This document shows positions 1 through 64,000 of a stretch of DNA of 64,000 nucleotides, in pieces. Positions within the stretch are counted from its first letter, which is position 1; every line of letters starts with the position of its first letter. The translations under genes and the position numbers were made by a program. The notes below the pieces were generated by a model that saw only the letters and a list, made by a program, of their open reading frames with translations, ran no database searches and had not been told where the DNA came from. Source of the stretch: Salpingoeca rosetta (Eukaryota; Protista; Choanoflagellata); assembly GCA_033442325.1 (NCBI GenBank), contig JAWQFM010000012.1, positions 1 through 64,000 of the forward strand. Direction: 5' to 3'.

Positions 1-78
1 ACACACACACACACACACACACACAGACAGGCGCACAGACGCACATGCGCGCACATGCCAACGTCGACGTGCACTCAC

Positions 79-473
79 AGCCTGTCGAGGATCTTCTGCT
101 CAAAGTCCACCAAGTACTTCTCCTGTTCCTCTGGGGTCATGTCACCCTGCCTCAACCGTTCATAGAGCGCCGCTTTCGCCTTGAGCTTCGCTTCAACCTG
201 TACTAGGCTCTGGCCCTCCTGCTCCTGCTGCAGTACATCTCGCCTGTGCCGCTCCAACACGCCTTTGTTCTGCTTGATCCAGCCCGCTGCACGCTTCGAC
301 TTGCGCTGCTGCAGCCGCTCATCCCGTGCTGATGGGTCGTTTTTCTCTCGCACGTACTCCTCCTGCTTCCGCGCAAGTTCTGCCTTCAGGTTCACCAAGC
401 TCGCCGTGTTCACGTTGTTTCCTTGCGCCTGCCGCGCCGTCGAGCTGGGCCATCGCGACGACGACGACGACAT
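79..473 (-). CDS. CCDC174: CCDC174 homolog, first coding exon (gene continues off the left edge)
   Basis: ATG at 473. Translation SLVNLKAELARKQEE...WIKQNKGV...KLKAKAALYERL...YLVDFEQKI matches the conserved CCDC174 N-terminus. GTGAGT donor starts at 78. Confidence 0.8.
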
Positions 474-577
474 GATGCGGGTGTGCGCGGTGAACGTTCG
501 CTGGCCTGTCGCCGTTATGGTGTGAGCTTGGGTGAAAACGCGCTGCACAAACCAAGGAGTTGAGGCAACAGAGGGAG

Positions 578-1303
578 AGAGAGAGAGATGAGGAAGCTGC
601 GCAGGCAGAAGAAGCACGTGATTATGCTTGTGTGTGATGTGTGATGTGTGTGTGATGAGTGTGTGAGCTTGTGTAAGTGATATGTGGCGGAGTCTCTCTT
701 CCACTCTCTCCTGCTTCTTCTCGTCCTCCTTCTTTCTTGTCCCAAGTCGCTCGCTTGCCTCCAATCTGTCTGTCTGCTGTGCACTCGCCGTTGCTTGTGA
801 GTGTGTTTGTGCTTGTCCCAACAGCTGCCTGCCTGCCTCACTCACTTGTTGCTTGTTGCTTGCGTGTGCTCTGCCTCAGCAGCCAGCTTTGCGAGAGAGA
901 GAGTGTGTGTCAGCCTTGTTGCTTGCTTGCCCAACTCACAACCAAAAAAAAAGAAGCAAGTGGGGCATGCCAGGATCGAACTGGCGACCTCAGGATTGCT
1001 CCTCAAGCGAGGATCATATCATTAGCGGATTATGAGACCTGCGCGCTAACCAACTGCGCCAATGCCCCCGGGGTTTGCTTGCCCGAAGTGGCAAAATTTG
1101 TTCATCTCAATCATGTGCGTCAACTGTGTGCCTTGTTTGTGTCCGCTGCTTTCATTATTTGCGCAGCGTTCCAGCCAGTACAGAAGAAGAGAAGAGGACA
1201 AGAAGCAAGCAACTAAGAAGCAAGCAAAAGAGCAGACCCTACCAAGACAGGAGCAGATCGAAGCGCTAGCAGAACAGAAGACATCAACGACATCACGACA
1301 CAC
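578..1303. repeat. Left arm of a long inverted repeat (partner 6010-6752)
   Basis: Reverse complement of 6010-6752. The ORF track shows mirror peptides (1062+ vs 6000-; 75- vs 6485+). A few substitutions and microsatellite-length differences occur in the outer part. Confidence 0.97.
961..1068 (-). tRNA. tRNA-Met(CAT), elongator type, 34-nt intron
   Basis: GGGGCAT/ATGCCCC acceptor stem, GCGC D-stem, CAGGT-CT-CAT-A anticodon arm with U31:U39, GCCAG-TTCGATC-CTGGC T arm, intron at 37/38, downstream T run. Confidence 0.93.
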
Positions 1304-1320
1304 GACAAGACAATAGCAAG

Positions 1321-1360
1321 GGGCAAGAGAGGGCAAGACAGGGCAAGAGAGGGCAAGAGA
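1321..1360 (+). repeat. 10-bp tandem repeat (GGGCAAGAGA)x4 upstream of the LRR gene
   Basis: gggcaagaga gggcaagaca gggcaagaga gggcaagaga. Confidence 0.9.
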
Positions 1361-1415
1361 GTCTGCGACGTCCCACCCAAAACCCCATCAAGGGAAGTCA
1401 GCAACCACAACAGCC

Positions 1416-2809
1416 ATGTCCGTTGGAGAGGAGAAGGTGTTGCAGGCCTTGTTGGCACACACGGCGCTGGAGGATGAGGTGAAGGACACGATTAGGTCGA
1501 TCGCCGACAACACATGTCGTGACTTTGTTCGGTGAGTGCAAGCAAGCGGTTGGAGAAACAGGACACGGGTGATTGTTGCCTCACTTATGTTCGTGAGCTT
1601 GTTAGATCTTGCGTGTTGCGTCTTGCGTGCATGGGTACAGTTGCACAACCTAGACCCACGAAGAGCGCTCGTCACACATAAAGTCTCGTGCTTGCTCCTC
1701 GTGTCATCCTCGTTCTCTTGCTCATCGTCCACGATTTGGCATCACAGCCTGCAGAGCGCTGGTCTCGGCAACAGCGGGGCGCGTGCGGTAGCCGAAGCGC
1801 TCAAGGACAACATCTGCTTGAAATGGCTTGAGTGCGTGGTGATATGGACTGCATTCTATCGCGTGACACACATGGCTGATTGGGCTGATGTTGCGCGCTG
1901 CACTCTTTCTCCCCTTGCATTCGTGTCTCTTTTCGTTACGCAGTTTGATATGCCCACTTTTGATCTCTGCTGTCCGTGTGCGCAGTCTAGCTTGCAACCA
2001 CATCGGCGATCAGGGCGCTGTGATGCTGGCGGAAGCGCTTAAGCACAGCACGACCTTGGCGGGACTCGAGTGAGTGCTCACATACATGCGTTGAAGGGAC
2101 ACGAGTTTGAGTGCTACATATTTGCGTCGCTATGCGTGCACATGTGCAGGCCCATCGGCTGTTTGGCTGCTGGCCGCTCATCGTGCCCGTGGCGGCGCAC
2201 TCAACCCGTGTCTCGGATAATCAATCATCATCGTCATCATCACACTCACTCACTCACTCACTCACTCACTCACTCCACTCACACACACACACACACACAC
2301 ACTCTCTCTCTCTCTCTTGTCTGCACAGCTTGAGGGATAATTCAATCCGTAACGAGGGCGCAATGGCACTGGCGGAAATGCTTAAGCACAACATGCCCCT
2401 CGACCTACTTATGTGAGTGCAAGTGCCTATTGAATGGAGTGTCTATGCTATACCGTTGTCGCTACATTCCCCATGGGAAACTCGACCCGAGACACAGTGA
2501 GTCACGCATGACGTGTTTAGCTGCGTCGTGCTTCAATTCATCACTGCGTCATAAGAGCGCGCGCGACTGGTGTTACTTCTTGTGCTTTGCCACTGTCTCA
2601 TTCGTGGCTCTGCTTGCTGCTTGTCTTTCGATCTCATTCCGCTTTCCCTCAACATCTTCCCGTGAACCTGCTTGCCACCCCAGCTTAAGCAACAACTCCA
2701 TCATGTCAGTTGGCGGTACGGCGCTGGGTGCTGCCCTTCACCGAAATCGCACCCTGGAACGACTCTGGTGCGTCGATTGCGCTGCAGCTGTCTCGTGTGT
2801 CTCGTGTGT

Positions 2810-2891
<82 letters not shown>

Positions 2892-2935
2892 CGTGTGTGT
2901 GTGCGTGTGTGTGTGTGTGTGCGTGTGTGTGTGTG

Positions 2936-2982
<47 letters not shown>

Positions 2983-4242
2983 TGATGAATCGCTGCTCCC
3001 AGTCACGCTACGATACGCCTTGCTCCCCTGTGTCACACCGGTCTCACTTCTCACCAACACGAGTCCTTGATACTCCCGCACCGCAACACTCACCTGCCTG
3101 CTGCCATGTCCTGGTCACTGACCAACGCTCTAACCCTTGAACTACACCCGTGTCTTGAACATCCTCACCGCGTGTTTGTCAACCATTCAGGGTCGAGAAC
3201 AACTCCACCGCCACAGCCCGCGCCTTTGGTGCCGCGCTGCCCGTCAATCGCGCGGTGATCACAAGCTGGTCAGTCCACATTCCGACTTGCAGCTGCAAGC
3301 GCTTGCTTCCTATCCACACCCAGCTCGCTTCTCCTGTCCACACCTCACACTCCACTCTTTGATTGTGATGATTACTCCCCATCCCCAACATCTTGTGTGA
3401 TCAAAGGGACCAGCACGACGAGAGCCTGACCGCCTTTTTTGCAGCTCGCGAAGAGAAGAAGCAGCAACTTGAGCAACTGTTTGCCGCCTGCAAGAGCGGC
3501 GACGCTCCAGCTGTCACCTCTTTCCTCACCCAAGACAACACAGACATCAACCAACAAGACGAAGAGGTGTGTGCACGTGCGAACTCGTATTAACATGCGT
3601 CAAATATTCATTGTAACGGGGCGTGTGGGCTTGTATCCACGGGATTCTCACTTCAAGTCCCTGCTTCTCCATTCAACTGCAGGGCGACACGCCACTGCAC
3701 GTTGCCTGCAGGCACAATCAGTCCGCCATCGTGAAGAAGGTCCTTGAGAAGGGCGCAGACACTTCCATCAAGAACAAGCAGGTGTGCTTCCCTTCGCATG
3801 CTGATGTCGATGCTGTCGATGCGCTACCTCACTTGCGTTGTCTGCTTTGGTTTGCTTGCACTGCATCCTCTTCGCCAGCTTATTGCTTGCTGTTGTTTTC
3901 ACAATCGGCCACATACAGGGAGATACACCGTTCGATGTGGCGACAGCCAATGATCACACTGCCATCACCAGCATCCCAGGACTCAACCTTGAGAGCAAAT
4001 CCCAGGAACGACAAGTGGAACGGCCACAACAACAGCAACAGCAGCAGCAGGAGAAGAACAAGGAGGAGGAGAAGAACAAGGAGGAGGAGAAGAACAAGGA
4101 GGAGGAGGAGGAGGAGGGGGAGGAGGAGGAGGAGGAGGAGGGGGAGGAGGGGGAGGAGGGGGAGGAGGAGGAGGAGGAGGAGGAGGAGGAAGAAGACCCG
4201 CCTGCGTCCACCCGTTCCACCAAACCGAAGCAAGACGAATGA
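1416..4242 (+). CDS. RI-type (NLRC3-like) LRR + ankyrin repeat protein with Glu-rich tail, about 9 exons
   Basis: Exons 1416-1531, 1748-1831, 1986-2069, 2329-2412, 2684-2767 (LxxNxIGDxGAxxLAEALKxN), 3191-3268, ~3408-3567, 3683-3781 (GDTPLHVAC), ~3918-4242 (GDTPFDVA...EEEE...KQDE*). Canonical GT-AG junctions. Confidence 0.8.
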
Positions 4243-4383
4243 ATGAGCAGCGCGCAAGGCGTGAGTGATCAGACATTGTTTGCATGCAAGCAACGCGGGC
4301 AATGCAGGCACACGCGTACATCGCACCGCTCGTGTCACTCGTGCTCTTCATGCCCTGTCCTCTAACACGGTGTCGCTCACCAG

Positions 4384-6009
4384 AACGACGACCACAGCTG
4401 CGCCCCATGATCCAGGACCTGCGCCAGATCATCTCCTCCACAGCACTGGCACAGGAGTGCGTGAGCCAGGAGGTGGCTGTGTCCTACCTCCACCTCTACG
4501 ACAAACTGATGGCACTGAGCAAGGACGAGAAGCGACCGCTGCTCACGATTGATGGGGTGGTGGACATTGCGCGCACATGTGGGCTGCGCACACGTGAGGA
4601 GACAAGAGCGTGCCTCCAGTTCCTGCACCTGTACTCAATGGTGTTGTGCTACGACAGCGTACCAGGCATGGAGGACCATGTGATCCTAGATACGCAGTAC
4701 AATGACGCGCGTCATCCGCACCTTTGACCTGCACCGCGATGTGCGTGATGGAGAGTCGAGGGCCGTTGGCGCGCAGCTGTGGGATGACTTAGTTGACCGC
4801 GGCATCCTGCATTGTCGCTTGCTCGACGTGTCGTGGAGGGACGTGGACAGCAAGTTGGTTGACCCGTTCCCTGCGCCTAGTGATGCAGTACGGGCTGTGC
4901 ATTGACTACTCTCCACCCAAGCTGGTCGACAGCCGCAGAGCGCTCGCTTGCGCCAACTCCGGCCACGGTGACAACGATGCGAGCCAGAGCAAGGGCAGCA
5001 GTCCCGGGCACCAGCAATACCTGGTCCCAGCCATCCTGCCGATGACGATCCGCCACAGCAGCAGCACGATGGCATCCGTGTCGCTGAGCACGACAGCAGC
5101 ACAGCAGGTCAACCCGTATCTTGGGCACGAGGAGAAGACGGCCTACGTCGCCTTCAGCCTGAAGCAATTCAAGCGAAGTGCGAGCGTGTGTGCTGGAGAC
5201 GCACAGCACGCGTCTTTCCTGCCCGAGGGGCTGTTTACCGTGGTGCTGGCGCATGTGATGGCGCACGCGCAGCACGGCGCATCTCAGGCGCCCAAGCTGA
5301 GTCGCACCCACGCCGTCTGCTTCATGGAGTCGACCAAGCTTGAGCTGCAGCTTGTGCCGGCTGTTGGCGGCATCAAGATGAAGATCACGAGTGCGCAGCC
5401 AGGCGCCATGCTGCACATGCTGCACACCATGATCAGCGAGGCCGCCAGAGAGCGCTATTTTGAGCTGAAGAGCAGCCTCCTGCTGCCATTTGACGACAAG
5501 ATGCTTCTGTTCTTTGAAGATGTGTTGTACCACCACAAGAGCAAGCAGGACATGTGGGTAGACGAACAGCTGCTGCCGCCCGATGACCTTGTCGCCAAGT
5601 ATGGCCGTCTCTTGCCCGTACTCGGCCTGCAGGACAAGTACGACGTCTTCATCAGCTACAGGTGAGCTGTCTGTGTGTGTGTGTATTGCGCGTGTATGTG
5701 TATGTGTATGTGTATGTGTGTGTGTGTGTGTCGCTGCAACCTACCACCACAACTTCCCCTCCTCACACCAACCTCCACCACCACCACCATCACCACAGGC
5801 AACGCGCCAACATGGTGATGGCGCTGCATCCGCGCTTGGAGCAGCATAACCTGGTTGCGTTCCTGGACGCCAACAACCTGGAGACGGGCCTCAACTTCAA
5901 GCTGTCGTTCATGACGGCGATTGGGCTGAGCCTGGTGGCCTGCCCCATCGTCTCTGCTGCCACCATCATGCAGATGAGGCAGCTGCAGCACAGCGACTAC
6001 TATCCTGCG
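4384..6009 (+). pseudogene. COR + TIR domain remnant of a ROCO-type gene; two frameshifts, TIR truncated by the right repeat arm
   Basis: COR-like LQFLHLYSMVLCYDSVPGMEDHVILD, YLVPAILP and FLPEGLF lie in three successive frames (shifts near 4697 and 4870). TIR-like YDVFISYR / VAFLDANNLETG is cut at 6009. Confidence 0.75.
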
Positions 6010-6244
6010 GTGTGTCGTGATGTCGTTGATGTCTTCTGTTCTGCTAGCGCTTCGATCTGCTCCTGTCTTGGTAGGGTCTGCTCTTTTGCTTGCTTCTTAG
6101 TTGCTTGCTTCTTGTCCTCTTCTCTTCTTCTGTACTGGCTGGAACGCTGCGCAAATAATGAAAGCAGCGGACACAAACAAGGCACACAGTTGACGCACAT
6201 GATTGAGATGAACAAATTTTGCCACTTCGGGCAAGCAAACCCCG

Positions 6245-6352
6245 GGGGCATTGGCGCAGTTGGTTAGCGCGCAGGTCTCATAATCCGCTAATGATATGAT
6301 CCTCGCATGAGGAGCAATCCTGAGGTCGCCAGTTCGATCCTGGCATGCCCCA
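6245..6352 (+). tRNA. tRNA-Met(CAT), elongator type, intron 6283-6316
   Basis: Full cloverleaf, anticodon CAT at 6279-6281. Exons identical to the copy at 961-1068, one intron difference. Confidence 0.93.
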
Positions 6353-6360
6353 TTTGCTTC

Positions 6361-6368
6361 TTTTTTTT
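6361..6368 (+). terminator. Pol III oligo-dT terminator
   Basis: T run shortly after the tRNA 3' end, mirrored by the A run just left of 961. Confidence 0.7.
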
Positions 6369-6822
6369 GTGAGTTGGGCAAGCAAGCAAGCAAGCAAGGC
6401 GAAGCAGCGGCTGACACACACACACACACTCTCTCTCACAAGGTTGGCTGCTGAGGCAGAGCACACGCAAGCAACAAGCAACAAGTGAGTGAGGCAGGCA
6501 GGCAGCTGTTGGGACAAGCACAAACACACTCACAAGCAACGGCGAGTGCACAGCAGATAGACAGATTGGAGGCAAGCGAGCGACTTGGGACAAGAAAGAA
6601 GGAGGACGAGAAGGAGCAGGAGAGAGTGGAAGAGAGACTCCGCCACATATCACTTACACAAGCTCACACACTCATCACACACACATCACACATCACACAC
6701 AAGCATAATCACGTGCTTCTTCTGCCTGCGCAGCTTCCTCATCTCTTTCTCTGTGTGTGTGTGTGTGCTGGTTCTCCCTGCTTCCCGTCCATCCACACTG
6801 ACAGCCCTCCAGATAGCCAACC

Positions 6823-7953
6823 ATGTCCTCTGGACAACATCGGCCCCTACATGAGCAGCTGAGAGCGGTGCGCCTAAAACCCACGACCGCCAGGCTCGCA
6901 GCCAAGAAGCCACAGCCAGTGCGCGGCCTCGTCGCAGATGCACATGACGATGTCATCACTGATGCCGCATTCAGCTACGACGGTACAGTGTGCGTGTGCG
7001 CGCGTGTCTGTGTGCGTGTCTGTGTGCGTGTCTGTGTGTGCGTGTGTGTGTGTGTGTGTGTGCACGCGTACGATGGTCAGCTCTTCTCTCCTCCACTCTT
7101 CCCTCTGCTCTTCCTCCCTCCCTCTCTCAGTCTCGCCTCGTGACGCTCGTTCCTCACTTCGTCCAACACTTCAAATGGTTCATCTGTCAGGCACCCGATT
7201 GGCCACTGGCAGTGCCGATGGCTACGTGAACATCTTTGACCTCGTGGACGGCCGCTGGATTCGCTCCCAGAAGAGACCTGTAAGTTGGCTGGCGTTGACC
7301 TGGCGTTTGGTGGTTTCTCTGCTCACCTCTGCTTACCTCTGCTTACTTCTTCTTACCTCTGCTTACCTCTGCTTACCTCTGTTTCAGTTCCTTCACACAG
7401 AGAGAGAGAGACAGACAGACAGACAGAGACAGAGACAGAGACACACACACACACACACACACAGACACTCACACGCTCACACGCTCACACAATGTCACTC
7501 ACTGTTACCTTTGCGGCTGGCAGGAGCTCGGCAGTGCCGTGTCGAAGCTGGCGTGGGCGCACCCATATTATGGTCAACTGATTGCTTGTGCAGGATACCG
7601 AGGGCACCTGAGCATCTTCGCTGAAGAGCGTGCGTGCGCTATGTGCTGCACACGCATGCGTGTGAACAACTGCACGTACATGTGTGCATGTGTGCGTGTG
7701 AACAAGTGCACGTGCGTGACTGCTTGGACATGTTCTCTCTAATCTCTCCCAACCCACTTGTGCGACCACTGCCGCCCTCCGCAACTGACTGCACTGCAGC
7801 TGGAGCCGAGCTGCAGCAAGGGCAGATGACGTGGGCAGCCCGCATGGACTTTTCCGACACACACGCGATCACAGACCTCCGCTTTGCGCCCCAGCAGCTC
7901 GGCCTTATCCTCGTGCGTATGCGTTGTGTGAATGTGTGTGTGTGTGTGTGTGA

Positions 7954-8009
<56 letters not shown>

Positions 8010-8710
8010 AAAGTGGGTGTGTGGAAAGTGGTGAGCGAGTCAGTGTGAGTTGGTGTGAGTGTGTGTGCGTGTGTCAGCATGTGAATGCAAGGCGTTCGTG
8101 TGTGTGTGTGTGTGTCACCGAGTGAGCATGCGGTTGCATGGTGTGTGGAGGGTGCGACACGATGTGCGTGCTTTGCACAGTGCTTGCGAGTTCACTCACA
8201 CCCTTTGTCCTCTCCATCATATCGCCCGTCCCCAAACCCTCGCAGGTTGCATGTTATGCCGACGGGTTTGTGCGTTTTCTCAAGGCCGAGGCCCCATTTG
8301 AGCCTGTCGAGTGGCGCGTTGTGGTGAGTCGACAGTCATGCATCCAATACACAAGCATCATTCTTGCTGCTGCTACTGCCACATCTTCCCAATCGTGCAG
8401 CGTTTCATGTTATGCATCCTCCCAATTGTGCCACCTCCCAATCGTGCATGTGCCACCCTCCTCTCGTCCTCTCATGGCACGGTGCAATGGTGCAACGGTG
8501 CAACGGTGCAGGTGTCTGCGAACCTGCGCGGGTCTGGGGTGCCGACTGTGGACTGGTGCGAGCGGCGGACGTGGGATTACGTCATGGCGCTCGGCGCACG
8601 CGAGGGCGACCACGGTGTCCGCCTCTACCACTACGACCAGGAATCCCTGTACGCTTCTGTAGAAGAGTGCGTGTGTGTGTGCGTGTGTGTGTGCGTGTAT
8701 GTTGTGTGTG

Positions 8711-8791
<81 letters not shown>

Positions 8792-9871
8792 GTGTGTGTC
8801 CGTGTGTGTGTGTGTGTGTGTGTCCCCGTGTGCACATGTGATTGTGCAACGCCAATGTGTGGTGTGTTTTACCACACATTCCTTGTTCCTTTTCACCCCA
8901 TCCACCGTCCTTTCACCCCTCCTTTCGCCCGTCCCTTCACCTGCGTTCTTCACCGCAGGGAGCTTGACATGGCTGAAAAAGTTCAAGCTGAGCCTGCCAC
9001 CAGCATCGCCTTTGCGCCAGCAATGGGCAGGTCCGTGGCCATGCACGTGTGTGTATATGTATGTGCACGCATCTCCGTGTACGAGCACGTGTGTGTGTGT
9101 ATGTGTGTGTGTGTGCGTGTGTGTGTGCGTGTGTGTGTGAGCACGAGTTTATATGTATGTGTATGTGTGCATGCTCGCCAAACGCACACATGTACATCCC
9201 AAGTACACCCGTGTATACATGCCCAGCATGCCCTTCGTTCCGTTCCTTCCCTTCCCTCTCCGTTTCCGTTTCCGTTTCCCCTTCCCCTTCCCTTTCCCTT
9301 CCGTTCTCCTTCCATTTCCTCCTACCTCATCTCACCCCCCTCCCCTCCCAATCCGCAGGTCATATCTGCTGTTGGCGGTGGCCATGCCAGACGGAGTCGT
9401 GCGCGTCCACAAAATACACAAGTCCGCTGATTATGATGATCCTGATGTGACTGTCGTTGTTGATTGTTGCCTCGTGAATTCACACCCCCGCCCCCACACA
9501 CACGCACACACCGCTCTCCCTCCCACCGTTTTACCACATCACCATCAACGTCACCTGTACTCATGTTCATCCCTTCTCCTCGTCCTCGTCCTCCTCCACC
9601 TCTAATTCCATTCGACTGCACGGCAGGGTGCGGATCAAGGGTGCGCCGCCCAAATACCGACCGGAGCTCATCTTCGATCGCCATTTGCACAAGGGCATGG
9701 TGAGGCCATGCTGGCACACCCCACATGCCAACCCCNNNNNNNNNNNNNNNNNNNNNNNNNNNNNNNNNNNNNNNNNNNNNNNNNNNNNNNNNNNNNNNNN
9801 NNNNNNNNNNNNNNNNNNNNNNNNNNNNNNNNNNNTCTCACACACACACGCACACGAGTCAGGCGCACGAG

Positions 9872-9955
<84 letters not shown>

Positions 9956-10099
9956 ACATACACACACTTCCTGCCTTCATCTCGTCCACTGCAATTTGCA
10001 AATGGTTCAAGGTGCAATTTTATTCGTGCAAAGCATGGCTCGCTGGGAATGTTGGTTGCTGTGCCTGGACAGTGGTTGCCGTGTGACGTCGCGTTGTGA
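6823..10099 (+). CDS. SEH1: Nucleoporin SEH1-like WD40 protein (multi-exon; 3' end uncertain because of the N gap)
   Basis: HDDVITDAAFSYDG/TRLATGSADG, LAWAHPYYGQLIAC, DLRFAPQQLGLIL/VACYADGFVR and SIAFAPAMGR/SYLLLAVA match SEH1 motifs (WAHPEFGQ, FAPxxxGLxLA, FAPNLGRS). Confidence 0.8.
7321..7380 (+). repeat. Intronic 10-bp tandem repeat (GCTTACCTCT)x6
   Basis: Directly visible, with a few variant units. Confidence 0.9.
9736..9835. other. Assembly gap (100 N)
   Basis: N run. Confidence 1.
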
Positions 10100-10269
10100 G
10101 TTGTGGGGCAATGGGCTGGGGGTGACGGAGTGTGGAAGCTGCCAGCGCACGCAAAGCCGCTCCCAAGCAACAACAGCGGGCAAGACACAGCCAAGATGCT
10201 TCATTTTCTTCTTCCCCACTCCATCAACACGATTCCTTCGTGAGCAGTGAGCCTCCCCCCACTTCCACG

Positions 10270-10703
10270 ATGCGCGCTTCCGCCTTCACGGGCACCCTGC
10301 TAGTGGTGCTCGCTTTCAGCGTGCTCGCTCGTTCCGCCACACACGCCATCGTCAACGACGTGAGTGCGCGGATACAAATGATTGAGACAGTGCTCTGCTT
10401 GCTCTGCTTGGAAGGAAGAGGGGTGCTCTGCTTGAGGTCTTGTGCCCTTGAACACTTGGACCCTCTCCCCTCTGTTTTCCCTGTGCTCCTTGCTTCCCTT
10501 GTCGTGTTTGGCACATTCAACTGGCTCAGCTTCTACGACTCTACATCGTACTCACCCCCAACACCCACGAATGTACTACTGCAGACTGTCGTTCTTGGAG
10601 ATGAACTCAGCCCATCCGAATTCCTTGCAGAAGTGGTGAGCCCATTCGACAACAACGGATCCGCGCTGTGTGTGTGTGTCTGTGTGTGTGTGTGTGCGTG
10701 TGT

Positions 10704-10760
<57 letters not shown>

Positions 10761-10999
10761 TGTGTGTATGCACCTGCTGTTGTCAACGGCCTTCCTCTTC
10801 CTCCCCCCCCCCTCTTCGTGCACCACAACAACACCTCTGCCTCACCCAGCAAATCAAACTTGTCCTCCACGTTCTTGATGTCCAAAAGGCAATCGATGGC
10901 TGCGCCAGCTTGACAGCTGCTTCCGAAGGCTACCACTTTGAAGGAGGCCAGGCGTCTGGTCTCTCCCAGGACCGCTGCACCACAGGTACACCTGGCTGT

Positions 11000-11062
<63 letters not shown>

Positions 11063-11558
11063 CTCTCGAATGTGTGCGTGCGTGTGTGTGTGTGTGCATG
11101 TGTGTGGACATGTTTTGTGCTTCTTGGCAGTGCCACCCAATACGCGCCACTTCTTCCTCATCATCGCCATGACCGCCAACGCTGCGACAGGTGGAACGTG
11201 CCAGTGCAAGAGTTTCAGCGATTCCTGCGATAGCGGAGGTGAGACACACCGGCCACTGTGATTGGTTTTGAGTGTTTGTTGAGAACTCCCACGCTTGCCA
11301 TCCACCCGCATTTAACCAAGCCCGTCAACCTCATCAACCTGCCCACACTCACTTGCTCACGCACACACACGCACACACACACACGCGCGCGCACATTGCT
11401 TGTCCTTCAGATTGCTACAAAGTGTACCGTTGCAATGACACCGCCGCTGATGGCTGCTTTGCCGTCTCAAACTGCACGCAGACCGTTTTCACCACGGTCA
11501 TGGAGGTGCGTTCGCGCGTGTGTGAGTGTGTTTTGCACCTCGTGTGCAATGTCATCGC

Positions 11559-11612
<54 letters not shown>

Positions 11613-12534
11613 AACACACATACACACACACACGCACACACACAAACAAACAAACAAACACACAAACAAACAAACAAACAAACAAACACACACACACACA
11701 AACACACGTGATCGTCAACTCACCACCACCTCTTCTCCAACAGGTGGACGTGAACTGCCGCGATCCGCTCGACGAGCGCGACGAGGACGGCATCGACTTC
11801 TTCGGCATGCGCTGGAAGCAGGCCCTCGAGGAAGACTGCAACATTGGACGCGTGAGTTGCACCGTACCGTGATGTCATTCGTCTCATTGTGTGTGTATGT
11901 GTCTCTCTGTGTGTGTGTATGTGTATGTGCCTGTGTGTGTATGTGTGTTTGTTCTTTGTCTCCCTCCGCTCCCCACTCCTAACACACGCCATCCCACGAT
12001 GCGGAATATCTCACGACATCCCTTTCTCTCCCTTCTTACTATCTTCCCTTTTCCCCCATCTCTCCTTTCTCCCTATCTCCCCCCTTCCCCCTCCCCAATC
12101 CACCCAAACACACCATAGGTGTGTCGGTACAACGGCGACACGGCTGCGACGATTGAGGTCATCAACGGCACCACCTTCCGCACCACCACCCTCAACTCGG
12201 CGCACGTCGACACGCTGCAGGAGTGCGCCGCCAACACCAAGTTCCGCTTCAACCGCTGCACCGTCTTGGACGTGCGTGAGATCGAAGTGACAACCACGAC
12301 CACAACAACAACCACCACAACCACGACCACAACAACCACCACAACTACCACCACAACCACCACCACAACTACCACCACCACAACCACGACGCTCGAGCCT
12401 TGCCAGCCATCATGCACTGAAGCCATCGAAAGCTGCCTCGGAAAGGTTTGTTCACAGCACAAAATACATGCCACCTCTCCTCAGGCATAGTTACATACAC
12501 GTACCTGGTGACTATTTGGCCAACGCATGCCACA

Positions 12535-12572
<38 letters not shown>

Positions 12573-14223
12573 CACACACGCACACACACACACGCACACA
12601 ACGCGCGTCCCGCCTTCTCTTCGCACAACTGCAGAGCGTGTTTGAGGACAATGTGCGGGATGCGTTCGCGGACTGCGTGGCAACTGCGGAGCGCCACACA
12701 GACTCGGCCTTTGTTGACTTCGGTATTTGTCTCTCCGGCTGCCCCGAAATGGAGCCAGAGTCTTCCTTTGAGGACATGAAAGCCGTCTTGCGCTGCCAGT
12801 AAGTTTCGTGCCATGCATTTTGCACTTTTGTGTTCGTGCTTGCCTGCATTGTGCGACCATCACCCATCACCCAGGCACTGCGCACCACGCACACATTACA
12901 CCTCTTGTCCTCTCGCTCATTCACGCCTGTTTCCCCCACCCTTGATGCGCTCACAATCACGCAACCATTCAATTTAGCCGATTCTGCGCTCTCTCCACCG
13001 CCAATATGGACTGCAATGTCACCGTCACCACGACCACAACCACCACCACCACCACCACCACCACCACGACGACCACCACGACAACAACCACCACCACCAA
13101 CGCCACGACCACGACGACAACAACCACCACCTCCTTCACGGGCTGCGTCAACGACATGTATGAGCCCAACGACAGCGTGCCTGGCGAAGCGGCCGTGCTT
13201 GGCGGAGGAGACAGCAGCATCTCTGCGGTGATTTGCGACGGCGAGGAGGACGTTTACAGCATTCCCGTGTGCAACGGCACCATCATCATCGAAGTGCTGT
13301 TCGACCACCAGACTGGCGACTTGGACATGGACCTGTACGACAATGGCGGCAATTTCCTGACGTACTCCGCCAGCGCCACCGACAACGAGAGGATCGTGTT
13401 CGCCCACGAAGGCGCCAACTCGACCGTTCTCGTGGACGTGTACGGCTTCGAGGGCCAATCCGCGGCATACACCATGCAGACCACGCTGCTGTGCGGCGAG
13501 CTGTCGTGCCTGGCGGACAACTACGAGCCCAACGACTCACAGATGGCGGCGACATATCTCGGCAACGAGACGACGCAACTGTTCGCCACGGCCTGCCCAG
13601 GCAACAGCGACTACTACGAGGTGTCCGTGTGCCCGGGAGGCGTGCTGTACACGAGTGCGTGGTTCTACGGTGACCTCATCGACATTGACCTCATCATCTA
13701 CGACGCAAACGGGGCACGCGTTGGCGGATCAGAGACATATATCTGGCCAGAAACAGACTACCTGTTCAACACCAACGCCACAGAGGCAACATACTACATC
13801 AAAATCGACGGCTACGACTCCACTGAGTATGCGTACCAGCTGTACGCTTTCATTGACTGCGACCCCGCCTGCACCGACGACGAATATGAGCCGAACGAGA
13901 CCGTGGACACGGCGACGGCCATCGGCACCAACACCGCCTTCAACGCCACCGTGTGCTACGGAGGGTACGATTGGTATCGGGTGACCCCCTGTGCCAACGG
14001 CCTCGTGAGCATCGACGTCTTGTTCGATGTGGACATTGGTGACTTGGACATTTACCTCTATGACCACAACGGCAACGTCCTTGACGCCGGCGAGACCTCA
14101 ACAGACAACGAGCACGTGGAAGGCACGGCGTACATTGTGAATGGCGTGCCCATGTCCTTGTTGGTCGTCGGTTACTTTGGCGTCAACGTGCCTTACGAGG
14201 TACAGGTCTCTACCACATGCTGA
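10270..14223 (+). CDS. Secreted mucin-like protein: signal peptide, Cys-rich domains, two poly-Thr stalks, three C-terminal PPC-like domains
   Basis: MRASAFTGTLLVVLAFSVLA signal. Spliced small exons. Thr tracts at ~12289-12391 and ~13027-13131. Last exon has 3x C-x-D-x-YEPN(D/E)...DLD(M/I)xLYD...TDNE repeats. No TM segment. Confidence 0.75.
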
Positions 14224-14255
14224 GGTGCATTGCATCACCCTTGTGTTGTGACGTG

Positions 14256-14297
<42 letters not shown>

Positions 14298-14765
14298 GTG
14301 TGTGTGTGTGTGTGTATGCGAGAGCGCTCGCATGTGTTGCCACTTTCTTTCCCTGACGGCCTTGGCACACGCGCCTGGTGATGTGATTTTGCGCCCCACG
14401 CACTTGCACTTGATTTTGTCGTCTTCTCCTATTCCCCAGTTGTCGAGCCAACGCTTTCATTCTTTAGTTCCTTGCTTCGCTGCCTCTTTGCGTTTTGTGA
14501 TGTGGCGCGGCTGGTTGGCCTATCACCACATGCATCCAGCAATACACGAAGGTAGACAACACACCCACACTTTCACTTTCCAACCAAGGCTCGCACGCAC
14601 ACAAACACACAAACACACAAACAGCCGCGGTTCATCCTCGATTCGATTGCGTGTGCTAGCCTGCTGCGCGTGTCATGTCACGCGGCATGTGCGCATTTGT
14701 GTTTGGACTTATGTGTTTTGACGCGGTGTATTGGATTGGTGAAGCTGCTTCATGTCCAGCATCTA

Positions 14766-15008
<243 letters not shown>

Positions 15009-15081
15009 TTAGGACGTTAACGGGAGCAAGCGCGTTGTCGCCATCAAACGAGTGGAAATCATAACAGTCGACAGTTCAGCA

Positions 15082-26879
<11,798 letters not shown>

Positions 26880-27443
26880 GGCCCAGGGTGCAACACTGGT
26901 TGATCGATAGAGGGCGGGAGGGGGTGGTAGGTGAAGTTGTTCGGTTGGGGGAGGCTCGCCCTTGTATCAGCGACAGCGGCACGCTTGTTGTTACTCTTAC
27001 TGTTAAACGAAGTTGATCCAACATGTATTTGATCTTGTATTGTGTGCGTGTGTTAGGTTGAGCAACCACCTGCCTCTGGCCTTTTAGGCGAGGGTGCAGC
27101 TAGGTCGGTGTCAGGTTGCACCAGGAGGATCAAGCGCGCGGGAGTATGATGTGATGTGACATGACGTCACTTTCGCGGGTTTTCGTTGACATGACATTTT
27201 GGGTGTAGCAGACGAACAGTAGAATGGGTGCCTCATGTCACATCAGTCGTACCACTCTTGGCTTTCACCTCACAGCGTTTCTGGGTAACATGATGTGCCA
27301 TGCATGCACCTGTTGCTTCAAGCTTAACTTGTCGTTCTTGTCTCTGCACAAGTGTTTATGTTACTTCTGTGGTCGCAATGGCCAGGCAAGTGTTTCAGTC
27401 GGCATAGCACAAGAACACATTCAAGGAAAGAGCGACAGCACAC

Positions 27444-27478
<35 letters not shown>

Positions 27479-27484
27479 CACACG

Positions 27485-27559
<75 letters not shown>

Positions 27560-27644
27560 CCACACACACACCCACACATGCACACGCCCACACACACACG
27601 CCCCCCCCCCCCACACACACACACGCACACACGCACACGCCCTC

Positions 27645-28570
27645 TGGAAGGTCTGTAAGGCCGTCGTGGTGATTGTGCTGGTGACTGGATCGAGGGTGGA
27701 TACGCCAAACGGCACACCCAAGGTGCGGCCATCACTCACGAACACGGCTCCTCGTCATTTCTTCCGTCCTTGCGGCTGTGGCGGCGCGATGGATTCGATG
27801 TCTACGGTGCTGGCCCACGTGAGCACGTGCGTTGAAAGGCATGCAGTAGATGAGGCCCTTGGGTGCTAGCGCACCGCTTGACCACTTGAAACTAAGGTGA
27901 ACAAGCCCAAAGCCGGTCGCTGCGCGTCAGCAGTGTTGGTTGTGGGGTGTGTTCAGGATGAGGACTGACAGGAGGTGGCAAGGAACATCGAGCGTTGTGG
28001 CTGGTCGTTGTGGCTGGTCGTTGTGGCTGGTCGTTGTGGCTGGTCGGGACGCCGTCAGATATCCTCGTTGTCAACAACCACGCCACTCGCCCACTCACTC
28101 GAGGGTCACCCTTGATGCCCAGCGTTGTTGATTGCGCATCTGCACCGTTCGTTGCGGGATGAGGACCGGCGGGGGAGGCGGTGGAAAGGAACGCCATACC
28201 GCCGTCAGCATCCCGTCGTTGTACATGACACCACTTGGACAAGCCCGGTCGTGGTGGTGGGTGTCTGGGTGTTGTCAGCTGCTGGGATGTGAGGGCTGCA
28301 AACGCCCCGCGGAACCACGTCGACTCGCTGCTGCTGCTGCTGCTCTTGCTGCTGTTCGAGGATGGTGCTGCTCGGCGAGCGTGTGCACACGCTTACATGC
28401 CACATCGCTCCCCGAAATAGAGCCCCTCCTCATTCGCTGTGCGTGATGCCGACGCCACTGGTGCTGTCGCTGCTGTGTTGATGCGAAGCGCGCCGGGTTC
28501 GCTGTCAGAGCGGCATCGTCACCTCGTCACTGGCACCACATCATCCATCAACTGCCGCATCTCAACCAAC
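27645..28570 (-). pseudogene. Decayed gene with KWxG(A/G)VLAPxGxIYxxP-type beta-propeller repeats
   Basis: KWSSGALAPKGLIYCMPFNA (27828-27887). KK*RGAVFVSDGRTLGVPF..LDPVTSTITTT has TGA at 27755-27757 in the Trp position. Further frameshifted copies lie near 28130-28240. Confidence 0.55.
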
Positions 28571-29237
28571 ACAAGTGGGGTGCTGAGCACTCGTCTCACT
28601 CGTCCTTGCTTGTTGTTGATGTTGGCTTGCTGCCAGCAAAAAACAAACAAACAGCAATGCTGATAATTGGTGGAAATCATTTGCAGTTATCGCACCGTTC
28701 GCCAAGAAGGTGGGTGAGACATCGCCAACAGTGTTGCTTGCTTGCTTGTTGTTTTGCTTGTTGTGGCGTGGTGTTGTGTGTTGTTGTGTTGTTTGTTGGT
28801 GTTGATTGGAGGGTGAGTCTGCCGTCTCCTACCATGTGAGGTGATCTGCTACATACACGCGCGCGTGTGCGGTGGTGTGTGCAAAGATGCAAGCTACGAG
28901 CTGGTGTCTCTGCGGAACATGCCATCATCATGGAAGCCTACCCATCTCATTGCTTTCTTGGTCTTGTCTGTCGTGTCGGTCGTTTGGTTGTTTGGCGTGT
29001 GCAGTCGTTTGTTTGTGCAATCGCTTACCAAAGCCGGAACTACACGCAACAAAAAACAAACGACAAAGGACGGCAACCCCTACCCGGTCTTGTATTCGTC
29101 CGTTGGCCTGACCACCAAGGTACATAATCGGCGTGCGTTGATGATGTTGGTGGGTGGTGAAATTTTTGCTTCTTGTGTTGTTTAGTCTTTGTTTGCGTGG
29201 TATATGCATTAGTTTGTCAATGCTGCAGACGCCGATG

Positions 29238-29274
<37 letters not shown>

Positions 29275-29347
29275 CCGTATCGCATACTTTATTGTAACGT
29301 ACACATGATTGCTCTCCCACGCACACACACACACACACACATCCACT

Positions 29348-29379
<32 letters not shown>

Positions 29380-29385
29380 TCCACT

Positions 29386-29416
<31 letters not shown>

Positions 29417-29449
29417 ACACACACACACACACTCACACACTCACACACT

Positions 29450-29480
<31 letters not shown>

Positions 29481-29557
29481 ACACACACACGCGCGCGCGC
29501 AATTACGTTCCCACCCACGCACACACCAACTTCATGCCATTGCTTTTGACTTCAGAC

Positions 29558-30303
29558 ATGGCTGGTCAGCATCGCATGCTGCTGCTGTTGGCACTCGTGT
29601 GCGCCGCTTGTCTCGCAAGCACCCAAGCCCAGTCCGGTACGTGCTGTTGCAAGACATTGGTTCACCTTCCAACACCAGTCACCGCTCCAAGTTGTCACCC
29701 GTGTCCACCTTCTTTCCTTCACTCACCCCCCCCCCCCTTTCTCTCATCTCTGCGCCCCTTGCAGATTGCGCTGGCTTGGGCGAGAACGACTGTCAACCAC
29801 CATGCGTATTCAGCAACTCCACAGGCCAATGCCACAAAGCCGGTACGGCCGCTTACATTTGAGATTGCCACAAGCAAAGCAAGGGCGTGGAGAGAAATTG
29901 AGAGCAAGGCGGTGGTTGCTTGCGCATGCAGTACACATACAGAAACACACACACACACACACAAACGCAAATGAAAAACGTTTGGTGTTCAAGTTTCCAT
30001 TCAACCACTTAATTATCTTGTTGCTCACACCGCCACCTGCGGCTGTGTCTTCATGATGATAGGTTGTGCATACACACCATTTGTGGACTGTGACGCGCCC
30101 TGCACCCCAAATCCAAACACGTTGGCTTGCCACGTCAGCTCAGGTGTGTTCTTGCACGGCACACAATGCTCACATTTCTGCATACTGCCTCCTGCCACAT
30201 CGCACCCCAAATCAACCCTTTACACCTGCTTTCACATCTACTTCCACACGACTTGCCCATACTGCCTCCGTGTTTCTCAACTTGTTCACACACACACACA
30301 CAC

Positions 30304-30367
<64 letters not shown>

Positions 30368-32447
30368 TCACATTCACACAAATACTCACCCCCCTCCCCC
30401 GCATTCACACAAATACTTGTGTAGACACTGGTGGCGCCTGTGCCGAGTATGACTTTGAAAACTGCCCCGCGCGCTGCCTGAAGCTCTCCGTGGACAACTC
30501 GTGCTCTGAAATCACGTGTGACACATACGACATCGAGGAAGCGGTAATATGCGCACACATGCACTTTGAACTTCGTTTTCACGTCCCGCCTCTCATCCTT
30601 CTGCACTCCTCCCCCAGATCGTGTTTGTGGATGTGAATTGTTTGTTTGTTTGTTTGTTTGTTTGTTTGTTTGTTTGTTTGTTTGTTTGTTTGTCTTCCAC
30701 CTCACAATCCGTAACTCCCTTCCCCCTCTCCAAAACCCTTGCCCCACCACCATCACCATCACCACCACTGTAGTGTCTGAACGACAACGACGACCTCGAC
30801 TGCACGTACGATGCGGACATCAGCCGCTGCCGCGGCACCAATGAAACAGTGCAGTGCACGGAGTACTCTCCCGACAACTGCCCCGCAGACCGCTGTGACG
30901 CCTTCGATGGCACATTCTGTGTCGAGAAAGGTGTGTATGTGTGTGTGTGTGCGATGTGTCTTGTGTGCTCTTCGAGGTGTATGTGTGTGTGCTAGTTGTG
31001 TTAGTTGTATGTTGTTTGGCTTCCGTTGTATGTTCAAGTGCATTCGTGAGTTGGAATGATGTCGTTTCGAATCATGCAATGGCGGTGGCACACCGCCACT
31101 CACACCACACGCCATCTGAACACACTCTTTCTTTTCTGCGTATGTGCGTGTAAACGTTCTAGGCACCTATCCCTCGTGTGCGTTCTATTCCATGGAGGAC
31201 AACTGCAACAGCAAGAGCTGGTGCACGTGGTCCCCTCTCTACGGCGCATGCGGAACTAAAGGTGCCATGCGTGTGGTCCAAAGCCACATGAAAATGTTTG
31301 CGCATGCCTGCTTTGTGTGTATGTGTGTCTGTATTTCTGTGTCTGTGCGTGTTTCTGTGCCTCTGTCTGTGTTGGTCTGTGTGTATGTGTTCGTGAACGC
31401 GTCCCTTGTGCTGTCTGGCGATTTGCAACTGCCATGTTATCACCCCATCCCTTTCCAATGTCCCACCGCCCCACACAACATGCAACCTGCACCACCACCA
31501 TCCACTCTGCCTCTCATCCTCCTCTCTTGCCAAACACAACAACATCGCTTCCAGCGGGCGAGTTCGAGTGCGGGCAGCTCCTTGACTTTTTGTCGTGTGT
31601 GGACCAAGACCAGTGCTGCTTCGACAGCGGCCTCTGCGTGGACCTTCAGGATGGACAGTCCTGCACCAGGACACGAGGTGACACCGCAACGCCTTGATGT
31701 CGTGTCGTGCTGTTTGAGCATTGCTGTGCGGTGTGTATAAGCCCCTGCAAGTGAGAGGCTGTCCGTTCTTCCCTCGTGTTTGTATGTGTGTGTATGTGTG
31801 TTTGTATGTGTTTGTATGTGTGTGTGTGTGTGTTTGGCTGTGTGTGTTGCGGCTTCACACCATGTGCTCACCACCTGGAAATCATCACCACCTCGTCTGC
31901 TGCTTCCCATTGCACCTCATGACTGCCCGCCGCCCAAGACGCCTGCTCCTCCTTCTCCCTCGGCGACTGCCCTTCGTACGTCTCCCGCTCGCGCTCTCGC
32001 ATGCTGGCCTGGCTCGTACTCGCTTGTGACTGATGCACTGCTTCTCCTCTCCGTTGTTCGCGTGCATGCCCTCATCACTCACCGTCTCTACCCCTCCTCG
32101 CACCCCCATCACCGCACCGCACCGCACCACACTGCATGCAATGAACCACAACCAACCAGGTCGTACTGCCTGCCGAACGAGGACGCGGGCGAGTGTGAGG
32201 ACCCGCCGTGTCTGGCCATCCGCACCAACCGCACGTGCTCCACACGCAACGAGTGCATCTTCCTGCCAGAGGGCTGCAGGGCTGACGGTGTGTAAACGAA
32301 AAACACCCAGACAAACAGACAGACAGAGGGTGGGCAGTGGGCTCACACCCAAGCCAACTAGTGCCTGATATCGCGTGCATGTGCACACACACACACACGC
32401 ACACACACACGCACGCACACGCACACACACACACGCACGCACACACA

Positions 32448-32479
<32 letters not shown>

Positions 32480-34467
32480 CACATGCTCACACATGCGCCT
32501 GCTCACATGCAATGTCCATAACACAATACACACACAATACACGTCGCCGACGTTGCGTGCGTCCTCGTCTTCCGTTGCTTGCTGCAGGCGAGCCCCCGTG
32601 CGACCAGTACACATCCCAGGGCACCTGTCCCTGGAAGTGCACGTGGGACTTTGGCTCGGATTCCTGCATGGCGCGCGCTTGCACAGACGTCTTTGACGTG
32701 CGTGGTCCTCTTCCCATCTGCTCGCCCCGCATGAACTGGAACAACCGAGCGCTTCCACGCGACAATTCAATGACCTTCCTCGCTCTTGCCGTCTTTGCCG
32801 TTTCTGTTTGCTCCGCCCGCTCGCTCACATTTGCATGTGTGTGCTGTGCGTGTTGTGTGTGTGTATTGTGTGTGCGCAGGAGGGGACGTGCCTTGCGCTT
32901 GGCGGGTGCGCGTACGACTTTGGCCGCTGCCACGATGAAGGCACCGCCGTCTCGTCATCAACCCAGATTGCCACCACCCAATGTGCGTTTATTACCTGCT
33001 CTGGTCCCCAACACGTTCGCTGCTATGTTTATCCTGTTGAAGTCGCCACGGTGTTTTCTGTCCGCGCCACTGTATACGCGTGTGTACCCGCACTCGTACA
33101 CACACTCACACACGTGCACACACTCACGTGTTCACACACACACACACACACACATGCACACATACACACACACACGCACACACACGCACACGTGTTCACA
33201 CACGCACACATACACACATGCACACACTCTCGTGTTCACACACGCACACATACACACATACACACGCACACACGCACACACACACACACACACGTATTCA
33301 CACAAACTAACATCAACGACAATTCCCCTCCCCCATCCCCACGACCCTACAGCGTTTGACATTGACTGCAGCCAGTTTGCCAACATGACGACGTGCCGGT
33401 ATCCGTGCTTCTGGAGCGAAACCGACGCCCTCTGCCGCAACCGCACATGTACGCAGATCTTCGACGAGACAGCGTGCGAGGCCAATGCGGCGTGCGAATG
33501 GACCGTCAACGACTTCTTCCCCTGCACTCCCGTCGACACCGGTCTGGCCTGCACGGAGTACAGCCGCGACCTGTGCCCCATCACCCGCTGCACCCTGGGC
33601 GCCGACGACGGCAGTGGCCCAGCATGCCGGGACAAGGTGCGCGCTGCTGATGTGCTGCTGTGGTTGTTACTCAAGTGCCCTACACCACAGCCCAATTGTA
33701 CCCACACATTGCATGCGCGACCGCACCGCCCGTCGACACAACACACATGTGAACCAATGTCATCCCCACCCATCACACGCACCTGTTTTTTGGTTCTGTG
33801 TCTCTTGTTCTTTTTCGGTAAGCTCACACCTCCTCAAACGCCCCGTGCGCTGATCTTTGTCTGCATAGACGTGCGCTGAACTGAACGCCAACGAGTGCAC
33901 CAACTCCACGGCGCTCGCCTGCCAGTACGACGAGTCGTATCGCATCTGCTACCCTGAAGGTCCGGCGTCTTTGCCCACGCGCGTGTGCTCGCATCATGTT
34001 TGCTCCTCCCAGCCACCACAGCTGTGTGTGCTTGTGTGTGTGTGAATGTGTGCGCGTGCTTGTGTCTGTATGTGTGTGTGTGTGCGCGCATGCGCGTGTG
34101 TGCTACTCGCCCAAACACCAACACGTTGCGTGCACTTGCATGTCACACCAACCACCACCTGCCCGCGTCTACGCCATCGCCACGCTGCCTCTTGCATTTC
34201 TGTCTGCAGGCGAGGAGCTGCCGTGCGGCATCTTCAACGAGAACGACTGCCCCGCCCGCTGCAACTACTCCGTTGGCGCGCAGTCGTGCTACCAGCCAGG
34301 TACGCGCACACAACACACGAGCACATGAAGCTGGGGTGCTTCAGGCACATCTCACATCTGTACTTGAGCATATTTAGCGTGGCTCCATTGCGTACAGTCT
34401 CGCTTGTATTTGTCTGACTCAGCCCTTCCAACTCCGCCCTTCTCCCCTGCCCCCCCCACACGCACGC

Positions 34468-34559
<92 letters not shown>

Positions 34560-35019
34560 ATATGTCCGCAGGCACCGTGCTGCCGTGCTCGCGGTTCAAC
34601 AAGCAGCAGTTCTGCGAGCAGCAGGACGAGTGCACCTTCTATTCCATTGTCGGACTCTGCGTCAACGATACACGTCAGTGCACCGCCATCCACACGACAG
34701 CATATGACAGCATCTGCCATGTACCCCCCCCCCACACACACACACACATACACACACATACACACACACACAACACACGCGACACGTGTGCTTCGTTCTC
34801 GTCTCTGCTCATCATTCTCACGCCTGCTTGTGTGTCTGCCCGCGGTTCTGTTGATGCTATTGCTCCCCTCCCCCATTCAGAGCCCGACTACCAGTGCAAC
34901 CTCATCTACAACGACCAGTTCTGCCGCGACAGCCCCATCTGCACATATGGCGCCGACGGCTGCCAGAAGTGCACCGCAAATAACACCGCAGACTGCATCC
35001 AGCCATGCCCAGGTTCGTG

Positions 35020-35078
<59 letters not shown>

Positions 35079-37359
35079 GTGTGTGTGTGTGCGTGCGTGC
35101 GCGTGTGTGCGTGCGTGTGTGCGTGCGTGTTTCTGTCCACATTGTGTGTGCGCTGCATACGCCTTTGGGAGTCATGTTATACTCCAAACCCAAGCATGCA
35201 TCACACCACATTACTCTAACATATTCGCACGTACTTTCACACACACTTGCCTCCAATCGACCCACCCCTCTGGTGTTCAACACTGACCACCACACGGCAG
35301 ACGTGTCCCTGCCGGACTGTTCCCAGCTGACGCAGGCCAGCTGCTTCTCAGAGCCGTCATGCGTGTACAACTTTGAGCTTGTGCAGTGCACGCGCGCCGT
35401 CTGCACAGACGTACGCACGCACACACACACACACACATACACTGTCTGTTTGTCGCGGTGCCATGTGGCTTTGATCATTCCCTGCTTTCCCCGCATGTCG
35501 CTGTCCTTTGTCATCTTCATCGCATGCGTCTCACCCATTGTCTCGCCCATTTCAGGTGTTGTCATATGACAAGTGTCTCTGTGAATCCCTCACCAACTGC
35601 ACCTACGATGGCAAACGGTGCAAATACTTTGGTGAGTGCAAGCCGTGGAAGACATTCCGCTTGATGTACCCGTGCGTGTTGTCGTCGATGTGTGGACTCG
35701 AACCAAACCAGCATGCCGCTCTTCCATGACCACATCACCCCCACATTACGCATTCATCCATCCTCACATCACGCATCCATCCATCCCTCACCACCACTGA
35801 TGATCATTGTTCTCGCCTCGCCCCCCCCCCCTCCCACTTGGATGTCAGACGACGGGCGCCCCTGCGAGGAGAAGACGACGGCGCTGGAGTGTGGTGGCGC
35901 CGATCCACGCTGCTTCTCCGACTACAACGACGAAACAGGTACTGCTGTGCATTTAAACTGTCAAACACACACACATACAGACATGCAGACAGACACATAT
36001 ATGCAGACCTACAGACAGACACATTCATTCAGACAGACAGACACACACGTACACACACACACAAACACAGACGCACACACAAACACACAAACACACAAAC
36101 ACACACACACACGGCCAGCCAACCAGTGTTGCCATCACAGTTACACTCACACGACCATCCCTGCTCCTACCTGTTCCTGTGACCTGTTTTCTCTCCAATC
36201 GCTCCAGGCATCTTTGAGTGCCGCAACGCCACGTGCGCCGACCAATATGGCCAGACCGCCTGCGAGGGATTCGAAGGTCAGTCATGCCATGTTCTTTTCG
36301 TGTGTGTCATTGCCGTGTGTTGTACCTTGTCACCGTCGTCAACACGCGCGCGCACACGCACTCTCATGCGCACACGCACTCATTCGCACCCCCCCCCCCC
36401 ACACACGCATCTACTCTCGCGCGCGCGGCCTGCAGGCGCCGAGTGCGAGTGGCTGTCGTACTACGGGCTGTGCAATGATGCTGGCGCTAAGGTGCCGTGC
36501 ACGCGCATCTACGAGAAGTACGCATGTGGAAACAGCACTGAGTGTACGTACTACAGCGACATCAACCTGTGCTACTACAAGGACGAGGAGGTGCCCTGCG
36601 AGAAGTACCGCACCGCCACCAGCTGCCCCAGCGACCGCTGCTCGTTCTACCCGACCATCCCGCTGTGCGCACCACAGGGCCAGCAGGTGCCCTGCAGCGC
36701 CTACGACTCGGAGCTCGCCTGCCTCTCCAATGACGCGTGCCGGTATGTGCCGGGCGCATACGCGTGCGTTGCCGCGGATGAGCCCTCGCCGTGCACCCGC
36801 ATCTCAAACGCGGTGGCGTGCGGCGATACCGTCGGCTGCAAGCACGATGGCGCCAAGTGCGTTGCGTGCAAAGACGACGAAGCTTGTAACGGGACGAGTG
36901 GACTTCAGGTCAGTTGGCGCTGTCTCTTTTGGTGTTCCCAAGGCGCCATCTGTGCTCAACTTTATGGCACGTGTGCCACAAAGCTCACTCACTGTTTCGT
37001 GGTGCCACCAATTCTTTGGTTGTGATGTCTTCCTTGTCTCGTCTCTGGTGTTTCGTTACCTTGACTCTGGCTTTCCGTTGCATTGCCTCTCACACCGTGC
37101 CCCTCGCGATTCCAACAGCCGTGCGAGGAGGCCGAGGTGTGCAATGCCCAGTACTGCTTTCCAACCGACAACAGCTGCATCTCCCTCTCGGTGCGTGTCT
37201 TCAGCCAACCTCACACCCCGAATCTATGTGTTGCTTTGGCCTTGCTTTTTTGTTTTGTTTGTGTCGTGATGTGATGTGATGTGACATGACTGCACCTGTT
37301 ATTTTTTTTCCTGCGAATCACACGTGCCTTGCTGTGCTTACGACCATGTGCTGCCGGTA

Positions 37360-37400
<41 letters not shown>

Positions 37401-40400
37401 TTGTGTGTGCATGTGTGTGTGTGTGTGTGTGGTTGTGTGTGCATGTGTGTGTGCGCGTGACAGTGCGATCGCATCTTCTCGCGGTTCTACTGCTCCGCCC
37501 TGGACGGGTGCCGCTACGATCCGTACACATACCGCTGCGTGGAGGTGCGCTCTCTTTCTCCATCATGTGTGCGCGCGCGTGACCTGATGAGTTTTCATCG
37601 CCGCCGCGTGCTTTCCTTGTCACAGTTGCACATGCTCACGTCGCCATCGCCACCGTCGCCACCATTGCTGCCGTTTACATGTTTGTACATGCAGGAGTCG
37701 TCCATCACGGACTGTGAGGATCTGCCAAACGAAAGCATCTGTACACTGGTGCGTATGCACCTGCCAACCAACACCACGGCCATGCATCACAGCCATGCAT
37801 TCGTTTCTTGACACATCCCGTGGTTTACCCGTCCGCTGCTGTTGTTGCCACCGTTGTCGCTTGTTTCGGTTGGTCCACTGCAGGCAAACACACGGGACAA
37901 TCGCACATCGGCCTGTGTCTGGGACGCAGACTATGGCGTCTGTTTCACAGAAGGCAACCCACTTCCATGCAAGGCATTCAAGAATGAGGTTCGAAACGCT
38001 TCGTGTGCGTGCGTGCGTGCGTGTGCGTGATTGCGCGTTCGTGCGTGATTGTATACATGCGCATGCGTGATTGCGTTGTGCGTGCGTGCACCACACCTGT
38101 GCACACCACACCTGCGCGCATTCCCTGTTGCACTCAGCGACGTTGTGCTCATGACTGCTCTTCCCCCTCCTCCCCCAAACAAAACACACATGCATGTTCC
38201 CGCGTGTCAAGACGGCATGCAACCTGCTGCCGTACTGTGAGTTCAACGTCGTGTGCCAGGACTACGTGACCACGACCACCACGACCACTACTACCACCAC
38301 CGCCTACATCAACGCCTGCGACCGCCGCCCCTGCGCTACGAGTATGTGACACCTCATGCCACTGTTCACATCCTCCTGTACCCATGCCCTGCTTACGCGT
38401 TTGCGTGTGTATGTGTGTGTGTGCGTTTCTCATCTGGTGTCGCCGTTACACTCACTGTCATCGTTGTGTCGTGATTTGCAGATGTTGAGTGCACGCCGCT
38501 TGAGGAGTCCAACACGTACGAGTGCGGCGATTGCCCGTTGGGATATGAGGGCGATGGACGCACTTGCACACGTGAGTACAAGTGCATCTCCACTTCCACA
38601 CCCTTTTTTTTTTTTACGTGCTTAAGCAACCGTATTCATTGGCTCAACCTTCCCCAATTTATTTGCCACCACTGTACCCCCCCCCCCTCTTTCGTACTTC
38701 TCACACGCTCATGCACCCAACACACACACACACACAGTTGTGACGTGCCCCTCGCAGCTGTCGCTTGGCGTCGGTGCAGAGTATGCGTTCGCCGACAAAT
38801 GCTTCTTCACTAACTACGGTACGATGAGGATAATGGCCATTTAGAACAGTTATTCATGCCGTGTGTATTGTCCAAGTACCTGTGTTGTGTTGCTCCTTAC
38901 AATGCAATCGTGTACGTTGGTGCCTGCTCTTGTTCTCCAGGCGACGACTGCAATGCGCGCTGCGACTCAAACTACGAGCAGATTGGGGATGGCGTGTTCA
39001 TCTGCAGCGCCAACGGGACTTGGATAGGCAACCTCACCTGCAATGGTGTGTGTGTGTGTGTGTTTGTCGCTCTCCGACAGAGCTTTCATCATTTGTGATT
39101 GCTGAATAGATCAGCTATGATTTTGTTTTATTGCCCTCTTTGCTCCTCACCACATCCACGTCACATCCACACTCCACTGCATCCACGCCACATCCACAGA
39201 GATTGACCGGTGCATGGACGACCCACCGCCGTGCGATCCGCTCACGACGTGCACCAAGGTTGCCTCCAACTCGTTCACCTGCACCTCCTGCCCCACGGGC
39301 TACAGGAACGTCGCCTTCCGCCCAAAGACAAAGTGCATGAACATCAACGAGTGCGAGGAGCAGCACCCGTGCCACCCGCGCCGCAACTGCACAGACACAA
39401 TGGGCAGCTTTGAGTGCGGCAAGTGCGAGCCCGGTTGGCGCGAAGTGAACGACCGCGAGTGCGAAGACATCAGGGAGTGCACGGAGCTTGAGCCGTGCTA
39501 CCCGGGGGTCAAGTGCACGGAGACCGACGGCAGCTTCGCGTGCGGCAAGTGCCCCACGGGATACACGGGCACGGGCGTGGGGCCAGACGGGTGCGAGATT
39601 GTCCGCTGCCCCTTGGATGACGTGCCGTCGTATGAGAACGCGGACGTCGACTGCGCGGGTAACGTGTTTGACAGCACGTGCACTGCCACGTGCAAGGAGG
39701 GCTACTCGAACAGCGAGGCCACCATCCAATGCAAGGCGGACGGGCAGTGGACCACGCCCTCGCTCACGTGCTCCAAGCTGCCGTGTGCCAACCAACCAGA
39801 CGCGTCGTTGCTGCCCATTGGCGTCGTCAACCCGCAGTGTGCCGGCCGCCATCAGTGCACGCTCGAATGCAAGGCCGGGTACCGCGGCGAAGGAAACCCC
39901 TCCCTCACCTGTCCGACCACCGCGTGGGTGGGCGACACGGAGAACCCGTTCACGTGCGTCCCCTGCGACGCGGGCTCCACGTACCAGAACACGCCCGGCT
40001 CAACCACGTGCCTGCCGGTGTCGCCGCCGTGTGGGGAGGGCGAGTACGAGTCTGCGGCCCCAACGACGTCCACAAACCGCCGCTGCCGCGCTGTGAAGGA
40101 CACGTGCAGGGAAGACTTTGAGTACTCGACGCAGGACCCGACACCAACGTCCGACCGCGTGTGCAGCACGTGCACGGCGTGTCCCGTTGGCCAGTACCGC
40201 AGCGGGGGCTGTGATGGGCTCTTTGATGCACAGTGCGCGGCCTGCTCCACCTGCGGCGGCTTCTCGTACGAGCTGCTGGCGTGCACACAGCTGGCCGACA
40301 CCACGTGCGCCACGTGCCCATTCGGCACCTTCTACTCCCGGGCCAGCAGCAGGTGCCAGGACCAACCCTACTGCTTCGTCGGCCAGATTGAGGCCGTGTC

Positions 40401-41876
40401 GCCAACGCCCCTGCGCAAGCGCAATTGCACGCGTGTTCGCATCGACACACCGCCACCGCCCGGCACCGTTGCGCGCGTGTACACCATCACGCTGACAGGC
40501 ATCGACGGCACGCTGCCGCTCGATGTGGGCGTGCTGCTTGTGGAGTCTGTGCGCCGCGTGTTTGTGTGGGCGGACGTGGACGTGCGCGTGGGCATCCTGA
40601 GCGTTAACGTCGGCACCAACGCCCGCCGCCGCCGGTCGCTCGAGTCGGAGGTGGTAGTTCGCGTGGAGGCGAGCGAGGACGATGCGTCTGCGGTGGACGG
40701 GACGGACGTGTCTGCACAGTCGTTGCGTGCAGCCATCAGCGCCGTCGCCAGCGATACGCAGGGGGACTCGAGCGTGTCGCGTGCGCTTCGTGAGGCCGCA
40801 GCTGCCCTGCTGGAGTTGGAGCCGGAGAGCGTGGGGGCGAGCAACGTGCAGCCGTCGTCTACTGCTGGGACAACCAACCAGCAGTCGACAACAAACAGCG
40901 CCGCCACCACCGATCCGCAGTCGAGCCAGAGCGGGTCAGTCAGTGCACATGTTGGCTTTGTCTGTTTTGTAATGTGTGTGTGTGTATGTTTGTGTTGTGT
41001 GTATGTTTGTGTTGTGTGTATGTTTGTGTTGTGCGTGTATTTGTGTTGTGTGTATGTTTGTGTTGTGCGTGTATTTGTGTTGTGTGTATATTTGTGTTTT
41101 GTGGGTTGTATGCGTGCGTGCGGGAGTGCCAGGTGTGTTTATTGCGTGTTGCTCACCAAGACACTATTGTTGTTGCTGTTCTTCGTCGCCAATGTTTTTC
41201 GTCCATGCAGTGGCACTGACAACACGACGCTGTACATCATCATTGGGTCTGTTGGGGGCGTTGTGCTTCTTGTCGTCGTGATTGCGGTCGTGGTGACGTG
41301 TCGCACGAGTGGACGGTCAAAGGGAGCTTCCATCTCTGGTGCCGGTGGCGCCGTCGCCTCCCCTTACCAGGAGAACAACTACTCAAAGTGCGTTTTGTTT
41401 GTTTGTTTGTGTGTTTGTTTGTTTGTTGGTTTGTTGGCTGGTTGGTTGGTTTGTTTGTGTGTTTGTTTGTTGGTTGGTTTGTTGGTTGGTTTGTTGGCTG
41501 GTTTGTTTGTTTGTTTGTTTGTTTGTTTGTTTGTTTGTTTGTTTGTTTGTTTGTTGGCTGGTTTGTTTGTTTGTTTGTTTGTGTGAATGTTCGTGTGTAT
41601 GTCGTCGCATGTGTTCCAGCTTTGCGGTTGCCATGAATGGCGCTTGTTATGCTTTCATTGATGCGCATGTAGTCTTCCTCCTCGCCCTGCTCCCTACTCA
41701 CTCACCAACAATCACACCCCACAACCAATCCAAACTCCAAACACACGTGTTGTAGTGTGCATGAGTTGATGGCGATGAAGACGCTGGAGACGACAGCGCG
41801 GGCGCCGGTGGCCACACGCGCAACGCGGCAGGGATCCTTCTACAGCTCCATCACCCAGGCTGCATCGGAGATCTGA
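29558..41876 (+). CDS. Giant Cys-rich type I receptor: many short Cys repeats, Thr stalk, EGF/EGF-Ca, CCP, TNFR/GCC-like, SEA-like with RRRRS, TM, short tail ending ASEI
   Basis: Signal [14 protein letters not shown]. More than 25 small Cys-rich exons. Large exon ~39200-40933 ([24 protein letters not shown]). [24 protein letters not shown]. Last exon 41756-41876. Confidence 0.7.
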
Positions 41877-42454
41877 TGTGCACCTGCCATCACCACAACA
41901 TGCTTTGTGTTTCACCCCAAACGCACTCTGCAATCACACACGCACACGTACACGCACATGACTCCTTCTGTTCCCCACATGAACCAAACTGCCAAAACAA
42001 CGACCAAACCACACAACCAGCCCCTCTCTTACTGACCATGCCCCCGTTCTGTGTCTGCACACCTGCGTTGCGCCCAATGTCGCCACCGCAATTGCCCCAA
42101 TGGCAACAACACCTTCTGTACTTGGCCGCGACGGGTTCATCATTTCTCTTCTCCTTTTCTGTTCATTTTTCAGTTAGTCAAGTCATACTTCACCAACCCA
42201 AATAATGACTTGCATGCACACACGAGCGAAGGCCAAGAAAACCAAGCAGCACGACGTGGCAGTGGCTGAAGAGGGGCGGTGGTAGTGGTTGGGTGGAGAG
42301 GGGGGGGGGGAGGCAACATTGATTGAATAACAGGAGTTGGTGGGGCGAGCAGAAATTGAAAGAACAATCGAGCACAAGAGCAAGAGTTATGTGTGCCTGT
42401 GTGTGTGTGGTGGGGGGGGGGGGGGGAGGGGAGTTTCTGGGTGGGTTTATGGAG

Positions 42455-42695
42455 TTACTTGACACCTCGAACACGACGGACAAATAGGGCGGAGAGAAGA
42501 AAGTAGGCTGCGGTGATGGAGAAGAGAACAATGTATGCAGCAGGGCAGTGCGCCTTCTTGCAGTGGTTTGGCGATGTGCTGGGCCCGGAGCACGCGACGC
42601 GCGTGATGCCATCACGAATGGCACCGCCTGCAGGATGATGTAAACGTGACACGGTGTCCGTGTGTGTGAGTAAGTGTGTGAATGTGGGTGTGTGC

Positions 42696-42782
<87 letters not shown>

Positions 42783-43979
42783 TGAGTGAGTGAGTGAGTG
42801 AGTGAGTGAGTGAGTGAGTGAGTGAGAGTGTGTGTGTATGAGTGAGTGAGCGAGAGAGAGAGATAGAGAGATAGAGAGAGTGAGAGTGAGAGTGAGAGAG
42901 AGAGAGTGTGTGTGTCAATCGTGTGTTCGAAAGAGCAGTGTGCCGTATTGGCGGCAAAAGCAGCAGCCGTTTGCAAATTGCCCTCACCAATTGGGGTGGC
43001 GATGAGTTGTGGCAGGACAAGAGCCTGGTGCCAGATGGCGAGATCCTTGGCCCTGTCCCGTTCGTTTGGCAGCACGTCAAGCACCAGCGCAAAGTCGACA
43101 GACGTGAAGCAGCCGTACCCCGCGCCAAACACGCCCGCAACCGCCAGGCACGCGTAGAAGCTGCGCACGAAGACGAGGACAATTGTGGACACGCTCATGA
43201 TGAGCGCAGCGCCAATCACAAACCGCTTTCGCTTTCCCCCGCTCCTGTCACTGGCCTGTTGTCGTGTCGGGGTGGTATCAACAGGTGTGTGTATGTGTGC
43301 GTGAGCAGTTAGGTGTGTGTGTGTGTTTGTAAGAACTGGAACACACTACATTGTAGCTTGAAGATGTGGACAGCCGCATGAACACACAAGCACGCACACA
43401 CGCAACCAAATCACAACATACACACACGCACAGAAGAACCACATGCAGCAACACTTGGATCCCGCCCCGCCCCACGCCACCGCATCGCACCATGCCGGAG
43501 AGGACGGAGGAAACGCCGGCGCAGATGAAGAGCGGCACGAGCGCATACGCGACGGCCTCCTCCGATCGCAGATCGCCGGGCAGATCAACCTGGTCGTGGA
43601 AGTACAACTCAAGAAAGAACAGCACCGTCGCCAGCCCTGCATGCCACAGGACGGATGTGGGGAGAAGGGGGAAAACGTTGAAGCGTGTGGGTGGGAAAGT
43701 CAGGGTCTGCAGCCGTGCATATACAAGCACATGCAGCGGTACACACATTCACACATTCACACACCTTGCTGCATGAGGAAGCGGGTGAAGAAGACCCAGC
43801 GAAAGTCGTGGTGCTTGAGGGGCTCGACATATGTGAGAACAAAGTTTGAGCACCCGGACCGCTTCGCTGTTCCGCTCTTACGCCACTGCTGCGACTTTGG
43901 CGGCGGGTCCTCAGGCTGTGAGGGAGGTGGGCGAGGGGAGTGAGTGAGTGAGTGAGTGAGTGAGTGAGTGAGTGAGTGA

Positions 43980-44056
<77 letters not shown>

Positions 44057-44445
44057 CGAGGGAGTGCTGGAGAAATTACGCTGATTGTAACAAACACAGG
44101 TGCTGGGTGGCTGGTTGCAGTGCTGTCTGTACAATCTTTGCAGTATACCTGGCTAAACACAACGACGAGCACGCTGGCGGTGACGAGAATGGAGAGGATG
44201 ATGTAGATGTGAAGAATTGTCAGGCTCGACGCAAACAAGAAGCCAACACTGGCACCTGTAGATTGACAAGGCAACATCAAAAAGGGCATAATGAGTCCTG
44301 CGCAGCACAGCGAGCATGGTCACGAAGTCCAAGCGTATCAAGCACACAGCACACAACACAGGCGTGCATGCATATTCGCAAACCCGCATACCCACATGAC
44401 TACAAGTACGCACGCATGCACACATGGCGACAAGCACCCAAACTA

Positions 44446-44513
<68 letters not shown>

Positions 44514-44814
44514 CACACCAAGCAGGTTGCCGGTGACGGTGAGGATGCCGTTCATGCCGGATCCAAACCCGCGCTGGGCTGGTGGTGTATGGTCGGCGAT
44601 CAACCCCGTATATGGCGTGCCAATCAACTGCATGTAGTTGATTCAATTCAACAAGCACCACATAAAACCCCCACGAATGCACGTAGCACTGTGAGACATC
44701 GTTCATTCCGACATACACAACACAGCACACACACACACACAAAAAAAAAAAACCAGCACACACACACACACACACACAAAGCAGCACACCCACCCACCCA
44801 CACAAAACACAAAG

Positions 44815-44852
<38 letters not shown>

Positions 44853-45576
44853 CACAGCACACACACAAAGCAGCACACACACACACACGCACACACACAT
44901 ACACAACACATGTACACATTCACTCACAACAACACTCAACCTGGTAGCCGACGGTGGCGAGGCCGTAGACGAGGATGAGCGCCCAGAGGTGGCCGTGAAG
45001 TTCCTCCGTGTCCGGGGCAGCCGTGGTGGTGCCGACAATGGAGGTGGCGTTGTTCAGCTCGTCCTCGCACCCAAGGGGTTTTGCAGCGGGCTTGTGTGGG
45101 TTGGCGAGGCCGAGGCATATTTGTGCAATCACAAGCCACACCAGGCCAATCAGCATCCAGGGGCGGCGGCGCCCGTAGGACAGGGTGGACCGGTCAGACA
45201 ACATGCCAATCAGGGGTGTCACGATTAACAACGACCCCACGACGACAATCGCCGCCAAGCCCAGGCCAACACGGTCGTTCCCCACGGTACTGCGCACCTG
45301 CGAAGGGAGCATCACCACGCCCCAGGCCACCAGGACACACGCCAGTCCGGTCCAGCCGACATTGAGCAAAATGAGGCTGAGTCTGCTCACTCGCCACAGC
45401 GATGTGTCGACTTCGATCCCATCCATTAACCCCGACGATGATGACCCAAGCCCGTCTGTACTGCTCTCTCCACTTAACCCATCATCTGTCAGCCCCAACA
45501 CGTCGCCATTGTCGCCTTCCTGGATCAGGAACTCGTGCATCGAATGCGCGTCACCGTCGCCGCTCCCCGCACTCAT
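42455..45576 (-). CDS. MFS transporter, SLC45/sucrose-transporter (GPH)-like
   Basis: GMLSDRSTLSYGRRRPW (MFS motif A), PYTGLIADHTPPAQRG, HHDFRWVFFTRF, GAGYGCFTSVDFALVLDVLP...AKDLAIW...LPQ. Multiple TM segments. Confidence 0.85.
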
Positions 45577-45922
45577 CGTCAGAGGTGTTTGCTGCGTCTG
45601 GTGGTGGTTGGTGTTTGTGCGATGTGTGGTTGGTGGTGGTTTTGCCAATTGTGCAAGGGTTTGCTTTGTGCAATTTGCAAAACTGGTGTGAGTTGTCCTC
45701 TGCACAACAAAACCCCGCCCCTCAATCGCGCACACCACCAGCACAGCGCACAAGCAAGCAGTCTTCACAAACACACGCACACAGGCATACACCCTAAACA
45801 CACACACACACACACATACACATACACATACACATACACATACACGCACACACACACACACATACACATACACGCACACACAGAGGCCACTGCACGTTCT
45901 TCGCCCAGCCGTCCATCCCCTC

Positions 45923-48900
45923 ATGCTGGTGCAGGTGGTGACAGCCGTGGTTTTGGCCGTGTGCGCCATTTCCACGACGCTCACCTCGGCCGCTGCGCCA
46001 TGCACACCCGCACCGTGCGTGACCTATGACGCGAGCGGCACGCTCATTGGTGGTGAATCGACGCTCACCATCGAGTGGAACGTCGAAGCAGGCCTTCCAA
46101 ACATCTTCATTATCCTGGGCAGCTTGGACCAAGACGGCGCCACTTTGCAGCTGTTCCTCTCGGGCGAGGTTGTTCTCAACCATACCCTCGCCAGCCCAGC
46201 CACCACTGGCTCTTACAACTGGGATATCCCGTACATCGCAGAGGACAACTTGCAAATCCTGCTGCAGATTGCACCAGACAACACCAGGGCCAGCTCCTTT
46301 GTCAGCGGCGACACCTTCTCCACTGAATGTGAGTCGGATCGACGTCAAAGACGTGTGTGAATGTGTGTGTGTGTGCGTGTGTGTGCGTGCGTGGCAGAGT
46401 AAAGGTCACGTGTTGCATCTTTCAGTAACGTGCACGCACGTCCGCACAGCATTTGACTTGCCTCTCACCATCCTCGTCCCGGTCTTCCAACTCTCTGCTG
46501 CTGGCAGTTCCACCATTCGCCGTTACAAGTCCGCGTGCGTACTCGTTCTTGATCCCTGGCGAAGATGTAACTATCAAATGGCAGGTATGCACCCGGTGGT
46601 ATCTTCACGCTGTTACATGTCACCAGTGCGGCTCGCCTAGCGCGCTATCTCTCTCTCTCTCTCGTTTCATGCCTGGCATTTGTCTCCTCTCACCCACCAC
46701 TGACGAAAGCACTCTCTCCTCAAACCTTGAACACGTGTATTCTGATGCCTTGACAGAACTTTGATGGGAATGATGTGAAGATTCAATTGGTGTTTCGCAC
46801 GTCCGAGGGCGATCTTGCGTACCCCTACTCATTATTTGGGGATGAAAGCACGCCAAATTCTGGATCTGCTACATACACGGTCCCTTCAATCGCCAACGAC
46901 TATCCTCAACCACTTCTGTACACGCACAACATCTATGTGAAAGAAGTCGACGGCGGAACGGACGACTTCTTCCTCGGACCCCTCTTCGTTCCAGGTGTGT
47001 GGATCACGAAGCTTCACGCATGACTTGATGCTATCACTGGCAGCTGCCTCCATGCAAGTGTAGTTAAACTCCTCTTGTTATAATCATCGCCTGACGCTGC
47101 TTGCTATTGCGCCTGCAGCCGTCGGATATAGTTTTGCAGGATCGGTCGGCACCACTGGTCGTGCAGTTCAAGGAACCAACATTACCGTGGCCTATACCAT
47201 CGTCAACTTTGCCGATGAGGAGGTTGCCGTCACTATCAGCAATGCAACGTCGGGCACTATTCGACTGGGTGCACTGCCAAACAATTTCGCATTTAATGAC
47301 TCTTCACACGTCGCAACACCTTTCTCGGCATCAGCGACAATCATTGTATGTGCACTCCGCAATGCCTTTGCCTTTTGCTCGATTCCCTGCCGCCGCTGTC
47401 AACCGCATGTGAGCACCTTAAAGATCCCCGCACCTGTCATTCACACACACACACACACATACCAACACACACCAACACACACCAACACACACACACACAC
47501 ACACACACCAACACACACACACACCAACACACACACACACACACACACACTCACATACCAACACCAGATTGAGCCTGGGGAGCCGCTTGGAACTGTGACG
47601 GTTCGGCTGTATGTGGAGCGGATGCCAGCCATCTCGGCGTCGCGCCAGATCACGGTGTTGCCGCCCTGTGAGCCGGGCACCTTCTACAACGACACAGACG
47701 TGACGTGCAACGCGTGCCCTCCCGACACGTTCACAGACACCATCAACCAGGACGCATGCCAGCCACACTCGACGTGCCCTGATGGCTGGGTTGTGGCCGC
47801 AGCCGGCACCAGCACCGCAGACACCCTGTGCGTCGACCCTGCCATCACCCTGCCCATCAGAATGGCAGCTGCAGCACCACCCGGTCTCCTCTTTGCAGCC
47901 TCACCCTCAGACACGACCTCCGTCAGCGACAACACGACAGTCACGTCGCGCTCGCTGCTCACAGTCGCTGCGCGTGATTCTCCCGTGTCCATCCACTCAG
48001 CGCTCGGCAACAAGCAGGCAACAGCCTCCATCACAGGCACCGCCATCACAGCAACTGCACCAACAGCCACGCGCGTACGTGCTGTGCTGCTGGGCGAGCC
48101 CGGCCTTTCCCACAGCCGCCAGCCATCGCAGCCCGCAGTCGTGCTGCCCGACGAGACGGCGGTGAAGGTGCTGCTGTTTGCACTCGATGGCCGCGGCCTC
48201 GCCATGCAAGATGCAGAGTGCCACGTGCGCATTCAGGACAACGCACAGCAGCTAACGGCCGTCACAGCCGTGTGCACCACGTCCTCATCGTCACCCACGC
48301 CGTCGTGCACAGCAACGCTGGCGCTGCCTTCCTCCTACTTCACGGCCGTGCACCAGCTCACGCTGACCGCCGGTCCAAACGCAACAGCAGCAGCAGAAGA
48401 AACAGCAGACGTAGCAGCCACGTTGCAGACAGCACAGCGCGTGGCGCGACCCGAACCCCTCACTGGTGATGTGTTGGCCGTGTTCCCACAGCGACCACTG
48501 CCACGATCCAAGACCTTCACGCTCACCGTCTCTGCACATGGCGGTGCACGACCACTCAGCTCGTGGCAGCTGCGTGTCACATCTCCAGACGCCAACACTC
48601 TGCAGGTCCAGTCCGTCACGGGCGGCAGTGGATGGACGGTGACTGCATCGTCGCTGCCCTCGCGTGATGTTGCTGTGCTTGGCGTTCGCGCCATCGAGCA
48701 GGGTGGTGGCGGTGGTGCTGGTGCTGAGGAGAGTGTGCTGTTCACGGCAGATGTGCTGGTCGGTGCAATGGCTGCGCGCGACGTCGTGTTGAACGTCAGT
48801 GTTGTGGAGGCGTTTGATTCGAGCGGACAGCCAGTCCTCTCGGGCACGGCGCCGCTGGTTGTCGCCAGCAGCAACCCCAACCCAACTGCACACCGCACCT

Positions 48901-51900
48901 CCACTGTCTCGCTGACGACCTATAATGAAGCCGACGTCGTTGCACTCCACGCGTTCCCATCGATGCGCACGGCTGGTGCACCGCCCACAACCGCCCCGCT
49001 CTCCAACGTCCTGCTCAACACGGCCGCCCTCAACCCAGACAACGCAGCACTGCAGCACCCGTTGACTGTCAGCGCGTACAGCGCCAGCGGCAGTGGCACC
49101 ACACTATCACCGTCGACGTCGCTCGTGTGCTCCTCAAGTGCACCAGAGGCGCTGCAAGTTGATGCCAGCTGCGGGTATGTGCACTTCACTGGTGCTGAGA
49201 CAGCCGGCAGCGACAGTGCACAGGTGGTGGTCCAGCACGCCACGCTGCCTCTCAACACGACGCTCAGATACAAGGTGTGGCACCCAGCCGCATTTCGCAT
49301 TGCTATCGACGTACAGGGCAGCAGCAGCGGCAGTGACGTGGTGCTGCGGCGTATTGGTGGCACGGCGTTGTACCAGCATGTCGGATACACGATTGAGGCA
49401 GACTGGTCATCCGCAACGGCAATGACAAGTGGCGGCGCTGATGATTGGTTGAACAGCACGGATGTGACCGAAGAGGTGTGGCCGTTGCTGCAGGGGCAAC
49501 ACGTGGGCGGTGGCAGTGGTGATGGGAATGTGATTGTCACACCTTTGTCAATCACAACCAACACATCTGGCACGTTCAGGCTGTGCATTTCGCATCCGCT
49601 GCGCACACCGTCGTGTCTCGGTGCGCGAGACATTGAAGCGACAGACAGCGAACCAGCAACACCCGTGGCCATTTCCGCCACCGTCGTTGCATCTGTCACT
49701 GCTGCGACCACCACATCAAGTGCCGATACCTACACCCGCGTGTCATCATCCTTCACGTCTGTGCTGACAGCAGACCAGCAGAGCGCATCCGTCGTCGTCC
49801 ACGCCATCTTCAGCGACGGCAGCACCCGAGTCCTCGACCCCGCACTGCACAACACCACCGTCACCACCGGCAGCCCAGCGCTCATTGCTACCAACATTAA
49901 CGCTGCGAGCAGCAACAGCCACCCCTTCGTGACGACGCTTGGCGGTGGATCTGTTGCCGTGGGCCTCACATGGTACGTGTCTGACACCACGACTGTGCAC
50001 GGTACCGTGGACGTGGTGAGCGCCCTTCCCGCTGTGACCGGTGTGCGCGTTGCAGGGCTTCCAGCAGCAATGGCGCCGTCCACAGACGTGAGTTCGCAGC
50101 TGCCGGCGAACCTGGCATCATCAACCCTGGTTTCGGTCTTCCTGCAGTATGACGATGGCACGGAGATTGACTTTACAACAGACGCGCGCACGAACATCGC
50201 GACAGAGGGAAACATCACTGCAACGGTCGATGGCACGCGCTTGCGTGTGGCTGTTGCGGATGGCAGCACGGAAGGGCAGGCGCGGCTGCTGGTGTCGTTT
50301 GAGCACACGGGCGTGACGGCGTCATTGGCTGTCGAGGTTGTGGTCGCCACTGGACTGCGGGTTGCGCTCCGGCCCTTCCCGGCCTTTCCTGGATCCGAGG
50401 ACGAAGAAGTGGCGGAGGTGCGGCGATTGGGCGCGTCCAACACGTGGCAGCAGGCGATGGTCGATGTCAGTGCAGTGTTGTCGTCCGGAGAAGTTGTGTC
50501 GGGGAACGACCACGCAGAGCTGATGGTTTCCACGCCCGCATTCTTCAACTACAACAGCAACACGCGCCTCGTCTCACCAACGCCGCAGCTGCCCGGTGAC
50601 GAAGGGATGGCCGTGGTAGTGGCGACGCTGCGTGACCTCTTCAACACCACCGCCGTCACCGTCTCCTCGCTCGCCTGGGGTGTGGCCAGCATCACACCTG
50701 TCCTGCCGGCAACAACGCTCGCTGGAACCGTCAACACCAAGCAGCAGATGCGGGCGAGCGTGGTGATGGAGAACGGGCTCACGCTCACGACCACTTACCT
50801 CTTCCCAAACGGCGGCGCGCTCGCCCTGCCCAACCTCATCACGTTCGATATCACCACGCCCACGGCGACAGATGCCGTTGTCATCGACAGCGCAACGGGA
50901 ACAGCGACGCTGACAGGCAACTCGCGCACACAAGAGACGCTGGCGGTGTATGCGGGAGACAATGCTGACGTGAACGCCACGGCACTCTTCTATGTGAATT
51001 TGGTGCCCACAAACTACGATGTGGACTTAGGCGCCACGCAGCAGCTGCCGCTCGCACCCGTGACAGGCGGCGACACCGTTGCGATCTCTGTGCGCGTGCG
51101 ACTGCCGAGCACCCTGGCGTTTGCCTCCATCTCCCTGCAGGTCACCTTTGATGACGCTGTGCTTGAGTTTGTGGATGTGGCAGAAGGGAGCGACTGGCCT
51201 GGCGGCGAGTTTGCAGGCGGATTGGACGGCAGCGGTCGCATCTCGTTTGGTGGATCAACGGCTGGTGTTGGGCCAGGCACCCTGACCCTGTTTGAGGTGA
51301 CGCTGCGGGTCAAGGGTGGTGCAGGTGCTGGATTCTCGTCCGTCAGCGGCACAGCGGTGACGATTGCCGATGGGGACGGCACGCTGTTGGCGAGCGATGT
51401 CCCATTTGTTGCAGGCGACGTCACCCTCGAGATCACCGCACCTGCGCGTCGTCGTCGTAGTCATCAAAGCGCCAGCGCCACCAGCACTACTGTCGCGCGT
51501 GCATTCGGGTTCAGCAGCACCACAGCCAGCCGTGCACGTCGCGCGGAGTGTGGCTCGCCGCCTTGCGCTGTGTGCATGGACCAGCGGCAGATTGGTGACG
51601 CGGATGGCAACTGCTTGTTTGACGTGCGTGACGTGACTTTTCTGAAACGGTTCCTGAATGAGCGGCTGCTTGATCCAGATGGCGCGTTTGTGTCCGCGGT
51701 TCAGGCGTTTCAAATGCCGGACATGGACGCCGACGGCAACACGATCATCAACACCGTCGACGTCAACTTCCTCCTGCGCGCCAACTTTGGTCTGTTTGCA
51801 CTCGTGCGGAGCGTGAACATGACAGCGCCAGACACGGACCCGTCCCTCGCCGTCAGTGTCGAGCAGACAGAGTGTTCTGTCGCCGTGTACGTGCAGACGA

Positions 51901-53593
51901 TCAGCGGTGGCGACGGCAGGGAGCAGGTGCCCTCCGACCCACAGCGCACGGCCGTGTTTGTGTACCTGGACAGCCCCAACGTTACGCTGCACAACAACGC
52001 GCAGCTGGTGGTGACGGATGGCGAGGTGGTGGTCGCTGATGTGGCCACAAACCAGCGTGGCGTGTTCATCAAGGCGGCCCACGACCCAGCACGCGATGCG
52101 TTCTTCGTTGCTGCGTCGTCTGAGCTGCCGTCCGACCTCGTGCTCACGGGTGTGCCGCTGCTCATCAGCATTGATGCCGCTGGCGAAACCAACGCCGACC
52201 GCGCAACCGCCGCCCTCACGTACAGCGATGCGCCCGTGAGCATTGCCGGCGAGCAGCGGGTGGCGTTCACGTTCCTCGGCCAAGGGTTTGAGCTCGTGCT
52301 GAACGACTACGGGCCGAGGGTGTGGGTGTCGACGACAACGGTGAGCCGCAACTGCCGCGAGCAGCTGATGTGCGATGACGAGGCGGGCGAGTACGTGGCT
52401 GTAAACGCGACGACAACGGACAACCCGGTGTGCCGCGCGCTCACAACGTGCGTCCTTGGCGACTCTTACGAGACGCGCGCCCCAACGCAGTTCTCTGATC
52501 GGGTGTGCGCCAACACGACGGTGTGCACACCGGGGCAGGAGTACATCTCTGTGCTGCCGACGCTCGTGTCGGACCGGCGGTGCAGCAACATCTCGGCCCC
52601 GTGCACGAGCACGCAGTTTGAGGCCATGGCGCCAACGAACACGAGCGATCGCGTGTGCACCAACACAACGGTGTGTGACCTGAGCACGCAGTACATTGTG
52701 ACAGACGCCACGCTCAGCAGCAACCGCGTGTGTGCCAACATCAGCGACGCGTGCGTGTTCCCGCTGCAGTTTGAAATCCAGGCGCCGACCAACACCAGTG
52801 ACCGTGCGTGCGTGACAACGCTCGTGTGCACGGCGAGCCAATACGAGACCGTTGCGCCTACACCAACCAGCAATCGCGAATGCACTGACTTGCACACGTG
52901 CAACCTTGACGAGTATGCGATTGTCCCCCCGACACCAACCACCAACCGCGTGTGTGAGCTGGCGACGGTGTGTGATGACACGGAGTTTGAGTCTGTTGAG
53001 CTGACGCCAACCAGTGATCGCCAGTGCATGCTGAACCCCTGTAACGTCTCCACCATCTGTCTTCCCGAAGGATCGTGCATCCCAACGGCCACAGGACCGT
53101 ACTGTGACTGTCCACCGGGCATCGACTGCGGTGGGTTTGTTGTCATGTGAAATAACCAGGAGGAAGAGGAAGTGTGTGTATGTGATTGTGTGTGTATGTG
53201 ATATTGTGTGTGTATGTGATTGTGTGTGTGTATGTGATTGTGTGTGTGTGTGTTCATGTGTGCGTGTGATATCTGCTTGCGAGCTCTCTGTCTTGTTTTG
53301 TTTCTCTGGTCAATGAGGCAACGTGTGTATCCCAGACATGTGCTGACGCTGGCTCATATTGGCCCACATCTGCATGTGTGTACCACAGGCCCAACCCAGC
53401 CGCCCACGACGGATGCCTGTGCTGCTACCGTGTGTAGCGATGAGGGGATGTGTGTGTCCACCTCCTCGGGCGCATTCTGTGTATGCCCGGACAGCGCGCC
53501 AAACTGCGGTTCGTATGCGATTGTCGCACCTCACGTTTTCCCCCTCATTCCAAGTGCTCTACCATTCATGCTCATGCAATGCACGCACGGGCG

Positions 53594-53632
<39 letters not shown>

Positions 53633-55972
53633 TTACAACACACACACACACACGCACACACCCTTTACGTACCTCGCACACGCACACGCACGCACGCACA
53701 CACACACGCACACACACACACATTTACATCACACACACACACACTCACGTTGACAACACACACATATACATCGCACATACATATTTTATCAACACACCCT
53801 TTATCTCTGCAGGACCAACGACGGCTGCGCCGGACCTGAACCAGAGCTCGGATTCGTCCGTTGACGCGTCGCTGGTAGCCATCGCCACATCCTGCAGCTT
53901 TGTTGGCCTGCTGCTCGTGCTCGGGTTGGTGTATGCCAGCCGGTTCATCACGTGTGACCGCCGCAAATCGAAGCAGCCCGCCTCCGTGGGTGGTGTGCAG
54001 GTCTTTGAGCAGGAAGGGTTTGAGATGAACCTTGATGACAGCATCAGCGACGGCGATGGCGACAACAGCCGCGCGCGCCTGGACAGGCAGGTCTCTGTCC
54101 GCACACGCGAGAGCGTGGAGACGTTCAAGCCGCTGACACTCGGACGCATGGACAGCTTTGAGGAAACGCCATTTGAGGCGCAGGCGACGTTCGAAGGGGG
54201 TCCCGAGGATGGCGGGTACAGCGCACTGCCACACCAGCGGCTGACAGCCAACCCAGCATACGAGGAAACCGGCGAGCAAGCCAAGTCAAATTTCTACGAG
54301 GACGTGGGTCCTGCCGAGGGCAGCGGCAGCGGCGGCGGCGGTGGATATCAGGAGGTGCCACGCCAGCGGCTGACGGCCAACCCGGCATATGAGACAGTGA
54401 AGCAGCGGCCTGTCAGCATGGAGAACCAGTACAGCGACGTTGGGGCCGGCCATTACGACGTGCCGCACGTGAAACCGGCAAAGGAGACGGCGGAGGGGTA
54501 CGATCTTCCGCGCAAGACGCCGCGGTGGAGCGAGAACCAATATGAGGACATCAGCGCTGCGCCGAGCAGGCAGACGAAGGAAGGCGACTACGACAGGCCG
54601 CACCAGCCGAGCGAGGGCCAATATGCGTCCGTGTCGGGCGGTGCTGCGCGCAATGACGGGGACTATGACCGCAAGCCGTACATGCCCAATGCTGTTCTCT
54701 ACGATGAACTGCCGGGGAAATCACGCCGCAACTCCGTCGTGGCAGACGTCCCCGAAGGTTCTGCTCCAAAGGTTAGTTGGTTTTTGATCGGCTGGTTGAT
54801 GGTGTGTGTGTGTGTGGGTGTGTGTGTGTGCATGTGTGTGTGTTGGGGGGGGGGAGAGGGTGTGTGTGTGTGTGTGGGGGGGAGGGAGAGGGTGTGTGTG
54901 TGTGTGTGGGTGTGGGTGTGTGTGGGTGTGTGTGTGGGTGTGTTGGTGTGTGCCTTTGGCTAGCGTGGTGGCTGCCGTGTGCATCGCATCGTACCCTGAC
55001 GTAACCCTTTTCGTTGTGCCTGTCGCCACCACAGCGGCGCCGCAGCACGCGTGTGCTGAAACTGTCGGAGGATGTGCTGCGCGATCCGGAGCGCGACGTC
55101 TTCTTCGTCAAGGCGACGGCCAAGAACAAACAGTCCTACGGCGGCTCCAAGCGCGTGTACAAGGCAATGCGCTTCCAAGGTGCGACTTCAATGGAGGGTG
55201 ACTTATTGTGTGTGTGTGTGCGTGTGTGTGTAGTAATTGGCGCACCTTAATGCGCACAACTCTGAACACTTTTGTTCGTGCATACGGGCTTCCATTCACT
55301 TGCTGCCATGTTCCGACCATCGACACTCGTGATGCTCTCTCTTGGTCTCTTCAGGTGCTGCCAATGAGGCGTTTGTAATGCCTGAGGATGAAGACGTGGA
55401 TGGCGACGACGCAGATCAGCAGCAGCGCCCGGCGTACTTTGATCCCAAAGCAACACGTGATGAGAAGCCAGCGTACTTTGATCCCAAAGCCACACGTGAC
55501 GAGAAGCTAGCGTACTTTGACCCCAAAGCCACACGTGATGAGAAGCCAGCGTACTTTGATCCGGTATCAGCACCACCTAATCCAGACTACGCTTCGCCAA
55601 GCGCCGTCACACCCGGTTATGAATACGGCAGCCTGATCCAAGGTGAGCTAGCAGTTCAGTGAAACAGTGTGTGCGTATTTGTATGTGTGTGTTTTTGTGT
55701 GCGTGTGTATAGATGTGTGTCTCCATGCGTGTGTCCATGTGTGCGAACGATGTGTGCTGACGACTTCATTCCCCACCACTGGCGCAGGGCCGCCTGGTGC
55801 CGAGTATGCGAGCGTGCCGGCGCACGATGAGGGCGAGTACATGGAGCTCTCGCGTGAGGATTTGCTCGCAAACCCAATGTACGCCTCCTTTGCGGACTTG
55901 GAGGAGACCACGCACGCAGATGACGCCAACGCAGAGAGCTACCTCACCATTGTTCCCAGCAAGGACGAGTGA
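45923..55972 (+). CDS. TMEM132-like giant receptor with cohesin, dockerin, TNFR-like repeats, EGF, TM and a Tyr-motif-rich tail
   Basis: Signal peptide. 5.6-kb exon ~47568-53133. LLNTAAL...[24 protein letters not shown]...KVWHP...YQH resembles TMEM132. Cohesin-like ~51070-51436, dockerin-like ~51591-51791. [24 protein letters not shown]. Stop at 55970-55972. Confidence 0.75.
55429..55563 (+). repeat. 39-bp coding tandem repeat, ([13 protein letters not shown])x3.5
   Basis: Directly visible in DNA and translation. Confidence 0.95.
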
Positions 55973-56446
55973 ATGCCTGCAAGCACGTGCTTCGTGTGTG
56001 AGAGATGAGAGAGACAGACAGACAGAAGGAGAGTGCGCCTGAGAATGACACGTGTGTGTGTGTGTGACAGAGAGAAAGAATGTACGTGCGTGTGTGTGTG
56101 TGCGCACGCAAAGTGCGTGTTGATTATGGTATGGTATGCGGAGCGAGACCATTGGGAGTGTGTGTGTGTGTGTTGTTTGGGTTTGTGTTGTTTGGGTTTG
56201 TGGCGTGCTCTGCTGGTGATGATACACCACGCCATGTTTCATTTTCCTCCTGCCCACGTCTGAATAGAATAACTGCGTTTATGATTGCGCACGCAATGCT
56301 GAAGGAAGGGGCAATTGAAATCGAGGAGGGTGTACACATATGTACAGGGACAAGTGCGTGCGCGCATCTGTGGTGATCAGAGCCAGCGAGGTGAAGCTAC
56401 GAAGAGTTGCAAACCTGAAAAGCACAACATGGCACTGCATGTCACA

Positions 56447-61131
<4,685 letters not shown>

Positions 61132-61284
61132 CTCGCAACAGATGGGTGGTTGTGTGGTCTGGTGTGTGTTGGTGTTGTGTATCTTCGTTGCCAACCACAC
61201 ACACACAAAGCACCAAACAAATCGCTCAAGAAGCAAGACAAGCAAGACAAGCAAGCAAAAGACGAAGACCGTTTCACAGCGAAG
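61132..61284. promoter_or_regulatory. 153-bp bidirectional promoter with RFX-type motif GTTGCCA at 61187-61193
   Basis: Divergent ATGs at 61131 and 61285. The motif lies at the switch from GT-rich to CA-rich composition. Confidence 0.6.

Positions 61285-64000
<2,716 letters not shown>

Follow-up and report, generated by a model that had tools for sequence, protein, structure and literature searches.

An inverted repeat bearing tRNA-Met genes encloses a transcribed ROCO-TIR-family pseudogene in Salpingoeca rosetta and is likely to be a locus-specific segmental duplication

The window analyzed here is a stretch of 64,000 nucleotides from Salpingoeca rosetta (contig JAWQFM010000012.1, positions 1 to 64,000). 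Near its start, an inverted repeat lies between the genes CCDC174 and SEH1, with a tRNA gene in each arm and a decayed gene between the arms. The features of the locus are as follows:

78-473, minus strand: coding exon 1 of CCDC174, an open reading frame homologous to residues 4-115 of P0004, beginning with the ATG at 473-471; the rest of the gene extends past the start of the contig.
543-845 (alternatively 543-758), minus strand: 5'-UTR intron of CCDC174, based on RNA-contig joints 542>846 and 542>759 (run X17).
578-1316, no strand: left arm, 739 nt; RNA and DNA contigs cross its edges.
846-900, minus strand: first exon of CCDC174, non-coding and contained in the left arm, with joints at 846 and an approximate, estimated 5' limit.
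961-1068, minus strand: elongator tRNA-Met(CAU), supported by Rfam (53.9 bits, full model), by ARAGORN with introns and by the folding of its acceptor and T arms.
1069-1416, plus strand: promoter and 5' UTR of the inner gene, the first 248 nt inside the arm, with RNA contigs 1231-1369 and 1340-1530 and the ATG at 1417.
1417-6001, plus strand: transcribed ROCO-TIR-family pseudogene, based on Pfam matches (ANK and COR-A), RNA-supported introns and homology to paralogues.
5997-6752, no strand: right arm, 756 nt, with two private 5-nt indels and a 17-nt block in common with the far copy described below.
6245-6352, plus strand: second elongator tRNA-Met(CAU), supported by Rfam (53.9 bits) and by alignment; its mature sequence is identical to that of the first.
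6430-6484, plus strand: predicted non-coding first exon of SEH1, placed by symmetry, ending in AACAA before a GTGAGT donor at 6485.
6823-9735, plus strand: exons of the 5' two-thirds of SEH1 (nucleoporin/GATOR2 beta-propeller; product P0008), ending at the assembly gap.
9736-9835, no strand: scaffold join of 100 N, beyond which the record continues as the reverse complement of GL832970.1.

The two near-identical inverted arms of about 730 bp that had been described from the sequence alone are real: they share 98% identity in ungapped blocks, and 94.6% overall when gaps are counted (739 vs. 756 nt). The alignment comprises two blocks, 945-1316 with 5997-6368 (372 nt, 98%) and 578-910 with 6420-6752 (333 nt, 98%), with a small block of indels between them, and the enclosed interior spans approximately 4.7 kb. 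Unique flanks of 104 nt (from the ATG at 473-471 to 578) and 70 nt (from 6753 to the ATG at 6823) separate the arms from the neighboring genes, and their total of 174 nt matches the ~175 bp estimated earlier. An RNA contig (515-771) crosses the outer edge of the left arm, and DNA and RNA contigs (1231-1369) cross its inner edge. Microhomology at the junctions does not exceed 5 nt, and the edges lie at GA/CA tracts.

Each arm carries an intact, outward-facing tRNA-Met gene with an intron, as the sequence-only reading had claimed. Both genes reach 53.9 bits with RF00005 (threshold 29) over model positions 1-71, the full length, and ARAGORN detects them only when introns are allowed; a 36-nt insert follows the CAU anticodon in both arms. 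Downstream of the left-arm gene lies a T9 terminator (945-953). The elongator type was read from the sequence, with G1-C72 and a TPsiC of 'GTTCGATCC'. The copies all have the same mature tRNA; their introns differ by 1 nt. In the 55.4-Mb genome, this type of tRNA-Met(e) has three copies, which matches the number of arms.

The placement of the repeat between CCDC174 and SEH1 was also borne out. Relatives of the CCDC174 exon (P0004) carry PF13300/PF25449, and the genome contains this exon once. For SEH1, the partial product P0008, spliced from its exons, fits Seh1 better (E-value 9e-16) than SEC13 (6e-6). The CCDC174 5'-UTR intron ends in CT..AC (GT..AG on the minus strand), with its GTGAGT donor inside the left arm and its acceptor outside. 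RNA depth is high at 700-899 and zero at 900-1099, from which the limit of the first exon was taken. In the right arm, 6430-6484 and the adjoining donor repeat the very sequence that serves as exon and donor in the left arm, and a pyrimidine tract with an AG is found upstream of the SEH1 ATG at 6823. We conclude that each arm is a bidirectional promoter module; the left arm donates its first exon to CCDC174 and, judging by the shared exon and donor, the right arm probably does so to SEH1. The module ends, on its outer side, within an intron, so that each copy can lend its promoter and first exon to whichever gene lies outside.

The sequence-only reading had described the interior as ~4.7 kb of LRR-ANK-COR-TIR cargo. 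Of these domains, the ANK repeat (approximately 3680-3780, Pfam, E 3e-7) and COR-A (E 4e-7, under the Pfam cut-off) were found directly; the 5' exons are of the LRR type with a weak LRR_6 match (E 0.045), and the interior proved to be a single decayed gene with a truncated TIR. RNA supports its GT..AG introns at 1531-1746, 1832-1985, 2413/2497-2683 and 2767-3189. A GAG/GAA-rich tract (4004-4208) occupies the expected place of ROC, and the inner gene contains neither a ROC domain nor a match to the ROC open reading frame or exon of the paralogue. The COR exon (4404-5662) is spread over three frames by two frameshifts, near 4700 and 4870. Of the TIR exon, a fragment remains (5797-6001), whose homology to five paralogues breaks off precisely at 6001, the edge of the right arm; the break falls after DY, just before the invariant DNVLLEW, so that only the first part of TIR is kept and the contig lacks the final ~500 nt of the TIR end. 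Compared with the full-length gene on C10, in which Roc, COR-A, COR-B and TIR_2 are all present, homology is confined to positions 442-3600 (patchy) and 5162-6858 of the reference. TIR_2 matches eight of nine paralogue exons (best E 5.7e-7; the reference exon falls under the cut-off), and the look-alikes are all TIR_2; sequence searches of the PDB returned no match. With ROC absent, two frameshifts in COR and TIR cut at 6001, the inner gene is a ROCO-derived, transcribed pseudogene.

The arm is present in three copies in the 55.4-Mb genome, all on one scaffold. The third, the far copy, is collinear with the reverse complement of 578-1625 followed by 6753-9063, and therefore continues past both arm edges, into exon 1 of the inner gene and into SEH1. 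It has no inverted partner and represents the inner gene by exon 1 only, which is preceded by the same stretch as 1069-1416. Its order (gene 5' end, arm, SEH1) is the opposite of that in the window and would imply an inversion or flip in the history of the locus. In the inner arm (1007-1303), left and right differ at 0 of 297 positions and the far copy at 9 of 294; in the outer arm (585-1006), the differences are 10/417 between left and right, 4/434 between right and far, and 14/422 between left and far. The right-arm indels are absent from both other copies, and 10 substitutions are private to the left arm. These comparisons show that the two arms exchange sequence by gene conversion. The greater closeness of the right outer arm than of the left arm to the far copy fits poorly with a simple order in which the far copy came first and an inverted duplication followed.

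MULEs have target-site duplications of 9-11 bp. The sequence-only reading had proposed a non-autonomous element of this or the foldback kind, here a DNA transposon with 740-bp terminal inverted repeats and a captured ROCO-TIR gene. Long terminal inverted repeats do surround gene-derived sequence at gene 5' regions, and a MULE-like family exists in S. rosetta (PMC6875170). However, the sequences directly outside the two arm ends, CAACAGAGGGAG and GTGTGTGTGTGT, contain no target-site duplication. Genome-wide, no further arm homologues were detected beyond GT-rich chance matches, nor an autonomous, transposase-bearing partner with related termini, absences that are not absolute in a gapped assembly. 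The third arm copy lies inside a differently bounded duplication, the arm is absent from the 40+ ROCO-TIR paralogues with no homologous arm at any other ROCO-TIR locus, and the arms themselves consist of a tRNA gene and working promoter and exon sequence of the neighboring genes. The arms of two sister cassettes on C26 and C10 are locus-specific and unrelated in sequence to the other arms, and no target-site duplication was found at either. The Pack-MULE/foldback reading is largely refuted by the three copies and the lack of a target-site duplication and transposase partner, and we consider a transposon barely credible. A local, one-off inverted duplication is the very outcome that the sequence-only reading had set against its element, and by this standard the element reading fails.

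We also weighed whether the second arm or the TIR junction results from a mis-join, as the assembly is old and gapped and contains three near-identical copies of 750 bp. The contig that carries the cassette is 9,735 bp long and ends at a gap of 100 N; since exons 2 onward of CCDC174 lie at C12:333,930-335,032 (+), 333 kb away and behind a gap, this contig is probably misplaced in the scaffold, by a scaffolding error that splits CCDC174. Among the Logan contigs listed, none bridges the TIR/right-arm junction at approximately 6001, which is seen in this assembly only; the loose end at 6001 in the Logan contigs is the continuation of the paralogues. The identity of the inner 297 nt of the arms points the same way. 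Against a mis-join stand the private indels and substitutions of the two arms, and the left-arm variants at 584 and 716 are repeated without mismatch in the independent 2023 RNA contig 515-771. Approximately 80% of the cassette 31-mers occur in runs of 8 studies (2013-2025), TIR and arm have no common repeat at their junction to mislead an assembler, and the C26 and C10 cassettes show the repeat architecture inside larger scaffolds. An artefact is thus very unlikely.

We favor, as the likely reading, a locus-specific inverted segmental duplication in S. rosetta, with the following proposed history of module, truncation and conversion. The duplicated unit, a compact intergenic module of ~740 bp, comprises an outward Pol II promoter with a short non-coding exon and a consensus splice donor, the tRNA-Met gene, and the inward promoter and 5' UTR of a ROCO-TIR gene. 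One copy of the module lies at the 5' end of this gene, and the second, inverted, would have replaced its 3' end, cutting the TIR exon. The gene lost ROC and the COR frame either before or after the duplication. The inverted copy may have arisen by break repair or by replicative template switching, and, given the order of the far copy, recombination between the arms could in principle flip the interior. Retention was plausibly helped by the doubling of an otherwise single tRNA gene and by a breakpoint in a dispensable, multi-copy gene.

Similar arrangements recur at other ROCO-TIR genes. Same-tRNA inverted pairs bracket such genes on C26 (tRNA-Trp; arms of 1.13 kb, 96.8%), C10 (tRNA-Thr; arms of at least 1.2 kb, 93.7%) and C4 (tRNA-Lys), and in all four loci, the gene start is preceded at 0.2-1.2 kb by one tRNA of the pair, while the second is placed at or beyond the 3' end. 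In the 244 kb examined, every inverted repeat of at least 80 nt contains a tRNA. With a partial tRNA list (63 of 498 candidates scored), tRNA clusters lie within 5 kb of the ROCO-TIR family in 5 of 42 cases against 0.31 expected (P ~2e-5, or ~4e-3 in a conservative count). A one-off neutral event leaves something unexplained, because this recurrence exceeds chance. An alternative is therefore a recurrent tRNA-linked process or selected architecture, in which Pol III genes trigger inverted duplication, or tRNA pairs are kept as insulators or inversion substrates; in fission yeast, centromeric tRNA genes in inverted repeats can mark chromatin boundaries (PMC6538654, PMC2040200). However, the tRNAs sit mid-arm, 248-625 nt from either edge, and not at breakpoints. 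On C4, the two loci stem from a single 7.5-kb duplication and do not count as separate events. Of the 41 paralogue loci, 36 lack a scored tRNA within 10 kb, and no intact tRNA is present at four unselected loci, which also speaks against the earlier proposal that the cassette disperses and reshuffles the LRR/ROCO/TIR family. We consider such a tRNA-linked rule unlikely. A structural coupling of tRNA and ROCO-TIR genes, by seeding or as paired insulators, giving small invertible, gene-converting cassettes, is put forward with the same reserve.

Taken by itself, the rearrangement is of an ordinary type, with three instructive features. A duplicated, complete promoter module would re-promote an unrelated housekeeping gene, a clean natural case of promoter and first-exon sharing by duplication. 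The S. rosetta genome has only ~104-114 tRNA genes (PMC6188563), and all copies of tRNA-Met(e), tRNA-Trp and tRNA-Lys(CTT) belong to such duplications; with whole complements among ~110 genes derived in this way, rearrangements set tRNA gene dosage. If it holds in a gapless assembly, the tRNA/ROCO-TIR placement would mean that in choanoflagellates the turnover of candidate immune receptors is linked to Pol III genes. Were the coupling true, cassettes in these organisms, which among unicellular forms are closest to animals, would both set tRNA dosage and remodel receptor genes by truncation, re-promotion or flipping.

Among known systems, Pack-MULE and foldback elements likewise place long inverted termini around gene fragments near gene 5' ends; the cassette differs by the lack of a target-site duplication, copy family and autonomous element, and by arms made up of host promoter and tRNA sequence. 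In Drosophila, 17 of 29 inversions are flanked by unique sequence duplicated in inverted orientation, attributed to staggered breaks (Ranz et al. 2007, PMC1885836). The cassette is similar in that formerly unique, gene-bearing sequence is present as an inverted copy at either end, with no transposon at the edges. The order of the paralogous far copy would suggest that the segment is now oriented opposite to an earlier state, although the arm divergences fit no clear succession of events. The cassette differs in the small size of the segment (4.7 kb), in its tRNA gene and bidirectional promoter, and in the loss of sequence at the second breakpoint (~500 nt of the TIR end). A plain staggered-break inversion would also have left the 3' piece of the cut gene behind, whereas no TIR-like sequence lies between CCDC174 and the left arm, so that a deletion or another mechanism is needed.

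Pairs of tRNA genes in Dictyostelium are often inverted. In D. discoideum, tRNA genes with the same anticodon occur in nearby pairs or triplets, pointing to local duplication (Eichinger et al. 2005, cited in PMC8163159). Growth in copy number by local duplication is shared with tRNA-Met(e), Trp and Lys(CTT) here; no gene-family link or promoter sharing is described for those pairs (PMC8163159). In the imr repeats of fission-yeast centromeres, tRNA genes in inverted repeats act as Pol III-dependent barriers (PMC2040200, PMC6538654). The domain enclosed there is CENP-A chromatin and the barrier has been tested, whereas the likeness of the cassette, with one pseudogene between housekeeping genes, is one of geometry alone. 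In both, a central domain is framed by inverted repeats that carry whole, functional tRNA genes in symmetrical positions, a precedent that the sequence-only reading had lacked.

The cassette at 578–6752 of the window, lying between CCDC174 and SEH1, is best explained as a promoter-plus-tRNA module that was duplicated locally in inverted orientation. Its inverted repeat consists of two blocks, 945–1316/5997–6368 (372 nt) and 578–910/6420–6752 (333 nt), each 98% complementary and with a small indel block between them. The inverted arms that had been described from the sequence alone are therefore real, with lengths of 739 and 756 nt around an interior of 4,680 nt, and each holds, as that reading had it, one intact, outward-pointing and intron-containing tRNA-Met gene:

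961–1068, minus strand: tRNA-Met(CAU) of the left arm, full-length Rfam match, 53.9 bits (cut-off 29)
6245–6352, plus strand: tRNA-Met(CAU) of the right arm, full-length Rfam match, 53.9 bits (cut-off 29)

Both genes carry a 36-nt insert after the anticodon CAU. Run with default settings, ARAGORN detected no tRNA in the window because the intron hides them; they were recovered once introns were allowed, and also by Rfam. The acceptor and T arms show the expected folding, and G1-C72 and the T-loop GTTCGATCC, read from the sequence, mark the tRNA as elongator rather than initiator type. The unique flanks, put at only about 175 bp by the sequence-only reading, measure 104 nt (from the CCDC174 ATG at 473–471 to the arm) and 70 nt (from the arm to the ATG at 6823).

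The left arm also serves its neighboring gene. Minus-strand introns at 543–758 and 543–845 were seen in the same RNA run as the introns of the LRR part of the enclosed gene. The consensus donor of this CCDC174 5' intron (AACAA/GTGAGT) is inside the left arm and its acceptor outside, a short way ahead of the start codon of CCDC174; the left arm thus provides the promoter and non-coding first exon of CCDC174, and its outer edge falls within an intron. The identical exon and donor (at 6485) recur in the right arm, with a pyrimidine tract and AG between them and the SEH1 start codon, and we infer that SEH1 would use this right-arm exon. The right-flank gene was identified as SEH1 through P0008, a public 152-aa partial protein model and spliced product of its exons (Seh1 E 9e-16 vs SEC13 6e-6). 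The enclosed gene, a member of the ROCO-TIR family of LRR/ANK/ROC/COR/TIR immune-receptor-like genes, has its promoter and 5' UTR in the innermost 248 nt of the arm. With a promoter on this side and a promoter and exon on the CCDC174 side, the arm is a complete bidirectional promoter module with the tRNA gene mid-way.

The interior is one gene on the plus strand. From the LRR-ANK-COR-TIR cargo read off the sequence, the ankyrin repeat and COR-A were matched directly by Pfam, LRR_6 weakly, and part of the TIR exon is present; the cargo is a single pseudogene with its TIR cut at 6001. More than 40 paralogues of the COR-TIR exon are spread over many scaffolds, with amino-acid identity of up to 90%. 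The full-length paralogue on scaffold C10, our reference, has Roc, COR-A and COR-B, and TIR_2 matches its last exon and that of seven other paralogues (best E 5.7e-7). Language-model look-alikes agree with the TIR_2 label of these last exons; PDB sequence and profile searches for the label gave no match, and the AlphaFold2 model had a mean pLDDT of 38.8. Set against the C10 reference, the window gene covers 442–3600 in patches and 5162–6858. Neither the paralogue ROC exon nor the first 170 COR-exon residues are matched by it, and the rest of COR is readable in three different frames, indicating two frameshifts. Against all five paralogues tested, homology stops at exactly 6001 of the window, within the TIR exon after ...QLQHSDY and immediately before the invariant DNVLLEW. 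RNA contigs document four or more GT..AG introns within the LRR part. Together with the absent ROC, the COR frameshifts and the cut TIR, these introns identify the gene as a transcribed pseudogene. Positions 4004–4208 are GAG/GAA/GGG-rich and encode a Glu/Gly-rich run, where paralogues have approximately 1.5 kb of ROC-coding sequence.

The cassette is not mobile. A non-autonomous element, as had been proposed, is contradicted by the copy number of the arm and of this tRNA-Met (three each in the genome) and by the lack of a target-site duplication around the cassette; the window arm is absent from all other ROCO-TIR loci of the genome. The third arm copy (far copy) lies on C12, the scaffold that begins with the window:

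C12:186,561–189,707: far copy, collinear with the reverse complement of window 578–1625, then window 6753–9063 (SEH1)

Its ROCO-TIR part comprises exon 1 and part of intron 1, its tRNA-Met is intact, and no ROCO-TIR gene is found to its left. Its SEH1 exons equal those of the window in protein, with a non-microsatellite intron divergence of ~1–1.5%. Assembly gaps interrupt it at 187,673–187,772 and from 189,708. An interpretation as a dead, truncated SEH1 fragment was withdrawn, as a 4.7-kb gap hides its end and the visible exons are intact. The sole model in the public annotation at this locus is P0008.

Among named relatives, a neighboring ORF has S. rosetta PTSG_06700 as its best match. The old S. 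rosetta scaffold GL832971.1 is 100% identical to scaffold C18 at the same coordinates, down to its N runs of 100, 271 and 459, which are assembly gaps, and the reverse complement of GL832970.1 starts at C12:9836, right behind a 100-N run. The genome under study is therefore the S. rosetta contig set re-scaffolded, gaps included, and its description as a newer long-read assembly was withdrawn. The cassette is on the 9,735-bp first contig, which is joined to the remainder by an arbitrary 100-N gap. In the record CCDC174 lies in two pieces: exon 1 (minus strand) leaves the contig start via an (AC)n tract, and exons 2 onward are found 333 kb away on the plus strand at C12:333,930–335,032, right after a gap and GT-rich intron sequence (region C12:333,019–335,032). 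On the simplest reading, the 9.7-kb contig probably belongs, reversed, in the gap before these exons, a misplacement without effect on the internal structure of the cassette. As the first contig is probably misplaced, the notion that the window is subtelomeric was withdrawn. A subtelomeric-type repeat of ~2.5 kb (GL832971.1, 7000–8800 of the stretch examined) occurs within ~40 kb of most scaffold ends, always in the same orientation relative to the end and in copies 83–86% identical; window 9839–14120 is a paralogue (78–90%) of the C18 block adjoining it.

Independent support was drawn from Logan contigs. Approximately 80% of the cassette 31-mers are present in runs from eight studies (2013–2025). 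An RNA contig covering 515–771 crosses the outer edge of the left arm and reproduces its private variants with zero mismatch, and DNA and RNA contigs covering 1231–1369 cross its inner edge into the 5' end of the gene. The TIR/right-arm junction at 6001 was crossed by none among the Logan contigs listed, and the loose end at this point (GCGACAACGTGCTGC...) continues as in the paralogues; no ORF product spanning the junction was found in the public gene calls searched. In a cross-species look for an empty site, the CCDC174 search gave no S. rosetta or genomic relative and the SEH1 exon search no matches.

Setting the genome tRNA list (incomplete, with 63 of 498 candidates scored) against the paralogue list revealed further ROCO-TIR genes bracketed by two oppositely oriented copies of the same tRNA; three of these cases were verified:

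C26:195,906–197,011 and 201,194–202,326: arms of 1,134 nt, 96.8%, with inward-facing tRNA-Trp
C10: arms of at least 1.2 kb, 93.7%, with tRNA-Thr(CGT), around the full-length gene
C4:2,142,564–2,150,016 and 2,360,941–2,368,249: at least 7.5 kb, 92%, 210 kb apart, with tRNA-Lys(CTT) copies around a paralogue

The C26 and C10 arms are two-copy and unrelated to those of the window. The 4.2-kb interior on C26 holds the COR-TIR part of a paralogue only. Flush against the inner side of both tRNA-Trp arms is a 27-nt direct repeat (92.6%; C26:197,020–197,046 and 201,166–201,192); flipped relative to the arms on one side, it is possibly a template-switch trace. The ~100 nt at the inner end of the C26 arm (local 6910–7012) are 76% like C4:2,155,442–2,155,543, just upstream of the C4 ROCO-TIR gene and beside tRNA-Lys, a match suggesting that the arms may include a conserved 5' exon or promoter of the family. 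The symmetric gaps on C10 suggest that its arms are really 3–4 kb. A tandem array of ~125-bp units begins within tRNA-Thr(CGT), each unit holding the tRNA 3' part, with ~15 units in one arm and ~7 in the other (C10:625,792–627,735 and 636,141–637,011). The two loci on C4 make up a single inverted duplication as its two arms. One of its edges falls within the TIR end of a ROCO-TIR gene, close to a microsatellite-bearing intron of that gene.

All inverted repeats of at least 80 nt in the 244 kb examined contain a tRNA gene. With the window excluded, 5 of the 42 scored tRNA clusters have a COR-TIR exon within 5 kb, vs 0.31 expected (Poisson P ~2e-5; ~4e-3 with three independent loci). No scored tRNA is near 36 of the 41 family loci, and four unselected ROCO-TIR loci had none, bar a partial remnant on C9. 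This tRNA-like sequence (C9:1,701,010–1,701,077; Rfam 33.6 bits, model positions 7–64; not called by ARAGORN) lies ~2.4 kb past the 3' end of a paralogue. A tRNA-Arg(CCT) with a 223-nt intron, called by ARAGORN at C12:170,965–171,281 with introns allowed, is probably a false positive, since Rfam gives it no support. Inverted tRNA pairs away from ROCO-TIR genes are listed at C5:1.42 Mb, C12:0.50 Mb and C1:1.54 Mb. S. rosetta has ~104–114 tRNA genes (PMC6188563); the C26 and C4 duplications hold both tRNA-Trp genes of the genome and all six of its tRNA-Lys(CTT) genes. A mechanism seeded at Pol III genes could lie behind the wider pattern, as could selection on tRNA dosage combined with tolerated breaks in dispensable genes, or an insulator function.

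The history of the arms was traced in a three-way alignment of the left arm (L), right arm (R) and far copy (F), with the following differences:

Inner segment 1007–1303: L-R 0/297, R-F 9/294, L-F 9/294
Outer segment 585–1006: L-R 10/417, R-F 4/434, L-F 14/422

The outer part also has a 17-nt block common to R and F and absent from L. Such a mosaic requires that the copies exchanged sequence by gene conversion. The order of the far copy (gene 5' end, arm, SEH1) is absent from the present orientation of the window, and the far copy would be either older than an inversion or derived from a cassette isomer in flipped orientation. In the proposed course of events, the promoter-plus-tRNA module would have been inverted-duplicated locally, truncating a dispensable ROCO-TIR paralogue and re-promoting a neighbor, and gene conversion has since partly homogenised the arms. 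The junctions are at GA/CA tracts, with microhomology of at most 5 nt. We compared the origin of the cassette with the staggered-break inversion model (PMC1885836). In its plain form this model is insufficient, as the leftover TIR 3' piece that it predicts beside CCDC174 is absent; at least a deletion, or an event of the template-switch type, is therefore needed in addition.

Follow-up and report, generated by a model that had tools for sequence, protein, structure and literature searches.

The window analysed here, a 64,000-nucleotide stretch of a Salpingoeca rosetta contig, carries a receptor gene on the plus strand at 45923..55100, with its 3' end beyond the mapped part; all features described below lie on the same strand. 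We mapped the gene by tblastn of the paralogue PTSG_01972, by translation and by RNA-seq joints. Its translation starts with an ATG and a signal peptide at 45923, and upstream exons located with PTSG_01972 lie at approximately 46510-46584, 46754-46999 and 47118-47348, after an initial exon at approximately 45923-46327. RNA-seq defines an expressed main exon of 5.5 kb (approximately 47583-53130), followed by downstream exons at 53389-53508, 53813-54771 and from 55035 onwards, the joints having GT..AG ends. Stranded reads cover 50900-53129 continuously and without a joint, and a spliced transcript contig of 7937 nt contains the cassette that is the subject of this analysis. A long open frame at 47187-53150 encodes 1987 residues, in which a cohesin, two basic sites and a dockerin all lie in-frame.

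In the ectodomain of the receptor, the fourth TMEM132 Ig domain (49005..49289) is significant in Pfam (PF16070, E 8.5e-18, 64.5 bits), the sixth is sub-threshold and the others receive no call; judged by this match, the fourth domain places the N-terminal ectodomain in a TMEM132/coherin-like architecture. Membrane-proximal Cys-rich, TNFR-like repeats, followed by EGF-like pieces, occupy 52329..53130 (four stretches; Pfam TNFR_c6 at 28.4 bits, below the cut-off of 29.4 bits). In the spliced frame, a predicted transmembrane helix of 26 hydrophobic residues (53872..53949) leads into a cytoplasmic tail (53950..54771) with 14 Tyr, two NPxY motifs and several motifs of the Y-[ED]-[DE]-[VI] type, from which Tyr phosphorylation of the tail may be inferred. 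A preliminary description of this stretch had proposed that the cassette is wired to a phosphotyrosine tail, and stranded RNA reads support the link, as they connect the cassette exon with the transmembrane segment and the Tyr-rich tail.

The whole cassette spans 50979..52328 (~430-450 residues) and comprises cohesin, a predicted cleavable spacer, dockerin and a beta domain, matching end to end a profile built from 15 paralogous units. It begins with the motif N-L-x-P-x(3)-D-x-D-x-G (50997..51032), which lies upstream of the Pfam cohesin core and is nearly invariant across units: columns N7, L8, P10, D14, D16 and G18 are invariant or near-invariant and modelled at pLDDT 96-98. The cohesin itself, a predicted nine-strand beta sandwich (51069..51443), scores 41.1 bits against Pfam PF00963 (E 2.5e-10; cut-off 24.1 bits), and the unit profile matches solved cohesins at E 1.3e-8. 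Its AlphaFold2 (AF2) model, with a pLDDT of about 95, superposes on the type I cohesin 5nrk_A (Z 15.7, rmsd 2.1 A over 132 residues), and the top 15 structure matches are all cohesins. The matches include 2xdh; since cohesins take up both the Foldseek and the VIA list, the structure search bears on the cohesin fold alone. The cohesin proposed in the preliminary description is thus upheld by a Pfam match above threshold and by a jelly-roll that superposes on solved cohesins. Of the segment quoted there, 51070-51791, all features are present in-frame, but its first position is shifted by one base from the reading frame: the cohesin starts at 51069. This copy of the cohesin contains no Cys.

The dockerin (51594..51791) consists of two predicted F-hand Ca loops, each entering a helix. 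Loop 1 (51597-51632) and loop 2 (51726-51761), of 12 residues each, have D/N at positions 1, 3, 5, 9 and 12 and are followed by amphipathic helices; the D at positions 1 and 12 is invariant or nearly so among units. This Ca-loop pattern occurs only twice in the six frames of the window, both times as the dockerin loops. AF2 places the helices at unit residues 216-231 and 259-269, beginning at loop position 10, with pLDDT 92-98. The receptor's own match to Pfam PF00404 covers profile positions 2-52 of 57 and is sub-threshold (14.4 bits, E 0.045; cut-off 22.9 bits), so we relied on paralogue profiles. Four other units in the S. rosetta genome pass PF00404, 8 of the 15 aligned paralogous units match it at E < 0.1 (best E 1.5e-6), and the paralogue profile matches the PDB dockerins 4dh2_B (1.6e-7), 4fl4_A (4.4e-6) and 1ohz_B (1.2e-5, over its full length). 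The earlier dockerin call therefore stands as regards the two D/N loops with their helices and the profile matches to solved dockerins, although the domain's own Pfam score falls short.

A putative Cys knot, C-x4-C-x2-C plus a Cys at position 6 of loop 1 (51546..51614), caps the N-terminus of the dockerin in the alignment; columns 200 and 213 both hold Cys in 160 units, neither does in 23, and 14 are discordant, a co-occurrence that suggests a disulfide. Always downstream of the dockerin lies a conserved beta-rich domain of ~170 residues (51792..52328; AF2 strands at pLDDT 55-85), which falls within the profile match in nearly all database matches. Pfam gave no family name for it, and an Atlas feature search returned weak matches to unrelated bacterial clusters. 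In roughly half of the units, the cohesin starts with a Cys-bearing N-terminus for which there is no upstream partner, and a Cys in the beta domain is near-universal; these two may bond, which would leave such units covalently stapled. This C8-C291 disulfide is plausible by elimination, yet the columns do not covary, and the receptor's copy lacks C8. A structural match to a 'CLIPPER domain', which concerns isopeptide adhesins and is irrelevant to the cassette, was discarded.

Between cohesin and dockerin lie the basic sites. Site 1, RRRR (51447..51458, RRRRS extending to 51461), is kept by 14 of the 15 S. rosetta units that were aligned, and site 2, RARR (51531..51542, of the form R-X-R-R), has invariant R columns; a convertase is predicted to cut each after its last R. 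The 24-residue spacer between them (51459..51530) is of low complexity, unconserved, predicted disordered and predicted to be excised: the segment with both motifs is modelled by AF2 at a pLDDT around 50 or below, which points to its exposure. Spacers of paralogues range from 9 to 50 residues and are unconserved, in-frame and stop-free in 15 of 15 units, and comparison with a near-identical paralogue gives 4 differences in 24 spacer residues versus 0 in 155 of the cohesin. R185, R187 and R188 of site 2 are invariant in the 15 S. rosetta units. Across 197 units (141 clusters), columns 190/192/193 of site 2 are K/R in 73/80/83% versus 9% at column 191, while columns 161-164 of site 1 are K/R in 50-72% of the 197; conservation of the sites extends to the sponge Sycon and to Hartaetosiga.

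The motifs are also sharply confined. R-X-[KR]-R occurs twice in the receptor's 1987-residue frame, both times in the linker, and is restricted to the linker in each paralogue frame. In the 197 units it is found 224 times in 6083 linker residues versus 5 times in 76677 other residues, an enrichment of about 560-fold, and dibasic pairs number 9.2 per 100 residues in the linker versus 0.12 elsewhere in the unit. Both sites have a dibasic motif in 150 of 197 units. Because 18 of 197 units (9%) contain no dibasic site and 61 of 197 lack a strict furin motif, cleavage would not be universal to the cassette. S. rosetta has genes for convertases with an S8 and a P-domain on C1 and C9, one with a furin-like Cys-rich region. 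The conserved R-X-K/R-R on either side of a spacer that is disordered and unconserved agrees with the earlier proposal that the polybasic motifs are convertase-type sites, and the two predicted cuts would excise a connecting peptide. In our literature search, no publication connected eukaryotic convertase sites to a cohesin-dockerin pair.

A genome survey for other cohesin-RRRR-dockerin proteins, as the preliminary description had suggested, was rewarded: about 16 S. rosetta genes carry about 23 units, with RRRR in 14 of the 15 aligned, and some giants hold 2-3 units per frame. All 16 Pfam cohesin matches and all credible dockerin matches in the genome fall inside these copies, and Pfam and profile searches of the genome found no stand-alone cohesin or dockerin. 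Outside S. rosetta, the cassette profile matches hundreds of proteins, including some from other choanoflagellates, a sponge and a haptophyte, and almost every one of the 150 best matches in the database spans the whole 435-position profile. The family includes cadherin-type giants, in which cadherin repeats are combined with TMEM132, cohesin and dockerin matches. Judged by these profile matches, the receptor segment represents a single member of a conserved cassette of eukaryotes that occurs genome-wide and in more than one phylum.

To assess how the two domains are arranged, we turned to structure prediction. A single-chain AF2 model of the cohesin-spacer-dockerin construct reached pLDDT 91 and pTM 0.86, and a three-domain model pTM 0.74. 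Since the disordered spacer is the sole covalent link between cohesin and dockerin, a pTM of 0.86 requires a confident inter-domain contact; the model thus implies that the dockerin packs against the cohesin of the same chain, with pTM an indirect readout of the interface. Predicted as separate chains, a complex of cohesin, two Ca and dockerin scored 0.56/0.49/0.62, and one unrelated control 0.37, a margin too small to count for or against binding. When the didomain model was used for a shape search of the ESM Atlas, only cohesin parts matched (one match with TM 0.54 over residues 11-282), so the packing was not independently confirmed by it. Together, the gene survey and the predicted packing support an obligate cis pair of cohesin and dockerin.

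We consider it probable, from the conserved motifs and the models, that the pair docks in cis, that the spacer is excised and that a two-chain receptor results, held together non-covalently. In the Ca-rich ER, the dockerin would fold and dock onto its own chain's cohesin, as AF2 and the obligate pairing suggest; the flexible spacer tethers both domains, and 1:1 cis pairing would thereby be guaranteed. Late in the secretory pathway, a furin/kexin-type convertase would make one cut behind RRRR and another behind RARR; the spacer, itself unconserved, would then be discarded in the fashion of a connecting peptide, both steps being suggested by motif conservation. At the cell surface, an N-terminal subunit some 1600 residues long, with TNFR-like repeats, TMEM132-type Ig domains and the cohesin, would sit on a C-terminal subunit made up of dockerin, beta domain, Cys-rich repeats, transmembrane helix and Tyr-rich tail. 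Because the receptor's cohesin side has no Cys, only the Ca-dependent cohesin-dockerin contact would join the two.

Cleavage could instead free cohesin and dockerin for pairing between molecules or cells, giving an extracellular network of the cellulosome kind or an adhesive bond, with swapping among paralogues or daisy-chained giants. Cellulosomal pairs do act in trans, and about 16 genes with about 23 units, including giants with 2-3 units, would offer many possible partners. However, the genome holds no protein with a cohesin alone or a dockerin alone, the short tether and fixed domain order favour cis, AF2 confidently packs both domains within one predicted chain, and some family members would necessarily be cis or unbound because their linkers are short and site-free. 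We therefore judge assembly in trans improbable. The dock for swapping ectodomains envisaged in the preliminary description is likewise less supported, as S. rosetta has no stand-alone partner; its overall reading is supported for the domains, the conserved convertase-type sites, the cis packing predicted by AF2 and the linkage to transmembrane segment and Tyr tail.

Somewhat less improbable, if still doubtful, is a rigid structural module without cut-and-hold, in which the motifs stay uncleaved (serving, for example, polyanion or glycan contacts) or are cleaved for simple ectodomain shedding, the cohesin-dockerin contact contributing to folding or stalk rigidity. The 9% of units that keep the whole cassette without a dibasic site would fit such a module, as would the possible staple disulfide in half of the units, and retention of the fragment after cutting is itself deduced. 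Against this, four features together are the signature of convertase processing: R-X-[KR]-R is kept in exact register while P3 varies freely, it is enriched about 560-fold, dibasic pairs are depleted elsewhere in the unit, and the sites flank a spacer that is disordered and unconserved. Moreover, shedding alone needs no dockerin retained at every unit's new N-terminus. Given that the spacer is of low complexity and unconserved, it might also be an annotation artefact, that is, an intron or a fortuitous frame with meaningless motifs. We give this practically no credence: the spacer as an intron is ruled out by stranded RNA reads that cross 50900-53129 unspliced, the spliced 7.9-kb transcript contig includes it, and the in-frame, stop-free spacers of all 15 units have counterparts in transcriptome-derived proteins of other species.

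The preferred reading, a cis pair cut and held, can be set beside several known systems. Cellulosomal type I pairs, such as the C. thermocellum CipA cohesin and Xyn10B dockerin (1OHZ), share both folds and the Ca-loop signature with the cassette. In contrast to these pairs, the modules of the cassette always share a single eukaryotic polypeptide, where their order is fixed, a predicted cleavable spacer joins them and a conserved beta domain follows the dockerin, outside any context of carbohydrate-active enzymes; the dockerin differs from cellulosomal ones in its N-terminal Cys knot and in a longer segment between the loops (43 residues from one loop start to the next). Proteins outside cellulosomes that contain a cohesin as well as a dockerin are reportedly treated in a 2009 review by Peer et al. 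Such proteins, represented by Archaeoglobus fulgidus (cohesin 2XDH), likewise have both domains in one protein, and bacterial cohesin+dockerin clusters are among our Atlas search matches. To our knowledge, they have no convertase sites, excised spacer or receptor context. Among eukaryotes, the receptor shares the TMEM132 Ig domain with the TMEM132 and coherin-lefftyrin-hedgling architecture. Choanoflagellate and sponge proteins contain cohesin domains, and vertebrates have no detectable dockerin homologues (Sanchez-Pulido and Ponting 2017, PMC6030884); that paper describes neither a cohesin-adjacent dockerin nor cleavage sites.

In function, the proposed receptor would resemble furin-processed or autoproteolytic heterodimers built on the Notch S1/heterodimerisation (HD) domain, the GAIN domain of adhesion GPCRs or the SEA domain, in which an ectodomain that is cut in the secretory pathway is kept non-covalently on its membrane stub in a Ca- or force-sensitive manner. 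The folds are unrelated, however, and the receptor would have two cuts that remove a connecting peptide; Pfam found no LNR/HD, GAIN or SEA domain in the 1987-residue frame, so that the likeness is functional only. The proinsulin C-peptide offers a parallel for the spacer, being a variable peptide between conserved basic convertase sites that tethers folding parts and is then excised; insulin chains are held by disulfides, whereas the receptor's cohesin side has no Cys.

Cohesin-dockerin is the textbook extracellular glue of bacteria and among the most force-resistant non-covalent bonds known. Here, the closest relatives of animals, a sponge and a haptophyte apparently have this bacterial clasp built into their surface receptors and adhesion proteins, where it forms a self-contained cis unit equipped with convertase sites. 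Should this be confirmed, a design in which a protein is cut in the Golgi yet remains joined at the cell surface would have an evolutionary origin separate from that of Notch, GAIN and SEA domains, and the puzzling eukaryotic cohesins, noted since 2008, would gain a concrete role. With its about 280 residues, the module is small enough for direct testing, and it may be of interest for mechanobiology and protein engineering. We can further speculate that the joint is a fuse, sensitive to force or Ca, with signalling through the tail: in a pre-metazoan releasable joint, once the spacer is excised, a pull on the N-terminal subunit or a drop in Ca would free this subunit from the dockerin stub and switch on the Tyr-rich tail, and in multi-unit giants the cuts would divide one polyprotein into segments that clasps link end to end. 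We regard this as a long shot; if true, a mechanosensing principle like that of Notch and adhesion GPCRs would have been made from a bacterial clasp.

The cohesin-dockerin region lies in a 1987-codon open reading frame on the forward strand (47187–53150). Its translation, all on that strand, puts RRRR (site 1) at 51447–51458, RARR (site 2) at 51531–51542 and the two 12-residue calcium-binding loops at 51597–51632 and 51726–51761, confirming the arrangement of a cohesin, polybasic sites and a dockerin. The peptides quoted in the preliminary description are found where it placed them, while the start it quoted is one base out of codon phase. Both motifs are confined to this region: D-x-[DN]-x-[DN]-x3-[DN]-x2-D occurs twice in six frames of the whole 64-kb window, in the two dockerin loops, and R-X-[KR]-R twice in the whole 1987-codon frame, both times in the linker.

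The cohesin assignment holds, with a Pfam PF00963 score of 41 bits (cut-off 24.1), matches of the paralogue profile to solved cohesins (1.3e-8) and an AlphaFold2 (AF2) model that resembles type I cohesins (Z 15.7, rmsd 2.1 Å, 132 residues). The window dockerin alone is sub-threshold in Pfam (14.4 vs 22.9 bits), spanning nearly the whole profile, but several lines of evidence agree on its identity: dockerins of the aligned paralogues reach 1.5e-6 in Pfam, their profile matches the solved dockerins 4dh2_B (1.6e-7) and 1ohz_B (1.2e-5, over its full length), Asp is invariant or nearly so at loop positions 1 and 12 of the paralogue units, and in the AF2 dockerin (pLDDT 92–98) each loop's helix begins at loop position 10, as in F-hands. 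An N-L-x-P-x3-D-x-D-x-G motif at the unit start (50997–51032) is as conserved as the calcium loops and falls outside the cohesin core defined by Pfam; it may form a further calcium site or belong to the dockerin interface. The dockerin is invariably followed by a beta-rich domain (51792–52328), which carries no Pfam or Atlas name and may represent a new family.

N-terminal of the cassette are a TMEM132-type Ig domain (E 8.5e-18) and TNFR-like repeats, and C-terminal of it are TNFR_c6 repeats near threshold, giving a receptor context of TMEM132-like ectodomain, TNFR-like stalk and Tyr-motif tail. The gene starts with an ATG and signal peptide at 45923 (+), with four short exons upstream of the main exon. 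Stranded RNA-seq reads cover 50900–53129 with no joint within and define GT..AG introns at 53131–53388, 53509–53812 and 54772–55034 (all +); a 7.9-kb transcript contig has the same joins. Beyond the main exon, the spliced product encodes EGF-like pieces, a transmembrane helix (53872–53949, +) and a Tyr-rich tail whose 14 Tyr include those of two NPxY motifs. This coverage and splicing show that the cassette is expressed and physically joined to the membrane anchor and the Tyr-rich tail. The earlier proposal of wiring to a phosphotyrosine tail is therefore borne out for the link itself, phosphorylation being predicted from the motifs only. The gene's introns are full of (CA)n/(GT)n-type repeats (47400–47580, 53158–53264, 53588–53756 and 54790–54952), which translate as THTH.../CVCV... 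and were passed over as repeats in read placement. In a neighbouring 790-codon open frame (39214–41586, +), weak Cys repeats of the TNFR-like kind occur together with a TM-like segment; the frame gives a weak tblastn match to the last third of the receptor (29% identity) and may encode a further receptor with this type of Cys repeat.

The closest database protein is S. rosetta PTSG_01972 (91% identity). Its signal peptide differs, and it appears to be the product of a paralogous gene on another contig. A near-identical counterpart of window 50979–52328 lies on another contig (G000:C5:1865546-1866895, −), in a gene that is probably PTSG_01972. RNA reads carrying its variants at 51569–51599 suggest that both copies are expressed.

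A survey of the S. rosetta genome (55.4 Mb, 68 contigs) for other such proteins, as had been proposed, showed that the arrangement is a recurring cassette. Pfam models place a dockerin 200–300 nt downstream of each cohesin, on the same strand, and a profile of 15 S. rosetta units gave 25 matches, corresponding to ~23 units in ~16 genes. Since all Pfam cohesin matches and all credible dockerin matches fall within these units, the Pfam and profile scans reveal no stand-alone cohesin or dockerin in this genome. Among 1.84 billion representative proteins, the profile matched 422 clusters below 1e-30, and nearly all of the best 150 of these cover profile positions ~3–433, so that the conserved unit comprises cohesin, spacer, dockerin and a ~170-residue beta domain. 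Named members come from the choanoflagellates Hartaetosiga gracilis and Barroeca monosierra, the sponge Sycon ciliatum and the haptophyte Prymnesium parvum.

The 15 aligned S. rosetta units share 22–33% identity with the window unit, and RRRR follows the cohesin in 14 of them. Every one of the 15 has R-x-R-R ahead of the dockerin, and the intervening spacers (9–50 residues) have nothing in common. All R-X-[KR]-R motifs in the 15 frames (~1100 residues each) fall in the linker. In a wider alignment (197 units, 141 clusters), the site 1 columns are 69/71/72/50% K/R, and site 2 reads R 73%, any residue (9% basic), R/K 80%, R 83%, the register of the furin/kexin consensus. Dibasic motifs occur at both sites in 150 units and at neither in 18; dibasic pairs are 76-fold denser in linkers than elsewhere, and the 6083 linker residues contain 224 R-X-[KR]-R motifs, compared with 5 in the other 76677 residues. 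The sponge unit retains RRRR and R-H-R-R. Between the window gene and its near-identical paralogue, both basic sites are identical, and differences number 4/24 in the spacer, 0/155 in the cohesin and 1/94 in the dockerin. The genome also encodes S8 plus P-domain convertases, one with a furin-like Cys-rich region. Together, the conserved sites, variable spacer and encoded convertases suggest that convertases would cut on either side of a disposable connecting peptide.

AF2 of the 450-residue unit (15 sequences) gave a pTM of 0.74, with spacer pLDDT < 50; for cohesin, spacer and dockerin only (282 residues, 124 sequences), all five models reached a mean pLDDT of 91.4 and pTM 0.86, low confidence being limited to residues ~160–189. 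Since the domains are joined solely by this low-confidence spacer, such a pTM requires the dockerin to be confidently placed against the cohesin, from which we infer that the dockerin packs on the cohesin of its own chain. The obligate co-occurrence of the two domains in cis lends independent support to this pairing, as do family members with short linkers and no basic sites. Giant eukaryotic cadherin-repeat proteins on an 820-kb contig (ENA ERZ25071859) contain this cohesin-dockerin unit with a linker that lacks basic sites, by its sequence an uncleaved variant of the cassette.

Four conserved cysteines, before and within loop 1, form a knot; those at alignment columns 200 and 213 are both present in 160 units and both absent in 23. 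In roughly half of the units, a Cys without an upstream partner sits at the N-terminus of the cohesin (column 8), and 88% have a lone Cys in the post-dockerin beta domain (column 291). A staple disulfide between the fragments is possible in units with both, and covariation of these columns gave it no support. The window copy has V at column 8 and no Cys in its cohesin part, so its two chains, once cut, would be held non-covalently only.

Choanoflagellate and sponge cadherins carry cohesin domains, and dockerins are not detectable in vertebrates, according to the TMEM132 paper (PMC6030884), which mentions neither a dockerin adjoining the cohesin nor processing sites. The nearest functional analogues are the Notch S1/heterodimerisation domain, GAIN and SEA as cut-and-hold systems, together with the proinsulin C-peptide as an excised tether; Pfam finds no Notch heterodimerisation, GAIN or SEA domain in the 1987-codon frame. 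Full-text literature searches returned no paper combining cohesin-dockerin with convertase sites in eukaryotes. Proteins with both modules were reportedly noted by Peer et al. in 2009. The known kinds concerned are cohesin-dockerin pairs and convertase-processed heterodimeric receptors, and the window cassette is a variation on both.

The interpretation first put forward is supported in part: a clasp that is cut and then held in cis is, on balance and with moderate confidence, the best explanation, while calcium- or force-triggered release and signalling through the joint are speculative. Three single open frames of 6000–7500 codons (G000:C7:2027048-2038150, C6:1969371-1980488 and C4:1897432-1905837) each hold two or three cassettes; cleavage of all of these would turn a single precursor into a chain of clasp-linked segments.
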